Virus record (IMG/VR): IMGVR_UViG_3300042691_041259
Location: 138,506-202,505 of that record
Length of the DNA stretch: 64,000 nucleotides
Reading direction: 5' to 3' (one strand)
Source of the DNA: a virus
Taxonomy: Duplodnaviria; Caudoviricetes
Part shown: piece after piece, positions 1 to 64,000 of the stretch
Layout: the number at the start of each line of letters is the position of its first letter
Numbering within the stretch: the first letter of the stretch is position 1
Translations under genes and position numbers: made by a program
Notes under the pieces: model-generated
Database searches by the model: none
What the model was told of the DNA's origin: nothing
What the model saw: only the letters and a program-made list of their open reading frames with translations

Positions 1-3000
1 CTCCAAAGTTGTCTTGTGACTGGCTGGATTTTTATATTTAGATCTAACGGGGTGTACGCATAAAAGACTGCTGTAGCTGCTGAATCAATAGGTATGTCAA
101 TATTGATTAAACTATTTTTGTTATCAACGCTAATAATTTTTGTCTTAAACTGATTTGTAAGAACTGGTCCGCCTGAAACTTCGCCTATAACCATTCCAGA
201 CTTAAGAGATTCAATAGGACTTGGCATTAAAGCAGGTGTAAATGGAGCTGTCGGCTGCGTTATGCTGGTAATTTGATAAGTTTCCGGATCAAATATGAGA
301 GCCCCATCAATGTTTGTAGTTCCATTAAAATACACTGCGTTTCTTCCTATTAAACCAGTTTGAGGATTAACCACAACAGCTTCAATAGTTAAAGTTTCTG
401 AGCTTACTGGCGAAGCTGCCGAGTTGTAAACATTTGAAGCAAATTTTATCACTATAGGAATAGGATACTGGTCCCAGTTAGAATAATTGGCTGCAAAAAA
501 AGTGCTAGTTGAAAAATCAAAAGGAGAACCTGCGTTGTATATAGTGGCTTGTCCATCAAAAAATGAATTTAGAACTAAATATAAATCGTCAGGCGTTGGC
601 GGAACTATTGCGTTGCCGTTTACATCAAATATAGAAACTACAGTTCCAGGTTTATACAAGTTAGGAAAAGTATTTGCAATTGGTGTTAAAAACGGAAAAC
701 CATCAACCTGGCCATTAGGAGAGCTCCATGACTTAGAAGGGTACCATCCTCCATTAACAGCATTGTAGTCGCTGTAACGATTCTCCCCTCCCTCATAAAT
801 GTAGGTTTGTATGTTTCTATACGGCTGAGCAAATTGCAGAAGACTATTTTCTAAGCCTGCACCATAAAATATATCTCTATTTTGAACCCAATTATAGTAA
901 TTTCCAAGAGGAAAAGTATGGTTCCACTCGGTAAGATCACTGACTCCAGGCTCGTATATGTAATGATTTGACACAAATAAATTATTAGTATTGGATCTAA
1001 CGTATCCTAAAGAATCTGCACCCGGAGACTTTGCATACGCATTAATTACTATATCAGGATCGGAAGCCGGCGTTGACAATATAAATTTCACAGAGCCGGC
1101 TCTTTTTGGATATACCTCCATACAAAAGCTTTCAACTGTTGTCGCGGCAGGTGCAAACATAGTTAGCGTAGTAACAAAACCACTGTTCTCGTTGATAAGG
1201 CCAATGCCAGGTCCAAATTCACCAATTATAGTTAATGCATTTGGATCCCACAACCAGCCTGCAAGAGGAAGATCTGATTGATACCCTACTATATTGCTAA
1301 CAACTTTGCTGCCAGCTACCATATCACCGTGTATTACACATGCAGGAATCCATGGAATAGCTCCTCCAACAGTAAACGCTCCAGAAGAACCGAGAGTTAC
1401 CTGTCCAGCTCCAGCGCCTGAAACTTCCCATCCTGGCTGTATATTTGTTCCAAGAACAAAATCCCCAACAGCAGCAATGGTATCATCACCATAAAGATTA
1501 GAATCAGTAGGATCGCCCCAAGTGTAAAAACCTTGATCAACCGCTCCTATAGTATCAGAAGACACTTCATAATAAAACTTTGAAAGACCGGGATTGTCAT
1601 TTTTGCCCCAGTAACCTGATACGTCGTATATGTTATTGTTTAAAAAGTTTGTGGCAAATACAGCAATTTCTGGATAACTAACAGCTGGCATATCATAGTA
1701 AAGCGGATCATATTCATTAAATTGTAAAAATGTTTCTCCCGAATTCTCTGCTACAAATCGGAAATTTGCTGAAAGACTATACGGCCAGTCAATGGTGTTC
1801 CATGTCTGCGAACACATTGCATCCCAATCAAGATTCAAAACTTCACTCCAACCAAGTTTTACTCCTAAATGAGTATCTGCATAGTCTTCATCAAAGTCTC
1901 GTGCTTTAAGCTTAAATGTAGAATCACAGCGATAGAGTTCGTGATTAGGGTCTTTTACCGTCACAATAGACCATCCTGGAATTTGATAAAATTCTCCAAC
2001 ATTTATTATTTCTTGTGAATACTCGCCTTCAGAAATTCCCCAATCAAAGAACCACCCTCTTCCTGTGTATGGTTCTGCTGGAAATACTATGCTATTTTCA
2101 AATTCACCAAGAATTGGACGAGTATTAAAGTCCATAGTTATATCAAGATTTCCTGTAATACCATTTTGGAGAGATGTGTAAGTTCTTGTTGGAAACACAT
2201 TATATTTGTACTCAATCCAACCAAATATGTCAATGTCGTCAATTTGCCCTAGCCAATTATTGAGCTCGTCAAATTTCTTTCCTTCTAGCGCTGTGGCTTC
2301 TATACAAATTATGGAAGACTCGCCAGCGCTCCATATATTCCAAGGACTACCTTGATTGCTAGAGTCCTCATACATATCAATAGTTCGGAAATGCTGCTCA
2401 TATAGAGTCGTTCCCTCATTAAAGATTTTTCCTTTAATTTCATAAAGTGCAAATATTCCTCCAATTTGATATGTTACCCATACGGAATTAGTAACGGGAT
2501 TATACACCATTACTCTAAATACTCCTGGCACTGTAGGATTTATTGTGTACACTGGAGTTGAAAGATCAAAAAAGCTGTACACATCAATTCTTGGAGTTCC
2601 ACCAACATTTCTAGAAACCCACCAGTGACCATCAGCTTCATGATATGCAAGAGCGGTAACAGTATTCCAGTTTGCTGAAATGTTTTTATTAGTACGCGTA
2701 TACGGATAACTGCATTCCAACTCATAATAAACAGTGGTAGCAACCGATAAATTAAAGGCTATGATTCTATCAATATGTTCTACATAACGAATGCCAAGAA
2801 CTGCTGCTGGAAGAGATACCGTGTCAATGATAGTATTCCAATTTGGTGAATTTGGATCTGCATCAATTATTGAAAGCGGTGAATTGTCTCCTGCTAACAC
2901 CCAAATCCTTTTTCTTACAGGATCATAAGTAATACCGGAACAACTAGTATTAGGGGTTGTATCTATTTGAGCAATTATTGAACCTGTATTAGCGTCTACG

Positions 3001-6000
3001 CAATACGCAAATTCGTCAGAAGTTGCACAATAAAGCATATCGTAACCTGATCCGCCATCTCTTACAAATACCATGTTAGCGTTTGTAGAATTAGCGCTGG
3101 TTAATGTAGTAAATAAAGATGCTGTATTTGTATTGGGATCCAAGGTATAAATGTCGTTACCGATAGTTTGCCCTTCTGGATAAAAAAAGCGGTCAAGTTC
3201 TCTTACATAAAATAGTTTTTTTACATTTGCGGCAATTGATATGTTATTCTGTGTAGCGGCTTCTAAATCAATATAATATGCGTTATTTGTAGACGGTGGA
3301 ACATACACACCGTAAATAAATCCAGGGCCTCCATCAGGGCTAGGGCGATACGCGCCAGCACCGGTAAAAATACTTATTGGCTGAATAAGTGGCGGAGATA
3401 TTTCAGGATCAAGTGGATCGAACGCCCACCAAAAAGTTTTATCAGGTTGCGTAATTACAAGATCAAACTCAGTAAAACCAGGACGGACTTCTTTTAATAA
3501 GTCAGCAGTAGTTGCATACGTATTTGTATTTGTATTGTTTACATAAAACATTGCTCGATTTCCCCAATTTGCCTCAGTAGGGCTATCAAGAGTCTCAACT
3601 ACTACAGGTGCCGGATTGCCTAAAACTCCTAAATTCAAATTACCGTTCTCATAAGATTGGTTTCGGTAGTTATAGATTTGCCCACTTACCCATTGCTCGG
3701 TTATCGGCGAAGTGCCATCTGTGATGATTCCTGAATATAGTGTTGTAACAGGATCTACATTTTTTGCATATATAGGTATACCCCATGAAGCAAGTGGATG
3801 ATCTAAATTCCACCGGCTATCATTTAGTGGAGTATTATTGTCTCCTTTAAGAGTAACATATTGTCCAGGAATCAAAGTTTTCCCGTTTTCTGGAGTATAT
3901 AAATCATCTTGAATAACAATAGTATTTGCAACTTCTCTCAGGACTTCCCAAGCAGTAGGGTTTGCCTCAAAACTTGATGGCCATGCAGGCACAGAACTAA
4001 TTGTGTATTCAACATATGTCACAAAATCAGTAGCGCTAGTTGCTTCCACCGGAAACACAGATCCATCTCTACGAAGATACACAATTTCTGCACCAAAGCT
4101 TGTAGCAATTGGTCGATTCTGCACATCAGAAAGCTCCACTGTGACTACACCTGTAATAGGATTAAACTCAGTGACTTTACCTACAAGGCTATCATAAGCA
4201 GATACTTTCCATACGTCATAATCAGGAGCTTTTGGATAGTTCCAATTGTTTTCCTGGCTAAGAGGTGTTACATTCAAGGTATCCCATAGGATATCACAAT
4301 CATCCCACACAGTCCATGTTTTAATATGATTGATCCAACGGCCCCAAAACTCGTCCCACATATAAAAAGCTTCATCCCACGTGTCTACACAATTTTGTTC
4401 CATCTGTAGAATGTTTGACTCTTGGCCAGATCCATCATAAACGCCTGGTGTGTCTGACGGGCCGATATATCGTGTAGCAAACGAAGACAATGCCTCAGGC
4501 ATATATACTTCTACGTAGTCTCTTTTTATCTCGTTTACCCAATTGTTATCTGTGTCATATACAATCAGCTCTACTTTATAGAAACCTTTATACGGCAAAG
4601 GAACCGTGTGAGTAATAAGTTTGTCAATAGATTTTTGTCCAGAAGTATAAATGAAATTGCTGGTTCCTGGCTCAGATGTAACTTTCCATTCCATGTCATA
4701 AAAGTTTCCACGACCAATTTCATCCCAAGTATATAAGGTTGAAGTATGCCCGCCGGTAAGTTTTACTTCTGGCGTGGAAGTATAAGCTGACCCACTGCTG
4801 TTAATTTCAATAGCGTGTATCTGTATGTTAAAATTTCCTGGAACCGAATTAAAGCTTGTGGAAATATCAACGTAGTTTCCGCCTACCGTATCATAAGCAA
4901 GTACAACACATGGCTTATCCAAAGAATTTCCACCAGTATCAGTACCAACTACAAACATTGTTGGAAGTATCTGGACCTGTAAAGGAAACACTGCTTGTGG
5001 AGTTGCAAAAAATGCTCGAGCAGAGGTTGGCGAAAGCGCATTAATTGAAGTTACTTCAAGATCTAAAATCTTCACTTCACCGTTTCTCATATATGCAGTA
5101 GCTGTGGCATTTATGCCATCGCCACCAATAAAGTCTACGGTTGGAGTACGTGTATAACCGCTACCTGGATCTATAATTTCAATTGCTTCAATTGCGCCGG
5201 TGCCCGCTGGAAGAGGGCTAACATAGGCTTTTAGAGTTGCCTCGGTAGCGCTCCATAAGTTATCCCATGAAAATATCATTTCATCCCAGGTAACATCGAA
5301 TCCAGTTGCCTCAAGCTCAAGAAAAGCAGCTACTGGAGCATATGGCTCATTGGTAAGAACTTCTAATTGTGTCCCTTGATCAAAGTATCCTACATACGGT
5401 CCTTGAACTGTTGTGAGATTAAAATTGTACGTACATACTATTGGAAGACCTGTATCTGGATCTGCTGGCGTAAATACTGGAGGATCTAAGATTGGGTAAC
5501 CCTTTCCTTGTGTGGTTGTTTTAACGCCTTCCAACACATATTGAATATCTTGTTGATCAAGTTTAAATCCTCTGCCTACCCCTGAATAGTAAATGTTGTT
5601 TACTAAATCTTCACTTGCAACATATGTTTGTGAAAATGTTGGCGGCAGCACAAAATAACGACTTCCTTGTGTAAGCCCTGTAACCACTTCAATGTCAACT
5701 ACGTCGCCTGATCCTCCAACCGTAATTACTTTTACTCTAATTGGAGTGGAGAAAACACCACCACCCAGAGTAATAATGTCGCCTACGCTATAATCCACGC
5801 CGCCATCGGAATTCCCCGATAGCGTATATAGAGACGGGGCGGCTTTTACAAATGCAACACCATTCCAAAGTTTTGATGGCGAAGCATTTCCCGAAGTCGA
5901 ACCTACGGATAGCACTGGGATTTTGTTTACTGTGGCGAGTGGAGCCTCAATGTTTACACCTTTGATTGTATAAGTAGCAAAGTATGATTGCAAAGTATCT

Positions 6001-8111
6001 GTTCCTGGTGAATACGAATAAGCAATTTCGTTAGTATCGTATCGGCGAGCATCCTCAATAGGAATGCGAGTATCATTGGCATTAAAGTCAACTTTCCGCG
6101 TAAGTTCCACCACAAATTGTTCTACTCGGTCATTCCAAGTATTGGCAGCGTATCTTTCATAGTATACGCCTTCTCCAACAATATCAACAATCTTGGCATT
6201 CAGTGGTATGAAACCACCTTCCAAGTATTGTTTTAAAGCAAACAGCTTAATTAGAATTTCATGATTGCTAAATTGAAATGCATCAATAGTCTGTGGAACG
6301 CCATTTTCATCAAGAACTCCGCTTTCCTTATTTAAGTCGTAGAAGAGACCGAATTTATTGGTCTTTTTGTAAACTCTGCTTGGCATCATTTCCAAGCTTC
6401 CATAAGGAACTCCTCGTTCTTCTAATTGAAACGGAATCTGGACCTGCTTGTATTTTCTATAGTAAACATCCTGCTTATTAACATTAAGCCAATACTCTTT
6501 AATTCGTATATCATAATAGCCAAACCAATTGACAATATTTACCAATCCTTTATATGCTCCAAGATAAGGCCAAATTTGGTCTCCTTGCAAAAGCATTTCT
6601 TTTCTCTTTTGATTGAGAAGCAGAAAGTTTGGCATGTCTTCAAAAACATCGCTATCTCTAAAGATCAATTCTTGGTTTTCGGTAACGTCTCTTCCAAAAT
6701 TCTGTAACAATCTGCCTAGTCTTTCATCTTCTCCTTGTGCCTCGGCTCTAAGAGAGATTTGCGATATTAACACAGGTGCATAAGGAAACGTAACATCTTC
6801 AAGTACAAAAACGCGAATATAGCTACCTTCAGTTCCTGCAGAAAAACCAAGATGGAATTGCATAAGTCGCTCATCCCATTCTTCGGTCACTTGTCTAAAT
6901 TGATAACCAGGAACGCTAGCACCGGAAAAGTTTCCAACTGCCGGAAGTCCAGTAATTCCTGCTGTGAATGCGTCAGGCGATGTAAGATTTGTAGTATCTG
7001 TAGGGGTATGAACAAAAGAACTGACTTTGGTAATTACTGGAAAATCTTCTTCGTACTTCACAGTAAACATAAATATCTCATCTTCCAATCCAACCATTCT
7101 GCCACGCCACTTGGGAACCGCTCTAAAAAACATAGTTACCGGAGCAGCGGTATTTGCAATTACAGGAATAGTATTTGGCGTAGAAAAGTATACAATTCTA
7201 TTTGATACCTGAACAACATCATAAGTTCCCGCGATCAAAAGAGGTGCCGCTGCATCATATACGCGGATTGACATGCCCGCTACAAATCCGTGAGGCACAT
7301 ATGCTTCTAAAGCAGTACCAGAACCATTTTGGGTAGGAGCGGAATCTATAGTAATTTGTGTAAGACTGTCTACAGAAACAATTTTAGTTCCTGCGGGTAT
7401 TCCAGTTCCTTCAACAAACATACCAGCCGCCAAACTGGCAGTACTGGCTATGCTAAAGATTTTTTTCTGGCCAGCAATAAAACTTCCGTTAAATGAATTT
7501 ATGAATACTGAAACCGAACCAACACCAGTGCTAGATTCAATAGCGTCCACAGCTATTTTGTTATTATAGAATCCTACAGGGTTGGCAGGTCCTTCATTAG
7601 CTCTTGGAAAGCTGTAACCATAATTAAGACTTCCAGGAGTTTGTGGCGACGCTACAACTTGCTCCAAAACAAAAATGTCTTGGTTTTCAATTAGACCTGT
7701 AGAAACAATATCAAAGTACATTTCTCCAAGCCATGTAACATTTGGATAAGCAAATTTGGTATTTCCAGGTTTCCAATCAGAATTACCAGTAAACGATAGA
7801 CCATTAAATCCAATAATAGTTCCAGTTAGTGGATCGACTACTAAATCAGCGGGATCGCTATTCCATACGTATTTTGTAATAAGATTTTCAAAACGCAAGT
7901 ATGCGCTTCCTGTGATGTCATAATTGTATCCTCCACTTGTAATTTCTAGAGAAACAATTCTACCTTCTGGGCTGGTATACACATTAAATGTAGCGCCGTA
8001 TCCTCCAGAATTGGTAGGATCCACAACAGTTACCAGCGTAACTGTTTGCGGAAGAAGGTTAATTTCATTACCCTTCTTATCAAAGAAATTGAGCCTGTTT
8101 GTTAAAAGCAT
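1..8111 (-). CDS. Giant baseplate wedge / tail-fibre-like structural protein (>2,703 aa, 3'-truncated by the window edge)
   Basis: ATG at 8111-8109 overlaps the TAA of the upstream ORF (TAATG). Read by eye as open in one frame to the window edge (last full codon 5-3, frame consistent). Absent from the ORF track. Has a gp7-like wedge segment (LGRLLQNFG...WPYLGAYKGLVNIVNWFGY), GSGYT-x-P-x-V beta modules, a PKD-like stretch and propeller-like repeats. Lies downstream of the gp6-like gene. Confidence 0.8.
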   Translation of the reverse strand, partial: MLLTNRLNFFDKKGNEINLLPQTVTLVTVVDPTNSGGYGATFNVYTSPEGRIVSLEITSGGYNYDITGSAYLRFENLITKYVWNSDPADLVVDPLTGTIIGFNGLSFTGNSDWKPGNTKFAYPNVTWLGEMYFDIVSTGLIENQDIFVLEQVVASPQTPGSLNYGYSFPRANEGPANPVGFYNNKIAVDAIESSTGVGSVSVFINSFNGSFIAGQKKIFSIASTASLAAGMFVEGTGIPAGTKIVSVDSLTQITIDSAPTQNGSGTALEAYVPHGFVAGMSIRVYDAAAPLLIAGTYDVVQVSNRIVYFSTPNTIPVIANTAAPVTMFFRAVPKWRGRMVGLEDEIFMFTVKYEEDFPVITKVSSFVHTPTDTTNLTSPDAFTAGITGLPAVGNFSGASVPGYQFRQVTEEWDERLMQFHLGFSAGTEGSYIRVFVLEDVTFPYAPVLISQISLRAEAQGEDERLGRLLQNFGRDVTENQELIFRDSDVFEDMPNFLLLNQKRKEMLLQGDQIWPYLGAYKGLVNIVNWFGYYDIRIKEYWLNVNKQDVYYRKYKQVQIPFQLEERGVPYGSLEMMPSRVYKKTNKFGLFYDLNKESGVLDENGVPQTIDAFQFSNHEILIKLFALKQYLEGGFIPLNAKIVDIVGEGVYYERYAANTWNDRVEQFVVELTRKVDFNANDTRIPIEDARRYDTNEIAYSYSPGTDTLQSYFATYTIKGVNIEAPLATVNKIPVLSVGSTSGNASPSKLWNGVAFVKAAPSLYTLSGNSDGGVDYSVGDIITLGGGVFSTPIRVKVITVGGSGDVVDIEVVTGLTQGSRYFVLPPTFSQTYVASEDLVNNIYYSGVGRGFKLDQQDIQYVLEGVKTTTQGKGYPILDPPVFTPADPDTGLPIVCTYNFNLTTVQGPYVGYFDQGTQLEVLTNEPYAPVAAFLELEATGFDVTWDEMIFSWDNLWSATEATLKAYVSPLPAGTGAIEAIEIIDPGSGYTRTPTVDFIGGDGINATATAYMRNGEVKILDLEVTSINALSPTSARAFFATPQAVFPLQVQILPTMFVVGTDTGGNSLDKPCVVLAYDTVGGNYVDISTSFNSVPGNFNIQIHAIEINSSGSAYTSTPEVKLTGGHTSTLYTWDEIGRGNFYDMEWKVTSEPGTSNFIYTSGQKSIDKLITHTVPLPYKGFYKVELIVYDTDNNWVNEIKRDYVEVYMPEALSSFATRYIGPSDTPGVYDGSGQESNILQMEQNCVDTWDEAFYMWDEFWGRWINHIKTWTVWDDCDILWDTLNVTPLSQENNWNYPKAPDYDVWKVSAYDSLVGKVTEFNPITGVVTVELSDVQNRPIATSFGAEIVYLRRDGSVFPVEATSATDFVTYVEYTISSVPAWPSSFEANPTAWEVLREVANTIVIQDDLYTPENGKTLIPGQYVTLKGDNNTPLNDSRWNLDHPLASWGIPIYAKNVDPVTTLYSGIITDGTSPITEQWVSGQIYNYRNQSYENGNLNLGVLGNPAPVVVETLDSPTEANWGNRAMFYVNNTNTNTYATTADLLKEVRPGFTEFDLVITQPDKTFWWAFDPLDPEISPPLIQPISIFTGAGAYRPSPDGGPGFIYGVYVPPSTNNAYYIDLEAATQNNISIAANVKKLFYVRELDRFFYPEGQTIGNDIYTLDPNTNTASLFTTLTSANSTNANMVFVRDGGSGYDMLYCATSDEFAYCVDANTGSIIAQIDTTPNTSCSGITYDPVRKRIWVLAGDNSPLSIIDADPNSPNWNTIIDTVSLPAAVLGIRYVEHIDRIIAFNLSVATTVYYELECSYPYTRTNKNISANWNTVTALAYHEADGHWWVSRNVGGTPRIDVYSFFDLSTPVYTINPTVPGVFRVMVYNPVTNSVWVTYQIGGIFALYEIKGKIFNEGTTLYEQHFRTIDMYEDSSNQGSPWNIWSAGESSIICIEATALEGKKFDELNNWLGQIDDIDIFGWIEYKYNVFPTRTYTSLQNGITGNLDITMDFNTRPILGEFENSIVFPAEPYTGRGWFFDWGISEGEYSQEIINVGEFYQIPGWSIVTVKDPNHELYRCDSTFKLKARDFDEDYADTHLGVKLGWSEVLNLDWDAMCSQTWNTIDWPYSLSANFRFVAENSGETFLQFNEYDPLYYDMPAVSYPEIAVFATNFLNNNIYDVSGYWGKNDNPGLSKFYYEVSSDTIGAVDQGFYTWGDPTDSNLYGDDTIAAVGDFVLGTNIQPGWEVSGAGAGQVTLGSSGAFTVGGAIPWIPACVIHGDMVAGSKVVSNIVGYQSDLPLAGWLWDPNALTIIGEFGPGIGLINENSGFVTTLTMFAPAATTVESFCMEVYPKRAGSVKFILSTPASDPDIVINAYAKSPGADSLGYVRSNTNNLFVSNHYIYEPGVSDLTEWNHTFPLGNYYNWVQNRDIFYGAGLENSLLQFAQPYRNIQTYIYEGGENRYSDYNAVNGGWYPSKSWSSPNGQVDGFPFLTPIANTFPNLYKPGTVVSIFDVNGNAIVPPTPDDLYLVLNSFFDGQATIYNAGSPFDFSTSTFFAANYSNWDQYPIPIVIKFASNVYNSAASPVSSETLTIEAVVVNPQTGLIGRNAVYFNGTTNIDGALIFDPETYQITSITQPTAPFTPALMPSPIESLKSGMVIGEVSGGPVLTNQFKTKIISVDNKNSLINIDIPIDSAATAVFYAYTPLDLNIKIQPVTRQLW

Positions 8112-8386
8112 TAAGAGTGTACTTTATAGTTTTTATCTACTGTGTAATTGAAAGCCTTCTTAATACTTCCTATGTAATTGATGAGATAAACAAGCATTGT
8201 TTGAAATTGCAAAAACGTATATTCTTTTCTTGAATCCACCAATAAGTATTTAGAAGTTGTTTTTTCCAACAAGCGCTCTTCATAATCAAACCCTTGATTT
8301 TTCAGGATGTCTTGTTGATGTATCATCCAATTGTAATAACTGGGTCTTCCTAAATGAGGCCCGGGTTTTGGTGTTTCGGTTATCAT
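8111..8386 (-). CDS. Small baseplate-associated hypothetical protein
   Basis: 91 aa ORF with overlapping start/stop to both the gp6-like gene and the giant ORF. Confidence 0.65.
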   Translation of the reverse strand: MITETPKPGPHLGRPSYYNWMIHQQDILKNQGFDYEERLLEKTTSKYLLVDSRKEYTFLQFQTMLVYLINYIGSIKKAFNYTVDKNYKVHS

Positions 8387-10083
8387 ACGCTCTTTTTGAT
8401 ATTATTTACTTCAATTCGGTGAAGCTCCATATTTAGAGATCTTGGTGTATCTTTTTTGGTGAATGTGATATTTAGAGTTGACGGCTTTCCAGTCTCAATT
8501 CCCGTATTGAAGTACTCTCCATATCGATTAGCCCAGCCTCCACGAATAACTACAAGTTCTCCTCGATCCATTATGATATCACCAAATTCATCCAACCCAA
8601 TATCTTTCTTTGCAGCATTATTTGGATCTTTTTTGAATTGCTCATTTTTTTCACATACAAAGTATACGTTAACTGAGTCAACTCCTTCAACAGATTCAAT
8701 TACTGCTATGAGATCGGATTTTGGAATTCGATCTCTTCTACGGTTATTAAGAAAATAGTCAGAGCATTTAGAAATTATTTGCTGTCGAATAATATCTTTG
8801 TTGAACCCTTCAAATGCTGTAACGTTTACCATCATCACGTATCTACTAATAATAGGATCCACAACTTTGTTTACCACTGTCATTATTTTTTGGCCACTCC
8901 GTTCTATCAATTCGTACACCTTTCTCTTTTCGTCACTAGTGAGTCTAAATAAGTTAATTGGAACAGAAAAATAGTCATCAGAACTTTTTTTCCTTTTATT
9001 TACATCGGGTATGAGAAAGAGATACACGGTATTGTCATCCTCAAGATTTTCATCACCGAGAGTATTAAATGCATCAATTACCGAGAAAAAATTAAACTTC
9101 TGAAAAAAGTATACGTAGTTGTCGGTATTGGCCAATACGTAAGATCTGCTGGTTTTTGGTGCAAGCAATTTTGTAAGAGCTATCGGTTCTGCATCGGATC
9201 CAAAAGAAAACGGCTCGATCATGGCTATACTAAGTATCTTATTTAGATCTACTTCTTCACCAGCAATATCATAGCCTTGCTGTAAAAATTTGAATGGCGG
9301 AGACGAGTCGGTAATGATATTTCCAGCATTTCCTGAAGTTGTCATATATTCAACCCGGATAACTGCACCTAATGGCGGCTGAGCTCCAAAGTACGTATTG
9401 CCAAAAAATACATCTATTCCGCTATCAATACCGGTTTTTACAATGCATGCATTTTCATTATAGCTTATGTCATAAAGAGAATCGTACTTCTTCCACTCTT
9501 CATTGTTTACATAGACTTTAACAAAAAAGTTGTCAATGATAAAGTTTTTCTTTGGAGTTGTAGTAAACGATTGAAGAGCTGCACCGGTTCCCGTGAAAGA
9601 CTGTGCCTCTATTGCGCCTTGCATTGTATAGACCTCAATAGTATTTTTCCCACTTAGGTCTATTGTCACAGCTTCTTGATCCATTACCAAGGTATACGTA
9701 AGACCATTAGTACCACATTGTAAAGTGGTAAAATTAGGAATCACAACGGTATTACCGTACATGTCAACCTTTGCACCATTGTAAGTAAACTTTAAAGTGC
9801 CAGTTGCGGCAATTGCCCGAGTGGGATTGTGGCCGGCAATTCTTGCCAAACCTCTAATAGAATTAGGACGCTGCGCTGTGTATATGTTCAGCTCATTAAT
9901 GCTGTCTTCTACATAATAGAACATCAGCCTACCCATGTCAAGAATCACTTGTAATAGCTGACCGTATGGGCTAGCGGGTGAGAAAACTTGATCGGATTGC
10001 TGATACTTTGATTCCAGAAAAGACTTTACATCAGTATACATCTGACTGTAAGTTATTCTGGTAAGTTTGAATATCTCTAGCAT
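8383..10083 (-). CDS. Baseplate wedge subunit, T4 gp6-like
   Basis: N-terminal SPASPYGQLL...FYYVEDSINELNIYTAQRPNSIRGLARIAGHNP and D-x-E-(x)n-APK...VLANTDNY motifs typical of gp6/baseplate J. Follows the gp25-like gene. Confidence 0.85.
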   Translation of the reverse strand: MLEIFKLTRITYSQMYTDVKSFLESKYQQSDQVFSPASPYGQLLQVILDMGRLMFYYVEDSINELNIYTAQRPNSIRGLARIAGHNPTRAIAATGTLKFTYNGAKVDMYGNTVVIPNFTTLQCGTNGLTYTLVMDQEAVTIDLSGKNTIEVYTMQGAIEAQSFTGTGAALQSFTTTPKKNFIIDNFFVKVYVNNEEWKKYDSLYDISYNENACIVKTGIDSGIDVFFGNTYFGAQPPLGAVIRVEYMTTSGNAGNIITDSSPPFKFLQQGYDIAGEEVDLNKILSIAMIEPFSFGSDAEPIALTKLLAPKTSRSYVLANTDNYVYFFQKFNFFSVIDAFNTLGDENLEDDNTVYLFLIPDVNKRKKSSDDYFSVPINLFRLTSDEKRKVYELIERSGQKIMTVVNKVVDPIISRYVMMVNVTAFEGFNKDIIRQQIISKCSDYFLNNRRRDRIPKSDLIAVIESVEGVDSVNVYFVCEKNEQFKKDPNNAAKKDIGLDEFGDIIMDRGELVVIRGGWANRYGEYFNTGIETGKPSTLNITFTKKDTPRSLNMELHRIEVNNIKKSV

Positions 10084-10099
10084 TGATTGACTTTTAATG

Positions 10100-10462
10100 T
10101 TACACGGCTACCAGCCCAAAGGCCTTGGTACCATTAACATATATATCAATGTAAGCAACATCCCTGACAGTTCCAGGGACAAAATTGATTTCTAATTTAA
10201 GATTGAATGCGCTGGCTTCGGGTATGTAACTAGCAATTTGTTGGTCAAAAGCCTGCTTTAATTCGTTTGCGCTAAACCCAAAGTCAAATAAGAGATCCTC
10301 AAGACTAATACCAAATTGCGGATCCCCAAGAATTTCACCCTTTCGAGTAAACATAATCATTTTAAGCTTCTGTATGAGAATACGCAAAGAGTCTCTCTCT
10401 TCAATTTTAAACGCCTCATACCCAGGCTCATTTTGATTGATTATGTATATGTCCTTAATCAT
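10100..10462 (-). CDS. Baseplate wedge / sheath initiator, T4 gp25-like
   Basis: LKMIMFTRKGEILGDPQFGISLEDLLF is the gp25/GPW signature. Start moved to the ATG at 10462 that overlaps the upstream stop (TAATG). Confidence 0.85.
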   Translation of the reverse strand: MIKDIYIINQNEPGYEAFKIEERDSLRILIQKLKMIMFTRKGEILGDPQFGISLEDLLFDFGFSANELKQAFDQQIASYIPEASAFNLKLEINFVPGTVRDVAYIDIYVNGTKAFGLVAV

Positions 10463-11193
10463 TAGTGGAAGATGTAGAACCAATCTGGGCTATTTTCATC
10501 GTCAATCCTTTGTTTGATTTGTTCAAGTTCTTCTTTTCCTTCCTCTTTAATAGTGTCCGCATTTACTTGAACACCTCCTGGAAGATTAAACGTAAAGAAA
10601 CCAAGGATTCTACCTAATGAGATTTTAGCCTGCGCAGTAACCCATCTTTGGAAAAACCAATCGTCGTAAAGTTTGTTCTCCTCAATTTTAACATAGGTTT
10701 GTACCGCGCAATTTCTTTTTGGATTTCTACCAATAATTTTCAGTCTCTTTGTATTTCGATTAAAGTCGTACGAAACTCTTTCTAAGATAAACGCCTGGGT
10801 CAAGTCCCAGTAAGAATATTGTGCAGCCCTAAGAACCAAGTCATCCGACGCAAATGGCGAGAGAAAAAGTTCTGCTGCTAATAAACGGTTGTCATAAAAG
10901 TCAGCATCAATAGTGCCCAATCGGCCGGCTCCTTGTATTTCTCTAATTTCGTAAACGGATATTACGCAGTCGGGCATAAGTATGGAACGAGTCTTCCTAA
11001 AGTCTTCTTGCTGAAACCAGTCTTTAGTTATCACATAGTATTGTGTTTCAACCGCGGGTCCATAATTGACATAAAACCAGTTAAGAGCTTGATCAATAAC
11101 CCGCTCCATTTCTCTTTCAGGAACTGAATACGGGAGTGAACAAGATCCGGTGATCTCATTATTTACCATTTCGATAAGTTCTGCTCTGGTCAT
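10462..11193 (-). CDS. Neck / head-completion protein, T4 gp13-like
   Basis: WFFQRWVTAQAKISLGRILGFFTFNLPGGVQVNADTIKEEGKEELEQI matches the gp13 C-terminal LPGG motif. Confidence 0.85.
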   Translation of the reverse strand: MTRAELIEMVNNEITGSCSLPYSVPEREMERVIDQALNWFYVNYGPAVETQYYVITKDWFQQEDFRKTRSILMPDCVISVYEIREIQGAGRLGTIDADFYDNRLLAAELFLSPFASDDLVLRAAQYSYWDLTQAFILERVSYDFNRNTKRLKIIGRNPKRNCAVQTYVKIEENKLYDDWFFQRWVTAQAKISLGRILGFFTFNLPGGVQVNADTIKEEGKEELEQIKQRIDDENSPDWFYIFH

Positions 11194-11217
11194 TTGTGTT
11201 TTCTTATTTTTCTCCGA

Positions 11218-11565
11218 TTATTCAAAATCGGGCAAAAAGCCAAGACTATTCATACAGTCTTGATTAAAGTATGCCTGTTGTGATCTTGGATATTTGTTAC
11301 TAAAAATAATTTTATCATCTTTAGCGACATCCAAAAAGTATACCCCTCCACCAATACCGGCTGTGATTGCCCATTCGGCGCCAGATCCACGTTCTTTTGC
11401 TACGTAAACATCCACTTGATCAAAGCGATTGTCATCGTCAAGCGTTTCTTCGCTTCTTTCCGCATCTCTGTCAAAGCTTATTCCACCAAGTCTTAATTGT
11501 TTTTCAATATCAAAAGGTAAATGCGCTTCGCCAACAAACGCCTCAAACGTTTTTAAGTGCTTCAT
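11218..11565 (-). CDS. Putative internal head protein with capsid-targeting-like N-terminus
   Basis: Begins MKHLKTFEAFVGE. Overlaps the amidoligase stop. Confidence 0.65.
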   Translation of the reverse strand: MKHLKTFEAFVGEAHLPFDIEKQLRLGGISFDRDAERSEETLDDDNRFDQVDVYVAKERGSGAEWAITAGIGGGVYFLDVAKDDKIIFSNKYPRSQQAYFNQDCMNSLGFLPDFE

Positions 11566-12965
11566 TTCTTTTCTTTCTTTTTATCTTTTTCCTTGGATTC
11601 ATCCTTGTAACTACCTGGAGATTCTACGGGTTCTTTCTCTTCAACAATCATGGTTTCTTTAGAAACATTGGCAAGTTTTCCAATCTCCCCGTTACGTATT
11701 ACCCCTCTCACGACTTGGCAATTAATGATATTTGACTTGTTTTCAATAAAGCAATCATTACAAGCATTTTCAACATGTAATGGAGATTCCACTATCTTTG
11801 AAAAGTCAACCGTGTTTCCTTTTGGAAATACGCTAAATCCAATACGGCTATTCTTAATTTTACAACCGTAAAAAGAACAACGATCCATAACACCTTCAAG
11901 TTCGCAATCAATTATTTCTAAATCGGTAAGCCTACAATTTTTTAATTTGGTGCTCTTTAATTGAAAACGACCAATTTCACTATCCAAATTAAACTCGCCT
12001 TTGGTCATACCGCCAGAAACAATAATTTCAAATAGTTTGTCTCTAAGATTGATCCAAACGCCTTCGAGTACATCATCATTGTCGTTCATATCTAATGTTA
12101 CCTTAATATCAGGGAACTCCTTTTTAAACGACGCATATTTTACAAAAGCTTGCGATATTTTATTTTGCTTTTCAATCATTTTCTTGAACTCTCGCACTTC
12201 CGATGACGTGAAATCCATGAAATTAAGAACAGAATGCATATGCGTAATAAAGTAAGAAACCAGATCTAAAATCTTCTTGGTTTTCTTTTCATAATCCGCG
12301 CCACCCATGTAACGATATTCCAAGTAGTTCTTTTCGAGTTTGAGGAAATTTACGCCATAATACTTTTCAAATGGAGTTTGGAAAGCATTTCTGCTGTAAA
12401 CTGTGCTATCTTTATTGATAAAGAAGGCTGACTTATTTGGAAGAATTTCTTTAATGCTTCGAGCATAAACAGAATCTCTTCTCTTTGGAAAAACTGAGTA
12501 CACGTTTTCTTCATCAAAAGAAAGAATGAACTTTAGAACATTCATATTTTTGATGTCAAATATGGTTGGAAGCTGAACATCGTCAATAGAAATGTTGACG
12601 TGAATGGAGCATCTTTCCGTGGTGTACCCATTATTGCTAATCCATTCCAGCACTTTAATAATGACATTCCGGGCTTCTGTATATTTCATTGGCCCAGTCA
12701 CTAATTCGCACATAGTCTTTCCACCGGAATAGTCCGGTTCGAGCTTAAAAATCTCATCGGTTGGTGCTACTGGAGAGTGGTACAGCGGTTTAGGTTCTTT
12801 AATATCGGAAAGGGCCATTGGAACAACAACCCGTTTCCCGATATATTTTGATATTGACCGCGCTGTCTCTAAATGGCCTTTCAAATTAGAATAGAATTCA
12901 AATTCTATCCCAATCTTTCCTGCCTCTAAAATTTCTGCAGGGCTATAGTTCTTCTTAATTTTCAT
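11562..12965 (-). CDS. Putative amidoligase (COOH-NH2 ligase type 2)
   Basis: GIEFEF, ELVTGP, CSIHVNIS, KYYGVNF and LEYRYMGG motifs in the family order. Confidence 0.8.
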   Translation of the reverse strand: MKIKKNYSPAEILEAGKIGIEFEFYSNLKGHLETARSISKYIGKRVVVPMALSDIKEPKPLYHSPVAPTDEIFKLEPDYSGGKTMCELVTGPMKYTEARNVIIKVLEWISNNGYTTERCSIHVNISIDDVQLPTIFDIKNMNVLKFILSFDEENVYSVFPKRRDSVYARSIKEILPNKSAFFINKDSTVYSRNAFQTPFEKYYGVNFLKLEKNYLEYRYMGGADYEKKTKKILDLVSYFITHMHSVLNFMDFTSSEVREFKKMIEKQNKISQAFVKYASFKKEFPDIKVTLDMNDNDDVLEGVWINLRDKLFEIIVSGGMTKGEFNLDSEIGRFQLKSTKLKNCRLTDLEIIDCELEGVMDRCSFYGCKIKNSRIGFSVFPKGNTVDFSKIVESPLHVENACNDCFIENKSNIINCQVVRGVIRNGEIGKLANVSKETMIVEEKEPVESPGSYKDESKEKDKKKEKK

Positions 12966-12982
12966 TTAAACAGCTTTCTTTT

Positions 12983-12992
12983 TATATTTATC
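12983..12992 (-). promoter_or_regulatory. Late-promoter-like motif GATAAATATA
   Basis: Immediately upstream of the amidoligase. Recurs upstream of structural genes and resembles the T4 late TATAAATA box. Confidence 0.55.
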
Positions 12993-13006
12993 TCAGTATG
13001 AGTAAC

Positions 13007-14221
13007 TTATTCTTCGTTAGGGATTGTCAAAAAGATTTTATCATTGTGTACGCGTTCAACGGACACCATTACGTGGTCACCTACCGCGTAATTCTTCTTT
13101 TTGATTTTTATTTCTTTCTTGGAAATTAAGCCTACAATATCTTTCTGCAGCTTTACCAAAGTACCAAACGGCTGAATTGAAACAACTTCGCCACCTGTGA
13201 TCACTCCTAAATGTTTTTCTTTGAACTCTTCAAGCTCTTTCATACGAATGCTTGGATCTTCATCGGTAAGAATAATTTTCTTATCTGGCGTAATTTCTTT
13301 AATCCAGAATTGAACGGTATTTCCTGCCGAAAATACGCCACTCTTAAAGTCTTCCCGCATTTCAGGAGTCATTTTACTTGTATGTATAAGACCTGTGAAG
13401 ATCTCATTAAATTCTACAAATACACCAAACTTGGCAGTACCAGTGACTGTTCCTGTATATTTTTCTTCCAGGCTAAGGCTTTCAATTTTTGAAGGCAATA
13501 CGTGTGAAAGATATTTTTTGTGGCTGAATACAAATGTTCCAGCGTCTCTGAGGTAATCTTCCACCATTACGTATATTTCTTTGCCCAGCATTGAATCAAA
13601 GTCTCTTACAATATTAGCCGCTGCCAAAGAACCAGGTAAGAAACCTTCTATACCGGCAACGTTAACCAGGAATCCACCACCATTTCTGCTGATGATTTTT
13701 GCGGTGTACGCGCTGGTAGGCTTTTCAATTTGTTGGAAGAACTCAGAACGAATGCTTTGAGAATGTCCTTTGCTTAGAGAAGCTATTGTATAAGGCTTTA
13801 TGGTTTCAATTACCACTTTTTTGCCTTCAGCTCCAATAAATCCTGAAAAAGCGCCCTCGGTGTTTTTCATCCAGTCTACAAAAGACTCTTGATTCATACC
13901 AACAGTCTTAAAGTATGGCTTTTCTTTTTCCAATTGAATCACAGCGTCAATCATACCTGAAAGGGTAACTACCATTTCAGTGTCATTGATACTAACCACG
14001 GAAGTGATTGCGTGATATTCCCCAACTTTTGGTTCTTTTACGCCGCCAGCTGTGGATTTTTCATAGCGGAGATACATTTCTTCTGCACCGCTGTCATGTC
14101 TCCAAATCTTTACTCCATATTTCTTTAGGAGAACGGGATTTGGGATTCTTCTTGCTTGACGGTCTTCTGCTTCAAAAGCCGCCCAGTCAAAGTCGAGTGT
14201 TGTGTTATTTTTGATTTGCAT
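13007..14221 (-). CDS. Ribosomal protein S1-like, multi-S1-domain RNA-binding protein
   Basis: Four S1/OB repeats, e.g. GGGFLVNVAGIEGFLPGS, GTVTGTAKFGVFVEF...GLIHTSKM, GEVVSIQPFGTLVKL...GLISKKEI. Confidence 0.85.
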   Translation of the reverse strand: MQIKNNTTLDFDWAAFEAEDRQARRIPNPVLLKKYGVKIWRHDSGAEEMYLRYEKSTAGGVKEPKVGEYHAITSVVSINDTEMVVTLSGMIDAVIQLEKEKPYFKTVGMNQESFVDWMKNTEGAFSGFIGAEGKKVVIETIKPYTIASLSKGHSQSIRSEFFQQIEKPTSAYTAKIISRNGGGFLVNVAGIEGFLPGSLAAANIVRDFDSMLGKEIYVMVEDYLRDAGTFVFSHKKYLSHVLPSKIESLSLEEKYTGTVTGTAKFGVFVEFNEIFTGLIHTSKMTPEMREDFKSGVFSAGNTVQFWIKEITPDKKIILTDEDPSIRMKELEEFKEKHLGVITGGEVVSIQPFGTLVKLQKDIVGLISKKEIKIKKKNYAVGDHVMVSVERVHNDKIFLTIPNEE

Positions 14222-14240
14222 ATTTATAGGTTTTCTATGT

Positions 14241-14249
14241 CTATATATC
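14241..14249 (-). promoter_or_regulatory. Late-promoter-like motif GATATATAG
   Basis: In the short gap upstream of the S1-like gene. Identical 9-mer at 27126, 27159(+), 35830, 59161(+) and 63594. Confidence 0.6.
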
Positions 14250-14251
14250 TT

Positions 14252-17200
14252 TTACGGAATTGCTTGATAGCCTGTAGCCGCCAAGTATGTGGAACCAAGT
14301 CCTGACTTTCTTTGAGCTGTTGCTACTAATTGGTCTAGCCAAATTACAAAAGGAACATTCTTATCGCTTAGGCCTTCCCAAGTTGGGAGTTTTTCGAGAG
14401 GCTTAGTCGGATGTAATTTTGTAAAGGCAAGCCTTGCCGGAGAAAAACTGCAGGCTAGTAGTTTTACAATCAATGGCGTATTGTTAAAAAGCAGAGGCAG
14501 CACTGAATTTAGCAAAGGCTCTAAAATAGGCTTAAACAGCTCCCAACTTACATCGTAAAAAGGCCCGTCCTTTCCAGGAAGACTGAGTTTTGGCGGAAAT
14601 TGGAAAAGCTCAATAATACTTAAAAACGGAAAGCTTCCTAACGCATTTATTGTGTTAATTAACGTAGAAACGCCGTCAAGCGCAGGATACACCGTTGATT
14701 CAAGAACTCCTCCTATAAAGCTTTTTATATCGCTACCTTTAATATCAGACAGACCAACGCCAAAGAGCGCTTTAACAATTAAAGAAACGGCAATTAGCTT
14801 CTGTACATTTTCTGAGGAAACGGCTTCATAAATTTTTGCCATGATAGTTGCTTTAATTGAATCAAAGGCTACTTGTGCGGCTTCTTTCATAAGAGTTTTA
14901 ATAAGAGACCCGGGTATCACAATTTGAGAAGGTAATCCAATCTTTCCTGGAAGTGGAACTTTAAACTTAAAAGGTATTTGCTTAACCATGTCAATAGTCT
15001 GCTTAAGCATATTGTAGCTTTCTGGATCGGGTATCACAAGTTCTGGAACCGCATCAAGCAAACCATTGATGGTGTTGTAAAACAATCTCTCCGCCGAAGG
15101 AAGATTTCCGCTAAGATCTAGTTCAAAAGACACTAGGTTTGCTATTTGTTCAAGCGGCAATGCATCAATAATAGAAGGCGCCGCTTTGAAAGCGCCTATC
15201 AGTACATATATGTATGGCGGAACTACCGGTAGCTGAATGTTTGTGTAACATGGAAATGGAAGAACCAGCGCGTCCACTGTTTTTGAGACAAACCCAAGAA
15301 TTTCAGGGTTTATCTTTTTAGCAGCTTCCTCTAAAGGTTTCTTTATCAGCTTTTTAATTATTTTTGCTCGCTCTCGCACTTTTTCATCTAGAGAAGTATC
15401 AAAAGACAGCCTAGATTCTAATTCGTCAATTTCTGCATCGATTTCTCTAAAAAATCTTTTCACATTAGGGGTATCAACTTGCTGCAGTACCTGCTCACGA
15501 AGCTTTTTCTTTATATTGATAGTAGGTATCCCAATTCCTAGAGCTTTAAGCAGCTCGCTTTGTAACTCCGCCGGTGCTGAAGTGACTGTATCAATTGCCT
15601 TATTGAGATTGTCCATAATTTCTCCTGGCCCTAAAGTTTTTAGCAACAACTTTTTATCATCTTTAGGAAATTTAATAGAATTTACTTTAATGCCATCTAT
15701 AGCTTTTACCGCACCAGCAAACACTTCTGTTAAAGCCGCTTCAATTTCTGCAGGATTTGGCGGTAGGCCTTCAAAAGCTTCCCTGATTTGTTGTCTCTTA
15801 GCACGTGCTGCCGCAGAATTGCCACCTATTGAAGGCGGATCCGGTATTTCCAATTGCGAATAAGAAGACTTAATCTTCTCTTTAAGCTTATCAATGATAT
15901 TTTTTCCGCTGTCTGGATTTCCAACATCGTTATTAGCATTGCCTACTAATAGTTTTCCTAATGGCGAAGACAGATTGATCTTGACTCCGCCTGGAGGCAA
16001 CAATATGTCTAATAAAGACTTTTCTTCAAGTGGATTGACTCCAGCCACCGTAGGGTGTGGTATTGAACATGGTCCTCGAGATGTCAACATAAATGTTGCA
16101 TCCCCCTTTTCATCAATAAACATAATAAACGGAGCTGGAATAAATCCAGCAAGAGCAATCCAAATAACAATTGTTCCTAAAGGAGTACTGATAGTTATGA
16201 TATGTTTCCAAAGAAGAGGCAGAGGTATGCTAATTAAAGGATCGGGTATCCCAAGAGCAAGCGTAGGTATGGCCGGTATTGGAGGTATTGGAAATTGAAT
16301 AGCCACTGGATAGTATCGAAAAAGCCTGACACTAAAATTGGTAGGATCCAATTCAGGTACCGGTAGCACACTTACCTTTTGCATTATTTTTGTGTACTCT
16401 TTCCAGTAACAGTTCTTAATAAATGTAGGACATCGGCCATCAGATGGTCTTTGACCTACTGGATCTGAACCCAATTTATCCTTGCATTCTTTCTCTAAAT
16501 TTGTAGAGTCACCTCCATCAACAGGGGCTCCAAGTTTTTTAGCTGTATTTTCAATGTTTGCTTGATTCTCTTCAACACAAATTTGACAGCTTTCCATTAA
16601 AGCATCTAGTGAAGCCAGTTCTTCTTGCAATTTTTCGTAATATGTGCGGGCAACAAATGATTTTCTAGAAAAATCGTCTATATTACTAATTGAATACAGT
16701 TGGATCAGATCGTCTAAAAACCCGCGGTTTTCAATGTTATCAAAGAAAACAAGCGCTGCTTCCCTTTTTGCTGCTTGGTCAATCGGGCCATTGATAAAAT
16801 TTGCATACGCAGCAGAGTTTTCAATGTCTTGAGCTTTTTGGATAACCTTTTCACGAGTTTTTTTATCTAGGTTTTCTAAAAAATCTTGTGCTATCTCATC
16901 ATTACTTTTCAAATCTTGAGAGGCTGCCGGAACCTGTATTATGACTTCCTCTTCCAGACCATTTTTTACCACTTTATTAACTGTTTCGCCTACAGGCTCT
17001 CCTCTATCATTAAACTGTGGCTTTGGCTGTGTGTAGCCTTGCTCTTGATATGTAAAGAAGTAGTCTATTCTTTTTGCTGAGAAGAACGGCTTCCATATGC
17101 CAACTTCAAAAAGACCTTGCCTATCTTTTACTAGGTTTTCTCCAGAATACTCTGGAACGTCAATGGGTATGATGTAATTCACTAGCGGTTCAGAAATGCC

Positions 17201-19123
17201 TGTGATTGTGTTAAGCTTTCCGCCTAATGATGTCCCCGTTCCTGATATGTATGACGGATTCCAGACTGTACTAGGTGTATTGATAGACTCTTGCCAAAGC
17301 TCTTGACAGCGCCCTCTAACATCATAATAAGAATCCGTTTCCGCGGTTATTTTAAGAATTCCCGGAGCTTTAATGCTCCATTGATTAAATTGCGTAGGTA
17401 AGTACCCTACCAAATTACTCAGTGGATTTGTGTCTATGTTTAGCCCCTGGCGAATTTGCTGGAGGTTTCCATTTGCAATATTGTTAAGTTCATCTTTAAA
17501 TCCATTAAATTGGGTTTCAACCGCAATTAGATTTTCATTTTCATCATTGATTGTTAATGTATAAATTCCTTGTCCTTCATAATTAAGATAAGTCAAAGCT
17601 TCCACCCCGCTAAGAAAATCTTCTGAATTAGTGTACACTCCATTTGTTAGGGATGAGTAATCAGTAGACTCTGCTATAACAGCGTCGCGATCTCTAATAA
17701 TCGCAATCAATTGATTATTGAAAAAATCTATGTAATCTTTTAGCCTATCAAAATACTGGATTGTTATCTTGTGTAAAATTGCATGCGAGTAGAACGCATA
17801 CCATTTATTACTTGCGTCTCCTTTCTGCGCTCCACATTTTTGCATCTGCTGAGAAAAAGCATCAATTTCAGAAAGAACTTCTTGAACTTTATTGAGCTCC
17901 CCTTCCTGTGAAGGAATTTCTACATTTGGATAATCCACTGCTACCGATCCATCTTCACCCACACTCGCAAACCCTGATATGTCGGCTGCTATTCCAGCAG
18001 CTCCAGCAGCCCCACTTTCATCACCATCTGTAGGAACTTTGCAAGTCTCGTCATGAATTTTTTGAATCTCTTCCTCCCTATACGCAGATGGCTTAGGTGT
18101 TACATCCGCACATTTATTGATAACCTTTCCTATTTGTGATGGATACGTATCCTCAGGGTCCGGCAAGCCTATTTGTGTTGTGACATTACTTACAGGGTCA
18201 GACAATCCTGCTTCTTGTGCTGCACCATTGTTTACAAGGTCAGGCAATCCTATTATGGATTGAACATTTAATTCTTTTATTTGCTTTTCATTTTCAAAAA
18301 AAGTTTGAGCCTCTTTTTCAATATCAACGTCCTTTACTAAGTTTACTCCAAGTATTTTAGTCTGCTCAAAAAATTCAACTTTGTCCTTTGCATTTTTCAG
18401 AGCATTTTTTACAGATGGCACTCCTAAAAATTGCTCTTTTGCGAGATTTTGCAGCTCTTCAAGTTCTTCTGGCCCAGATTCCGATAAGAGTTTTTTGTAT
18501 GTTACACCTGCCAAATTTTGCAAAGCCTCTTCAGCAGAACCAAATTTTGCATCGGGTGCCCATGCAAATGTTCCAATTCCTATTTTGAATCTTACGCCAA
18601 GCTCAATTGGACCAAACTTAAAACCTAGCACAGCATCAATAGTAGGTATTGTGATAGCTATTTTTAACTTTGAAAACGCGTTTAAATCAATTCCACTCAA
18701 ATCCATTACCTTTGTAATATCAATGTTTGGATTTTCTGTGATTTCAGTAATTTTGAATTTGCCAACCTTCTTTTCCGGATCCGTGATTTTTACATCATCA
18801 AAATTGACATCGCCATCGGGAAGGCTAAAAAGCGTTTCCACTAATTTTGTAAGCTGCGACATTTTTCCAAGAGGGTCAACTTTCCCAATAAATCGCTCTT
18901 CAATAGGAATTTCGGGATACTCGTTGTAGTCGCTGGATGTTACTGTTTGACTGAACAGATTTTCTATTTCTTTGGCTTTTTTGATGACCGCTTGTTTTGG
19001 AGCAAGCACGCCATCAGGCACGGCTTCGTTTAGAATCTTGTTTATTTCGTCAAGAAGCTCTTTTGCTTCTTTTGATTTTGATTCACAACATGTACAATTG
19101 ATACCGTGAATTTCACTCTTCAT
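14252..19123 (-). CDS. Large hypothetical virion protein (1,623 aa), probably baseplate hub/tail-associated
   Basis: Long ORF whose start overlaps the gp5-like stop. Coiled-coil middle; Pro/Ile/Leu-rich hydrophobic C-terminal half. No recognisable catalytic motif. Confidence 0.6.
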   Translation of the reverse strand: MKSEIHGINCTCCESKSKEAKELLDEINKILNEAVPDGVLAPKQAVIKKAKEIENLFSQTVTSSDYNEYPEIPIEERFIGKVDPLGKMSQLTKLVETLFSLPDGDVNFDDVKITDPEKKVGKFKITEITENPNIDITKVMDLSGIDLNAFSKLKIAITIPTIDAVLGFKFGPIELGVRFKIGIGTFAWAPDAKFGSAEEALQNLAGVTYKKLLSESGPEELEELQNLAKEQFLGVPSVKNALKNAKDKVEFFEQTKILGVNLVKDVDIEKEAQTFFENEKQIKELNVQSIIGLPDLVNNGAAQEAGLSDPVSNVTTQIGLPDPEDTYPSQIGKVINKCADVTPKPSAYREEEIQKIHDETCKVPTDGDESGAAGAAGIAADISGFASVGEDGSVAVDYPNVEIPSQEGELNKVQEVLSEIDAFSQQMQKCGAQKGDASNKWYAFYSHAILHKITIQYFDRLKDYIDFFNNQLIAIIRDRDAVIAESTDYSSLTNGVYTNSEDFLSGVEALTYLNYEGQGIYTLTINDENENLIAVETQFNGFKDELNNIANGNLQQIRQGLNIDTNPLSNLVGYLPTQFNQWSIKAPGILKITAETDSYYDVRGRCQELWQESINTPSTVWNPSYISGTGTSLGGKLNTITGISEPLVNYIIPIDVPEYSGENLVKDRQGLFEVGIWKPFFSAKRIDYFFTYQEQGYTQPKPQFNDRGEPVGETVNKVVKNGLEEEVIIQVPAASQDLKSNDEIAQDFLENLDKKTREKVIQKAQDIENSAAYANFINGPIDQAAKREAALVFFDNIENRGFLDDLIQLYSISNIDDFSRKSFVARTYYEKLQEELASLDALMESCQICVEENQANIENTAKKLGAPVDGGDSTNLEKECKDKLGSDPVGQRPSDGRCPTFIKNCYWKEYTKIMQKVSVLPVPELDPTNFSVRLFRYYPVAIQFPIPPIPAIPTLALGIPDPLISIPLPLLWKHIITISTPLGTIVIWIALAGFIPAPFIMFIDEKGDATFMLTSRGPCSIPHPTVAGVNPLEEKSLLDILLPPGGVKINLSSPLGKLLVGNANNDVGNPDSGKNIIDKLKEKIKSSYSQLEIPDPPSIGGNSAAARAKRQQIREAFEGLPPNPAEIEAALTEVFAGAVKAIDGIKVNSIKFPKDDKKLLLKTLGPGEIMDNLNKAIDTVTSAPAELQSELLKALGIGIPTINIKKKLREQVLQQVDTPNVKRFFREIDAEIDELESRLSFDTSLDEKVRERAKIIKKLIKKPLEEAAKKINPEILGFVSKTVDALVLPFPCYTNIQLPVVPPYIYVLIGAFKAAPSIIDALPLEQIANLVSFELDLSGNLPSAERLFYNTINGLLDAVPELVIPDPESYNMLKQTIDMVKQIPFKFKVPLPGKIGLPSQIVIPGSLIKTLMKEAAQVAFDSIKATIMAKIYEAVSSENVQKLIAVSLIVKALFGVGLSDIKGSDIKSFIGGVLESTVYPALDGVSTLINTINALGSFPFLSIIELFQFPPKLSLPGKDGPFYDVSWELFKPILEPLLNSVLPLLFNNTPLIVKLLACSFSPARLAFTKLHPTKPLEKLPTWEGLSDKNVPFVIWLDQLVATAQRKSGLGSTYLAATGYQAIP

Positions 19124-19887
19124 TATTGAGATAGTTTAACATTCTTTGACGTAGAAAGCTGCTCAAAAGAAGACGCAGCGCCAGTCATTATACCAGGCGT
19201 TGAAGGCAATTTTGCATCAATAGCGCCTGCCATCATTTTTAAAAAGGTCCATAAAGGCTCTGCCAATACACCAGAATAAACTGGCGCAGGCCCGAGTTTG
19301 GTGGCGGCGGTTCCATTCATCGCAACTTCTGAAGATTCCCCTTTTATTAGAGAATTTGAAGTAATGTTAATTGTGCTATTTGCTGTGATATTGATGGTTG
19401 TACCAACAAGCTCAATTATACTTTGGCTATCTTTATGTTCAATAGTTATACTGCTATCTGGATTGATTGTAATATGAGAATCTTTGTGAAAGATTTCCAT
19501 ACCATTACCAGGAGTGTAGTAGACTTTTAATTGCTCATCCTCATCGTATGCAAGCACATGACTATTAAGATAGGTGTCACTAATATCAGATTGCATAGCC
19601 CGGTTAATTGTCTGAATACCATAGTATTCGGGAGAATACAGATTGCCTTCAGAAAATTGGACTCTTACAATTGCGCCGATTTTTGGAATGGAAAGACTTC
19701 CAAATCCGCCAGGGCCACCTGCAAATACAGTGTTCGTTACTGGGAAAGCCCAAGGAACGTTTTCGTCTTCTACATCATCAAAAAGACTGAAGACTTTGAT
19801 TTTGCATCTGCCTAATTTTTCGGGATCATTATTGTCAACGACTGGGCCTACCCAAATTCTGTCTCTTAGTTCTGCTTTTGTTGCCAT
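19123..19887 (-). CDS. Baseplate central spike, gp5/gpV-like OB-fold protein
   Basis: GPVVDNNDPEKLGRCKIKV...PWAFP and P-x-IG-x-x-V-x-V-x-F-x-x-GN-x-x-x-P-x-Y-x-G motifs, then a short beta-helix-like tail. No lysozyme domain. Confidence 0.85.
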   Translation of the reverse strand: MATKAELRDRIWVGPVVDNNDPEKLGRCKIKVFSLFDDVEDENVPWAFPVTNTVFAGGPGGFGSLSIPKIGAIVRVQFSEGNLYSPEYYGIQTINRAMQSDISDTYLNSHVLAYDEDEQLKVYYTPGNGMEIFHKDSHITINPDSSITIEHKDSQSIIELVGTTINITANSTINITSNSLIKGESSEVAMNGTAATKLGPAPVYSGVLAEPLWTFLKMMAGAIDAKLPSTPGIMTGAASSFEQLSTSKNVKLSQ

Positions 19888-19892
19888 TTACC

Positions 19893-22742
19893 TTATTTAT
19901 CGGTGTTTGTAGGTGGTGCTTCTTGTGAAGAATTACCCAGAGATCCGGGTGTTTCAATGTTTATATTTGGACCATTTAGACCAGTGCTTTTTTCGTTTAT
20001 GACATCATTTTGTTGAGGCGCCTTTTGATCTACCTTGCCAATTTCTGTATAGTTTGTAATTTCAAGGTCTTTTGAAGGCGTGCTCATAATAACCTTTCCA
20101 AGAGGCTGTTTTAAGATTCTTTCACCTTCTAGTTCTGTCTTACCAAGTTCTGGATTATCACTATTTACAGGAGCCCCCAACAGTATTACCGGATTAAGAT
20201 ATTTATCTATAGTTTCTGGCCCAACGAGCGGTTCTGTTCCAAGTATTTTTTCTGGAATAGAAGGCCCTTCAAGCGGAACTGCTCCAAAATCTGGAGTTAA
20301 ACCAAAATTGCCTTCTCTTGCAATTTCAGGTGATGGCGGTGCTTCTAAATTAACGCTTGTTGGTCTAGTATTACTTAGAGTTGGAGCTGTGAGATTCACG
20401 GGATCTGGTATAACATTAGAAACCGCCGGCGCTTCTAATTCAGTCTTGGAAACTACGCTCTTTGGAACTGGAGCCCCCGTAAGCTCAGCATTAGCTGGCA
20501 TATCCTTACTTGGCTCGGCACCTTCCAGATCAACTTCATTTGCTGCCAGATTTTTTTGAATTTTAGGACCGTCCAAAGAAACATTGCCACCCGTTCCATC
20601 CATGCTAGCCCCACCGTCCTCAAATGAAACATTTGTTGCAGAAGCCGAAGCAACTGGTGGAGCATTTAGATCTACTACTTTTACTGTGATTGGCGTAGTT
20701 GGAACAGAAGTCAAATCCACATTAGTGACTTGATTTGGAGCAACTGGTGGAGCATTTAGATCTACTACTTTTACTGTGATTGGCGTAGTTGGAACAGAAG
20801 TCAAATCCACATTAGTGACTTGATTTGGAGCAACTGGTGGAGCTTGCAGATCTACCGAATCGACCCTTCCAGTTTCTGATGGCGGAGCTTGTAAATCTGT
20901 TTGGCCAGGCGGCGAATCTATAATTGCTGGACCTTGAAGATCAACAGCCGTTCCAGTTAAGCCATTGATTTGCGGTTCTACCAGAATAACGCTAGTTGAG
21001 GATGGCGGTCCTAATATAGGGCCTTCCAACGCTACTACTTTATCTGGTGAAGGGCTTATTAAAGGTTCTTCCAATGAAACAGTTGTAGAAGACGCTGAAC
21101 CTGCTGGAGGAGCCGCCAACTCTACAGATCCTGCTGGACTATCACTTACGGCTGCCCCTTCAAAAGGAACATTAGTGGCAGTCGGCGCACCTACTGGAGC
21201 GGATTCAAATGGAACCGTTTCCGGAGCTGCTGGACTTGTAGAAGGCGCTATAAAAACTACAGTACCGCCACCTTCTGATATTGGAGGAGCCACTAAATCT
21301 TGTACCGCTGGCGACACCGGTCCTTCTGTTGTTGCTCCATTACTTTCCAGAGCAATATTTGTCAATAGGCTTTCAATAAATGGTGGAGCTTCTAATTGAA
21401 CTTGTTGCGCAATTGCTTGCGCAACTTCTGGAGGAAACGAATCCGCAAACGCGTTTCCAAGAAGAACTCCAGCAACTGCGCCTTGAACGGCATCGCTAAG
21501 CTGCGCGGTTGCAATAGTTGAAACGGTTCCAAGAAGTCCTCCAAGAATTCCGTTTAGCCGGGTATTTTCTTCTCTTAACTGGTTTTGATGTACAGTTTGT
21601 TGCGAGTTGTTAAACACCTCATTTTTTATACCCGATATGTAGCCAATTTCTCTTGAAGGTACACCTCTATCAGCAGGATCCCAAAAATATGATTCTACCC
21701 GATCTTGATTTCGATCAAGCAGCCCTTGTGTATCTTTCAATATCGCTCCCAGAAGACCATAAGTGTTTCTCTCACGAATAATAGGCGTCTTTATCACAAA
21801 TTTGTTTGTAGCTTCTTTATCGGGAAACTTTCCAAGAGCTCCAAAATATGTAGGTGCCTCTTCAAACATATCAAATTCACAGTGTGCAAATTCAAAAACT
21901 AAAAATGTAGCAAGCTCATCAAAATCCTTCATAAGAATAGGATAGTTGGAGTAGTTTCCGGGATCCCTTTGAAGAGTGCTAATAAGCGCATTACTTAAGC
22001 CTGACGCCCACTGTGTATTTGGGACTTGTGCGCTCACCGCACTTTGTATGCCTCTTTCCCCCAAGCCGGGTATGTCTATATTCCCAATTGGTGGAGCCTG
22101 TATTGGATTTTGAAAATTTGCAGCATCTTGAGTTATGTTAGGATCGTTAGTCGCAGGCAATGCATCCGCTGGTCTTTGCATGGAACGTATCTCAGTAATC
22201 ACCAGTTCCATCTCAAACTTTCTTAAATTTTCAGGAAGCATCCACCGCATATACACCGAGTCATAACATGCTTTTCTGTATAAATCTATCAAATAAGTCA
22301 TTTTTAAATCAATAGATTCAAGAGTTTCAAATGTCAATTTCTTGTCCTTTCCACGAAAACTTTCTGCTGGATTGATTTTCCAAATGTCTTCTAGACCAGA
22401 AACTTTAGTAATAAACCAAGGCATTCTTTGAATGTTTTGAATACCTTCTATAAATTCTCTGAGCATTTGAGCTCGGGTATATTCTCCTATGTTTTTAAGG
22501 TACTTTATTGCTGAATCTGGATGATCCTCATTGTAAAATAAGCCGCCTGGCCAAGTATCAAAATCGCCCGTCACATCTTTATATGGAAGCTGATTAAGAT
22601 CTTTGAATCTTACATAAAACCCAATGTAAGTAGGATCTTCATAATCCTTGAACTTATTTGGACGCGTAGTTGCGTACTCATTTCTCCAAGAAGGAGAACT
22701 GTATTGTAAGAACTTTCTGGTGACCGAGTCGGTAAATTGCAT
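19893..22742 (-). CDS. Baseplate/tail-tube-junction-like protein with a long 15-aa repeat C-terminal tail
   Basis: N-terminal LTFETLESIDLKMTYLIDLYRK segment resembles the tube-fold gp48/gp54/gp19 pattern (tentative). About 28 V-x-L-x-[AG]-P repeats follow. Baseplate gene context. Confidence 0.5.
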   Translation of the reverse strand: MQFTDSVTRKFLQYSSPSWRNEYATTRPNKFKDYEDPTYIGFYVRFKDLNQLPYKDVTGDFDTWPGGLFYNEDHPDSAIKYLKNIGEYTRAQMLREFIEGIQNIQRMPWFITKVSGLEDIWKINPAESFRGKDKKLTFETLESIDLKMTYLIDLYRKACYDSVYMRWMLPENLRKFEMELVITEIRSMQRPADALPATNDPNITQDAANFQNPIQAPPIGNIDIPGLGERGIQSAVSAQVPNTQWASGLSNALISTLQRDPGNYSNYPILMKDFDELATFLVFEFAHCEFDMFEEAPTYFGALGKFPDKEATNKFVIKTPIIRERNTYGLLGAILKDTQGLLDRNQDRVESYFWDPADRGVPSREIGYISGIKNEVFNNSQQTVHQNQLREENTRLNGILGGLLGTVSTIATAQLSDAVQGAVAGVLLGNAFADSFPPEVAQAIAQQVQLEAPPFIESLLTNIALESNGATTEGPVSPAVQDLVAPPISEGGGTVVFIAPSTSPAAPETVPFESAPVGAPTATNVPFEGAAVSDSPAGSVELAAPPAGSASSTTVSLEEPLISPSPDKVVALEGPILGPPSSTSVILVEPQINGLTGTAVDLQGPAIIDSPPGQTDLQAPPSETGRVDSVDLQAPPVAPNQVTNVDLTSVPTTPITVKVVDLNAPPVAPNQVTNVDLTSVPTTPITVKVVDLNAPPVASASATNVSFEDGGASMDGTGGNVSLDGPKIQKNLAANEVDLEGAEPSKDMPANAELTGAPVPKSVVSKTELEAPAVSNVIPDPVNLTAPTLSNTRPTSVNLEAPPSPEIAREGNFGLTPDFGAVPLEGPSIPEKILGTEPLVGPETIDKYLNPVILLGAPVNSDNPELGKTELEGERILKQPLGKVIMSTPSKDLEITNYTEIGKVDQKAPQQNDVINEKSTGLNGPNINIETPGSLGNSSQEAPPTNTDK
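20649..20843. repeat. Exact 90-bp tandem duplication (about 2.2 copies)
   Basis: AGCAACTGGTGGAGC begins at 20649, 20739 and 20829; the intervening 90-nt blocks are identical. Confidence 0.95.
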
Positions 22743-22757
22743 TCAGGCTATATATTT

Positions 22758-24275
22758 TTATATTGGGGTTGGCCATTCTCTACGAGTAAGAACCATAGTT
22801 TGTGTAAAACCAGGAGATTCGCCAGCATTTATGTCTGACGAAACTGTTTTGCTTTGTGGACTATAATTTATTCTCATGCCGGAAACCATGTAGTAGCCGC
22901 TATAAAATTTATCAGGAAGCATTGGCGGATACGCAGCAGAAACGTTCCCAGCCTCGGGCGGCGTTGCTACTGTTTGGTATCGCAAATCTCCACCTACAAA
23001 AATAATCAATGGCAGTCTTTCTCCTCTATAGATATTAAAGTTTCCATTCTCGAGTTGCGCTTCCACATACATTTTTTGAAGTTCCGCATTGTTTCTTAAG
23101 TTCCAATTTTTTGCAAAATTGTATTTTTGATGACAGTTTCCTTCAGGAGCAGAGTATTGTATGCCTTCCCAGCGATATCGATTTTGTGTTTTCCAATACT
23201 CTTCTTTAGGTGCACCAGGTTTTGTAGCCCGCCCTTTAAGTATTATTTTGTCAGCTTCCGCTCCATCGGTAGTAAGCGGATCCGTAAATAGTGACCAATA
23301 TTGTTCCGAGTTTTGTTCAAAAAACATTGTGTATGTTTTGTATCCATGCTCTTGGTTTACTACATTACTGGCATTTTTCATGTTAAAATAATGAATATAC
23401 GCCGAGGTGCCTTTAAGATCTTCCCAATTTGACAGCATCTTAGGAACTTCGCCCGTCGCCTTTTCCAGCGTTTTTCCCATAAGCTCTGCATTTATAGAGT
23501 CGTTAAATTTCAAATTTGTCAGCAATTGCATATCAAGATCCGTGCTTTCATTAAATTGGTTATTGACGTTTACAAAATTTAAGTTGTAGTAAAGATCAAT
23601 AAACACGTTAAAGAAACTTTTTTCATCTTTCCATGCGTGATCCGCAATATCGTTAATTAAATTGTAGTAGTCGCCTCCTGGGTTAATCCACACTTGGCTG
23701 TCATCAGTTTCTGTATCATTGGAAGCAAACCCTAGCTGCAATTCTTTTGCAATTTCTTTTAGTACTTCATAGCTTGTTCCCTTGTAAGATTTGATGATCT
23801 CATCATATAAATGTGGAACAAAAAGTTCTCCGCTAATTGTAAAAACTGCATTGCGGCCTTCCTGGTTACCATCGGTAGAACGTACACTAGTTATACGGTA
23901 ATCATTTCTAATAGGCTTAAATGCATTATTTCTAGCCCTGATAAAGACTGACATAATGTCGCCATCTTTAGGTATTGCTTGAGAGGTAAACGTTTTTGAT
24001 TTTACGCCAGCCTTCATTCTTACTGTTGGAATAAAAGAATTGCAATTTATCTCAAACGTTTCAATTTCAGTGTTAGCAAATATGTAATTGTTAATACTTA
24101 CAAATGGATAATTTGTACCAAGATCTTTACTTTGTTGAATACTTTTGTCATAGCCTGCTAGACCAGCTTCTGTGGATTGCTCACTCGTACCTGTGTCTAG
24201 ATCTCCGATTGACATTGTGTCCAGCGGAATTGCTGGATCTACTAAAGATCTTATGATGGATTTTTCCTGCTGCAT
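22758..24275 (-). CDS. Baseplate hub protein, gp27/GPD-like
   Basis: SYKGTSYEVLKEIAKELQLG...YNLINDIADHA...FNVFIDLYYNLNFV and C-terminal SGYYMVSGMRINY...QTMVLTRREW pattern. Lies between the gp53-like and gp5-like genes. Confidence 0.65.
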   Translation of the reverse strand: MQQEKSIIRSLVDPAIPLDTMSIGDLDTGTSEQSTEAGLAGYDKSIQQSKDLGTNYPFVSINNYIFANTEIETFEINCNSFIPTVRMKAGVKSKTFTSQAIPKDGDIMSVFIRARNNAFKPIRNDYRITSVRSTDGNQEGRNAVFTISGELFVPHLYDEIIKSYKGTSYEVLKEIAKELQLGFASNDTETDDSQVWINPGGDYYNLINDIADHAWKDEKSFFNVFIDLYYNLNFVNVNNQFNESTDLDMQLLTNLKFNDSINAELMGKTLEKATGEVPKMLSNWEDLKGTSAYIHYFNMKNASNVVNQEHGYKTYTMFFEQNSEQYWSLFTDPLTTDGAEADKIILKGRATKPGAPKEEYWKTQNRYRWEGIQYSAPEGNCHQKYNFAKNWNLRNNAELQKMYVEAQLENGNFNIYRGERLPLIIFVGGDLRYQTVATPPEAGNVSAAYPPMLPDKFYSGYYMVSGMRINYSPQSKTVSSDINAGESPGFTQTMVLTRREWPTPI

Positions 24276-24280
24276 ATACT

Positions 24281-24892
24281 TTATCTGTTAATACGGTTCT
24301 TAATAAGTTTTGCCAAAAATTCGCTTTTAGTTAGCGGCTCCTCACATTCGTTTCCATTTTTGCTTACGTTAGGACCAAAGAAGATTTTGCCCCCTTTGAT
24401 TTCAATTTCCTTGTCTCCAATATTTGCAAAATTTGGAGGTAGCGCTGGAGCGGTTTTAGAAGGATCTGCTGCTTTTGGCTTATCTCTCTTGTCATATTTT
24501 CCAAGATTTGGATCAAGACTGGAAGCCTTTCCAGGATCAATATATTGACTACGAATGTCTTGCTTTTGTTTTTGGTTTCCTGCTGTAGAAGACATATTCA
24601 TATTTGCATTCATCAAATCAGGAACATATAACAAGTCTCCGGTATCAATTGTAAACGGATTGCTAATGCCGTTCATTTTAAGCATTTTCTCAGAATGATT
24701 TAATGAGCCTAAAGTAATTTGCGAAATTAAATCAATTCTCATCTCAGTTTCGTCGTTCACTAATATGTAATTTGTGAACAATATGGGAGTAGTTATATTG
24801 ACAGACGCTTGCGTCAAATCAACAATATCGTCACCATTTTCCAATCGAATGATTGGTTTTTTGTCAATTGTTGCGGGAAGTTCTATTGGCAT
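24281..24892 (-). CDS. Baseplate wedge protein, gp53-like (LysM)
   Basis: MRIDLISQITLGSLNHSEKMLKMNGISNPFTIDTGDLLYVP is the gp53/LysM signature. Confidence 0.8.
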   Translation of the reverse strand: MPIELPATIDKKPIIRLENGDDIVDLTQASVNITTPILFTNYILVNDETEMRIDLISQITLGSLNHSEKMLKMNGISNPFTIDTGDLLYVPDLMNANMNMSSTAGNQKQKQDIRSQYIDPGKASSLDPNLGKYDKRDKPKAADPSKTAPALPPNFANIGDKEIEIKGGKIFFGPNVSKNGNECEEPLTKSEFLAKLIKNRINR

Positions 24893-24894
24893 TG

Positions 24895-27105
24895 TTATGC
24901 TATACTCTTTTTATTATATCCTAATCCGGTTTTGGCAGCAAATTCAGAGTAAACTTTCTTTGCACCAGTAATTGCGGCATTTGCTCCACGATCCGCATCA
25001 GTAGGGTCTCCAAAGAGAATACCTCTGCGTGTTCTATTTCCGTTTGGCGTAGGGCTACCAGTTCCGGTAGAGCCTTCTCCGTTTCTACCAAGAGTATTAT
25101 TGTACCCGCCACCAGGACCGTATCCTCCGCCTGCCCCTACATTACCATTACTATTGCTACTGCCGCCTGTAAACGGATCCACGTTTGATTGCGATGATGA
25201 AGACCATGTTTTTTCATATCCGGGAGGCAGAGAATAAAGTCGGCCACCACCGCCATTAAACATAGATTCAATAGCGTCACGATCCCGAGGCCTTCCGTGT
25301 TCTAGGGATATTGTGGCTTTAAGTTCTGTAGGAAAGTCGTCAGGGCCTAGCTCATCACTAAATTCAAATTTGCATCCAGTGCAGATTAAATTTCCTATCA
25401 TCATCATCGGATTGAAAGGGTTTCCCACGGTTAAGTGCCATTCACCGGTTGGCTCTCCTGTAAGAATTGCTTTAATACCCGACGCAAATCCACCTTTTTG
25501 AGTTGTATTTTTCATATGGAGTTGCATACCTCCAGCCGCTAATCCTTTAAGCGCCTCAATAGGATCTTCCATCGCTGCGTTAAGAAAGTCGGAAATTGCG
25601 CCGGCTGCTTTTTCAAATTGGCTCGCAACCGTTTCTAAGAATCCTCCCACATCCCCTCTCATCCAAGCAGCACGGCCAGCAGGCCCGCCAAGAAAAGGAG
25701 CCGTATTTCCAGGAGCTCCTGGGCGAAAGCGGTTAGAACCTCCCCAAAATGTTGCGGTGGCGGTTGTAAGCATCATTAAGTTAGACATTATATCTAGCAT
25801 TGCTGCTTTGGTGTTTATGCCACCAATACTTCGAGCACTGTATTCAAAAACCAAATCAATTTTGTGAGTAAATTTCAATCCGCGCTCTCGGGCTTTAACA
25901 CTATCTATCACATTAACGTGACCTATGATTTTGTTATTCCAAGGGCCATCTTCATACGGATCTGGCGGCGCTTGCCCATTAGTTGCATTTTTTGTCTGAC
26001 CGTAGTCTCCGGATACTAATCCTAAAAAAGATGCGATACCGGGAAACGGACCCCCACCTTCTACGTCTCCAGGACTGCCTGGCGTAACCACATTAACTTG
26101 TGCTGTAAGGTCCTTCCATTTTAGACCGGTTTCAATCGGTCCAAGAATTGTGGATATCTTGTTTCCAGTAGTTTCTCCTAACCAGGTAACGGCTTGCGCA
26201 ATTGGTCTTAGAGTTTCTGGAGTATAACCCGAAGTATTTCGTGGGTTGTTTTCGCCTTCCGCTTCTAGGTTATCTGATGTTGGAAACGGAAATCTTCTCA
26301 ATGTAATTAGGTAATTGTTTGGAACCAGGTTCCAGTATTTGCAATATGCAAAATCTTGAAAGCGATACGGCTTTTTATTTACATTGTCAGGCTCCTGGCT
26401 CCATGCTACAATTTCAGTGACAGATGGAGATTTGTAACGATGCAGTCTTTGTTGATTTGCCTGGTCCACCTCATACCATCGAGGCTGATTTTCCTGGTCC
26501 ATCAATTTTGCTAAATAATCTTGATCTTTTGAACCTTTGAATTGCTGGAAACCAATGTAAGCGTTTGGATTCATCAGTGCGGGAACGCCTCTAAATTGCT
26601 CGACCCCTGGTCGCTTTTCAATATCCTCTTCAGGTAGATTCTGAGCAGATACAAGTGCCCCGGTTTGCTGAGTGTCTGCAGCATCTTGCGGAAAAACAAA
26701 ACCTTCAACTAGCGGCTTAGCCTCTTCCGCGCTAAAGCTATATACCAATTTCTCTGAGGCATTACTGTAAATCAATCGAGGATCAGTTGGAATAAGAGTT
26801 AACGCCCCAGGTGTTTGACCAGATCCATCATTGGTTATTCCTCCCAATGCTTGTGGCGTTTCAGACACTGGTTGATACCCAGAAACGTTTTCAGTTAAAA
26901 AGTCAATTGCCAAAAACTCGTTTTCAATCAGACGATAGCCATCTGGCGGAAAAAGCAGTTTGTCTGCCTCAAAAATTGCTGGATCCGTTGATCTGTAATA
27001 AACGGATTCACCTTCGCGTCTCACAAATGTAAACGGCTTTGAAGAAAGGTTTACAGCCGTATTTGCTGCGTTGATAGCATCTGTTAACGTACTAAAATTA
27101 GGCAT
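24895..27105 (-). CDS. Baseplate tail-tube cap/initiator-like protein (gp48/CIS tube fold)
   Basis: RERGLKFTHKIDLVFEY and WHLTVGNPFNPMMMIGNLICTGCKFEFSDELGPDDFPTELKATISLEHGRPRD segments resemble tube-fold baseplate proteins. Confidence 0.55.
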   Translation of the reverse strand: MPNFSTLTDAINAANTAVNLSSKPFTFVRREGESVYYRSTDPAIFEADKLLFPPDGYRLIENEFLAIDFLTENVSGYQPVSETPQALGGITNDGSGQTPGALTLIPTDPRLIYSNASEKLVYSFSAEEAKPLVEGFVFPQDAADTQQTGALVSAQNLPEEDIEKRPGVEQFRGVPALMNPNAYIGFQQFKGSKDQDYLAKLMDQENQPRWYEVDQANQQRLHRYKSPSVTEIVAWSQEPDNVNKKPYRFQDFAYCKYWNLVPNNYLITLRRFPFPTSDNLEAEGENNPRNTSGYTPETLRPIAQAVTWLGETTGNKISTILGPIETGLKWKDLTAQVNVVTPGSPGDVEGGGPFPGIASFLGLVSGDYGQTKNATNGQAPPDPYEDGPWNNKIIGHVNVIDSVKARERGLKFTHKIDLVFEYSARSIGGINTKAAMLDIMSNLMMLTTATATFWGGSNRFRPGAPGNTAPFLGGPAGRAAWMRGDVGGFLETVASQFEKAAGAISDFLNAAMEDPIEALKGLAAGGMQLHMKNTTQKGGFASGIKAILTGEPTGEWHLTVGNPFNPMMMIGNLICTGCKFEFSDELGPDDFPTELKATISLEHGRPRDRDAIESMFNGGGGRLYSLPPGYEKTWSSSSQSNVDPFTGGSSNSNGNVGAGGGYGPGGGYNNTLGRNGEGSTGTGSPTPNGNRTRRGILFGDPTDADRGANAAITGAKKVYSEFAAKTGLGYNKKSIA

Positions 27106-27119
27106 ATATGAGCAATTAC

Positions 27120-27173
27120 TTTTTTCTATATATCATCTAATTGATAGAATGTATCTCTGATATATAGAAAAAA
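27120..27173. promoter_or_regulatory. Back-to-back divergent late-like promoters forming a 15-bp inverted repeat
   Basis: TTTTTTCTATATATC (27120-27134) and GATATATAGAAAAAA (27159-27173), each pointing at an ATG (27105 minus, 27183 plus). Confidence 0.7.
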
Positions 27174-27182
27174 TTCAATAGC

Positions 27183-27455
27183 ATGAGCACAAAAACCTAT
27201 AACGAGTTCTTCAAAAGAGTCAACGAGGAGGAGGAAGGCAGAATGTATCTTAATGATCTTCAGGAGATTTCTACCTTTGCCGCGCAAATTCGCGAAATGA
27301 TCGCGCCAGAAGACGAATTGGAAGCTTGGGTCCAGGACAAAATCACGATTGCTCATCATAACATGGACGCCATTTTAGGTTACCTTAAGTCTCTTGAAAA
27401 GGGAGGGACTAATTCAACTTCTGTTGGCGGTTCTACCAATATGAATCTAGGCTAA
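27183..27455 (+). CDS. Small acidic hypothetical protein, capsid-targeting-like N-terminus
   Basis: MSTKTYNEFFKRVNE start; DELEAWVQDKITIA motif; promoter motif directly upstream. Confidence 0.75.
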   Translation: MSTKTYNEFFKRVNEEEEGRMYLNDLQEISTFAAQIREMIAPEDELEAWVQDKITIAHHNMDAILGYLKSLEKGGTNSTSVGGSTNMNLG

Positions 27456-27457
27456 CC

Positions 27458-27619
27458 ATGAAAAGATCCTTGCGATTTGGTAAAGATATGATGCCTAGGA
27501 AAGAGAAGCCAAAAACGGTGCTTTCTAAAAAGCCCAGGCCTTTTCGCAAAATGAAAAGAGTCTCCATTAAAATGGAGACTCTGAATTTGCAAAAGGATCT
27601 TGAGGATGACGCAGCTTAG
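27458..27619 (+). CDS. Small basic hypothetical protein (53 aa, below ORF-track cut-off)
   Basis: MKRSLRFGKDMMPRKEKPKTVLSKKPRPFRKMKRVSIKMETLNLQKDLEDDAA*. Starts 2 nt after the previous stop and converges with the 27616 gene. Confidence 0.55.
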   Translation: MKRSLRFGKDMMPRKEKPKTVLSKKPRPFRKMKRVSIKMETLNLQKDLEDDAA

Positions 27620-28065
27620 TATTCATCGGGAAGCTCATCTATCCATTTCAGTAGGCTGTTATCAGCAGTTCTGCAGTCTACAATATGAATCTTTTTCATG
27701 GATGGAAAGAACGTGACTCCATCAAAGAGCTCAAAGTAGTTTTCATCTTTATTCTCTTCAGTCAAAAAATACACGCTTTCGATATCCGTGCTTTCATTTA
27801 CGTAAAAGATTATGAATCTTATGATATCCTCATTTAGATTGGGATTGCAGTAAATGATTGAGTGGGCTCTTCTTGCTCTGGAAACCGCGCGGATTTGATT
27901 TTTGATCTCTTCGTTTACCAAAAAGCTGGTATAACTGTCGAGTTCCTGTTCACCATACCCCATCTGCTCAATGATTTCTGAAACAGAAATCACATGCTGC
28001 TTTCTCATATTTAAGAAAGCTTTTTTTAGCTTTTCACGTGGTGCCCGAGTAATATAGAGTTTCAT
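27616..28065 (-). CDS. Hypothetical protein
   Basis: 149 aa ORF tiling the minus-strand operon. Confidence 0.65.
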   Translation of the reverse strand: MKLYITRAPREKLKKAFLNMRKQHVISVSEIIEQMGYGEQELDSYTSFLVNEEIKNQIRAVSRARRAHSIIYCNPNLNEDIIRFIIFYVNESTDIESVYFLTEENKDENYFELFDGVTFFPSMKKIHIVDCRTADNSLLKWIDELPDEY

Positions 28066-28086
28066 AAGAGGATTTTCTTAATATAT

Positions 28087-28419
28087 TCACCCTCTCATTT
28101 GAACCTTTCGTGCTTCTTCTTTTGCACGTTTTTTCTCGGCTTTTTTCTGCTCTACTTGACGATTGTTTTCCAATATGGCTTCAGCAGCTTCGCGTGTATA
28201 TCCGCTGCTAACCAGGCTTTCAATTTGCTTTGAATGCAGTTCAGCCTCTTCGTTAATTCGAAGATTTTCCTGTTCCTGCTTTTTCATTAAGACAGCCTGC
28301 TTAACGTACTCAAGCTTTCTTCTTTTGATTTCTTCTTGCTGTTCGCGTGGAAGGACCTTTTCCATTTTGTGAAGGCCCATTTGCTTTTCGGTGAGTCTGC
28401 GCTCTTTTCTATTTTGCAT
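28087..28419 (-). CDS. Hypothetical charged coiled-coil protein
   Basis: 110 aa, K/E/R-rich; overlaps the NUDIX stop. Confidence 0.65.
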   Translation of the reverse strand: MQNRKERRLTEKQMGLHKMEKVLPREQQEEIKRRKLEYVKQAVLMKKQEQENLRINEEAELHSKQIESLVSSGYTREAAEAILENNRQVEQKKAEKKRAKEEARKVQMRG

Positions 28420-28945
28420 TTTTGAAAGATTTACGATACATAATGTTAAACAGTCTCAAAAAGGATCCTAGAACTAGGAGCTCATTAGTGAGCACTGCCT
28501 CATTGACATCTGTCATTTTTAGTGTAGATTTGCTCTCTTGTGAAGAACCATCGGTTGACGGCGATCCTTGCTCCATACCGGTTACGTCCACTGCAAAAGT
28601 TGGAATTTCTCGATTGGAATCTTTGGAATCATGAAAGGTTCCTAGAAATAGCCATTTGTCAGGAGATTCACCGCGCATATCAAATCCGCCTTCTTCAAAA
28701 AGTTCTCTAACAGCGGTAGCGTACGCATCCTCATCAGAATCATCAATACTACCAGTGATCAGGGTATTTGCATAATTGCCTTCGCGCAATGTATTCCACT
28801 CATGAAGAATACCAATCTGCTCCACAATTCCATTTGCGTCTACGGTATATGGCAATACCGCTACAGAATTTCTCTTAATAAGCAATCCGTGCTTATCTCC
28901 GGTATTGACAAAATCAAAAAACGGAGTTTCAAACAATACTTTCAT
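28409..28945 (-). CDS. NUDIX hydrolase
   Basis: GSIDDSDEDAYATAVRELFEEGGF is a Nudix box variant. Confidence 0.85.
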   Translation of the reverse strand: MKVLFETPFFDFVNTGDKHGLLIKRNSVAVLPYTVDANGIVEQIGILHEWNTLREGNYANTLITGSIDDSDEDAYATAVRELFEEGGFDMRGESPDKWLFLGTFHDSKDSNREIPTFAVDVTGMEQGSPSTDGSSQESKSTLKMTDVNEAVLTNELLVLGSFLRLFNIMYRKSFKNAK

Positions 28946-29468
28946 TTGCTTTCTTTCTTTTCTTTGTTACCTCTTCTACTTTTTTGAAGAGAATTGCTTC
29001 CACTTGTTTCATTAGTACATTTTGATCCACGGAATCTACCAGGTATTCGCCAATTAAACGAGTGCCGTTTTCGTACGAATCATCAATTACTTTAATAAGC
29101 TCATCGGAAGGCATACTTACTGTGATGGATATTTCCATCTTTACGTTTTTCTTTTTGCTTCTATTCAGCAGGTCAAAAACTGGATTTGATCCAGCCTGCT
29201 GTTGTGTTGCTACCGGTGATTCGGTTCTTTGAGTATGTCTCATTATTTGATTTGGTTGAGGATCCACAACAAATGCAGCGTTTGCTGCGCTTTCAATTGG
29301 AACAATCCACTCTCCAACAAGTTGCATATTGCATTGAGAACCATCTTCAAATATGAGATACTCAATGTTATCGTCAATGATGGTTTCTCCTGTTGACTTT
29401 ATGATTTGTCCCATTCGTTCTCCTCGAACCCATTGGAACATTCCTGGTTTAGTTACGTCTTTAATCAT
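28929..29468 (-). CDS. Hypothetical protein
   Basis: Start reassigned to MIKDVTKPG at 29468, because the longer track version overlaps the 29488 gene. Confidence 0.6.
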   Translation of the reverse strand: MIKDVTKPGMFQWVRGERMGQIIKSTGETIIDDNIEYLIFEDGSQCNMQLVGEWIVPIESAANAAFVVDPQPNQIMRHTQRTESPVATQQQAGSNPVFDLLNRSKKKNVKMEISITVSMPSDELIKVIDDSYENGTRLIGEYLVDSVDQNVLMKQVEAILFKKVEEVTKKRKKANESIV

Positions 29469-29487
29469 TTCAAGGTTATTTGAGGTC

Positions 29488-29817
29488 TTAGAGTTTGACC
29501 CATTTATTGTACTCGTTGAAGTATTCTCGTGTCCACTCGGCTTCGATTTTTTGGAAAATCCATCCCAGCATTTCTTCACGAAATCCTTCCAAGAATTTTT
29601 CGATTTGTTCTTCATAGCTGCCTCCACTGGTTTGGTGGTTAAGTTCGGAAACAGAGACCCTAAAGGTATGTCGGGTTTCTTTAATTCTCCAGAAGAAAAA
29701 TTGGGCCCCTCCGATGTCATCATATCCGTATTCTATTGTAAGGGGTTCCCAGCCATCAGGTTGCAGCGGGAATTCTCCTCGGTAATAAAGCTCATCAAAA
29801 TCTTTATGATAAGGCAT
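29488..29817 (-). CDS. Hypothetical protein
   Basis: MPYHKDFDELYYRGEF...; aromatic-rich, protein-like composition; tiles the operon. Confidence 0.6.
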   Translation of the reverse strand: MPYHKDFDELYYRGEFPLQPDGWEPLTIEYGYDDIGGAQFFFWRIKETRHTFRVSVSELNHQTSGGSYEEQIEKFLEGFREEMLGWIFQKIEAEWTREYFNEYNKWVKL

Positions 29818-30043
29818 TCTCTTGATCTTTAGCGTCTTTGGATTGGTATTCATCCTCGAGAGCCTGGACCAGCATTTCCATAACTTCGCCTCGGTTAGCG
29901 CTGTGGTTTTTGGCCATTGCTTCGAGATCTTGTCTCATCATTTTGATGTTGGCGAGACCTGTGTCTCCATTGTTCAACTGGACAATGATACAATCCCAAT
30001 CTTCATAGGATTTGTTGATGTAGTTTTTCTTTTCGGTACTCAT
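29804..30043 (-). CDS. Hypothetical protein
   Basis: 79 aa; first gene after a terminator and promoter motif. Confidence 0.65.
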   Translation of the reverse strand: MSTEKKNYINKSYEDWDCIIVQLNNGDTGLANIKMMRQDLEAMAKNHSANRGEVMEMLVQALEDEYQSKDAKDQENALS

Positions 30044-30064
30044 TGTAATATATGTTTGCTATAT

Positions 30065-30090
30065 TTATATTCGCTCATAGAAAAAAGTTT
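30065..30090 (-). promoter_or_regulatory. Bipartite promoter-like motif AAAC-N14-GAATATAA
   Basis: One of eight copies, all upstream of minus-strand starts. Confidence 0.7.
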
Positions 30091-30094
30091 TTTG

Positions 30095-30140
30095 CAAAAA
30101 AAGAAAGCCCCCGATGATAGCGAGTCCCGGGGGCTTAGTA
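30095..30140 (-). terminator. Intrinsic terminator
   Basis: AAGCCCCCG...CGGGGGCTT stem followed by a T-run on the minus strand. Confidence 0.75.
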
Positions 30141-30176
30141 GTTTTGCAACTACAACGGTCCTAAGTCCGTATATTT

Positions 30177-31322
30177 TTATTTATTGACTTTCTTCCACTT
30201 CTCAAGTCCACGAATAACACCGTTATTGTCTTGAGCCCAGATTCCGAATCTCGCATTTTCGAAACCAAAAGTTCCTCCTTGTCCGGATCTCATTGAAACG
30301 TATAAAGCTGGCCAATACGGATCCGATTGCTTAAGTTCTAGACTACCACCTGTGATAGCAGGGTTATACATTGCGTGCCCGGTAGGCTTTATGGAATACC
30401 CGTTTTCAAAAGGCTCCCCAGCAGGAATAAATTCAATTGCACCTTGCATGACAACCTGAACGTTATCAGCGGACCACTCTTTATTGCTAGTGGTTGCTAG
30501 GTTTCCAAAGATTGCACGAATTCCAAGATCTATGTGTTCTGGCGGTATTACCACAGCAAATTCGTTCTCTGGCCAATTCTTAGCGTTGCTCCCAAATTTT
30601 TCCATGATTGCGTTTAAGAAATCTCTCACAAATGGATGATCTGCGCATTGGCTAATCCCGCCATACTGCTGAAAGTCTTTTGCACTCTTTCCATCTTTAT
30701 GAGATATGTAGATTGAAGGATCGCCTTTGATTTCCAATATAAAGTCCGCCTTTGGAACGCCTGACACTTTATCAGCCCCTTCCATTTCAACTTCACGCAG
30801 ACCAGATGAATTATACATTTCGCCTTTTACAACAAGCCTAACAGATTCATTAGGTCCCTTGAGCTTGTCAAATTGACTTTGAATGTTTTGAAGAGCAATC
30901 GTCTCTTTTTTAAGTGAGTCTTTAGGTGACCAAAAAATTGCTTCAGGCTTGTAACCCATAAGGAATGCCACAAAGCAGATTGCTTTTTCGAATTTGTTTG
31001 TTGCGTCCTCTCCGTTTTTCAAGGCTTCCATTTCAGCGTTTAAATCTTTTCCGCTTTTTGGAAATTCTTCTAGACGGCTACCATCTTTACTGCTTCTAAT
31101 TTTGATAGTTGTCGGGTAAACGGTTACGTAGGCTTCACCACTCAAAACGGCTTTTGCTCCTGGGGAAGAGAAATTCTCCCCAGTTACAATAACCTTTTCG
31201 ATGTTCTTGGTATCGCCGCTATACTTGAAGTCTTCGAAAGATCTTCTCAAGGTCTCGCCGTCAACACCTTCGTTTAGAATTGATTCATTAAGAATAAAAC
31301 TTTTGTAGTCTAGCAAGCCCAT
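30177..31322 (-). CDS. Putative PD-(D/E)xK-like nuclease with capsid-targeting-like N-terminus
   Basis: PKADF-x9-ISHKDG...FQQYGGIS resembles a restriction-endonuclease-fold active site. N-terminus LDYKSFILNESILNE. Confidence 0.5.
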   Translation of the reverse strand: MGLLDYKSFILNESILNEGVDGETLRRSFEDFKYSGDTKNIEKVIVTGENFSSPGAKAVLSGEAYVTVYPTTIKIRSSKDGSRLEEFPKSGKDLNAEMEALKNGEDATNKFEKAICFVAFLMGYKPEAIFWSPKDSLKKETIALQNIQSQFDKLKGPNESVRLVVKGEMYNSSGLREVEMEGADKVSGVPKADFILEIKGDPSIYISHKDGKSAKDFQQYGGISQCADHPFVRDFLNAIMEKFGSNAKNWPENEFAVVIPPEHIDLGIRAIFGNLATTSNKEWSADNVQVVMQGAIEFIPAGEPFENGYSIKPTGHAMYNPAITGGSLELKQSDPYWPALYVSMRSGQGGTFGFENARFGIWAQDNNGVIRGLEKWKKVNK

Positions 31323-31385
31323 TCTGTGTACTTTTCTTTTTCTTTTTATGGTTATTTTATCACAATATTGTTAATGACTCTATGA

Positions 31386-31604
31386 TCACTCTATGATTAA
31401 CTCCGGTCCGCCGATGTACTCGGTAATACCGGATTTTGCAACGGAACGAATTTCATAGTCAAAAGTGGTTCCGCGGAAGCGGTCACGCACCTTTGCTTGG
31501 GATTCCTCAATTGTTTCTGCATTTACGAGGTATGTCTCAGTAACGCTACGGAGTTTTCCGTCGTCCTCATAACTTGTCTTTACTCTTACTGTCCAATGTG
31601 CCAT
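31386..31604 (-). CDS. DUF4494-like protein
   Basis: W-x-V-x-V-(x)n-VTETYLVNAETIEESQAKV...YEIRSVAKSGITEYI matches the Bacteroidota DUF4494 pattern. Confidence 0.7.
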   Translation of the reverse strand: MAHWTVRVKTSYEDDGKLRSVTETYLVNAETIEESQAKVRDRFRGTTFDYEIRSVAKSGITEYIGGPELIIE

Positions 31605-31624
31605 ATATGATTGTTTTAGTGTTG

Positions 31625-31635
31625 CTATATTTATC
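31625..31635 (-). promoter_or_regulatory. Late-promoter-like motif GATAAATATAG
   Basis: Upstream of the DUF4494-like gene, overlapping the end of the PAP2 gene. Confidence 0.5.
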
Positions 31636-33436
31636 CTTCCAATAAGTTGTTTTCAAAAATGATTTTGCAAATTTCTCGTGAAATCTCTGTATCTGACGGA
31701 TAGTGAATTCCAGTTAATTCGCGGGTGTTGGCAATTCTTTCTCCTAGCGCTTTCAGTTCTACTGTGGCATCCGGATACTTTCTCGAGTAGTATTCGCTCA
31801 TCATAAATCCAGCAAGCGCATGACCACTAGGATACGAAGCATGATTTGCATCAGTACTCAAAAGTGGGCGGATCGGCATATTGTAATACCAGCTCAACTG
31901 AAATGGTCTGGGACGATTGATTGAGTCTTTGAGAAAATAAAGAGTTGGGTCGGTTTGGCCATCTGCTTTAAAAAAGTTTTCCATGGTTTCTACATATCCG
32001 TACTCCGCTAGGAGATCAATAAATGATTGAGCCAAATTTGAAAAGTCTTCTACATATTTTGCAAATGAGAGTTCTTCTTGAGTTGCATTTTTCATTTTCT
32101 CAATAAGAATTTCCATATCTTTGCGTGTAATCTCGCTGTCATTAGCAGGCGCCTCTGCACATATCTTTTCTGCAATGCCTTTTTCAATGAACCAATTCTT
32201 AATGCGGTCATCAGGCCGTTGCGCTAACAAAAATTGTTCAGCCGCGCAATTTCCGTATCGCACCTCATTAATGTTAATAGGCGCGTCAACTACACCATAT
32301 TGCGCTTCGTAGACTTCTGTTTTCTTTTTCTTACCTTTATCAGGGCCGCCTTCATGCGGTATCATACCCTGTGCAATAAGAGAAGTTTTTACGCCAAAAG
32401 GGATTTCTTTTCCGGCTTCATATTCCGCCTTATACTTTTGTAGAGTCTCCTCTTTGTACGGTGATTCTTTCTCGTTAACAAATTCTTCAAAAGTCTGAAA
32501 GGATTCCCATGATCTCATAATTTGTTTTCCAGACCTCTCAAAGTTTCCGGAAAAAGAGAGAACATAACCTTCCGGCGTTTCAATAAGCCGGTATTTTTCT
32601 CGAGTGTTTAGTTTTTTGAACGCCTTTTCAATGTATGCCAAGTAGAGCTTTCCTCTGCGCGAGTCTCTGCCAGCCTGACCTTCTTTATCGGTCTTAGGGT
32701 TCATCTGAAATTCAGCAATTCGTACCAGACCGGGAATGCTTATTATCGTGTTAATAAAGTCCAGTGCGCATTCAGTAACAGTAGCCAACACGCGGTATTG
32801 TTCTCCCAGATTAGTCTCGGGTTCTACTTTGGCGCTTCTCGCCGATTCCACGTTAAAAGACGATCCTAGCCACATTGAAAAACTTTTGAAATCGGGCTGC
32901 TTTCGTCCAAACTGAAAGTTCCTGCCAATCAGCCCTTCAATCTTCATGTAGTAGGTCTCTCCGGTTTTGTCCGATTTGAAAGAGTACTCTACTGGCGATA
33001 CTCGGGTATACATTTCATCAGTAGATCCTTGAAGCGGATTGTCTTTGGCTTTATCGCATTCCTCCTGTACCCAGCTCTTCACATTTTTATTTACTGTCCA
33101 CTTGAAAGGATTTGTAGAGTCGCCGATCTCATTGAGAACACCTTCGCTCTCTAGGAGGTCTTCTCGACCCAATTGTCGATACACTTCTTTACGAGTCTTC
33201 TCCATTTTTTCAGCATAATCAGGATCATCATTCCGATTAAACACAATCTGCTGAGTAAGACTGCCACTAATCTTCTTTAAATCCTTGTCTCGAGTTTTGA
33301 TAAGCCATGCTGCAAGGTCCTTGATACTCAGGTCACGAAAGCGCCCTTCTGCATCCGGCGCATCGCTGTCTTTCCACTTGGGAGCGCCTGCTGGCTTTTT
33401 TTCATTCAAAAAGTCGTTAAAAGATACGTGTTTCAT
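31631..33436 (-). CDS. Multidomain protein with C-terminal PAP2 acid phosphatase/haloperoxidase domain
   Basis: KDSINRPRP, SYPSGHA and RELTGIHYPSD are the three PAP2 motifs. Capsid-targeting-like motifs at the N-terminus (MKHVSFNDFLNE) and internally (FQTFEEFVNE). Confidence 0.8.
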   Translation of the reverse strand: MKHVSFNDFLNEKKPAGAPKWKDSDAPDAEGRFRDLSIKDLAAWLIKTRDKDLKKISGSLTQQIVFNRNDDPDYAEKMEKTRKEVYRQLGREDLLESEGVLNEIGDSTNPFKWTVNKNVKSWVQEECDKAKDNPLQGSTDEMYTRVSPVEYSFKSDKTGETYYMKIEGLIGRNFQFGRKQPDFKSFSMWLGSSFNVESARSAKVEPETNLGEQYRVLATVTECALDFINTIISIPGLVRIAEFQMNPKTDKEGQAGRDSRRGKLYLAYIEKAFKKLNTREKYRLIETPEGYVLSFSGNFERSGKQIMRSWESFQTFEEFVNEKESPYKEETLQKYKAEYEAGKEIPFGVKTSLIAQGMIPHEGGPDKGKKKKTEVYEAQYGVVDAPININEVRYGNCAAEQFLLAQRPDDRIKNWFIEKGIAEKICAEAPANDSEITRKDMEILIEKMKNATQEELSFAKYVEDFSNLAQSFIDLLAEYGYVETMENFFKADGQTDPTLYFLKDSINRPRPFQLSWYYNMPIRPLLSTDANHASYPSGHALAGFMMSEYYSRKYPDATVELKALGERIANTRELTGIHYPSDTEISREICKIIFENNLLEG

Positions 33437-33442
33437 GAAATT

Positions 33443-33820
33443 TTATTGAGGATCTTTGTTTTTACATTGGCAGCCTTCTGTGCAACCACATTCTTCTGAA
33501 ATAGCAACCTCCTCAGAGGGAACCTGCGGAGTTTCCACCACAGGTTCCTCGTTCTTTGGAGAAGAAAGAGCCTCTTTGATTCCTTTTTTCATATCGGAGA
33601 ATCGATCAATGGATGACAATCCTAGGCAACCGAAAGCCAGGAGAGCCACCGCATCAATGATGTGTTCGTCCGGAGCTTTTTCCAGGAAGAGACATACACA
33701 GAGGCTTGCACCGCAAGCTACTCCTACAATTCTCTTGGATGATGGAAGTTTATTGGAATCTTCAAAGATACCAAAGATCCAATTTTTGATAGAATCAAAA
33801 AACTTAATCAAGGCTTTCAT
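33443..33820 (-). CDS. Small membrane protein, possible holin
   Basis: SSKRIVG followed by two hydrophobic segments and a charged tail. Confidence 0.45.
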   Translation of the reverse strand: MKALIKFFDSIKNWIFGIFEDSNKLPSSKRIVGVACGASLCVCLFLEKAPDEHIIDAVALLAFGCLGLSSIDRFSDMKKGIKEALSSPKNEEPVVETPQVPSEEVAISEECGCTEGCQCKNKDPQ

Positions 33821-34167
33821 TTCTTTGCAGTCTTTTTATCAACTAATCTGTAAATGGTGTATTCTTCTTGACGAGCTTGATTCCGTGCAACTAAATCTCC
33901 GGTAGGCATTATTGTGTATTCCACAGCCTCTCCAAAGTCGTTAATGCAATAGTAACGATGGTTTCGTTTTTCTACCACATTTTTTGGAATATCAAACCCG
34001 TCCTCCCATTTTACTAGAGTAGAGTCTCCGCAAACCCACATTCCTTTATCGGGAAGAGTTCTGCGTTTAATGCCATCCCAATCAATCACTTGATTGTAGT
34101 ACAGCGTGTCTTGTCCCAGCGAAAAAAGTGTCATCGCCATGAACGTCATTGAAAGAATAATTTTCAT
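33817..34167 (-). CDS. Secreted hypothetical protein
   Basis: MKIILSMTFMAMTLFSLG-QD resembles a Sec signal peptide. Confidence 0.6.
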   Translation of the reverse strand: MKIILSMTFMAMTLFSLGQDTLYYNQVIDWDGIKRRTLPDKGMWVCGDSTLVKWEDGFDIPKNVVEKRNHRYYCINDFGEAVEYTIMPTGDLVARNQARQEEYTIYRLVDKKTAKK

Positions 34168-35239
34168 TGAGTAATTGTTTAATTTTTGATGTGTAATCCG
34201 CTACCAGTGCTTTGACCTTATCGGCCGCTGCCTGCGCTGCGGGTGTCGTAATCTTATCAAATTTACTGCTACTTGCAGCAGTTTCCATCTTTTCAATATA
34301 GCGGTCTTTTACCGCGTTTAGTAAAGCCGTTGCGCTATTATATTTCAAAACTGTGCCAAATTCGCCAAGCTGTTCCAGAGTCTGTGCTACACCTACAATG
34401 CCATCGCAAAGATCCTCAAATCTAGGATTTGCTGGATCAATACCTTTCCAGGAAGAGAGTTTACTGCTTTCCTTGTATGGTTTATCAGTTCCGCTTTGTT
34501 CCCAAAAGAACTTGGCAATATCATGCATAAAGGTAGAGATATTGGCTGATAGAAGTTTATCTTCTACGCCAGCCCGCTTGCTATAGGCCACCATTGAGGT
34601 TCCTGCAAACTTGGCCCGTACTCCACGAGGCTGTATGCTTAATTCCAAGACTTCTCCAAATGAGGAGTATAGGTTTCCCAGAACAAATCCTTTTACGTTT
34701 CGGATTGGAGTCATTCTAAAAATTGCCCACTCTTTATAGCCGCTATGCGTAACTACCAAATCAACTTGTACCCAACCTTCACCTTCAGGTGTTTCCACCT
34801 GCATAATAAGCTTTAGCGAACTTGGGTCAGAGACTGATACAGTTTCTTCATAATCAATGAACGCGTAGGACTTATTTTTTAAAAATTGCAACAGCTCTTT
34901 GTTATAGAGTTTTACTGATGCAATCTCATTAGAACGCTCGTCCTTTCCATCAAGTTCCAGCGTAGGATATGCTACCATGAAGTCAATATCTCCATAAACC
35001 TTGTCAGGCTGCGAGACGATATCATCTTCATACCAGGTTCCACTGCCGATAGGTTTGCTAAATTCCAGCGGAGGCAATTCAATGCCTTTACAGTGAATTG
35101 CAAACTCTTTCCCTATGACGTTAAGTTTCTTTACGCCATCCGCGATGATCTTGGGTTTGATGAGGGTGGACTGAGTTTTTGTGCTCGCCCATCCACCCTC
35201 AACTAGCCATTGCTCAAAAAGTTTGACGTAATTGGCCAT
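34082..35239 (-). CDS. Pol-beta-superfamily nucleotidyltransferase with capsid-targeting-like N-terminus
   Basis: IGSG-(x)n-GDID and QVDLV catalytic motifs; starts MANYVKLFEQWLVEGG. Confidence 0.65.
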   Translation of the reverse strand: MANYVKLFEQWLVEGGWASTKTQSTLIKPKIIADGVKKLNVIGKEFAIHCKGIELPPLEFSKPIGSGTWYEDDIVSQPDKVYGDIDFMVAYPTLELDGKDERSNEIASVKLYNKELLQFLKNKSYAFIDYEETVSVSDPSSLKLIMQVETPEGEGWVQVDLVVTHSGYKEWAIFRMTPIRNVKGFVLGNLYSSFGEVLELSIQPRGVRAKFAGTSMVAYSKRAGVEDKLLSANISTFMHDIAKFFWEQSGTDKPYKESSKLSSWKGIDPANPRFEDLCDGIVGVAQTLEQLGEFGTVLKYNSATALLNAVKDRYIEKMETAASSSKFDKITTPAAQAAADKVKALVADYTSKIKQLLNENYSFNDVHGDDTFFAGTRHAVLQSSD

Positions 35240-35246
35240 CTCAATT

Positions 35247-35798
35247 TTATTTTTCTTCAGCTACTACTACAGCAACCACCGGTTCTTCTGCGGGAGCAGA
35301 TTGATCAACTACATTCTCTTGACCGTAAACATCCTGATTCACTTGGTGAGTGATTGGAACATTACGGAGAACTTCTGAACCCAACATATTATTATAGCTT
35401 GGGTACAGAGCAAAATTTTCTGAAAGGAAGCTTTCAAAGTCCATCACAGACTCATTGGTCTTCTTTTTCTCAGCAATCTTATAGGTTTTGCCTTTAAATT
35501 CAAATTCCTCTTTTCCTTCCAGTTTAGCCTTGTGAAGAGCACTGTGGAATGCGCTTTCAGAAACCTCGTCCTCTTCAAGTTCATCCTCAACATCGTCGTT
35601 GGTATCATCTGCTTGGTCAGACGCTGGAGTATCGCTATCTTCAGCCTTTTCGGGTTCTGCTTCCGGTTCATCAGCAGTATCTTCAGCAGGTGTATCTGTA
35701 TCTGCTGCTGGAGCATTCTTGGTTTCTGGCTCTCTTTCAGAATCCGCCGCGGGATTCTCATCAGCCATGAATTCGTCGAACTTTTTTACGTGTTTCAT
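35247..35798 (-). CDS. Acidic internal head-like protein
   Basis: MKHVKKFDEFMADE start, D/E/A/P-rich linker, AKLEGKEEFEFKGKTYKI module, second MDFESFLSE motif. Confidence 0.7.
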   Translation of the reverse strand: MKHVKKFDEFMADENPAADSEREPETKNAPAADTDTPAEDTADEPEAEPEKAEDSDTPASDQADDTNDDVEDELEEDEVSESAFHSALHKAKLEGKEEFEFKGKTYKIAEKKKTNESVMDFESFLSENFALYPSYNNMLGSEVLRNVPITHQVNQDVYGQENVVDQSAPAEEPVVAVVVAEEK

Positions 35799-35829
35799 TT
35801 ATGTGTCTTTTTTTAGAAAATTACCTAGA

Positions 35830-35838
35830 CTATATATC
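35830..35838 (-). promoter_or_regulatory. Late-promoter-like motif GATATATAG
   Basis: Between a terminator and the 35798 start. Confidence 0.6.
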
Positions 35839-35850
35839 TAGGAGCACCAC

Positions 35851-35880
35851 ATAAAAAAAGGCTGGGCATAAACCCAGCCT
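35851..35880 (-). terminator. Intrinsic terminator
   Basis: AGGCTGGG/CCCAGCCT stem followed by a T-run on the minus strand. Confidence 0.8.
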
Positions 35881-35901
35881 ACAAGTGTGTTAATCGAGCG
35901 G

Positions 35902-37035
35902 TTAGAACATAGTTTCCATGCGCTTATACTCAACCTTTACGGGAGTTGCAACGTCTTCCAAATCAAGCTCTTGTTTAAACAAAAGGTTGGAAGCCTGAAT
36001 TTGCAGTTTCAAACGATCTTCATGATCCATTTTTACCATGTCTGGGTGTGAAGCCAACCATGTGAGATGGTTAAAGAAGTCGTATGCATTGATTCCGCTA
36101 TTTGCGGTAGTTTTCCACTTGTGACTCTTGGCTTTGATATCCAAACCGTACGCTTGATAGAATGGCTTTTCATCAAAGTATTTTCCAATCAGCGAATCAT
36201 AACGGCCATTCTCATTACGGCTTTCAAAGAAATTCTTGTAAGCATAGAATTCAGCAAGAGACGCATTGTTAGATTTGAGGTGGGTTACCGCCTGGTTAAG
36301 CATAACTGGGATATCGCCATTACGATCAACAATTGCTTTACGAATGGCTTGTTCAATCTTTTGGTTGTTATACTTCTGCTTGCTGATGTCAGTGCCAAAA
36401 CCATACTGTCGAGCAGTATTACCGTTTGAGCAAACAAGTCGTTCAAAGAACGGAGCGTAATTGAAATAGAGACCAGAGAATGTGAAACGCTGGCCGCCTT
36501 TCCACATATCCAATCCAGTATTGAATACATCAAGTTCAGTGTCCTGCTCCAGAAGAGTCAAAGTAAACTTGTCTTCTTTATCGTTGAAGTGGAAGTCTTT
36601 CAAGGAGTATTCCTTTTCGCTTTCACCCAATGAATTAGTCAACCAGTTGAAATAGTTCTCATAGTTTACCTGATCGTCAGAACGCTTTTTGTTCTCATTG
36701 GCATCATATGCCCAAGAGATTTCGCGGGTTTCGCCTTCGCCTGTGATAGCACCGTGAAGTTTTACCTCGCCTTCAGCCTGCTTTAACTTATATGAAACAG
36801 CTGACCAATCCTCGGGAGACATTTTGTGGCCAATTTCCGCAAAATTCTTTTTTACGCGGAGTGTGCCAAGAATTTTGGCAGCTGCCTGGCCACGTACCGG
36901 AATACCGCGAAGGGAAATTCCCTGTTCAAAATCAAGGTCTCGAAGAGAGAACTCAGTGAAACTACGATCCTTTTTTCCAGAAAGAATAGTCTCAGACTTC
37001 TCTCGGATTTGTTCGATGACTTTAGTATTGTTCAT
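35902..37035 (-). CDS. DUF932-like protein
   Basis: FFERLVCSNG motif characteristic of DUF932/DUF945. Confidence 0.6.
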   Translation of the reverse strand: MNNTKVIEQIREKSETILSGKKDRSFTEFSLRDLDFEQGISLRGIPVRGQAAAKILGTLRVKKNFAEIGHKMSPEDWSAVSYKLKQAEGEVKLHGAITGEGETREISWAYDANENKKRSDDQVNYENYFNWLTNSLGESEKEYSLKDFHFNDKEDKFTLTLLEQDTELDVFNTGLDMWKGGQRFTFSGLYFNYAPFFERLVCSNGNTARQYGFGTDISKQKYNNQKIEQAIRKAIVDRNGDIPVMLNQAVTHLKSNNASLAEFYAYKNFFESRNENGRYDSLIGKYFDEKPFYQAYGLDIKAKSHKWKTTANSGINAYDFFNHLTWLASHPDMVKMDHEDRLKLQIQASNLLFKQELDLEDVATPVKVEYKRMETMF

Positions 37036-37053
37036 TTTTGAATTATTTGATGA

Positions 37054-37080
37054 TTATATTCGTTAAGTGATTAAGGTTTT
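37054..37080 (-). promoter_or_regulatory. Bipartite promoter-like motif AAAC-N14-GAATATAA
   Basis: Upstream of the DUF932-like gene. Confidence 0.7.
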
Positions 37081-37487
37081 CTCAACTTAATAACATTTAA
37101 TTCCTGCGTGTAGTATTCCGTTTGATAGCTTCCCATTTCAACCTGTAAGTTTTGAGCTCGTGAAGAATCATATGAAGCAATATGCTTTTCAATTCGAGGC
37201 TCTTCCTCAGTGTCAAAACGAGCGTCCATTTCTCGAAGTACGTATATCGGAAGTTTGATCTTTTCAGAAAGTTTGAGGATCTTTTCGCCATCAAAAGTTA
37301 GGTCCAAATCTCCATGCCAAATTTTAGAGAACCCATCGCCTTCGGGAACTATTAAATTTGCATTGAAAAGCGCAACATTTTCTGGATATGTTTTGCAATA
37401 ACCCGACTTAGAGCCAGTCATCATTCTGCCTGGAAGACCTACCGTGATCTCCAGGATTTTGTTACTTACTGTTGTTTGCGTATTCAT
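37071..37487 (-). CDS. Hypothetical protein
   Basis: 138 aa ORF tiling the operon. Confidence 0.6.
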   Translation of the reverse strand: MNTQTTVSNKILEITVGLPGRMMTGSKSGYCKTYPENVALFNANLIVPEGDGFSKIWHGDLDLTFDGEKILKLSEKIKLPIYVLREMDARFDTEEEPRIEKHIASYDSSRAQNLQVEMGSYQTEYYTQELNVIKLRKP

Positions 37488-38016
37488 TTTCTACAGGTTC
37501 AAATTTAAAATTGTAAACTCTTAAAGCGTATTTGTTGACCAACTTCTTTCCGGTATTGTAACAGCCGAAAACAGTTTTCCAGTCGCCGTATTTATCGTGC
37601 AGGTATCGAAGGAGTTTCATGCTCGTTCTTACATTAAATTCAATGTCGTTTTTCAAACGCTTATTGGTAAAAGTAGAATCAGGCCACATCCATCGTGCAG
37701 TGGCCGGCATAATCTGCATTGGACCAAGAGCACCTGCACTAGAACCTTGAGCGTGATTGTACTTCCAGTGAAAAGGGCCTTGATATCCAGTCTCCTCGTG
37801 TGCTATTCCATAGGCATAACTTCTTGGAACATTATATTCCACGGAGTACTTTTCAAGGTAATAATAAAGTTGCAAACATGGTGGAGAATCTTTTGTGACA
37901 GATGTGACTTGCGGAAGGTTTTCTACAGTAGGCGCCTCAGTTGTTGCTTTTGCTGCAAGTATTGCAACAAAGGACAACGTAATACCTAAAGAAATGATAA
38001 GATGTTCTAGTTTCAT
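37462..38016 (-). CDS. Lytic transglycosylase (SLT) with N-terminal hydrophobic anchor
   Basis: IAHEETG catalytic Glu, GALGPMQIMPATA, NVRTSMKLLRYL and WKTVFGCYNTG motifs. Confidence 0.85.
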   Translation of the reverse strand: MKLEHLIISLGITLSFVAILAAKATTEAPTVENLPQVTSVTKDSPPCLQLYYYLEKYSVEYNVPRSYAYGIAHEETGYQGPFHWKYNHAQGSSAGALGPMQIMPATARWMWPDSTFTNKRLKNDIEFNVRTSMKLLRYLHDKYGDWKTVFGCYNTGKKLVNKYALRVYNFKFEPVENEYANNSK

Positions 38017-38039
38017 AGTTTAAGTTTTAAGTGGAACAA

Positions 38040-38414
38040 TTAAGACAACGACTTGCTGCGAACCAGTTTCCCTAGTTCGTTTTCATTAGAAATATGATGA
38101 ATCTCTTCGGAAGTAATAATTACGTCCTTGAATTTGGCTTTGCTAATCTCACGAAATTCAGGAAACATTTCGCAAACATACTCAAAGTTTCCAAACTTAT
38201 AGTCGGTCTGCATAAAGTCACCGTACTCCACCAGGATATGGTATAGTGGACCATTGTCGCTCCAACCAGATTTCATAATGTGTACTGACATTGGTTCTTC
38301 AGACTCGGGTACTAGAGTGTGAGAAATTTGGCTAATGCCTTTGCGAAACGGAATGTTAAACTCGTGAGTTGTAGTTGTTCCGTCTGGATTTTGTGAGGTT
38401 TCTGTGACTTTCAT
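38040..38414 (-). CDS. Hypothetical protein
   Basis: 124 aa ORF in operon. Confidence 0.6.
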   Translation of the reverse strand: MKVTETSQNPDGTTTTHEFNIPFRKGISQISHTLVPESEEPMSVHIMKSGWSDNGPLYHILVEYGDFMQTDYKFGNFEYVCEMFPEFREISKAKFKDVIITSEEIHHISNENELGKLVRSKSLS

Positions 38415-38418
38415 AAGA

Positions 38419-38694
38419 TTAGTTTTCTGAGATGATTACTGTACCGCTAACTTCAATCAATTTTCCAGTTTTGGAATCCGTGAAATAGTATCCATCAGAA
38501 TGCTCTTCGCTGATGACTTTGCCGCTTGAAACATAAGTGATGATAGTGTCTGGACCAAGAACCTGAACGGTAAAAGAATTCCCGTAGCCTCCGATCTTTC
38601 CCATTGTTGCGTCAGTGCAAGAAGAGAGTCCAAGCGTTATCATAAGTATTCCTACTGCTGAAACGGCTGAAGTTGTAAAGATGATTTTTTTCAT
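38419..38694 (-). CDS. Putative lipoprotein
   Basis: Signal peptide ending in the lipobox LSSC. Confidence 0.7.
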   Translation of the reverse strand: MKKIIFTTSAVSAVGILMITLGLSSCTDATMGKIGGYGNSFTVQVLGPDTIITYVSSGKVISEEHSDGYYFTDSKTGKLIEVSGTVIISEN

Positions 38695-38705
38695 TTTGTT
38701 TTAAT

Positions 38706-38730
38706 TTGATAGGATAAAAATAATACAAAA
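38706..38730 (-). promoter_or_regulatory. 25-bp conserved upstream element (copy 1)
   Basis: TTTTGTATTATTTTTATCCTATCAA on the minus strand, identical to 57586-57610. Confidence 0.7.
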
Positions 38731-38755
38731 AAACCCGAGATGAAAATCTCTGGGT
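38724..38755 (-). terminator. Intrinsic terminator
   Basis: ACCC-A-GAGAT/ATCTC-GGGT stem then TTTTTTTG on the minus strand. Confidence 0.7.
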
Positions 38756-38764
38756 CAATAGTTA

Positions 38765-39898
38765 TTAACAATTTGGGTAGCGTCGAACTAACCAATCAAG
38801 GTTTTCTCTTTCATCATAGTCAGAGTACCACCCACCGTTCTTTTTCATTCGAATGAGGTTATCAAAGTACTCCTCGTACATTCTTGCAACTACCTCGAGA
38901 GAGAAGTTATTCATGGCCCATTCACGGCAAGCTTTCGGACTGATTTTATCAATGTTTCGAGTGGCCCAAACAAACTGCTCCATAGTCCTGCATCGATAGC
39001 CAGTGATTCCGTGCAAATTGTTTTCTGCAAAGCACGCCCAATCTGATGTAATTACTGGAGTTCCCGAGAAGAGAGCCTCGATCATTACACCGCCAAAAGG
39101 TTCAGCATAATATGATGGAACATATAAGCCTTTTGCGCCGGCCAACAGTGCTTTTCTCTTTTCAACATCGGCGTAACCTACAAATTCAACATTGTCAGGT
39201 GGCGTTCCAAAAGTTTTTTCATAATCGCCCTGCCCCGCCACTTTCAGTTTTACGCCAGCTTTCTTTGCAGCAGTCACGGCTACTTGTATTCCTTTGGTTT
39301 CCACAATTCTGCCTAAATAGAGGAAGTAGTCTTCCTTTTCTTCGCGGTACTCAAAATCTGTAGGATCGAAATAGTTCGGAATCACCGCGTCAGTCCAAGA
39401 AGGATTCCCCCATTTCATTTTTTCGTAAGCGATATGAAGGACGCTGTATGATTCAAAGATACGATAAGGAGCAAAAAGCCCTGTGTGATAACCAATTCCA
39501 GGTTCTACTGGAATGAGGTCAGAATGCGCCTTTGAGATTTCTTCATGCCCAAATCCCCAAAAGCATAGGAGAAGATCGCCAGGCTGTTTATGCTTGGCGA
39601 TCTCCGCTATGGCATTTTTGTTGAACGTCTGTTGAGCTTTGTCATTAATGTTATGAACAAACTGGTTTCGTTTCCAGTCATATTCACCATAGGTTTCAAT
39701 TAAGATTTGATCATTAGTCACCGGTATGAGAACGTCGCATTCAGCGTCGGAGCGGTCATGGGCATACAGGTAGATCGTGTGCCCACGCTCTTTCATCATC
39801 TTACAGAATTTTACAACCTTTTGCGTATACGCGCAAGAGAGATATTCTTTAGATGTTACCGTGTGTGGTAGAGCAAGTACGTGAAACCTATGTTTCAT
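38765..39898 (-). CDS. GT-B glycosyltransferase (GT4-like)
   Basis: YLGRIVETKG, LYVPSYYAEPFGGVMIEALFSGTPVITSD (E-x7-E). Confidence 0.85.
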   Translation of the reverse strand: MKHRFHVLALPHTVTSKEYLSCAYTQKVVKFCKMMKERGHTIYLYAHDRSDAECDVLIPVTNDQILIETYGEYDWKRNQFVHNINDKAQQTFNKNAIAEIAKHKQPGDLLLCFWGFGHEEISKAHSDLIPVEPGIGYHTGLFAPYRIFESYSVLHIAYEKMKWGNPSWTDAVIPNYFDPTDFEYREEKEDYFLYLGRIVETKGIQVAVTAAKKAGVKLKVAGQGDYEKTFGTPPDNVEFVGYADVEKRKALLAGAKGLYVPSYYAEPFGGVMIEALFSGTPVITSDWACFAENNLHGITGYRCRTMEQFVWATRNIDKISPKACREWAMNNFSLEVVARMYEEYFDNLIRMKKNGGWYSDYDERENLDWLVRRYPNC

Positions 39899-40341
39899 TA
39901 GGCAGCTGGACTTTCAACGTTTTTTGGACGGCGTGGACCACGACGAGTCTTAGAAGCCGTAGCCTTTTCAGTTTTTGTTGTTTCAGAAGAATTTGCTTTC
40001 GGAGCCTTTGGTCCGCGCTTCTTCTTCTCGGTAGAAACTGGTGTGCTAGCTTGTACTTCTACTGTTTTCTCAACTACATTCTCTTTTGGTCTGTAGATGT
40101 AACTCATGTGATAGAAGTCACTGTTTCTCAAATGCAATGGAAATACTTGGTCTCCGATGGTCTTCTTTCCGGTCAGGATTGCCCATGCTGCGCCCAAGCG
40201 CTGTCCGAAGCCCATTTTTGGTGTTTCCATGTCAACTGCCGATACTTCGGTAGTTCCACGTACAGCGTCACGCTTAAACTCAAGCGTGTACGATCTGTTG
40301 GTTGCTTTCATCCCGAAAGCTTTGTTAGGATCAATACTCAT
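39898..40341 (-). CDS. Hypothetical protein with basic low-complexity tail
   Basis: 147 aa; K/R/P-rich C-terminus. Confidence 0.6.
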   Translation of the reverse strand: MSIDPNKAFGMKATNRSYTLEFKRDAVRGTTEVSAVDMETPKMGFGQRLGAAWAILTGKKTIGDQVFPLHLRNSDFYHMSYIYRPKENVVEKTVEVQASTPVSTEKKKRGPKAPKANSSETTKTEKATASKTRRGPRRPKNVESPAA

Positions 40342-40361
40342 GTTGATTGTTTATTGGTTGT

Positions 40362-40628
40362 TTAGAAAAAAATTGTCTTTTTATAGTGCTCGAGAGTATA
40401 CCACATTGCATTTGAAAGATGCGGGTCATTCTCAAATTTTGAGGTTGGTATTGCTACATAAATTTCTCCAAGAGAAGATTTGCCAATTGCTTGCATTCCA
40501 CAGCCTTCACAGAGAACTATTTCATATGTGTCCTCTTTAAGCTCTTTTGATATTGCTGTAACATCAATATCAGGGGTTGCAGCATCGCCAAACATTTTAA
40601 TGGCACAATATGTACAAAAATCAGCCAT
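40362..40628 (-). CDS. Small Cys-motif (possible Zn-binding) protein
   Basis: MADFCTYC...LCEGCG (two CxxC). Start reassigned to 40628. Confidence 0.55.
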   Translation of the reverse strand: MADFCTYCAIKMFGDAATPDIDVTAISKELKEDTYEIVLCEGCGMQAIGKSSLGEIYVAIPTSKFENDPHLSNAMWYTLEHYKKTIFF

Positions 40629-40914
40629 TGTAGTTTGTATAGTTAGGATCTCCTCCAGCGGTTGATGTAGAAACCCAGTATTTACTCGGGCCTTCATCTT
40701 TCTCATCTTCAAAGTGTTCTACCGACAGGAACTCTCCTGAATCCAGAACTCTCTTGTAAGTAACCCACGTACCTACGACTTCCATATAAATGGTGTCATC
40801 GTTTTCATGATAGTGAATCACCTGTCCTGGATCTGGAGAATCAAAGATCGTATCCATTGATGTTTTTAGATTGTCTTTCTTTGTAGAAATAAAGATTTCT
40901 ATTGGTTTTTCCAT
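40621..40914 (-). CDS. Hypothetical protein
   Basis: Start MEKPIEIF at 40914, just downstream of a promoter motif. Confidence 0.6.
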   Translation of the reverse strand: MEKPIEIFISTKKDNLKTSMDTIFDSPDPGQVIHYHENDDTIYMEVVGTWVTYKRVLDSGEFLSVEHFEDEKDEGPSKYWVSTSTAGGDPNYTNYNG

Positions 40915-40919
40915 ATTTG

Positions 40920-40946
40920 TTATATTCAAGGATTTGAAAAAGTTTT
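40920..40946 (-). promoter_or_regulatory. Bipartite promoter-like motif AAAC-N14-GAATATAA
   Basis: Exact spacing of 14 nt. Confidence 0.7.
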
Positions 40947-41181
40947 AAGACTCTTTTTCTACAGGCTGCTCTAGTATCTCTTCCCTCACTTTTTGTATTC
41001 CAGTGTAGAGCATACAACGAGCCTCAATTTCCTCACACATCATCTTTAACGCATAGAATTTTTCCAGCGGCTGCAGAGTTTTAAGATCATCTCCAAGCAT
41101 AATTGCTAGCTCGGTCATTGCTGTGTTGAGTTCATCCGTGTACTCAACTTCAAAGTTTTCATTTATGATTATTTTCTTCAT
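40945..41181 (-). CDS. Hypothetical protein
   Basis: 78 aa, helical composition. Confidence 0.6.
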   Translation of the reverse strand: MKKIIINENFEVEYTDELNTAMTELAIMLGDDLKTLQPLEKFYALKMMCEEIEARCMLYTGIQKVREEILEQPVEKES

Positions 41182-41185
41182 ATTC

Positions 41186-41863
41186 TTACCATTCAGGTCC
41201 TTTGTGATCGTCTACATAAGCAATGTTTCGTTTGCTCATGATTTCGTGTATTTCTTCAAAAGAGTATGGACGAAATTCTGGGTGTGTATCAACACCTACG
41301 TCCATAGTCTTTCCATTTGCATGCATTTTTTCGTGGGTTCCACTTGCCAATTGACGAAGTTCATCATACCGCTTTTTATCCAGCAATTCATTAACTATAT
41401 GGCCCGAGATTGATGGCTCTAGAGAACCGTGACTGTGTCCGTGCAACATCCAGGCTCCTTCGTGTGAGCGATTCCAAACCCGAAAGCCATAGTGACTCAT
41501 AACAATCTTCTGACCATTAAAGGTAGCCTCTCGATAAAAAGAACATTCAGTAAAGAGACTTTGAAGTTCTTCACGATTCTTTATGATCCACTCATCATGA
41601 TTTCCGTAAATGAGGTAGATGTTTTGACAATTGATTCTTGAGCGGAACTCGCGGTAGTACATAATGTCTCCAAAGGAGAAGTCTCCCATGTGAAAGAGCA
41701 CATCATTTACTCCTACCGTCTTATTGATGCCATCTACAATGGCAGTGTCCATGTCCTGCAAGAGTTCGTAATCTCTGCAGTTTTCTTTATTTTGCCAGGT
41801 TGAGCAGCCTCGGCAGATGTTTTTATGGTGATAATGTGTGTCACTTGTAAAATAAATGTTCAT
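41186..41863 (-). CDS. Calcineurin-like metallophosphoesterase
   Basis: SDTH, GDFS, GNHD and HGHSH motifs. Confidence 0.9.
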   Translation of the reverse strand: MNIYFTSDTHYHHKNICRGCSTWQNKENCRDYELLQDMDTAIVDGINKTVGVNDVLFHMGDFSFGDIMYYREFRSRINCQNIYLIYGNHDEWIIKNREELQSLFTECSFYREATFNGQKIVMSHYGFRVWNRSHEGAWMLHGHSHGSLEPSISGHIVNELLDKKRYDELRQLASGTHEKMHANGKTMDVGVDTHPEFRPYSFEEIHEIMSKRNIAYVDDHKGPEW

Positions 41864-42153
41864 ACTTTTGCTTTTTCGTCAAGCGGGTCTTCAACTCGTT
41901 CCAGTACCCAGCCTTTTCTTTGATGGTGATCAATTACGGCTGGTATGTCTTTTGCAATAAAAATGCTGCGGTCCGATACTTTTTGAGACTTACGATCGAC
42001 AGTGTACTCAAAAATAAACCACGGGTCAAGTGGATCTTCTGTGTAGACGAGTTCCGTCTTGGCCCGTGGCTTTTTCATTCTAAAAATTACTCTTCCAGTG
42101 ACAATAGTCCGTGCTGGATTGTCAGGAAGCGTCCATTGTTTCTTACCCTTCAT
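41860..42153 (-). CDS. Hypothetical protein
   Basis: Start reassigned to MKGKKQW at 42153 to minimise overlap with the 42143 gene. Confidence 0.5.
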   Translation of the reverse strand: MKGKKQWTLPDNPARTIVTGRVIFRMKKPRAKTELVYTEDPLDPWFIFEYTVDRKSQKVSDRSIFIAKDIPAVIDHHQRKGWVLERVEDPLDEKAKV

Positions 42154-42328
42154 TGTCCTTGAGCAATACGTAGGTTTGATAAGGAATTGATACTTTGGCC
42201 TGGTCAGCTCTCTCTTGGTGATAAGTCCAACGGCCTCGAACTGCTTGATTACAGTTTTGGCCATTGCTCTGGAAAAATTTCCACATCACTTCCAAGGCAT
42301 CAATGTCAATGTAGAGTTCGATTCTCAT
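42143..42328 (-). CDS. Small hypothetical protein
   Basis: ATGA coupling to the upstream gene. Pattern resembles the N-terminal 60 aa of 58705..59142. Confidence 0.55.
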   Translation of the reverse strand: MRIELYIDIDALEVMWKFFQSNGQNCNQAVRGRWTYHQERADQAKVSIPYQTYVLLKDNEG

Positions 42329-42783
42329 TCTGCGTCTTCGATAAATTGAGCGTATACTTGACTAGTGTCAGTCTGCAATTTATTGATTGTTTCATTTACC
42401 ATTGTCTCAAACTGGGTGCCTTCCCAAGTGTTTCCAGTCTCTAGAGATGAGCGACGAAATACCGGGAAGATCACGGCTTCATTTTTCATTGGAGAGATTT
42501 CCGTTACCTCAAAAACCGACAAAGCATAACCATGTTTATCTTGGAATGCTTTAGAAATGTAGTCGCCTACTGAAATTGGAACAAGCGCCTGCTTCTCAGA
42601 ATTCTTCTTCATAAAGAGGGCTTTCTTGTGGCTGCTATCACTGTTGTAAACAACAGTAGCTCTGCGTAGGTCAGAAAAGTCTGTTGAACTTTCCCATAAG
42701 CACGGAACACCTGTGCGGGTACGTGCAATCTTAATTGTTTTGGTGGAGACGCCTTCCGCAGAAGGCTTTTGGATGTTTTCCAT
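42325..42783 (-). CDS. Hypothetical protein
   Basis: 152 aa ORF in operon. Confidence 0.65.
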   Translation of the reverse strand: MENIQKPSAEGVSTKTIKIARTRTGVPCLWESSTDFSDLRRATVVYNSDSSHKKALFMKKNSEKQALVPISVGDYISKAFQDKHGYALSVFEVTEISPMKNEAVIFPVFRRSSLETGNTWEGTQFETMVNETINKLQTDTSQVYAQFIEDAE

Positions 42784-42795
42784 AAATTTGGATTG

Positions 42796-43698
42796 TTATT
42801 GAATTAAAAAAATTGTTTGTAATGCATTTTTGCATGCCTGCTGGGTTATTTCCCCGCTCTTAACTATTATATCCATGGTTTCTTTAAACTTCTGTGCATC
42901 CGGAGTATATTCCAAACCATCAGGGTGTATAATGAAAAGCGGTTCTTTCATATAGAAGAAGTGCGGCGGATTTTCTTCGTGATTTTCGGAAAGGATTTTC
43001 TCGGCAAGATCAAAATGACGTTCATAGTAGTGAATGTTATCTGCGCAATGATAGTACTTTCCAAGTTGTAGATCTGGATACGTTTTACGCAAATTATGCC
43101 ACATTGTTTGCATTACCACTGCAAAGAACGGAACATCATAAGTAAAGCCATAAAACAAATCGTTAGAGCGCATTTGAACTTTCATATTCAGCTCGCCATT
43201 TCGGATCCAGAAGTTGAGGTACACGGTACAGACAAAATCTTTATTGCCTTCATACTGAAAGTCGGGATGACTAATAAAGGAAATTGCCTGGCGACTGTTA
43301 ATGTCTTTTACCAAGGATTCATATGCCCAAATCATTTGGTTTCCAAAGAGGCGGCTGCCATAGTTGGAATTGACGGTACCATCAGAATTCTGTAAGCCTT
43401 TCCAAAAGTTGGAAAAGTTATCAATGTAGTCCGTGTGACGCTCGCATGTCATATACCAGGCAAGTTCGCCTGCAAAGTATTTCCAATTAAACTCGCGATT
43501 TTGAAAATCCACAAGAGGAAACGTTGGACTGATTGTAAGCGTTTCCAGAAAAAGCTCACGGACTTTTTGTCCTCGAGGAGCTGATTCCATTCCTTCGGTT
43601 TTACATTTATGGAGAGTTTCTGCGAAAACGTCAGAAGCCGATGAAACCCCGGATTTCTTGAAGTATTTCGTCAAAATCTCTGTATTGGTCTTGATCAT
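42796..43698 (-). CDS. Thymidylate-synthase-fold dCMP hydroxymethylase-like enzyme (T4 gp42-like)
   Basis: KDFVCT catalytic Cys and MRSNDLFYGFTYD, with Asp at the position where dUMP-specific ThyA has Asn; H-x-YERH. Confidence 0.8.
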   Translation of the reverse strand: MIKTNTEILTKYFKKSGVSSASDVFAETLHKCKTEGMESAPRGQKVRELFLETLTISPTFPLVDFQNREFNWKYFAGELAWYMTCERHTDYIDNFSNFWKGLQNSDGTVNSNYGSRLFGNQMIWAYESLVKDINSRQAISFISHPDFQYEGNKDFVCTVYLNFWIRNGELNMKVQMRSNDLFYGFTYDVPFFAVVMQTMWHNLRKTYPDLQLGKYYHCADNIHYYERHFDLAEKILSENHEENPPHFFYMKEPLFIIHPDGLEYTPDAQKFKETMDIIVKSGEITQQACKNALQTIFLIQ

Positions 43699-44188
43699 TT
43701 ACTTTAATTGTGATTTTGTTGATGATTTTACTATTGTCTACAGCACTTTGAAAGGCTTCAATTTCTTCAACTTTCTTTTCAACCTTGTCAGAATATGACA
43801 GCCCATCGTCTTTCTTTACAATAAACTCTGCATCCGCAGTTAAGTGTATGAGGTAGACTTCTCTATCTTTATCCAGCGAATAACTCCGTTCCAATTGAGG
43901 AACCCAAGAGTCGGGATTGCTGTCACGATAGATTTTACCGTACACCAGCTCACCTAAGTGAGCGCGGTTCCAAAACAATACGTGATCTGAAAAATTGGCT
44001 CGAAGAAATATGAAATGAGCAAATTCATTATGAAATGTACTGATTTGCCACTTGGTCTTTTCGTCATTGGTAGTTCCATGTGGAAAAGACCAGTGCCTAA
44101 TGCTGTAATTTCTTAAGCCTTCTGAAAGTTTTTGAATGTAGCTGTCTTTTCCACAGCGATCCATTCCTTCAAAAATGATTAACTTCAT
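43631..44188 (-). CDS. dNMP/thymidylate kinase-like protein
   Basis: IIFEGMDRCGKDS P-loop; NRAHLGELVYG-x-IYR. Confidence 0.8.
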   Translation of the reverse strand: MKLIIFEGMDRCGKDSYIQKLSEGLRNYSIRHWSFPHGTTNDEKTKWQISTFHNEFAHFIFLRANFSDHVLFWNRAHLGELVYGKIYRDSNPDSWVPQLERSYSLDKDREVYLIHLTADAEFIVKKDDGLSYSDKVEKKVEEIEAFQSAVDNSKIINKITIKVNDQDQYRDFDEILQEIRGFIGF

Positions 44189-44205
44189 TAGTTGTTATTT
44201 GTTGA

Positions 44206-44233
44206 TTATATTCAATCAGCTGAAAAAGGTTTT
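44206..44233 (-). promoter_or_regulatory. Bipartite promoter-like motif AAAC-N15-GAATATAA
   Basis: Upstream of the kinase/hydroxymethylase pair. Confidence 0.7.
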
Positions 44234-44910
44234 AACAAAAAGGTTGTCACAAAGGGAAAATGATCTGATAGATCTGAGTGAAAGACCTCTTGTCTTACTG
44301 GTTCAAGACGGCCTCTTCCCATGCAGTAATCAATCCTTCCCATGGGATGAGTCTTTCGTGTTCCAATATCCATGAATTCGCGCATAAGTATTTCCGCCTC
44401 AGAAGAGGTGTCAAACACATTGAGATCACCACCAATGATTGCGTTATCTGGAAGTTCCATTTCATTCAAAGAGTTCCAGGCAGTATCTACGTGTTTTGAT
44501 CCCGCGTGACCTTCATAAGGCATATGTATATTGAACACTGATATTAAATTGGTATCCACATCTACTAATGACTCTTGTACATAGCATTTTTCAGAAAAAA
44601 CATCAGACAGCATGTGGTGTCGAGTTTTGAAAATGGGATACCTTGCATAGGTGGCAAGTCCGTAGGAACCTGTCCATCCAAGAGAACACCTTTTAGTCCA
44701 GCTGCCAAACCATTCATGTCCTAGATGCTGCTTAAATTCTGTGTATTGATCGGCATAACCGCTTCTTTTAGCAAGACGATCAACCTCCTGCAGCAGTATT
44801 ACATCAGCATTAAATCTTGGAAGCTCCTTGATGAATGCTTGAATATCCACTCCGGCTTTGTCTGTTAGTCCATGGCGAATATTCCAGGACAGTACTCGTA
44901 TTTCAGTCAT
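44212..44910 (-). CDS. Endonuclease/exonuclease/phosphatase (EEP) family protein
   Basis: SWNI, LQEVD, GGDLN, IDY and SDHFP motifs. Confidence 0.9.
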   Translation of the reverse strand: MTEIRVLSWNIRHGLTDKAGVDIQAFIKELPRFNADVILLQEVDRLAKRSGYADQYTEFKQHLGHEWFGSWTKRCSLGWTGSYGLATYARYPIFKTRHHMLSDVFSEKCYVQESLVDVDTNLISVFNIHMPYEGHAGSKHVDTAWNSLNEMELPDNAIIGGDLNVFDTSSEAEILMREFMDIGTRKTHPMGRIDYCMGRGRLEPVRQEVFHSDLSDHFPFVTTFLLKPFSAD

Positions 44911-45718
44911 TCAGATATTGTGAGGCCACCCATGAAAAAGAACACCCTTCTGGGTTCTCTTTAATACGCTCTTCCGTCCAGTCCTCAATTTTTTTATGGT
45001 TGACAGATGTATCATAGAGATGTACACTGTAGGTGATTGGCTTGATTAGTTCCGGCAAAAACTTATTGTAGATCTTCTCGGACTCAGTATAGCGATACGG
45101 ATAGAATGCTTCCCATGGAACTATTTTATAGTGCCCTTGTAGGCTTTCCCGAGCTACAAGAGTGCTGTGCATTTTAACACTATGCTCATCCCAGAAAGTA
45201 TCCTTTCCTTTGCTGCGGAACCATGTATATTCTTGGTACCACTCCTGAAGGTACTTGGAATTTGGTGGGCTAATAAGAACTCCGTTTCCGTATTTCCAGT
45301 CTCGGGATCCTAGTTTTCCAACTACAAACTTTTCCTCAGCAAGGAGATCATCAAAAGACTTGATAGTAATAGTATCAAAATCCGAGTAGACTCCGCCTTG
45401 TTCATTAAGTATCTGGATCCGAAATACATCAGAGGCATGTGCTGGATGCACCAATGGGTTTCCAAAAACTTCTGTTGGCGGATCTACTAAGTGAACTTTT
45501 ACGTAGTCTGAGACTCGTTCCCAATACTTACCAGTAGGCTGTTCATTGGTGTAGAAGTTGATTTCGTAATCAGGATTGTGTTTATGAAATGACTTGGCAG
45601 CCAAGAATCTCATCAAATCCCATTCTGCGTTTCGTTTGCTTTTGTCATTGTAAAAGTAGATAAAATGCATCTTCTTATACAATGGGTTAGGTTCTTTTGT
45701 TTCAAAAAGCTTCATCAA
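44903..45718 (-). CDS. DXD glycosyltransferase (GT32/Gly_transf_sug-like)
   Basis: HASDVFRIQILNEQGGVYSDFD signature. Confidence 0.85.
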   Translation of the reverse strand: MMKLFETKEPNPLYKKMHFIYFYNDKSKRNAEWDLMRFLAAKSFHKHNPDYEINFYTNEQPTGKYWERVSDYVKVHLVDPPTEVFGNPLVHPAHASDVFRIQILNEQGGVYSDFDTITIKSFDDLLAEEKFVVGKLGSRDWKYGNGVLISPPNSKYLQEWYQEYTWFRSKGKDTFWDEHSVKMHSTLVARESLQGHYKIVPWEAFYPYRYTESEKIYNKFLPELIKPITYSVHLYDTSVNHKKIEDWTEERIKENPEGCSFSWVASQYLND

Positions 45719-46920
45719 AAGAGTATTTTAGACGTTTGTTTGATCGGAGTATCTATCCGCTGTGCAATGTTGTCCTGTTTGAAGTAATCAACACCGCTGT
45801 CCTGCAAATGTCCAAAAAGCCATTTTATCACTTGCCCAGTCCAATCAGTTGCGGTATTTACCGGAACGTTTTGCGAGATTTGCTGATACCCTTCATGCGC
45901 CAAATTAAAGTTGCCGTCTATTCCCATGAGCCACATAAGTTCTTGTACGTTCATCCATCGGTGTTCGGTTGGATGCGTTGACAATTGTAAAGTTCTGCCT
46001 ACAACCGCGGTAATATCATTTGCATTAATGTGCGGAGTGCTATCCCATACTCTTTTGCGAGTTGCACGTTCTAATAATGCCAAGTATTTCTTGGACTTTG
46101 CATCCTCCCTATTTGCAAGGTAATCCATCGCCTTAGTAATTCTTTCCTGTTCACGGAAAATGTAAATAAGAATAGAACGGTTTCCTTCCAAGGCAGCTTC
46201 ATGTGGAGTTTTCTTTTCTTCCTGCGTAAGCCACTGGTACAGCGGATCTTCGGTCAGTGGATCCTTCATAAAGTACTTGTCGGTATACGGTCCAGCTGGT
46301 GTTCTTTCAATGTATGTTTCCAGCGGTAGCGTAATTCGGTTGCACCACTCCAGGATCGGAGCAGATTCAGCCTTCCAAAAGAAATAAAAAGATCGTACCC
46401 TGTTTTGCGGAATCCCATGCAGCGCTGTGGAAGTCTTGATCATACTGAAAGAATACCCGTGCTTCTTTCCAATTTCATAAAGTTTGTCCGCAACTTTCTT
46501 TCCTAATGCCGTATAGAGTCCAGGCGCGTTTTCACCCCAGAGAACTTTTGGCTTTACATTCTCGAGAACATACTCGGAAGACTTATACATCCATTCGTTT
46601 TGGATTGCATCCGCTCCACGAGCCTTTTCGCTACCTTCCTTTGTTGATGAATTCAATGCAGATAACCCTGCGCATGGACACAGACTTACTACCATGTCTA
46701 CGCCTTCAATTTCCTCATTAAAGGGACGGTCCCAAGCAATTCCGCTGTCTTCTATCAGGCCGTAAGGAATTTCTGGAAAGTTTGCCCGACAGTGACTGTC
46801 ATTGCTTTGGAAAGCATCGTAAGAGAGTATATACTCTGGATCTTTACCGGTCGCCCGTTTGGCTCCCAGGACCATCCCTCCAATGAGAGGTACTATAGCT
46901 GCATATTTAAAAGTTTCCAT
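45715..46920 (-). CDS. DNA cytosine-C5 methyltransferase-like protein (paralogue 2)
   Basis: CPCAGLS (motif IV), GENAPGL (VI), PQNRVRSF (VIII); motif I degenerate (IVPLIGG). Confidence 0.75.
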   Translation of the reverse strand: METFKYAAIVPLIGGMVLGAKRATGKDPEYILSYDAFQSNDSHCRANFPEIPYGLIEDSGIAWDRPFNEEIEGVDMVVSLCPCAGLSALNSSTKEGSEKARGADAIQNEWMYKSSEYVLENVKPKVLWGENAPGLYTALGKKVADKLYEIGKKHGYSFSMIKTSTALHGIPQNRVRSFYFFWKAESAPILEWCNRITLPLETYIERTPAGPYTDKYFMKDPLTEDPLYQWLTQEEKKTPHEAALEGNRSILIYIFREQERITKAMDYLANREDAKSKKYLALLERATRKRVWDSTPHINANDITAVVGRTLQLSTHPTEHRWMNVQELMWLMGIDGNFNLAHEGYQQISQNVPVNTATDWTGQVIKWLFGHLQDSGVDYFKQDNIAQRIDTPIKQTSKILF

Positions 46921-46921
46921 A

Positions 46922-48163
46922 TCAGAATAGACAAGTTGATTTTTCTTTCACATCAGCTTTTGTAGCTGAGAGATTGCTTTGTCGAAAAAACTTCTGACCT
47001 GAGGACGGAAGTTCTCCTTTAATGTATTTTACTACTTCCAAAGTCCAGTCTCGAGCAGTAGCGGTGGGTACATTTTGTGCAATGTGGTTCCACTGGTTTT
47101 TATCCAGGAGTTCAAAGTCATGAGGTAATCCCATAAGGTGCATATACTCGCGAATTGTAATGAACCGCTTTTCTTCGGGATGCGATCCACAGATCATGTT
47201 TTTAGAGATCACTGCATTAAAATGGTCGTTTCCTAATCTTGGAGAAACATCCCAAAAGCCTTTTCCTTCGGCAAGTTTCTTTTTAATGTGGTGTAATGAT
47301 CGAGCATCCACAGATCCAGGCAAAACTTTATCTGTGTACTCAATACATTCGTCCAGCCAGCCGTTCTTTACAATATACCAGTTCATGGTACGGCTGTCCT
47401 CGTCGGCCATCATTTCTTTCCAGGAAACTCCTTTAACCTCTTCCACAAACTTAATGATTGGGAGACCTTCAAGTTTCCAGTTGTTAAAAGTTTCCATTAG
47501 GGAAGCATCCTTTGGAACTTCTGACAGGTATTCACCAAGTTTCTTATGTTCACGATTGTAAGTGTTAAGAACTGGTGCGTACTCACTGTCCCAGAAGAAG
47601 TAGAATGTCCGTGAGCGTTCTTGTGGAATGCCATGGCGGATTGTAGAAGTTTTCATCAAACTCATACTGTAACCATTTTCTTGTGCAATCTCAAAAAGCT
47701 TGTCCACCACACCTTTACCAACTTCTCCATAGAGCCCTGGAGCGTTTTCTCCAAAAAATACTCTGGGTTTAAGAGTTCCCAAAACAAATCGAGCAGAACG
47801 ATACATCCACTCATTCTGTGCAGCGTCGGCTCCTCGCGATTTGCTGGTACCACCCTTTGAGTAATTAAGCATTGAAAGACCTGCACACGGACAAGTGGTA
47901 CTTACAAAGTCCAATCGATCCTCGGTCACCACCGGCAGGCCGCCGTCCTCATCAAGATTGATGTACGGAACATCTGGCCAATATGCCCTTAGGTGTTTTT
48001 CATTTTCCTGGAACCCATTGTAAGTGTACAAGGCAATTGGCTTATTACCAGTTGCCATTGAGTTTCCAATAGTAAACCCGCCAATGAGTGGCACTATTGA
48101 AGCATAACGGACTTCTCGTCCATCAATTAGAGCTCCAGCGCTTTCGTTATCGTTTCCTTCCAT
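46922..48163 (-). CDS. DNA cytosine-C5 methyltransferase-like protein (paralogue 1)
   Basis: IVPLIGG, CPCAGLS, GENAPGL and PQERSRTF; clearly paralogous to the adjacent gene. Confidence 0.75.
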   Translation of the reverse strand: MEGNDNESAGALIDGREVRYASIVPLIGGFTIGNSMATGNKPIALYTYNGFQENEKHLRAYWPDVPYINLDEDGGLPVVTEDRLDFVSTTCPCAGLSMLNYSKGGTSKSRGADAAQNEWMYRSARFVLGTLKPRVFFGENAPGLYGEVGKGVVDKLFEIAQENGYSMSLMKTSTIRHGIPQERSRTFYFFWDSEYAPVLNTYNREHKKLGEYLSEVPKDASLMETFNNWKLEGLPIIKFVEEVKGVSWKEMMADEDSRTMNWYIVKNGWLDECIEYTDKVLPGSVDARSLHHIKKKLAEGKGFWDVSPRLGNDHFNAVISKNMICGSHPEEKRFITIREYMHLMGLPHDFELLDKNQWNHIAQNVPTATARDWTLEVVKYIKGELPSSGQKFFRQSNLSATKADVKEKSTCLF

Positions 48164-49608
48164 TCTTCTAAAAAGTTGTAGTAATTAAAGTGTTCTTTGA
48201 GCTCGTGCATCACTTGAGCTTTTTCTTCAGGATGCGAGTCGTAGTAAGCAATTCTTTCAAGGATTTCTTCGTGGTTATGTACCACAATTTTTTCCTGAAG
48301 CGATGCAGGAATACCCGTGCAGTCTGGATCGTACCGATAGTCAAGTAGAGGGAACACATCCAGAGCAAGGTAAAGAGCTGGCCGCCAGTTAATGATATTG
48401 TAGCGAGCAATGTTCTTGGCCACGAGCGAGTACTCGTACTGCGCAAGTGTTCGGTTGAGTTCTTGTGTGTCGATATATCCACGGTAGTTTGGGTGATTTG
48501 AAACCGAATCCCAGAGTTCTGCAATAGTTGAGTCCTCAGTAATTCTTTTTTGCAACCTACCAATGCTTTTGCCTTCTTTTTTTCTTTCTGAAATGTGTCC
48601 ATCAACTTTTGGTGGAACATAGAGATCAATGCCTTCGCCTTGAAGATTACGTAGATATGTATTCCAGACATCTTTGCGGGTATTTTTGCTCAAAAACACC
48701 GTTCCATAGAAGATGAACTTATTCCGCTTTGTCTTGTCAATTTCCCATGGCTTTTCGTATAAAAAGTGTTGCATTTCTGCTACCGGGAAGGCATCAAAAT
48801 CTCGGGTTCCGCGGAAGTCCTTTGCTAGCGCAAAGTTTTTGTGAGATGGAGACAATGTATCAAATACTCGGTAAAACGATCCAGGATCCACCACAAAATA
48901 GTATGACTTCTTGAAGTTGCCACTAGTTTTTCCTTCTTCAATATACCAGGCTCCCAAGTTATACAGGAGGTTCTTCATCCAATAGGTAAAGGTGAGAATC
49001 CCTACATGATAGTCGTATCGTTTGCTAATTTTCTTACAATTTTCCAGAATTACTTCACGGATTCGTGGATCATTGCCAATGTAATCGTGGAATTCATTGT
49101 CGCCATGGATGTTCTCGTGTTGTAGAATTTCTTTTGGCGTTTCGCGTTTTACCCAGTAATCTTTCAGTGGCAGAAAAGCCCAGCGTTCATCAAGCCACAT
49201 TACATACTGTGGAAAAACTTTAGGCAATTCTCTTGAAAAGAATTCCTGCACCACATCCCGGTTATGTTCCCAAGAAAGGTTATCTTCCTCGGTCATTTCC
49301 GCCGCGCGCTTGAACCGCTTTTCTTTAATCTCTTCAAAGTCGTTTTGATTGATTGAATAGATGTTGGAATAACCCATGTCCACCAGTCGAGATGGATCAT
49401 TGTCAACGCCAACCCATACCAGGTTAAATCGTGGAGCAAGTACTTCCTGAATCATGTTGCGGTACCATCCAAGTATATGGTCCTGTTCTTTACACAGGAT
49501 AAGCTTGGAAAACACCAGGATCATTGTCTCCTTTTGAGGATCCAAAGGTTTTACGTTATATGACCGAACAAGTCTGAGTGGCTTTTCGGGTGCGTCAAAT
49601 AATGCCAT
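48127..49608 (-). CDS. DNA beta-glucosyltransferase-like GT-B protein
   Basis: C-terminal half FIFYGT...R, LDYRYDP, NHEEILERI...EWKETITKALEL parallels the T4 BGT C-terminus (recalled alignment). Confidence 0.6.
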   Translation of the reverse strand: MALFDAPEKPLRLVRSYNVKPLDPQKETMILVFSKLILCKEQDHILGWYRNMIQEVLAPRFNLVWVGVDNDPSRLVDMGYSNIYSINQNDFEEIKEKRFKRAAEMTEEDNLSWEHNRDVVQEFFSRELPKVFPQYVMWLDERWAFLPLKDYWVKRETPKEILQHENIHGDNEFHDYIGNDPRIREVILENCKKISKRYDYHVGILTFTYWMKNLLYNLGAWYIEEGKTSGNFKKSYYFVVDPGSFYRVFDTLSPSHKNFALAKDFRGTRDFDAFPVAEMQHFLYEKPWEIDKTKRNKFIFYGTVFLSKNTRKDVWNTYLRNLQGEGIDLYVPPKVDGHISERKKEGKSIGRLQKRITEDSTIAELWDSVSNHPNYRGYIDTQELNRTLAQYEYSLVAKNIARYNIINWRPALYLALDVFPLLDYRYDPDCTGIPASLQEKIVVHNHEEILERIAYYDSHPEEKAQVMHELKEHFNYYNFLEEWKETITKALEL

Positions 49609-51032
49609 TAGAACAATTTTGTTGCGTTTACTGCTGGAGCTGCTGCCTTAGGAGCGTTCCACTTGACAAATACCTGCTTGGCGCCATCAAGGTAGCTCAG
49701 TTGTTTTCCCATGACTTCCTGGATTCCAAGAGCCGGGATTTTGCCTTCTGCTTCAAACTTTGAAACTTCTTCAGCGTACACCGGACCACAAAGGCTGGAC
49801 AGCAATTCGCGTTCGTCGGTATATTTATTGGTGTCCTTTCCCATTGAAAAAATGTGTTCCAAAGTCTCGGGAATTATGCGGTCAGCATTAAATTCCTGAT
49901 AGGCCACGTCAAAAGAGGTCTGTTGGTAGCGCTTCATCATTGGAATGTTGTGACTCATTTCCACAATTTTTGCAGCCACTTCTTGTACATCAGTTCCATC
50001 GGAAAGAATACAGAAGTCTGGAATATCTGAAAATAGAGTACCATCAGAGATTCGATTATGTTCTGCCCAGTGACGGTCAAACAGTGGAACTGCTCCAGTA
50101 CCAATGATTTCAATTTGTGTATATTCCATGCGGTCTCCATAATTTTGTGGCTGCTTGGGTAGTGAATAAAAAGCAGAACCAAACATATGTGTTGCAAAGT
50201 GATTCAATGCAAAGTCGCGTGTGCATGGTTCCCATGCTTTTACTGGGCCATTACCATATACGCGATTAGGAATTGTTTTATTTACTTTGGTGTAAGTAGT
50301 CCATTCGTGATCAATGATCTGGAATTTGGCGCCGACTGATGCTTCAATACCGTGAATTTCTGTAACAAAGGTTGGATCTATTTGATCCGCCCAGTAACCA
50401 ACCTCAACAGTACGGTCAATGTTTTTCAAAGTAGACCAACGGCCAACATAGGTGAGTCCGCGTTTGCGGCTTTCAATAGGATACTTTTCTTTGTAAGCCA
50501 AGAGTTCCTCAAAGTTCATCCACATTTTGAAGCGACACATTCTTTCGTTAGCCTTTTTTGATGGCATCATGGTAATTACTTGCTGAGCCATCCAGGTATC
50601 AGTACCAAAGTGATATACTAAATCAGCATCATTAAGCATTGGAACGAGATAGCAAATCTTGTCAACGTTGGCTTTAGAGATCTCATGTACAAACATTACC
50701 TTTAAAGCTTGTAGTGGCTTGAAAAGATTATGATAGAACTTTTTAATTGCCTCGTGCTCGTACTTATTGTTAGGGTACGAATTGAAAATTACCAGGTCAT
50801 ATTTTTCTAAGGCTTGCTTAATTTCATCAACGTTCTCGTGAGTAAAAGATCGGTACGTCAGTTTATGAGAGCCTCTTCGAGTATAAAACTTTTCGTCATA
50901 CGAAAAGGTATCCAGTTGGCAACCCACTTTTTTGGACCAGAGCTCCAGCTCTGCTCCTACGCGTGTAACTCCACAGCCTTCAATTCCCTGGCCATAAACC
51001 ACGGCAATTTTCTTTTCTTTCCAATTAGTCAT
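49608..51032 (-). CDS. DNA alpha-glucosyltransferase-like protein (T4 AGT-like)
   Basis: GQGIEGCGVTR, NSYP, GRWSTLK, MEYTQIEIIGTGAVPLF correspond to T4 AGT motifs GRGIEGCGVTK, NSVP, GRTTTWK, LEYTHLELGACGTIPVF. Confidence 0.8.
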   Translation of the reverse strand: MTNWKEKKIAVVYGQGIEGCGVTRVGAELELWSKKVGCQLDTFSYDEKFYTRRGSHKLTYRSFTHENVDEIKQALEKYDLVIFNSYPNNKYEHEAIKKFYHNLFKPLQALKVMFVHEISKANVDKICYLVPMLNDADLVYHFGTDTWMAQQVITMMPSKKANERMCRFKMWMNFEELLAYKEKYPIESRKRGLTYVGRWSTLKNIDRTVEVGYWADQIDPTFVTEIHGIEASVGAKFQIIDHEWTTYTKVNKTIPNRVYGNGPVKAWEPCTRDFALNHFATHMFGSAFYSLPKQPQNYGDRMEYTQIEIIGTGAVPLFDRHWAEHNRISDGTLFSDIPDFCILSDGTDVQEVAAKIVEMSHNIPMMKRYQQTSFDVAYQEFNADRIIPETLEHIFSMGKDTNKYTDERELLSSLCGPVYAEEVSKFEAEGKIPALGIQEVMGKQLSYLDGAKQVFVKWNAPKAAAPAVNATKLF

Positions 51033-51037
51033 TTTGA

Positions 51038-52639
51038 TTAGTTATTTTGTGATTCTGATAGTTCTTTAATGAGTTGTTTTCCGCGAACAAACATGGCCTT
51101 TTGGCGGTCCGGATCATCAGCATGAAATGGTATTGCTGTGATAAGCAGCATTACAGCAAGACGCTTAAGAAGATACACTTCGTAACCATGAGACTCAAGT
51201 TCGGCTTCAAGAAACTCAGAAAGCTTCTCGGTACCAGGAACCCAGTTAATTTCAATGGTATCATTTTTATATTCATTCTTTCCCCATGTGTAGCGTTTAG
51301 CCATGATCATGGCATATCCACAGTAAAAGTCTTGTAAGAGTTTTCCCAAGTCATACCGCAAATCGCCTTGCGTCCAGGTTTCTCCAAAGGATCCTCGTGG
51401 ATCCACAAATTTTAGGCTGCCACTGTATGGATCATAAATAATGTTACCTAAGTGAGAATCTCCATGCATAACATGAGACCATACCGGATGCTTACACATC
51501 ATTAATGCGGTGTCTAGTAAAAAGTCTTCGTGCCAACGTGTTATCGGAACGTGCTGGCGAATATCAGCAATCCGTGCTTTGGTCTTTACAAAGTAATGTT
51601 CAAAGCAGTATTTTGAAGAGTCCTCAGGATTGATTGTTTTTTCTGGATAGTATGAAGCAAATACCTGATGATGTATTTCCAAGATCTTTCGAATGATCTC
51701 GTGCCAAACATCGGTGCGAAGGTTATCATAAACCAGGACTTCATTCAGAGCAGTTCCAGGCTCGAGAGACATTTTGAGAATTCCATAATCCGACTCCAGT
51801 ATTCTTGGACAGAAGAGAGCTTGCTCTTCATCCAGGCCTTTGAACCAACGCTTTTCCGCCTCAATCTTTTCTTCCTTCTTGGGATCATCTGACCACTTGG
51901 TGACAGTACCATAGAACGTGTCAACCTGTATGTGATTGAAAGACCTGGCGGATTTAGAAAGCAGACGAGCTTTTGATTGGTAATATGTATTAAGTTCTCC
52001 GCAGTCGTACCACTTATTTGTTTCAACAAGTTCCATTGCGCCTTCAGTCTTTACATAGGCCTCGAGTAGCGCGGCTATTTGATACTCGCCTTTGTGAGTG
52101 GGCCTTTTCATGCCTTTAGCCAAAGAACGATTGAATGCTTTGCGATTAACAAAATTATAGACGCCAATCAGCGCCTTGTTAGTTGGTACCTCAGTATCGG
52201 GCTTATCATACAGGTTTCCATCGCTGTCTACAAGACACCATCGATGTGGATCTGCCACATTATGAACCGCCAGGAAGCTGCGTTGATATGGAAACTCTTC
52301 TAAACAGATAGTGTCACCAAGCCAGATAGTGATGGCGTTTTCCGCATGCTCCAATGCATTGAATCCAACTTCAATTGCGTGCAGAGGGCCAAGCTTTTCG
52401 GCTTGCACCACGCATTTAATATCAAGTTTAGGATAAACACGTGCTACAAATTCAGCAATATCACCAATCTCGTTTTCCACTATGATTACTTCATTAACAT
52501 CAGATTCTTTGAATATGTGTTCAATTACATAGGAGATAAGCGGTCGGCCATTGACAGGTATCATGGCTTTACTTACGCCTTTTGATAAAGGCTTCATACG
52601 AGTGGCCAAACCGGCCGCTGGAATAATTACGCTTCTCAT
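51038..52639 (-). CDS. Sugar-phosphate nucleotidyltransferase fused to an aminoglycoside/choline-kinase-like domain
   Basis: IPAAGLATRMKPL...KAMIPV N-terminus; C-terminal HGDSHLGN and VDPRG kinase motifs. Confidence 0.85.
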   Translation of the reverse strand: MRSVIIPAAGLATRMKPLSKGVSKAMIPVNGRPLISYVIEHIFKESDVNEVIIVENEIGDIAEFVARVYPKLDIKCVVQAEKLGPLHAIEVGFNALEHAENAITIWLGDTICLEEFPYQRSFLAVHNVADPHRWCLVDSDGNLYDKPDTEVPTNKALIGVYNFVNRKAFNRSLAKGMKRPTHKGEYQIAALLEAYVKTEGAMELVETNKWYDCGELNTYYQSKARLLSKSARSFNHIQVDTFYGTVTKWSDDPKKEEKIEAEKRWFKGLDEEQALFCPRILESDYGILKMSLEPGTALNEVLVYDNLRTDVWHEIIRKILEIHHQVFASYYPEKTINPEDSSKYCFEHYFVKTKARIADIRQHVPITRWHEDFLLDTALMMCKHPVWSHVMHGDSHLGNIIYDPYSGSLKFVDPRGSFGETWTQGDLRYDLGKLLQDFYCGYAMIMAKRYTWGKNEYKNDTIEINWVPGTEKLSEFLEAELESHGYEVYLLKRLAVMLLITAIPFHADDPDRQKAMFVRGKQLIKELSESQNN

Positions 52640-53040
52640 GGGTTTATCAATCTTTTAAGAGTTACAGATTCATAGTCAACTGCATCGTTTCTTACAAAAT
52701 CTGATGGGGAAAGAGCACGGTCGTCAATGTAATAAACATTAGGACCCCATGGCTTTCCAATTTTTATATCATCATAAGGAACGTCGTGACGATGCAACCA
52801 GCTGAGAAGAACCGGCAAAACATTGAGACGGACTTGCTCCACATCACCGCTATAGGTTCGCATTCCGCGAGCCGTATGCAGGATGATTGTGTGACCTTCC
52901 TCTTTAAGTTTTCGGATCCGTTGAATCACTGGCCAAATCGGTCGAGCGTTTGCATAATCGTTACCGGATTTGCCATTCGGATACTTATCAGCCACGCAGA
53001 TAGTACCATCCACATCCATTACAAAAGTTGACTTTTCCAT
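52636..53040 (-). CDS. HAD-superfamily phosphatase (capsule-biosynthesis type)
   Basis: DVDGT, TAR, GKP and IDD motifs. Confidence 0.85.
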   Translation of the reverse strand: MEKSTFVMDVDGTICVADKYPNGKSGNDYANARPIWPVIQRIRKLKEEGHTIILHTARGMRTYSGDVEQVRLNVLPVLLSWLHRHDVPYDDIKIGKPWGPNVYYIDDRALSPSDFVRNDAVDYESVTLKRLINP

Positions 53041-53059
53041 TTTTTATTCCTTACATAGA

Positions 53060-53087
53060 TTATATTCAACACAGGTAAAAAAGTTTT
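53060..53087 (-). promoter_or_regulatory. Bipartite promoter-like motif AAAC-N15-GAATATAA
   Basis: Heads the DNA-modification operon. Confidence 0.7.
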
Positions 53088-53175
53088 ACTGTTTTGTATA
53101 TATGCAGCCAACTTTTTCATAGAATCACCATAGAGCAACTATCTATATTGCGTAAAGTTATACCTTATACACTTC

Positions 53176-53202
53176 AAAAGAATCACTCTATGTGATTCTT
53201 TT
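53176..53202. terminator. Perfect 11-bp AT-rich hairpin, possible terminator
   Basis: AAAAGAATCAC-TCTAT-GTGATTCTTTT just after the 53222 gene. Confidence 0.5.
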
Positions 53203-53221
53203 AAGCCCGGTTTCCAAGAAG

Positions 53222-53380
53222 TTAATCTTCTTCTGTAAATTTCAACTTTAGGTATTCAATAGAATCAGATGGCCCAATAAGAGTATCGGCTGCTCTGTAG
53301 TAGCGAATGTTTTCTGGAGAATCTGTTAGCTCAATTTTTAAGCGATCTAATTTTGGTACAATTTTCTTGTTCATTCCCAT
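53222..53380 (-). CDS. Small hypothetical protein (52 aa, below track cut-off)
   Basis: MGMNKKIVPKLDRLKIELTDSPENIRYYRAADTLIGPSDSIEYLKLKFTEED*; starts 4 nt after the upstream stop. Confidence 0.55.
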   Translation of the reverse strand: MGMNKKIVPKLDRLKIELTDSPENIRYYRAADTLIGPSDSIEYLKLKFTEED

Positions 53381-53384
53381 AGGA

Positions 53385-53672
53385 TTAGGTGGTTGGAGAA
53401 ATTCTTTGAAGCGGAAAGTAGAGCTGACTTCCGGCGGTAATTACCATGATGTTTTCCGGACACTCCTCGTTGTCAAAAATAGCTCGGGCTTGTACTCGAT
53501 TCATTCCTTGACAGTATGCACTGACTGCTGCCAACGCTGCTTGCGGATTGTCTGATTTTTCTTTTACCATTTCCTTGATCTTTGCCTTTTGGACTTTACC
53601 GATTTTTCCAATCTCTGGTCCTTCGTCATTGATGGATTGTACTCGCCCTGCTTGTGTTCTTTGAATAGCCAT
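53385..53672 (-). CDS. Hypothetical protein directly downstream of the sigma factor
   Basis: Start MAIQRTQAG at 53672, 1 nt after the sigma stop. Confidence 0.6.
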   Translation of the reverse strand: MAIQRTQAGRVQSINDEGPEIGKIGKVQKAKIKEMVKEKSDNPQAALAAVSAYCQGMNRVQARAIFDNEECPENIMVITAGSQLYFPLQRISPTT

Positions 53673-53673
53673 A

Positions 53674-54291
53674 TTAGAATAGTTTATTTTTCTTTGAGAG
53701 TTTATGTAACATTTCTCGCCCTTTCTTAATCTTATACCAGACGTCTCCTGGTTTACAGCCAATTTCCTCCGCAATCTCTTCATTGGAAGCCTCCTTAAAG
53801 TATCTCATAGAGATTGCTTTAGATATATCTTCAGGCAGCTGGGAAACAAGAAGTCTTACCAATCGCGATATTTGTTCACGGTCAATCTCTGCATTCATAT
53901 CTACTTCATCAGCGACTGCAAAGGCTTCAGCATCTCGGACATTTGTTGGACGATCATAAGAATCTGCTTCCAGCCGCTTCTTTTTTCTAGGAATACCGCT
54001 AACATAATTATGAAGACATGCAATCATCCAGGTAAAGAACTTGGATTTTTCCGGATCATACATTCTTATCTTTACAAATGTGTTTCCCAGGACTGTCATT
54101 ACAATATCTTCTAGGTCTTCCACCTGTGCTTGCGGAAGTCGACGTTTAGCAGCCGTGTATAGGATTGGCTTATACTTTCGAATGAGGATATTGTAGGCTT
54201 TAGTATCTCCTTCAATAGCAGATTTTACCAGTTCTTTGTCTTCTTCATGCGTGGTATACGCTACTGACTTATAGCCTTTTCGTGTCCTCAT
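53674..54291 (-). CDS. ECF (group 4) RNA polymerase sigma factor
   Basis: Region 2 (ELVKSAIEGDTKAYNILIRKY...EDLEDIV...YDPEKSKFFTWM) and region 4 HTH (LPEDISKAISMRYFKEASNEEIAEEIG...VWYKIKKGREML); no region 3. Confidence 0.9.
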   Translation of the reverse strand: MRTRKGYKSVAYTTHEEDKELVKSAIEGDTKAYNILIRKYKPILYTAAKRRLPQAQVEDLEDIVMTVLGNTFVKIRMYDPEKSKFFTWMIACLHNYVSGIPRKKKRLEADSYDRPTNVRDAEAFAVADEVDMNAEIDREQISRLVRLLVSQLPEDISKAISMRYFKEASNEEIAEEIGCKPGDVWYKIKKGREMLHKLSKKNKLF

Positions 54292-54297
54292 GTTTAT

Positions 54298-54323
54298 TTA
54301 TATTCTTGGAAGATTAGTAGTTT
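54298..54323 (-). promoter_or_regulatory. Bipartite promoter-like motif AAAC-N14-GAATATAA upstream of the sigma gene
   Basis: GAAAC-TACTAATCTTCCAA-GAATATAA, 6 nt before the sigma ATG. Confidence 0.65.
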
Positions 54324-55936
54324 CAGTTCTTTTGGTTTTCAATTGAATCCCATGCATCAATAATGGCTTTTGCAAATACCGGCTCGCGACCAGTCCACCC
54401 TGCAAGTACTGCGCCTCGGTAGAGGTTTTCCGGTAGAATTGAGTTATCATAGCCTGCCACTTGCACCGTGAACACATTCAGTTTTGGGTTCACCTTTTTG
54501 CGGTAGTCGTTAACGAGCTTGAGAACATCGATATGGGAACTACCCGGTGCGTGAACGTATTCAGCGTATTCTCTACGATCTCTGCCAAAAAGCTGCCCGT
54601 GTCCGGCCTGCATATCACTATAGATGAATACCGTATCATAGTGAATTCCCTTTTCCAACGCCTCTTTCCAGAAGAGCCAAATTCCATTTTCGGTAGAGCT
54701 GCCTTGTGAAGCTCCACGTCTAGATACTTCATTCAGCTGGCCCAGAAGACCGTCCCGCTTGGAAACTGGTTCAATTGACAGCTCGTCGCCAAATACTCCT
54801 ACATAGCCTTCATCAGCTTGTTTGGCAGTGATGAGCGATGAGAGATTCGCAATTTCCGCCACAGTAACGGATCCGTATTCGGAATTGAGTGTTCCCCATG
54901 CAGAACCGCTGTTGTCTGATAGGCAAGCCACTTTTCCAGCAAGTTTTGGCATATTAGAAACCGCAATGTCCATGCATTCCTCCAAACCGTCCATAAGGAT
55001 TCGTTTATGATTTACGCTTTCCCCTTTTGCGATTGCCCGGTACGCTGAATAGTAACGGAAAGGAAATTGCTTTCCAGTCAGAACTCCGCCTTTCAGTTGA
55101 TCAATTACCTTTTGAGCTATTTTCAAATCTTGGATTTCAGTAAAGATTCCACGAAGATTTCGCAAAAGCGCCATGTGAGGAACTTTGATAGTTTCCACAA
55201 TCTCAGTCCAGGTCTTGCCTGCTGAACGAAGAGTTTCCCATGTCTGTTCAGTAGACTCTACCTGGATTTTGCCAGTTTTCATAAGTTCATTGATATCATC
55301 GTTGCTAGCATGCGAGATACGTACCAGGTCAATTAATGATTTTCCTTTATACTTATTCAGCTGGTAGCGGCTATACTCCTCCAGACGTTCTGCCCATGTT
55401 CTTTTCAAAAGAGAAGGCAAACCGTTCTTGGAACCTTTAAGAAACATATAATAGTCCAACTGATTGGTAAGGTCATCAGGTCTTCCTGCAATTGATTTTC
55501 CAATAGTTTTCATATAGCCAGGATTCTGTTCATTAAACTTGGCACGTCCTATATGAACAGCAGCTCTTACATAAATCACTGCTGGATTAAGACGCATGTT
55601 GTAGACCTCACGAAGTTCTTTTGCCAGATCCAGCGTTCCTTTAAAGTCATATTCCAGGGATGCTTCAATTGATTTGGTAAATATCTCTACCACATTAGTA
55701 GAATCAAACAAACCTGCAAAAATGTTGTAAGAATGTTTTGATAAAGTTTTAGGAGATTCCAAGCCATCACGGTAATACTGCGGTTCTCCAAAAATTGAGG
55801 ATGCTGCAACAATTCGTAAAGTATCCAGCGGGTTGAGTGCGTATGATGTACCACCCATAAAGTTTTCCACAGAGGTTTTCGCAAAGCGATTCATCGTGGC
55901 AGTTTCTTTGTTGCTGTATTTAGTCAGTCTACTCAT
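54323..55936 (-). CDS. rsr: TROVE-domain RNA-binding protein (Ro60/Rsr homologue) with C-terminal vWA
   Basis: RPDDL, RYQLNKY...SLIDLVRISH, TWE, PHMALLRNL, QFPFRYYSAY, and vWA DNSGS plus IYSDMQ. Confidence 0.9.
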   Translation of the reverse strand: MSRLTKYSNKETATMNRFAKTSVENFMGGTSYALNPLDTLRIVAASSIFGEPQYYRDGLESPKTLSKHSYNIFAGLFDSTNVVEIFTKSIEASLEYDFKGTLDLAKELREVYNMRLNPAVIYVRAAVHIGRAKFNEQNPGYMKTIGKSIAGRPDDLTNQLDYYMFLKGSKNGLPSLLKRTWAERLEEYSRYQLNKYKGKSLIDLVRISHASNDDINELMKTGKIQVESTEQTWETLRSAGKTWTEIVETIKVPHMALLRNLRGIFTEIQDLKIAQKVIDQLKGGVLTGKQFPFRYYSAYRAIAKGESVNHKRILMDGLEECMDIAVSNMPKLAGKVACLSDNSGSAWGTLNSEYGSVTVAEIANLSSLITAKQADEGYVGVFGDELSIEPVSKRDGLLGQLNEVSRRGASQGSSTENGIWLFWKEALEKGIHYDTVFIYSDMQAGHGQLFGRDRREYAEYVHAPGSSHIDVLKLVNDYRKKVNPKLNVFTVQVAGYDNSILPENLYRGAVLAGWTGREPVFAKAIIDAWDSIENQKN

Positions 55937-56628
55937 AGCTTTTGATATTTGAAATAATTGATTTTGAATTTTGATGTTGGATGATTCTCCACTTCAGTGC
56001 CAATTTGGACACTGTTATTGAGTATCACATTCATTTGCTGATTCTTAAAGTACGAAAGAACATTTTTATCGGTAACAGATCGAACGTGTCTTTCATTGTA
56101 AAAGATATCAATTCGAGTCTCTTGCCATTCACATGAATACTTTAAGAACTCTTTGGCCGGATCTTTTATGCCAAACCAGTGATTTTTAGCTCTTATTTGA
56201 TGGTGATCAGCAGATCTTCCATAATGAACATTGGTAGCAACGTTCCATGGATGATAAAACTTATACCACTTATTGAAGTAGTTTCCGCGGCTATTTGAGT
56301 ATGCTTCAAATATGTCAATTTCCGGTGGCCAGGACTCCCAGCCCCACATCCAAAAAGCAGGCCACAACTTCGGCCCAGTCGGTAAGAGCGCTTCAATCTC
56401 AAAATAGCCATACCCAAACTTTTCCGTACAAGACACCAACCCAATTCCAATTGGACGTGTTTTGCCATCTTCAAATTGCTTAGGGTTTTTTTGAGTCTTA
56501 AGTATTAAGGTTTCTCCACATAATTCAACCGCTGTCGGATCATGATATGTAAGAGAACTGTCTGGATGGTGGTCACCCCATCGTTCTTGTTTAAGCCATT
56601 CATAGCCCGACCAGATTATTTTTTCCAT
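55933..56628 (-). CDS. Glycoside hydrolase family 16 (laminarinase-like)
   Basis: WPAFW...PEIDIFE catalytic ExDxxE motif; YGYFEIEALLP. Confidence 0.9.
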   Translation of the reverse strand: MEKIIWSGYEWLKQERWGDHHPDSSLTYHDPTAVELCGETLILKTQKNPKQFEDGKTRPIGIGLVSCTEKFGYGYFEIEALLPTGPKLWPAFWMWGWESWPPEIDIFEAYSNSRGNYFNKWYKFYHPWNVATNVHYGRSADHHQIRAKNHWFGIKDPAKEFLKYSCEWQETRIDIFYNERHVRSVTDKNVLSYFKNQQMNVILNNSVQIGTEVENHPTSKFKINYFKYQKL

Positions 56629-56640
56629 GCCTTATGTGTT

Positions 56641-56675
56641 TAAAAAAAAATCCGCCCATTGTGTGAGCGGATTTT
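56641..56675 (-). terminator. Intrinsic terminator closing the non-coding array
   Basis: AAAATCCGCTCA/TGGGCGGATTTT stem then T9. Confidence 0.85.
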
Positions 56676-57024
56676 CGAAATGACAAGCACGCCATTTCTT
56701 ACGCATGGCATGCAAGATCTTTTCCGAGAATTTTAAGGAGGTGTGGTTTTCGTTACAATTGTGAAGTAGCACCGCCTTCCGCATCGGAATAGTAAGTTTC
56801 CTCTTGTCCTGAGAATCTCCCGTTTGAGAGTTGACTTATGGCGTCGAACCTTTTACCTTTTCTAGCCGAGAAATAGCCGATCCGCCATCTTAGTTCCTTT
56901 TAAAGGGCGCTTTTGATTTGCGGAGGTGATTAGCCTTTTGTAGTTGTTATTGTTTTGGAGTAGCTCAATCAGCCGCTTCAGAACAGTGAGGATATATTAA
57001 AGAACGTGTATTTGTATCGGTTAC
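56642..57024 (-). ncRNA. Candidate Ro60-associated (Y-RNA-like) tandem hairpin array
   Basis: No ORF; own promoter motif and terminator; three stem-loop units each carrying GCTA(C/T)T(C/T)C, plus a 9-bp hairpin. Confidence 0.6.
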
Positions 57025-57029
57025 AGTTA

Positions 57030-57056
57030 ATATATTCTGAGAAATCAAATAGTTTC
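57030..57056 (-). promoter_or_regulatory. Bipartite promoter-like motif AAAC-N14-GAATATAT
   Basis: Just 3' of the tRNA, pointing into the non-coding array. Confidence 0.65.
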
Positions 57057-57075
57057 AGCACATATTAACTTTTTG

Positions 57076-57149
57076 TACTCCCGAAGGGATTCGAACCCCT
57101 GGCCCACAGATTAGAAATCTGTTGCTCTATCCAACTGAGCTACGGGAGC
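57076..57149 (-). tRNA. trnR: tRNA-Arg(UCU), no encoded CCA
   Basis: GCTCCCG/CGGGAGT acceptor stem, AGTTGGATAGAGC D-arm, ACAGA-TTTCTAA-TCTGT anticodon arm, GGTTCGAATCC T-arm. Confidence 0.95.
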
Positions 57150-57159
57150 GTGTGAGAAC

Positions 57160-57573
57160 CTAGTCCTCAATAAAAATGCCTTTTTCTGCGCGATAGACCA
57201 TCTCAGTCTTGTAAAGCTTAGAAGAGACTGAATCAGCCATTCCGCGATCGGCATTATAGTCAATGCAGGCCAGCACCCATGCATTTGACATTTTTTGTAA
57301 AGGAACCCAAGTAAGAGGTTCTGTGCCATCTTTGCCGCGACCGCCTCGACAGAAGTGCTCACGGATCTTCTCAAAATCTTCATCGGAGTAGACGCTGATC
57401 TCTTCGTACGGAGCATCTTCGTGGAAGTTCCTACGGAGGTAGTCGTTTCCACCGTCTACCATGTATTCCTTTCCATTTTTGTCGGTGTATGTCACATAAT
57501 CATGACGATGGCGAGAGACTAGCACAGTTCCATCTGGCGTGCGAATTTGATTAACAAGTATTTGCTTTTCCAT
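57160..57573 (-). CDS. Conserved phage hypothetical protein
   Basis: SRHRHDYV...YMVDGGNDYLRR motif common in phages. Confidence 0.7.
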   Translation of the reverse strand: MEKQILVNQIRTPDGTVLVSRHRHDYVTYTDKNGKEYMVDGGNDYLRRNFHEDAPYEEISVYSDEDFEKIREHFCRGGRGKDGTEPLTWVPLQKMSNAWVLACIDYNADRGMADSVSSKLYKTEMVYRAEKGIFIED

Positions 57574-57585
57574 ATTGGTTTATTA

Positions 57586-57610
57586 TTGATAGGATAAAAA
57601 TAATACAAAA
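57586..57610 (-). promoter_or_regulatory. 25-bp conserved upstream element (copy 2)
   Basis: Identical to 38706-38730. Confidence 0.7.
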
Positions 57611-57640
57611 GGCTCAAAGAAAAAAATTCTTGAGCCTTTT
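57607..57640. terminator. Intrinsic terminator (possibly bidirectional)
   Basis: AAAAGGCTCAA/TTGAGCCTTTT inverted repeat. Confidence 0.75.
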
Positions 57641-57650
57641 GTTGTTAACA

Positions 57651-58667
57651 TTATTTTTGTCGTACCGTCTTACTAATCTTTCCATCTTTAAACTCAAGTC
57701 CCATTTGCATGGGAAGAGACTGATTATGCCAGTTGATAGTAGTGTCGCAGGGACCTAATGTATCTCCGTGATTGAGGTGAGCTTGGACAGCAGGCTGCGC
57801 AACATAAATGGTAATGAAATTTCCATTTCCTAGTCGATGGCAGATGGCAACTCTTTTTGATTCTTCTTCTGCGTCCTCTTCATCGTCTACTGGATCAGTA
57901 ACTACCACATTAACATGAATAATTTGCTCAAATGTTGAAGTGTTTCCACAGCCATCAGTAGCTGTATAAACTCTAATGTAGCTGTTTCCAGAAACTTCAG
58001 TATCTACATATGTAAAAAAGATTGGTGATGAACAGGGTTCTGAAGCGGTAGCAAATAAGGTGTCCAGGCTAGTGCCTTCGTCAACCTCAATATAGATTTC
58101 TCCACTGATTGTTGGCGGAATAGTATCTACTGCTATAATAATTTCCGACGCGTTAGAAGTATTTCCGGATTCGTCATACGCCGTCCAGAGACGAGTATAA
58201 ACTGTTTGACATGGATTAGACCCATCTACAAAGTCTTGGTACATTAGGACTGTCCAGCCGCAATTGTCAACTGCCATTGCTTGCGTAAATTCTGGGTTAT
58301 TCCAGCAAGCAATTGTTTGTGTTGGCATTGGCGTAAATACAGGAGGCGCCTCATCTACTACGTGAATAATTTGTGTTTCTACCAGGCCGTTTCCTGCATT
58401 GTCAAACGCTCGGTAAATTCTAAAAACATCATAGACGTTTGAAATTCCACTTTGAAAAATTTCTTCAAGAAATACTACCTCTACGCTATCGTCACAATTG
58501 TCTTGGATGATAGGACGAATTGCAGAAAGATCATGATCACAACTAACGGTGATCTCAGGCTGAAAGTCTACGATGTACGGATTAGTAACATCATTAGTAC
58601 AGTCAGACTGCGCGTTTACAAAAAGTGTTAGGGTGGATAAAACTAGTGTTAGGATTTTGTTTTTCAT
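57651..58667 (-). CDS. Secreted HYR-like repeat protein
   Basis: Signal peptide MKNKILTLVLSTLTLFVNA-Q. Three DNC...R-x-[YW]-x-A-x-D-x-x-GN...D-x-x-PP repeats; C-terminal AICH...AHLNHGDTLGPC motif. Confidence 0.75.
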   Translation of the reverse strand: MKNKILTLVLSTLTLFVNAQSDCTNDVTNPYIVDFQPEITVSCDHDLSAIRPIIQDNCDDSVEVVFLEEIFQSGISNVYDVFRIYRAFDNAGNGLVETQIIHVVDEAPPVFTPMPTQTIACWNNPEFTQAMAVDNCGWTVLMYQDFVDGSNPCQTVYTRLWTAYDESGNTSNASEIIIAVDTIPPTISGEIYIEVDEGTSLDTLFATASEPCSSPIFFTYVDTEVSGNSYIRVYTATDGCGNTSTFEQIIHVNVVVTDPVDDEEDAEEESKRVAICHRLGNGNFITIYVAQPAVQAHLNHGDTLGPCDTTINWHNQSLPMQMGLEFKDGKISKTVRQK

Positions 58668-58672
58668 ATTTT

Positions 58673-58699
58673 TTATATTCAAATATGAAACAAAGTTTT
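58673..58699 (-). promoter_or_regulatory. Bipartite promoter-like motif AAAC-N14-GAATATAA
   Basis: 5 nt upstream of the HYR protein ATG. Confidence 0.7.
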
Positions 58700-58704
58700 T
58701 GACA

Positions 58705-59142
58705 CTAATTTTTTGAGTTTTCTTTCAGTTCGCCAGTTATCCATTCGCGTTCAGCAATAATCATGGCCTCACTTGGTGTAAGCTCGGGCATTGCTCCTAT
58801 AGTCAATAGCGCAGTGTATATCACATGTGCTTGCATGTCATATCGTTGTGAGTTTCTAACAACATCTAAAATTGTTCTCAGCTCCCACGAACGCGACATA
58901 GGATTAAAGTCAATATCCATCTCGCCGTAAACACTCCGTAGATTTTTTATATCAGATTCAGCGTCCTCTATTAAATAATAAAGTGAAGGCTCTAGAGTGA
59001 GCTGCAAAGGATTTTCAAAATCTTTGTTGACTGTGGAGTATTTGATTGGGCAGGAAGATAGTATTCCTTGATTTAGGCGGTTTACCCATTTGAAGAACTC
59101 TTCAAATGTATTTTTTTCTATGTAGACTGTTACTTTCATCAT
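58705..59142 (-). CDS. Hypothetical protein
   Basis: 145 aa ORF. Confidence 0.65.
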   Translation of the reverse strand: MMKVTVYIEKNTFEEFFKWVNRLNQGILSSCPIKYSTVNKDFENPLQLTLEPSLYYLIEDAESDIKNLRSVYGEMDIDFNPMSRSWELRTILDVVRNSQRYDMQAHVIYTALLTIGAMPELTPSEAMIIAEREWITGELKENSKN

Positions 59143-59160
59143 TTGTATATTTATTCAAGG

Positions 59161-59459
59161 GATATATAGTATGTAGATCAGGGTTTCTGTAACCGGGAGT
59201 GAAGGAGTAGAATGGCTCATCTTTTATGAGGGACTTGAAGAACGGGTATTTTCAGTCTTCAGCCGCAGGTGACAGAGTCAACCCAATGATCGAAAAGTGG
59301 CTATACCGTTTATGCTGTGGTGAGAGTCCCAGTCGTAAACAAAATTGTCAGAAGAACTCAATGATCTAAAGGAAGCTCAAAGAAAACACTCAAGGCAAAA
59401 CAGCATTGAATTCCTCTAAGGATTCTCAAAAGTAAAGGAGCCCGAAGGCTCCTTTACTT
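59161..59459 (+). ncRNA. Candidate structured non-coding RNA with possible pseudoknot
   Basis: GC-richer intergenic block bracketed by a plus-strand GATATATAG motif and a 13-bp terminator; several nested helices found by eye. Confidence 0.45.
59430..59459. terminator. Bidirectional intrinsic terminator
   Basis: AAGTAAAGGAGCC-CGAA-GGCTCCTTTACTT. Confidence 0.85.
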
Positions 59460-59472
59460 ATGTTGTATGAGT

Positions 59473-59949
59473 TTAGTTTTGTTTTCGGAGGAAAAATTGA
59501 GGTCTCCATCGTACCGTCCAATTTCCATTTTGACTGTCTGGCATTGCGTTTGCAATATCTCCAGAGGTTGTAGACCCATTCTTAATGTTTTTAATCTTTG
59601 AGTCCTTTTCAACAAATTTGCTGATATAGCCAGCCACCTCTTTAGCAAGCTTTTCTTTTTCTTTGTTCTTTTCGCTATCAGGAAAAGTGATAACCGCAGA
59701 AGTCTCGCCCATTGAATCTTCTAATGAAAAAACATAATAATCAATACCTTCTTTTCGCTGACTTGGAAATAGTAACCCAGAGTCTTCTATTTTAAACTCC
59801 TTTTTTAGTTCGTCTTTGATAACTTTGGAGTATTCTTGTTTATTTTTCTTTACTTGTGACATAACACTTGGGCCTGGATCGTCAACAATAGTTTCCATCG
59901 ACTCGTATAGTGAGTTTACAAACTCATTGAATGAATGTAGATTTGTCAT
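59473..59949 (-). CDS. Putative internal head protein
   Basis: MTNLHSFNEFVNSLYE capsid-targeting-like start. Confidence 0.65.
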   Translation of the reverse strand: MTNLHSFNEFVNSLYESMETIVDDPGPSVMSQVKKNKQEYSKVIKDELKKEFKIEDSGLLFPSQRKEGIDYYVFSLEDSMGETSAVITFPDSEKNKEKEKLAKEVAGYISKFVEKDSKIKNIKNGSTTSGDIANAMPDSQNGNWTVRWRPQFFLRKQN

Positions 59950-59960
59950 TGCTTTTTCTT

Positions 59961-60242
59961 TTAATTTACGTTAGGCTGTGCAGGCCCTGCCATAGCCTTG
60001 CATTCTTCCATCAAGCCTTCCATGCATTCTTTCATATAGGAATCGCATTCGCCAGCCCAGCTTTCTGCAGTATGTTCGGCGTTTTCATCGGCATGCCAAT
60101 TTTTTGCCTCATTTTTTGCCATCTCCATAATTTCTTCAATCTTTGAACAAAGTTCTTCTGAAAGGCAATTTTGTTTTTCTTTTGTGGCGGGCATTTCAGT
60201 GTCCTCGCCTAAAAAAGTTTGAAAGTTTTTTACGTGCTTCAT
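59961..60242 (-). CDS. Putative internal head protein (acidic)
   Basis: True start MKHVKNFQTFLGE at 60242. Confidence 0.7.
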   Translation of the reverse strand: MKHVKNFQTFLGEDTEMPATKEKQNCLSEELCSKIEEIMEMAKNEAKNWHADENAEHTAESWAGECDSYMKECMEGLMEECKAMAGPAQPNVN

Positions 60243-60250
60243 TCGTATTC

Positions 60251-60925
60251 TTATTTTGTTTGCATTCCACGAGTGTAGAACCAATCCTTTCCGTATGTGA
60301 CACTGAGTTCTTCTCCCGGAGAAATATCTCTCTTGGCATAATAACACATGCATCGCTTAGAAGGATCGGTTTCATACTTTACATTGGGCTGATTGTTATG
60401 GTTATACATAGAACCATAGCCAAAAACAATTGCACATCGCTCTTCGTCAATTGTAAAAAGGTAGTCGCAAATTGGTTCCATTTTTAAAAGCTCCATAGGA
60501 ACTGTGATATACGGAGCCTCTTCAATAAGTTCTCCTTCTTTAATAGGAGCTAGAGCAAATACTCCACGGCCTCCGTGTTCAGACTTACCAATGCCGATTT
60601 TAGACCAGTTTTTTGCATTGACTGAGCGGCTAAGCAACATTCCTGGCTCTTTTACAAATACTGCATTAGCAGGATCTGAAGCAAGAGAGGAGATATTTGC
60701 TTCATTGGTTTCATTAGACTTCTGAGCAATAAGCTCGCGAAGTCCGCTAACAAAATCTTCCGACTTGGCCTTCATATAGAGTTCCAAGTCGTTTGCTGCA
60801 ATCTTTCCCAAAGGCTCAAGTTCTTGATTGAGCTGCGCAATCATCTCTGGAGTCGGAAAGTAATTGAAGGTCTTAATGATTTCTTCAATTCGATTGGCTA
60901 CTATGTATTTATTGTATGCTATCAA
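60251..60925 (-). CDS. SET-domain protein-lysine methyltransferase with N-terminal extension
   Basis: GGRGVFA-x-x-x-I-x-x-GE, MYNHNNQPN and AKRDISPGEELSVTY motifs. Confidence 0.9.
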   Translation of the reverse strand: MIAYNKYIVANRIEEIIKTFNYFPTPEMIAQLNQELEPLGKIAANDLELYMKAKSEDFVSGLRELIAQKSNETNEANISSLASDPANAVFVKEPGMLLSRSVNAKNWSKIGIGKSEHGGRGVFALAPIKEGELIEEAPYITVPMELLKMEPICDYLFTIDEERCAIVFGYGSMYNHNNQPNVKYETDPSKRCMCYYAKRDISPGEELSVTYGKDWFYTRGMQTK

Positions 60926-60937
60926 GGCCTAATATGG

Positions 60938-61210
60938 TTATTTCAATTTTACTGTTAGCTGGTACTCCAGATTTCGCTGGTTATCTTTGTTATACACCTC
61001 AGAATCAAGGCTTGCCTCTTGCTGACCTATGCCACGATATCTAAGTTCATCGGAAACCTTAATATATTTATCTTCAAGTTTTACCTTTGCAAAACTCTGC
61101 TCTTTAATTTGTTTTGCCGTCAAAGGCAATTCAGAACTAAGTAGAATTCCTTTGTTTATGATTAAGCCTTCGCCTTCAATGGCAACCTTTGCATGTACTT
61201 GGTATTTCAT
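60938..61210 (-). CDS. Hypothetical protein
   Basis: 90 aa ORF in operon. Confidence 0.6.
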   Translation of the reverse strand: MKYQVHAKVAIEGEGLIINKGILLSSELPLTAKQIKEQSFAKVKLEDKYIKVSDELRYRGIGQQEASLDSEVYNKDNQRNLEYQLTVKLK

Positions 61211-61241
61211 ATGTGTTTTTCTTTTTCGTTATCTTAATAGA

Positions 61242-63572
61242 TTAGTCCCACCAACGCCAGTCGTTAAGCGAATTCTGGTATCCTGAGTTGTTAAGTAGTA
61301 TTGATTCATATGTGTCTGGACCAATTGCATATAGAGTACGAGTACTTACTCCGCTAGTTGCTATAACTTGGCATCTTTCGCCAACTACATAAAAGTCTTC
61401 ATACGTATCGGTTCCAATATTGACACTTTGTAACAGCGTACCTTCTAAATCATATACTTCAATTACCCAAAAGTTTTCTGCAAGAGCATCTTGCCATCCA
61501 ACATAAACGTTATTTGGGGCAACCCGTATAGTTACGTTTGCCTTTCCTGTTATGTCAATTTCTGCTGGCGGGATATAATTTGAATTAAGAATTCTTATTG
61601 AAGTGCTGCCATACTGAAGAGCTGTAGTACCTGATCGTTGGTACTCTATGTATGAACTAACATTGGTTGATTCTGAGCGGTAAGAATCGCTATATGCAGG
61701 AGTAAAAGTAGCAATTCCTTCTGCGAGATCTCCAATGGCCGAATTAAAATAGTAGGTAGCATCCTCACCATTTTGAGCTAAAAAGAAAGTATCTCGGTTT
61801 ACGTCCCAACCATTGTTGGTAGACATCCATAGATCGGATCCCATAAGTGCCAGCGTGCTATTATTGACTATATTAAAGTATTGCACATCGCCTTCTCTGC
61901 TGTTATCATAATATGTTATCACAGTATAATCTGTTCCAAGAGGCTCTATATCAAAGTAGTTACCGCAATCTGCATAAAGACTTGGAAGCGTTGAATACGT
62001 CCAATCTCCATTATCTTCCAAAAACAGAAGTTCCAAATCGGTATTACCTGCCTGGTTGACAAATAAAATAGCTGGCAGGCTTACACTGTAATTTGGGGAA
62101 ATACCGAAAGTTTCGGCTTCGCCAATAGTGGGCTCGTGAAAGAAAAAGCCACCTGCGGGGTTAGTCCACATAATTCTTGCAGCATCATATCTATCCATTT
62201 TTCCATCATATGTACTTCCGCTATGCAATACTATTAGAAAATTTTCTGCTCCATTTGGATTTCGCAATAAGAAGTCATATTTTACATAGCGGTCATCATA
62301 AAATATAGAATAGTTAGGGTATATAGTACTATCAATTAGGTAATCTGAAAGAATTCCTAAATTATGATTGTATTCAACCAATGCATTATCCAATCCTACA
62401 GTCGCTCCTGTGAGATAGAAGATTATTTTGTCTGACCCGACTAATTCAGTATTGTCAAGGCTTGCATGATATGAAGAGAAATCAAAATCTTCATATGTAC
62501 CATCCGTGTTAATAATTCGCAAAGTGTCCACTTGAGTGCTTGCAAAAGCCAACTCTACACTTACTTCAGAGCTTTCAGCAGCGCCTATAAATGTAACAGT
62601 AACTCCCGTGACATCAGAAACAAAAGCACCCACTGGTATACCGGTTCCAGTAATTAGATCGCCTATTCTGATAGAGGCATTGGGTGCATCTAGGGTTATA
62701 GTGCTTTCGCCAATGTTAAAAGAAGCAGTACTAGTAGTGTTTGATGTATTTGCAAATACTGCGTATGCAAGATCTGCTGCTTGAAATAGGCCACTTTCTA
62801 TGTCATTAGGACCAGCGCTTTCTCCGTGAGTAAAAGCTTCTGTTACCTCGGTTACAACTCCAGTATTTGCATTAACAAAATATACTCGGTTTTCACCAGT
62901 TTCTGTTGATTGGTAGTAGATTGAAAAAGTTCCATTCAGAGTACATTCATCCCAACTAGGATATCCAAAATAAACATAATCTTCTACATCTACATCGGTA
63001 AATGTTTTTGTGTATAAAACATTTCCGTTCCACCACTTTAAAACAACATCACCTGATGGATTTGTATATGAAATAGCTAATGCCAGTCCATCAAGACTAT
63101 TTTCATTGTAGTTGTTTCCAATGTTTTCTATGTGTTGAACTAGATTTCCTACAGAATCAATAATAAAGAAATCGTTTTGCGAGCCATTTATTTGAACATA
63201 AAGTCCATAGCCTCGACCATCAATTAGGTCATCTATATAGTAATTAGTAACATCCACAGAGGTGATTCCGGTATCTCCCTGTATGAATTCTAGTGTCTCA
63301 TAATTGGTTCCGATCCAGTAAAGAGTTCCGGTATCAGTATTGTTATACATTGTAACAGAGCTTTCGGCTTCTACTACAAGAGCTGCTGGGTTTCCGCCAC
63401 CACCGCCGCCACCAGCAACACCCGGAGGCGCTGATGAGGATGACTTCATTGCTGCTTCATACAGCATGCGCATTTCCTCTTGCTCACGCAAAAAGACTTT
63501 CCACTTACGCTCCATTTCTTGCTGGGTAGCCCAAGGAGTACCGAATTTTCGATTGAATAGTTCTCTGTTCAT
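61242..63572 (-). CDS. Large beta-rich putative virion surface protein
   Basis: 776 aa; short helical N-terminus, poly-Gly linker, N/D/T/Y-rich beta body. Late-like promoter motif upstream. Confidence 0.6.
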   Translation of the reverse strand: MNRELFNRKFGTPWATQQEMERKWKVFLREQEEMRMLYEAAMKSSSSAPPGVAGGGGGGGNPAALVVEAESSVTMYNNTDTGTLYWIGTNYETLEFIQGDTGITSVDVTNYYIDDLIDGRGYGLYVQINGSQNDFFIIDSVGNLVQHIENIGNNYNENSLDGLALAISYTNPSGDVVLKWWNGNVLYTKTFTDVDVEDYVYFGYPSWDECTLNGTFSIYYQSTETGENRVYFVNANTGVVTEVTEAFTHGESAGPNDIESGLFQAADLAYAVFANTSNTTSTASFNIGESTITLDAPNASIRIGDLITGTGIPVGAFVSDVTGVTVTFIGAAESSEVSVELAFASTQVDTLRIINTDGTYEDFDFSSYHASLDNTELVGSDKIIFYLTGATVGLDNALVEYNHNLGILSDYLIDSTIYPNYSIFYDDRYVKYDFLLRNPNGAENFLIVLHSGSTYDGKMDRYDAARIMWTNPAGGFFFHEPTIGEAETFGISPNYSVSLPAILFVNQAGNTDLELLFLEDNGDWTYSTLPSLYADCGNYFDIEPLGTDYTVITYYDNSREGDVQYFNIVNNSTLALMGSDLWMSTNNGWDVNRDTFFLAQNGEDATYYFNSAIGDLAEGIATFTPAYSDSYRSESTNVSSYIEYQRSGTTALQYGSTSIRILNSNYIPPAEIDITGKANVTIRVAPNNVYVGWQDALAENFWVIEVYDLEGTLLQSVNIGTDTYEDFYVVGERCQVIATSGVSTRTLYAIGPDTYESILLNNSGYQNSLNDWRWWD

Positions 63573-63593
63573 ACAATTATTTTTTTTGACATT

Positions 63594-63602
63594 CTATATA
63601 TC
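63594..63602 (-). promoter_or_regulatory. Late-promoter-like motif GATATATAG
   Basis: Between the capsid terminator and the 63572 start. Confidence 0.6.
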
Positions 63603-63626
63603 TTACACAAAGCCAGGTATGAGGTC

Positions 63627-63657
63627 AAAAAAAAGAGAGACCGAAGTCTCTCTTTTT
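63627..63657. terminator. Terminator after the major capsid gene
   Basis: AAAAAGAGAGAC-CGAA-GTCTCTCTTTTT. Confidence 0.85.
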
Positions 63658-63677
63658 GATATTGTGTAATCCGAAGA

Positions 63678-64000
63678 TTATGCAATGTTGAGTGGAGCAG
63701 TACCGCTGTTCCATACTGAACCAGAAGTAAAAGTATTGACTACGAAAGTCATATACTGAGTTTCTGGGTGGAAACCAGCTTCAACCAAAGCGTAGCGAGA
63801 CTTAACCGCAATCTTTGGAGCCATAGTACCTTCAGCAATAGTCTGGATAGACTCAGCCATCAAGTAAGGCATGAATTTCAAACCTGGTTCTTCGTCAGCA
63901 CCTTTACGGCCAACACAAACGCGAGTATCGTTGTACTCCATGTTTGGATCTACGTAAATAGTGATACCAGCCAATGTACCGATTGGGTAAAGAGCACCGT
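63678..64000 (-). CDS. Major capsid protein, T4 gp23-like (C-terminal fragment)
   Basis: GTLAGITIYVDP...GLKFMPY...TMAPKIAVKSRYAL matches the gp23 C-terminus; open to the window edge. Confidence 0.9.
   Translation of the reverse strand, partial: GALYPIGTLAGITIYVDPNMEYNDTRVCVGRKGADEEPGLKFMPYLMAESIQTIAEGTMAPKIAVKSRYALVEAGFHPETQYMTFVVNTFTSGSVWNSGTAPLNIA

Follow-up and report, generated by a model that had tools for sequence, protein, structure and literature searches.

Two candidate Y RNAs of YrlA-family plan in a probable transcription unit upstream of a phage Ro60 gene

In bacteria, the Ro60 homologue Rsr is accompanied by the RNAs YrlA and YrlB, for instance in Salmonella and M. smegmatis, encoded on the same strand within 4 kb of the Ro60 gene (RF02553; PMC4201824). 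Chen 2014 defined YrlA by the 5' motif GNCGAAN0-1G, a YUAY motif and a location on the same strand within 4 kb, assigned the conserved module to Rsr binding, and warned of false positives caused by tandem tRNAs (PMC4201824). tRNA enzymes accept YrlA RNAs as substrates, and one unit can hold several Y RNAs: in M. smegmatis, a single precursor encoded upstream of rsr is cleaved into YrlA and YrlB (PMC4201824). Y RNA-like RNAs near phage Ro60 genes have already been published (PMC4201824), and PMC12135203 refers to Chen 2014 for an earlier report of a YrlA-like RNA in Bacillus phage G. Thermus phage phiLo encodes two Y-like RNAs upstream of its Ro60 gene, which are bound by Ro60 (PMC12135203), and this Ro60 forms ternary complexes with host PNPase (PMC12135203; PDB 9KOP, 9L5Y).

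Here, we describe a related locus in a large phage. By the window we denote the whole stretch of 64,000 nucleotides that was analysed, part of a 202-kb phage record. On its minus strand, a tRNA-Arg gene, a promoter-like site, an ORF-free stretch of 446 nt, a 9-bp hairpin, an intrinsic terminator, a GH16 gene and a TROVE/Ro60 gene follow each other in this order. The ORF-free stretch is, very probably, a Y RNA transcription unit serving the phage's Ro60 homologue. An earlier note on this DNA, made from the sequence alone, had divided the region between tRNA-Arg and terminator into three hairpin units, A, B and C, and had ranked it as the strongest candidate for a new system. The region proved genuine: it is conserved and structured, and contains two RNA units:

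57075..57149, minus strand: tRNA-Arg (anticodon UCU), called by ARAGORN; Rfam tRNA 70.9 bits
57029..57055, minus strand: promoter-like site AAACTATTTGATTTCTCAGAATATATT, from a consensus scan
56997..57007, minus strand: leader word ACGTTCTTTAA, conserved, 15-30 nt before the long unit
56799..56992 (approximate), minus strand: candidate long Y RNA (unit 1, holding the former units A and B), from alignment A2 and a duplex test
56985-56978/56812-56805, extension 56992-56988/56803-56799, minus strand: stem 1 of the long unit
56977-56973/56819-56813, minus strand: internal loop of the long unit, AGCGG/GAGAUUC
56972-56964/56828-56820, minus strand: stem 2 of the long unit
56964-56957, minus strand: word GCUACUCC of the long unit
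56829..56956, minus strand: diverged insert of the long unit, with no detectable tRNA-like fold
56717..56791, minus strand: candidate short Y RNA (unit 2, the former unit C), from alignment A1 and model R1
56789-56784/56727-56722, minus strand: stem 1 of the short unit
56783-56779/56734-56728, minus strand: internal loop of the short unit, UGCGG/AAAAUUC
56778-56770/56743-56735, minus strand: stem 2 of the short unit
56770-56763, minus strand: word GCUACUUC of the short unit
56687..56713, minus strand: 9-bp hairpin GCAUGCCAU/AUGGCGUGC between short unit and terminator, from sequence and MFE fold
56641..56675, minus strand: intrinsic terminator (12-bp stem, loop CACAA, U9), from inverted repeat and MFE fold
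55933..56628, minus strand: GH16-family glycoside hydrolase gene, 231 aa; Pfam Glyco_hydro_16, 8.5e-13
54323..55936, minus strand: Ro60 homologue (TROVE plus vWA with MIDAS); Pfam TROVE 33.5 bits, cut-off 23

The frame of this unit had been recognized correctly in the earlier note. The tRNA-Arg gene (57075-57149, minus strand) is the sole tRNA match in the phage's own 202-kb record, and the Y RNA unit follows immediately downstream. The promoter motif, AAACTW-N14-17-TATAWW, placed at 57055-57029, has six copies in the window where 0.76 would be expected; five of them are intergenic and on the gene strand. Seven related loci (L002, L003, L005, L006, L008, L013, and L027) carry the block ahead of their long unit as well. 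The leader word ACGTTCTTTAA holds the equivalent position in 11 related loci, in phage G as TTGTTCTTTAC, and shows no enrichment elsewhere in the window. The stretch 57074-56629 has no conserved ORF; its sole candidate, a 50-aa ORF at 56784-56632, was rejected as a gene because the start ATG is missing in eight of 11 aligned relatives. A hairpin is also seen at the position equivalent to 56713-56687 in L002, L003, L013, and L027, and the stem-loop part of the terminator (56675-56647) is followed by its U-run.

The region folds better than shuffled sequence (z = -5.2). Neither ARAGORN nor Rfam RF00005 called anything at 56640-57074, and no tRNA cloverleaf was recognized in the RNA units; in a blastn search of the region against the phage collection, the tRNA alone was matched. 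Metatranscriptome contigs match 56681-57109 (2 mismatches) as well as 56643-56849 and 56571-56830 (0 mismatches each), and the contig of run X18 is the one that ends at 56643, within the terminator; being assembled contigs that may include DNA, they attest presence only. For two of three RNA runs, no contig identical to the flanking genes was found.

The RNA units lie 0.8-1.1 kb upstream of the TROVE gene. The TROVE gene is on the same strand but not adjacent to the RNA unit, from which it is separated by the 231-aa GH16 gene. Genes at such positions differ among relatives, and the GH16 protein is not part of the RNP. In the window's TROVE protein, the presumed partner of both Y RNAs, the TROVE match corresponds to the HEAT-repeat ring domain, and the C-terminal vWA domain has the MIDAS motif D-N-S-G-S (DxSxS), carried by D341, S343, and S345, which are invariant in 16 homologues. 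A profile of the TROVE family finds the Ro60 of Thermus phage phiLo (9L5Y/9KOP) at 3.4e-29, human Ro60 at 3.8e-4 and Xenopus Ro60 at 0.013; a phmmer search of PDB with the single window protein returned nothing, and the family profile alone worked.

Both units share one scaffold, composed of a closing stem NNCYGA/UCRGNN, an asymmetric internal loop of 5 nt and 7 nt (AGCGG/AAUAUUC), a covarying second stem of 9 bp, and the word GYUACUUC. In alignment A1 of the short unit, 86.9% of cells are paired compared with 35-52% when the alignment is slid, and 13 of the 16 pairs are compensatory (43 compensatory cells). Next to the long unit, the short unit consists of the scaffold and a 19-nt apical loop, with no tRNA-like domain. 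By this architecture, a predicted Ro60-binding module lacking a tRNA-like domain, it is YrlB-like.

A covariance model, R1, was built from the short unit, which itself scores 75.4 bits. With R1, more than 100 copies were detected, nearly all of them closely upstream of TROVE genes; they come from contigs of phages, from Bacillus phage G and from bacterial MAGs. The phage's own 202-kb record has one significant match. In the window and the related loci together, the 82 R1 matches listed are all on the TROVE strand, 39 of 39 in phage loci and 43 of 43 in bacterial-genome loci; most phage-locus matches are found within a few hundred nt, and most bacterial-genome matches within about 800 nt, upstream of TROVE. 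Scaffold and TROVE gene occur together, with matching strand, in about 60 independent loci; the scaffold covaries strongly, and TROVE protein identity is 34-76%. In 21 matches on which R1 was not trained, 88.1% of cells are paired versus 37-46% when slid, with 127 compensatory cells. An exact-motif scan of IMG/VR (15 specified bases) gave 50 listed matches, 47 of which lack the R1 structure and are probably due to chance; among the matches listed, those in L045, L072 and the L002 contig are real.

The scaffold has the plan of YrlA. The Rfam YrlA consensus consists of a 6-bp stem, a 5-nt 5' loop, a 7-bp stem and CUA, and the order of elements in our scaffold is equal. YUAY after the second stem is represented by CUAC at 56963-56960 and 56769-56766, and by UUAC in most relatives. 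On the 5' side, the window reads UUCUGAAGCGG and UUCCGAUGCGG; YCGAAGCGG prevails among relatives, and CgaAUGC is the Rfam consensus. The window's CUGAAG and CCGAUG come near the strict GNCGAAN0-1G but do not match it. In many relatives, the scaffold encloses a canonical YrlA tRNA-like core with T arm, acceptor-like stem (AS) and D arm. This is seen in phage G (Rfam YrlA core, 36.2 bits), L015 (two such units), L154 and others, and MAG-locus R1 matches of 130-145 nt run from T arm through AS to D arm. Since the scaffold encloses this core in relatives, we regard it, on sequence grounds, as the putative Ro60-binding module of the YrlA Y-RNA family. As the gene-free stretch would encode two Y RNAs, which are known Ro60 partners, the locus is best described as a new example of a known system; the idea of a new system does not hold.

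Rfam searches of the window and close relatives, both at the gathering threshold and at E<=10, returned tRNAs and chance matches and no Y_RNA or YrlA. The YrlA gathering threshold is 69 bits; the window's units give no match, and the canonical units tested, control phages included, score 31-36 bits and thus stay below it. Short units were not reported by the YrlA model in the loci searched. YrlA matches in L004, L007, and L030 overlap tandem tRNAs and were rejected as the type of false positive of which Chen 2014 warned (PMC4201824).

RNAs shaped like Y RNAs might nevertheless act independently of Ro60, as tRNA-derived decoys, as substrates of host tRNA enzymes (YrlA RNAs do serve tRNA enzymes as substrates; PMC4201824), or as partners of another protein. 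The locus adjoins a tRNA gene, as it does in relatives with their tRNA arrays, and L072 carries an R1-like RNA with the TROVE gene absent within 10 kb. We nonetheless hold this explanation to be unlikely: it has to face the same-strand TROVE linkage in about 60 loci across 34-76% protein identity, and a conserved part that is exactly the module tied to Rsr binding by Chen 2014 (PMC4201824).

The terminator ends 13 nt before the GH16 start, and one RNA-library contig (56830-56571) reads through it, as would suit a cis-acting leader or attenuator of the GH16-TROVE genes rather than stand-alone RNAs. Such a function is, however, quite improbable for an element that varies in copy number from one to seven units per locus and in position relative to TROVE, with zero to five intervening genes and units sometimes downstream or kilobases away. 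Moreover, like YrlA, each unit is closed by a stem, and a conserved alternative terminator/antiterminator pairing is absent.

GCTAYTYC, noted earlier at 56964, 56877 and 56770, is present at all three positions; those at 56964 and 56770 belong to the near-invariant GYUACUUC, while the one at 56877 has no counterpart in relatives. Instead of three units there are two homologous ones, A and B lying inside one long RNA closed by 56985-56978/56812-56805 and 56972-56964/56828-56820. For this long-range stem 2, cognate strands from 14 loci form duplexes of -7.64 kcal/mol compared with -3.39 kcal/mol for non-cognate ones (0 of 5000 permutations). In the window sequence alone, the local unit-A pairings (-48.8 kcal/mol) are 5.8 kcal/mol better than long-range stem 2 (-43.0 kcal/mol); they are its thermodynamic optimum, yet they are not conserved, and the local folds of A and B do not hold. 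Three independent hairpin RNAs serving as guides, adaptors or anticodon-nuclease decoys of a new, Ro60-loaded class are very improbable: the three motif copies within 208 nt on one strand and the unconstrained MFE, which uses the local pairings of A and B, stand against a unit-B copy missing in relatives, a unit-A 5' strand that pairs about 140 nt away in 14 of 14 loci tested, and a scaffold that is YrlA's. Guide or decoy roles found no support in the analysis. What was borne out is the core of the earlier proposal, one promoter-to-terminator unit with several Ro60-linked RNAs of constant scaffold and variable apical parts.

Within the insert of the long unit, GGAUCGGCU...GGCUAGAAA resembles a D arm and GGUUCGAC a T loop. 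YrlA and tRNA models at E<=10 match neither of the window's units, and they give no match on the long units of seven close relatives. Across the whole long-unit alignment, RNAalifold and a column-pair scan support by covariation a hairpin with a CGUAA loop alone, and no fold for the rest of the insert. Pairings proposed by eye (UACUG/CAGUA between loop and strand, a pseudoknot in L002, a UCGG/CGA contact) were dropped because none was consistent across loci. The apical part of the long unit is probably derived, with divergence, from YrlA's tRNA-like domain. The insert also displays module words, CAGUAGNUCGG, CUAGAAA, GGNNCGAUU and the CGUAA-loop hairpin, joined in most relatives by a GUACUGCUAUAGA-loop hairpin. 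A tentative and rather doubtful alternative is that, in this phage clade, another conserved module, about 130 nt long, replaced the tRNA-like domain and recruits some partner distinct from those of classical Y RNAs, which recognise tRNA or are PNPase, the minimal units being Ro60 gates or sponges. Against the Y RNA interpretation stand the missing Rfam YrlA match, the absence of a recognisable T/AS/D domain from the window's long unit, the local hairpin that the energy model prefers to long-range stem 2, the inexact 5' motif and the R1-like RNA of L072.

Compared with the bacterial YrlA/YrlB systems (PMC4201824), the window agrees in the position on the same strand within 4 kb of Ro60, in several Y RNAs per unit, one long and one short, and in the succession of CGA-type closing stem, 5-nt internal loop, second stem and YUAY. 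It differs in the long unit, where T arm, acceptor-like stem and D arm are not detectable and Rfam is silent at E<=10, in the motif CUGAAG/CCGAUG, and in the host, a large phage; RtcB, RNA ligase and rtcBA repair genes were not found in its own record, which is 66% complete. The Ro60 of phiLo is the nearest solved relative of the window's protein family (profile E 3.4e-29, identity about 25%). Its locus likewise has two Y-like RNAs (Yrl1, Yrl2) with a CGAA-type motif upstream of Ro60 (PMC12135203), but these have no detectable sequence or model similarity to ours, and R1 gives no match in the phiLo locus. Phage G is the nearest isolated phage (TROVE protein gp540, 51.6% identity); it shares the RNA scaffold, has a tRNA-Arg(UCU) in the vicinity and shows an annotation gap upstream of its TROVE gene, whereas its long unit keeps the canonical tRNA-like core (YrlA 36.2 bits) and it has about seven units versus two in the window. 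Pol III transcribes the animal Y RNAs (hY1-hY5, Xenopus Y3), which have a bulged-C helix and, to our knowledge, no tRNA-like ancestry. They resemble the window's RNAs in having a Ro60-binding terminal stem, here a predicted one, an internal loop and a variable apical module, and their 5'-strand motif GGUCCGA can be likened by form to YCGAAG.

Returning to the interpretation as a Y RNA unit, the recurrent phage promoter at 57055-57029 would probably drive a transcript of about 380 nt ending at the terminator (56675-56641), possibly joined by read-through from the tRNA. This transcript would carry the long (~56992-56799) and the minimal (56791-56717) YrlA-family Y RNA and would be processed into these two. 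Each would present one Ro60-binding module, with closing stem ...YGA/UC..., asymmetric loop (5' A/U-GCGG, 3' AAUAUUC), 9-bp stem and GYUACUUC. If Deinococcus, Salmonella and Thermus phage phiLo are taken as models, Ro60 would bind both candidate RNAs through this module. The apical part, a diverged tRNA-like one in the long unit and none in the short unit, as in YrlB, may gate the Ro60 ring or tether Ro60 to a host partner, e.g., PNPase, and the complex may act on structured RNAs during infection.

For the window, the annotation gains two ncRNA genes, a promoter and a terminator in a gap that formerly seemed empty. Beyond it, the short-unit model R1 reveals more than 100 unannotated candidate Y RNAs that accompany a single clade of Ro60 genes; their sources are large phages, Bacillus phage G, and MAG contigs from rumen and gut. 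One putative Ro60-binding handle can carry a complete tRNA mimic, a diverged insert or next to nothing. If the tRNA-like domain was indeed replaced, phage Ro60 RNPs would be modular adaptors with swappable effector domains, and the minimal units, one to seven per locus, would have distinct loops. Phage G in Bacillus megaterium offers a tractable system for the role of Ro60 and Y RNAs in phage infection.

The 202.5-kb source virus record is estimated to be 66% complete, and the window represents its final 64 kb. Around its TROVE gene, the following features were located:

57149-57075, minus: tRNA-Arg(UCU)
57074-56629, minus: ORF-free stretch of 446 nt, no credible ORF
~56992-56799, minus: long unit, a predicted Y RNA
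56985-56978 with 56812-56805, minus: long-unit stem 1, UGUUCUGA with UCAGGACA
56972-56964 with 56828-56820, minus: long-unit stem 2, CUGAUUGAG with CUCAAACGG
56791-56717, minus: short unit, a predicted Y RNA
56713-56687, minus: 9-bp hairpin near the end of the stretch
56675-56647 plus U9, minus: clean intrinsic terminator
56628-55933, minus: GH16 glycoside hydrolase gene, separating TROVE from the Y RNA unit, with a 4-nt overlap at the TROVE start
55936-54323, minus: TROVE gene
54291-53674, minus: ECF-type sigma factor gene, downstream of TROVE
30064-30090, 53059-53086, 54297-54323, 57029-57055 and 58672-58698, all minus: intergenic promoter-like copies

The TROVE protein of the window exceeds the Pfam cut-off. 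The MIDAS motif D-x-S-x-S is invariant in its family. Searched with the family profile, the phiLo Ro60 of known structure (Thermus phage) matches at E 3.4e-29 and human and Xenopus Ro60 match more weakly. Together, these results mark the protein as a genuine relative of Ro60. An earlier note, made from the sequence alone, had linked a dedicated array of hairpin RNAs to this gene; since the GH16 gene intervenes, the two are close neighbours without being adjacent. Genes in the GH16 position are different in every relative. Neither RtcB nor an RNA ligase was found within the 202.5-kb, 66% complete record.

The ORF-less stretch, hairpin and terminator described in the earlier note are all present, and the stretch folds far more strongly than shuffled sequence (z = -5.2). 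Its presumed promoter (57055-57029) proved to be one copy of a recurrent motif class, AAACTW-N14-17-TATAWW, which reads AAACTW-N14-17-(GAA)TATAWW at the intergenic sites. Six copies occur in the window versus 0.76 expected, five of them intergenic and on the gene strand; one sits immediately after the stop of TROVE, ahead of the sigma factor gene. The promoter region just past the tRNA 3' end lies within a 16-nt inverted repeat (57025-57070, 88% complementary), and a hairpin is expected in any read-through transcript coming from the tRNA. The conserved word ACGTTCTTTAA (56997-57007, minus) follows the promoter and precedes the long Y RNA by 15-30 nt. It is kept at the equivalent position in the related loci L002-L008, L013, L027, and L030, and may serve as leader, processing site or protein site.

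For comparison, 29 related viral loci were retrieved with the window's TROVE protein. Most close relatives have an ORF-free gap of 320-690 nt upstream of TROVE, sometimes with at least one gene intervening. Read side by side, these gaps reveal a repeated plan: NN-C-Y-G-A, A/U-GCGG, a variable strand of 8-9 nt and G-Y-UAC-U/A-UC in the 5' part; beyond a middle that varies, there follow a run rich in A/C, a strand complementary to the variable one, AAUAUUC, and U-C-R-G-NN at the 3' end. Every close locus carries one long unit (150-230 nt) and then at least one short unit (~70-85 nt). The three hairpin units of the earlier note therefore reduce to two: its units A and B make up the 5' portion and the middle of the long unit, and its unit C is the short unit. 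The motif GCTAYTYC, which that note gave to all three, corresponds to the near-invariant GYUACUUC of the family at 56964 and 56770, while the copy at 56877 is without homologue in the relatives.

An alignment of 11 short units supports two helices, with 86.9% of cells paired versus 35-52% when the partner is slid, and compensatory changes at 13 of 16 pairs; none of 500 shuffles attained these values. The covariance model R1, constructed from this alignment, retains the signal in 21 matches on which it was not trained (88.1% paired versus 37-46% slid, 127 compensatory cells). Because alignment across the insert of the long unit is unreliable, its stem 2 was tested alignment-free, pairing the strand after GCGG with the strand before AUUCUC from cognate or non-cognate loci (n=14). 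The 9-bp duplex averages -7.64 kcal/mol for cognate versus -3.39 kcal/mol for non-cognate strands, and 0 of 5000 permutations were as good. One reservation is that, on the window sequence alone, the energy model favours the local hairpin proposed for unit A by 5.8 kcal/mol over the long-range stem 2.

The search of flanks of other phage TROVE genes, suggested in the earlier note, recovered the scaffold with its covariation. In the viral loci, some with TROVE identity as low as 38-41%, all 39 R1 matches are on the TROVE strand, and most precede the gene by no more than a few hundred nt. Scanning bacterial genomes with a TROVE profile yielded 80 loci, mostly Bacillota and Synergistaceae MAG contigs plus one Bacillus isolate, with 43 R1 matches; here too every match shares the strand of TROVE, and almost all lie shortly before the gene. 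Across the whole 202-kb record, R1 has one significant match only. Members of the TROVE clade, at 45-54% identity, are abundant in rumen/gut MAG contigs (assigned to Ruminococcus, Lachnospiraceae, Acetatifactor, Synergistaceae; L088-L167), and Bacillus sp. Brlt_9 has one on a contig of 743 kb. Locus L072 (733-1000) carries an R1-like RNA (29.4 bits) and then two copies of a related repeat (GGAAGCGGGUAUUUUGACUUCAUCGAA); asparagine synthase is among the neighbours, and the 10 kb searched contain no TROVE gene.

In the window, Rfam models found only the tRNA, with no Y RNA match even at E<=10. In Bacillus phage G, the closest isolate (TROVE identity 51.6%), the scaffold CCUGAAGCGG...GUUACUUC...AAUAAUCUCAGG surrounds an Rfam YrlA core (36.2 bits, sub-threshold but clear) with T arm, acceptor-like stem and D arm. 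Upstream of a 40% identical TROVE, L015 (3298-3860) has four tandem units, two with canonical YrlA core and two minimal, alternating. R1 matches of 130-145 nt in MAG loci contain a GGUUCGA-type T arm and then a UAGCUCA-type D arm, which is the YrlA order. The Rfam YrlA consensus follows an equivalent plan (a 6-bp stem ending CGA, the 5-nt loop AUGCU, a 7-bp stem, then CUA) and agrees with both Y RNA features of Chen et al. 2014, a 5' GNCGAAN0-1G motif and YUAY (PMC4201824). These cores and the Rfam plan identify the R1 scaffold with the module by which YrlA-type Y RNAs bind Ro60. In the window, the short unit resembles YrlB in being this module alone.

In phage G (L031, JN638751; features at 1783-1936, 3256-3881, 9361-9430), the 1,059-nt gap ahead of gp540 (TROVE) carries no GenBank annotation, yet about five short Y RNA units are located there; a single YrlA-like unit separates gp538 from gp539, and a further short unit lies among tRNA genes. 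In L014 (3493-3566), L018/L019 (~3798-3867), and L020 (3340-3428), a distant TROVE gene is directly preceded by a tRNA-like gene whose anticodon is odd (UUA 'stop', AAA) or whose tRNA-Sec-like score is weak, those of L018-L020 adjoining R1-type units; they may be tRNA-mimic modules of Y RNAs or genuine suppressor tRNAs. In L004, the long Y RNA is immediately preceded by a tRNA-like element (3050-3130) that is degenerate, has GTGGTTCGATTCCAC as its T arm and is not called by ARAGORN.

The insert of the window's long unit comprises ~130 nt without recognisable tRNA likeness, and covariation supports one hairpin only (CGUAA loop). Conserved insert words, e.g., CAGUAGCUCGG, correspond to the junction between acceptor and D arm in canonical units, and we interpret the insert as a putative degenerate YrlA domain.

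Three metatranscriptome runs contain near-identical contigs over exactly the RNA region:

56681-57109: run X11, 2 mismatches, spanning the tRNA 3' half and both units
56643-56849: run X18, 0 mismatches, ending in the terminator U-run
56571-56830: run X9, 0 mismatches, terminator read-through

Identical contigs for the flanking genes were absent from X11 and X18. This pattern fits an abundant stable RNA and falls short of proof, since the contigs record presence only and RNA libraries may contain DNA.

Y RNAs attach via their terminal stem to the outer surface of Ro60. In Deinococcus and Salmonella, they control entry to its cavity and tether the protein to PNPase (PMC4201824, PMC12135203). Phage phiLo encodes two Y-like RNAs upstream of its Ro60, which binds both and joins host PNPase in ternary complexes (PMC12135203). 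On the basis of this behaviour, we propose that both window RNAs would be processed and then use the conserved handle to load onto the phage's Ro60, and that the long-unit insert may recruit a host partner. The new system envisaged in the earlier note does not hold as such, given a YrlA-type scaffold and the published Y RNA-like RNAs beside phage Ro60 genes (PMC4201824); the phiLo paper credits Chen 2014 with the mycobacteriophage, CcrColossus and Bacillus phage G cases (PMC12135203). What stands are two modest additions to the family: a scaffold model that, in the loci tested, had no Rfam match, and a lineage whose tRNA mimic appears to have been replaced.

Follow-up and report, generated by a model that had tools for sequence, protein, structure and literature searches.

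A new family of structured RNA in T4-like freshwater jumbo phages of Bacteroidota

In a 330-bp gap between two genes of a T4-like jumbo phage we found what is very probably a noncoding RNA gene read from the plus strand, and the RNA is a new family of structured phage RNA. The DNA analysed, hereafter the window, spans the final 64 kb of an IMG/VR record of 202.5 kb. The gap is followed here by its transcription signals, its homologues, its fold and its presence in environmental RNA libraries. Regarding what the RNA does, we lean towards an independent noncoding RNA gene that acts in trans by binding protein and is accessory to the phage, as the best explanation overall.

The locus, its signals and its homologues

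The gap (59143-59472) is flanked by two minus-strand genes. In a crude gene call of the whole record the minus strand holds 190 of 199 genes, and the RNA unit, on the plus strand, runs against that orientation. The elements of the locus are as follows.

58705-59142, minus strand: gene of 145 aa, left neighbour of the gap
59148-59156, minus strand: GAATAAATA motif, directed towards the 145-aa gene and back-to-back with the promoter-like motif of the RNA; a putative promoter
59161-59169, plus strand: GATATATAG, promoter-like motif ahead of the RNA, marked by enrichment, strand bias and conservation
59175-59462, plus strand: predicted transcript of about 285-290 nt, its presumed ends set by the promoter motif and the terminator
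59473-59949, minus strand: gene of 158 aa, right neighbour of the gap, convergent with the RNA

Neither neighbour is a familiar protein. The 158-aa protein has no relatives in IMG/VR, and the 145-aa protein, with about 20 metagenomic relatives, belongs to no Pfam family, nor does its AlphaFold model (pLDDT 80) have a Foldseek match in the PDB or the AFDB clusters. At the DNA level, a BLAST search of the locus against GenBank phages returned nothing similar.

The GATATATAG motif occurs 6 times in the 64-kb window against 0.37 expected, and 20 times in the 202-kb record, with 18 copies on the gene strand; it stands 15-66 nt before the ATG in 17 crude gene calls, often just 3' of a hairpin. Because 18 of the 20 copies lie on the gene strand, mostly 15-66 nt ahead of an ATG, the motif looks like a phage promoter-like signal, and it is oriented correctly for a plus-strand transcript. 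Only two copies face the plus strand, one before a small divergent ORF at 27183 and the other before the RNA. The same strand bias is seen in a relative, G001 (143 kb), at 17:2; of the two copies on the opposite strand there, one lies right beside the homologous RNA. Moreover, [GA]ATATATAG is found directly 5' of the RNA in 11 of 11 homologues, and just before this putative promoter the plus-strand string TAT(T/C)TAT(T/C)C, which corresponds to the GAATAAATA motif, is kept in the homologues as well. The genes behind GATATATAG mostly encode very large proteins without family match, one of them with a weak head-closure-like match. T4-type late promoters, which serve late (virion) genes, have their TATAAATA-like box some 6 nt ahead of the start site, and GATATATAG is a box different from it. 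The label of a late promoter that the initial annotation gives to GATATATAG is a tentative one. Another motif, [GT]ATAAATA, is enriched 19-fold upstream of genes and sits upstream of the portal gene and also of replication genes; it looks closer to the T4 late box than GATATATAG does. GAATATAA is also found ahead of replication genes.

To collect homologues, we used the contigs that carry relatives of the 145-aa protein together with a scan of IMG/VR and JGI metagenomes for the conserved pattern of the 3' domain. Ten further distinct homologues, all metagenomic, were obtained (L003, L005, L008, L011, L013, L014, L015, L016, L036 and L037), which gives 11 distinct sequences including the window. 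All of them occupy the same site, directly upstream of and divergent from the conserved 145-aa gene, and the promoter motif, the fold and the terminator are kept in every one, while the gene on the other side of the RNA varies. In L006, L007, L010 and L034, the 145-aa gene has a SET-domain gene immediately or almost immediately next to it (in L034, 52 nt separate the two), and at this site neither of the two domain models into which we split the RNA, R1 and R2, has a match. Since these four contigs lack the RNA at the same site, the RNA is optional and absent from some close relatives; the neighbour protein of L034 is 84% identical to that of the window.

With one match per genome for each of R1 and R2, the RNA is single-copy in G000 and G001. 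Among 185,579 prokaryote genomes, searched by pattern with the matches then put to the models, it was not found in bacterial genomes. The 3'-domain pattern had 2 matches in this set, on MAG contigs of Acidobacteriota and Bdellovibrionaceae, and the 5'-domain pattern had 14 new matches in IMG/VR; both groups were set aside as chance, being unscored by both models at E up to 1. So far as the searches reach, the family is limited to a single clade of T4-like freshwater jumbo phages with Bacteroidota hosts.

No known RNA family accounts for the element, as the initial annotation had held. When the whole window was scanned with Rfam 15 at gathering scores, only a tRNA at 57076-57149 passed; between 59050 and 59560, at E up to 10, the best scores were 11-19 bits against cut-offs of 41-100, and they represent noise driven by the terminator. 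Readings as K-turn, hammerhead or CsrA sponge (GGA motifs) were dropped by eye, their consensus features being absent or not enriched.

The fold

The region folds better than shuffled sequences on both strands, with z of -3.3 on the plus and -4.1 on the minus strand. The 5' model was built from the window and L005 as a hand-drawn nested structure, to which the nine other homologues were then aligned; MAFFT alone misaligns P1, P2, P8 and parts of P9. The elements of the fold are listed below, all on the plus strand.

59176-59291, plus strand: 5' rod of 116 nt made of nested helices (P1 to P4b), supported by covariation
59176-79/59288-91 and 59181-83/59282-84, plus strand: helix P1, with the GAUC strand at 59176-79 and GGG paired with CCC in its second part
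59186-94/59268-76, plus strand: helix P2, UCUGUAACC with GGUGACAGA
59196-97/59263-64 and 59200-04/59257-61, plus strand: helix P3, GG..UGAAG with CUUCA.CC
59210-15/59246-51, plus strand: helix P4a, 6 of 6 pairs covarying
59220-24/59237-41, plus strand: helix P4b, UCUUU with UGAAG...
59225-59236, plus strand: apical loop UAUGAGGGACUU, 12 nt, its GGGACU core kept in 9 of 11 homologues
59312-59336, plus strand: hairpin P9, AUGCUG (59312-17) with CAG(U)CGU (59330-36), enclosing a 12-nt loop (59318-59329)
59322-59329, plus strand: 5' strand GAGAGUCC of the candidate pseudoknot P5, within the P9 loop and complementary to 59420-59427
59351-59416, plus strand: 3' stem, with P6 (59351-55/59412-16) and P7 (59359-63/59404-08)
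59420-59427, plus strand: 3' strand GGAUUCUC of P5, just before the terminator, with GGAUUC in 11 of 11 homologues
59430-59459, plus strand: intrinsic terminator hairpin of 13 pairs (6 G-C) with a 4-nt loop, usable in both directions

In the alignment of the 5' rod, 94% of the cells are paired, compared with 27-52% when the 3' partner is slid, and 16 of 34 pairs are changed on both sides, compared with 6.7+/-1.7 in shuffles (0 of 500 reach 16) and 1-6 in slid controls; the alignments behind these pairing counts were fitted to the model, which favours the model, and the compensatory changes of the 5' part are readable directly in the raw sequences. For example, the second part of P1 varies as GGA/UCC, GAA/UUC and GGAAA/UUUCC, the inner pairs of P2 as ACC/GGU, GCC/GGC, ACU/AGU and GCU/AGC, and P4a as AUUGC/GCAAU, GUCUGC/GCGGAC and CUGC/GCAG.

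In the 3' half, P9 covaries among the homologues as GGUGCUG/CAGUCACC, CGCUG/CAGUCGCG and GGC-CUG/CAG-GCC; the count of two pairs changed on both sides is an undercount, as L036 and L013 are misaligned there even after alignment to the model. Two pairs of P6 (GAAGA/UCCUC) are compensated, with GAAGU/ACCUC and AAAGU/ACUUU in homologues, and one of its positions is an A-C mismatch in 9 of 11 alignment rows. P7 (CAAUG/CAUUG) is invariant. The 3' stem closes a conserved A-rich loop with the invariant strings AUCUAA and AAGCUYAA and a weak hairpin (59375-77/59394-96). Taken with the pseudoknot, the 3' domain is 86.8% paired versus 38-51% when slid; compensatory changes fall on 6 of its 35 pairs, and its covariation score is 0.169, as against 0.125 in shuffles (0 of 500) and 0.04-0.09 in slid controls. 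The stem of the terminator, which lies 13 nt past the stop of the convergent 158-aa gene, covaries too, and an A-run and a U-run flank the hairpin in all homologues. The homologue search and covariation check thus gave ten more sequences and compensatory changes above controls, and the fold is, in outline, likely to be correct.

Within this fold the pseudoknot needs a separate assessment. P5 would have 6-8 bp; over the 11 sequences 92.8% of its cells are paired and its core of 6 bp is invariant, the sole variant being a G in the window and L005 that gives G-U. The order of P9 and P5 is a-b-a'-b', as in H-type pseudoknots, and b is followed directly by a'. Four homologues offer an alternative local hairpin. 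No compensatory change occurs in P5 among the 11 sequences, and what speaks for it is invariance together with complementarity; because of this lack of compensation, we hold the presence of the H-type pseudoknot to be just somewhat more probable than its absence.

The sequence strings quoted in the initial annotation, including GATATATAG at 59161-59169, the 13-bp hairpin at 59430-59459 and six complementarities, were all found in place, while the helices drawn from them are mostly wrong as structure. Four of the six pairings are paired at 21-52% in the relatives, which is background level: CCGCAG/CTGTGG at 38%, TGAC/GTCA at 47%, CTCAT/ATGAG at 52%, and, at 21%, the pairing of ACGGGTAT with ATACCGT that had been put forward as a pseudoknot. 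A pseudoknot as such is plausible, in the form of P5 instead. The two remaining pairings are kept in more cells through invariance, GGGACT/AGTCCC, in which the apical loop would pair with 59325-59330, in 75%, solely because both sides are invariant and without covariation, and TGAAGA/TCTTCA in 77%, the latter being topologically incompatible with the fully covarying P4a. Instead of P5, a contact between the GGGACU loop and the UCCC segment may also be made.

Such alternatives raise the question of whether the RNA senses a ligand or is catalytic, with mutually exclusive pairings serving as a conformational switch or an active site. UGAAG/CUUCA would then compete with UCUUY/RARGA, and the GGGACU loop with GGAUUCUC for the UCCC segment. 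These alternative pairings consist of invariant nucleotides and hold in 75-77% of the cells, and the pseudoknot topology and the many invariant unpaired nucleotides would suit this reading. However, the covariation belongs to the nested alternative, the Rfam search matched no riboswitch or ribozyme family, and the gene map of the locus shows no gene downstream of the RNA on the same strand for it to regulate. We therefore regard a ligand-sensing or catalytic RNA as quite improbable.

Strand, coding capacity and environmental RNA

The strand on which the fold is read can be judged from G-U and A-C cells. Read on the plus strand, the rod has them at a ratio of 16:1 and the terminator at 19:6; the 3' domain alone has 9 G-U versus 14 A-C, of which 9 come from the single P6 mismatch. 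The asymmetry and the orientation of the promoter motif favour the plus strand. The proposal of a self-contained plus-strand transcription unit for a structured noncoding RNA, made in the initial annotation, is thereby upheld on motif orientation, terminator and G-U/A-C counts.

Read on the other strand, the element might be a cis-regulatory leader of the 145-aa gene, riboswitch-like or an attenuator, transcribed after the terminator of the upstream gene. A leader would suit the constant position of the element ahead of the 145-aa gene, the good folding of the minus strand (as its z value indicates), the UUUU tail of the hairpin on that strand, and the one P6 mismatch, which would there be G-U. 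These points are outweighed by the pairing ratios in rod and terminator, by the conserved promoter-like motif that faces plus, by a GATAAATA-like motif beside the ATG that would start the mRNA of the 145-aa gene downstream of the element, and by the presence of the same gene in relatives without the element. Among the readings considered, the leader is the one to which we give the least credence.

As to coding, an open frame (VKEYSxTSSMRDLKNExFQASA...PMIDK) runs through the 5' rod and might yield, perhaps in addition to the RNA, a small protein of about 24-50 residues. Counted from GTG or ATG, 24-50 codons are free of stops in the window, L005, L014, L015, L036 and L037, and 24 codons, ended by TGA, in L003; the peptides are recognisably similar across homologues. 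However, the frame is interrupted in 6 of the 11 homologues. In the window it meets a stop at codon 4 and restarts at ATG; L005 has a frameshift, L003 the in-frame TGA and an ATG changed to ATT, and L008 only 12 codons, and it is broken in L011/L016 and in L013. The substitutions compensate between the two halves of the frame and do not prefer third positions, as is explained by RNA pairing and not by coding; in addition, the start codons lie inside the P3 helices or the apical loop, behind a fully paired leader. A small protein is accordingly very unlikely, and we take the frame as a by-product of RNA conservation. The 24-codon TTG frame that had been noted as a possible translational element is present at 59345-59419, but indels shift it out of frame in relatives. 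With its own promoter-like motif, its own intrinsic terminator and no conserved ORF, the unit has the makings of a stand-alone sRNA gene.

The element is also represented in environmental RNA libraries. Among metatranscriptomes (lake, sediment, estuary and marine), six runs belonging to five studies contain 28-48% of its sampled 31-mers. The same runs contain 6-11% of the words sampled from a stretch of 1261 nt, 23% of which is the element. Contigs from the RNA libraries, one per run from four studies and 95-100% identical, cover 59204-59397, 59190-59530, 59234-59394 and 59201-59387; three of the four end at 59387-59397, and none reaches the 145-aa gene. Being assembled and short, these contigs are silent on strand, ends and level, and DNA carry-over is possible. 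The uncovered flanks give a weak hint, and only that, of a discrete abundant transcript, because the runs were partly chosen with the element itself and the evidence consists of short contigs from RNA runs.

Mode of action and relation to known RNAs

The preferred reading can be put as a sequence of steps. The GATATATAG motif would start the plus-strand transcript and the hairpin terminator would end it as an RNA of about 290 nt, in which the P9 loop would pair with GGAUUCUC before the terminator and form an H-type pseudoknot clamping the 3' domain. The RNA would accumulate as a stable species and bind a protein in trans, as a scaffold, a decoy or a sequestering RNA, and would not act via a single antisense seed. 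We prefer protein binding to a seed because the conservation is spread over the pseudoknot and several loops (internal, apical and A-rich), and, judged from sequence as it is, we put it forward tentatively, at somewhat less than an even chance. Its role would be accessory, in host takeover or counter-defence, and not core, because close relatives lack the RNA at the same site; optional presence between near-identical gene neighbourhoods is a signature of an accessory host-interaction function. A bolder version, in which the RNA is the core of an undescribed jumbo-phage activity, either a ribozyme or an RNP subunit or decoy directed against host defence or host RNA metabolism, with the exclusive pairings as its switch, seems to us a long shot.

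The main rival is a base-pairing regulator. This could be an sRNA acting in trans, or else an antisense RNA that converges with the 158-aa gene and acts on the 3' end of its mRNA; the seed would be one of the conserved stretches left exposed, for instance AUCUAA/AAGCUYAA or the GGGACU loop. A stand-alone unit from promoter to terminator is typical of sRNAs, and several conserved stretches are unpaired; furthermore, the terminator is common to the RNA and the convergent gene, and one RNA-library contig passes it, reaching 59530. On the other hand, an RNA of about 290 nt with covarying structure nearly throughout is far more elaborate than seed-type sRNAs, and 11-mer complements occur at background numbers in the phage genome, to which the scan was confined. 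The longest complement, of 15 nt, falls at codon 262 of a 2187-aa ORF, and part of it lies in sequence that is variable between homologues; since the upstream gene differs between homologues there is no constant target in cis. We consider a base-pairing regulator unlikely, though less so than any other rival.

The neighbourhood suggests one particular protein partner. A 537-aa TROVE protein is encoded at 54323-55936, 3.2 kb from the RNA. Since the Y RNAs of bacteria and phages are encoded no further than about 4 kb from Ro60 (Chen et al. 2014, PMC4201824), the RNA might be a long, divergent, Y-RNA-like partner of the phage Ro60 (TROVE) protein. Like Y RNAs, it is a structured noncoding RNA a few kb from Ro60/TROVE with a long stem closed near the 5' end; like the phages with Y RNAs, this phage also carries tRNA and RNA-repair-type genes, and both searchable RNA-bearing relatives also encode Ro60. 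However, Y RNAs (YrlA/YrlB) are 80-130 nt long, build the Ro-binding stem from a GNCGAA(N)G motif close to the 5' end and have tRNA-like T and D arms, and those reported share the strand of Ro60 (PMC4201824). In contrast, the present RNA is on the strand opposite to Ro60, is 2-3 times as long, and has neither the Ro-binding motif (the nearest strings, GAUCGAAAAG, do not fit) nor T and D arms. No Rfam Y RNA or YrlA model matches it at E up to 10. Beside the tRNA, at 56629-57075, there is a GGUUCGA string resembling a T-loop, but no Rfam match. Its distance from Ro60 varies from about 3 to 9 kb (about 9 kb in G001 and about 4 kb in G002), and it can be missing from Ro60-bearing relatives, as in L006, which has a TROVE gene yet no RNA at the site. 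A Y-RNA-like partner is therefore a far-fetched reading, and an accessory RNA binding some protein in trans is still the one we prefer.

An RNA that sequesters protein has a well-known precedent in 6S RNA, a stable RNA that sequesters the RNA polymerase holoenzyme and is folded as an irregular rod with internal loops. The body of the present RNA is an irregular rod as well, and an accumulating, protein-sequestering RNA would fit a phage with its own sigma factor, but the resemblance is one of idea only. Unlike 6S RNA, the rod is formed from the 5' 116 nt and not from both ends of the RNA, it has no large central bubble, and an extra, putatively pseudoknotted 3' domain follows it. The Rfam models of 6S RNA do not match the RNA.

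GOLLD, ROOL, HEARO and IMES are large structured noncoding RNAs reportedly found by Weinberg et al. (2009/2017) through comparative genomics, in phages and metagenomes. They share with the present RNA a stand-alone, elaborate, covarying fold and detectability in environmental RNA libraries; they are often phage-borne and sometimes near tRNA genes, and their function, like that of the RNA described here, was not known at discovery. What sets the present RNA apart is that it has no sequence or structure match to them (Rfam), has its own promoter motif and occurs in a single phage clade; it is also smaller than GOLLD or ROOL. To our knowledge, few structured phage RNAs of this size combine covariation with a defined promoter, a defined terminator and sequences in environmental RNA libraries, and we know of none from T4-like jumbo phages of Bacteroidota. 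The value of the family is limited at present by a function that is not known and by the lack of a cultured phage-host pair; as a small, clean and self-contained family of about 290 nt, it supplies a seed alignment for a new RNA family and is tractable for probing, for pull-down and for expression in a Flavobacterium-type host.

Among T4-type phages, a parallel is offered by T4 itself, whose species 1 and 2 (rnaC/rnaD) are stable RNAs of 119-140 nt, processed from the tRNA precursor and read from the tRNA strand. Compared by description only, the present RNA differs from them in its own promoter and terminator, in lying on the opposite strand and in being twice as long. In common with them, it is a structured and, as we suppose, stable RNA of unknown function, near tRNA genes in a T4-type phage.

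Upstream motif classes and putative divergent promoters

Throughout the whole 202-kb phage record, three enriched upstream motifs were found, each preceding about 16-17 genes, and together these motif classes look like a temporal promoter code. The genes behind GATATATAG encode large proteins without a family match, GAATATAA lies upstream of genes for topoisomerase II, for a DnaB-like helicase and for the clamp loader, and the [GT]ATAAATA motif is similar to the T4 late box. One phage promoter class could be read by a sigma factor that the phage itself encodes:

53674-54291, minus strand: sigma-70 family factor, ECF-like, with regions 2 and 4

Motifs in back-to-back arrangement were located at two places in the window:

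27126-27134, minus strand, and 27159-27167, plus strand: GATATATAG motif pair, 24 bp apart
59148-59156, minus strand: GAATAAATA motif, 5 nt upstream of the ATG of the 145-aa gene

The first pair comprises putative drivers of a 736-aa gene and an opposite-strand 90-aa ORF, and its copy at 27159-27167 is the only plus-strand GATATATAG in the whole genome besides that of the structured RNA gene. The GAATAAATA motif, kept by the homologues as GATA(A/G)ATA, is separated by 4 bp from the promoter motif of the RNA, with which it looks like a divergent promoter pair, and its position so near to the ATG suggests that the mRNA of the 145-aa gene may be nearly leaderless.

Presence and absence of the RNA unit

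The RNA is missing at the syntenic site in four close relatives, the metagenomic contigs L034 (965-1016), L006, L007 and L010, and therefore the unit behaves like a cassette inserted or deleted. In these relatives, whose neighbour protein shares as much as 84% identity with that of the window, the SET-domain gene almost directly adjoins the 145-aa gene.

Ro60-like gene and other noncoding regions

A Ro60-like gene, with a tRNA gene beside it, is carried in the window:

54323-55936, minus strand: TROVE/Ro60-like gene, 537 aa (PF05731, 33.5 bits)
57075-57149: tRNA-Arg(TCT)

Its protein is 76% and 66% identical to those of two RNA-bearing IMG/VR relatives. The T-loop-like string GGUUCGA is present within 56629-57075, a region where an Rfam scan (E up to 1) gave no match.

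The part of the record (G000:C1) that lies beyond the window contains two long gaps between genes, both candidate loci for additional noncoding RNAs:

136467-136817: 351 nt, G+C 0.456
60874-61417: 544 nt, G+C 0.417

Most other gaps have a lower G+C of 0.30-0.39. A perfect complement to RNA positions 59325-59339, a segment partly variable among homologues, was also found:

G000:C1:118593-118607, minus strand: 15-nt complement, at codon 262 of a 2187-aa collagen-repeat-like ORF

Chance alone would give about 0.1 matches of this kind.
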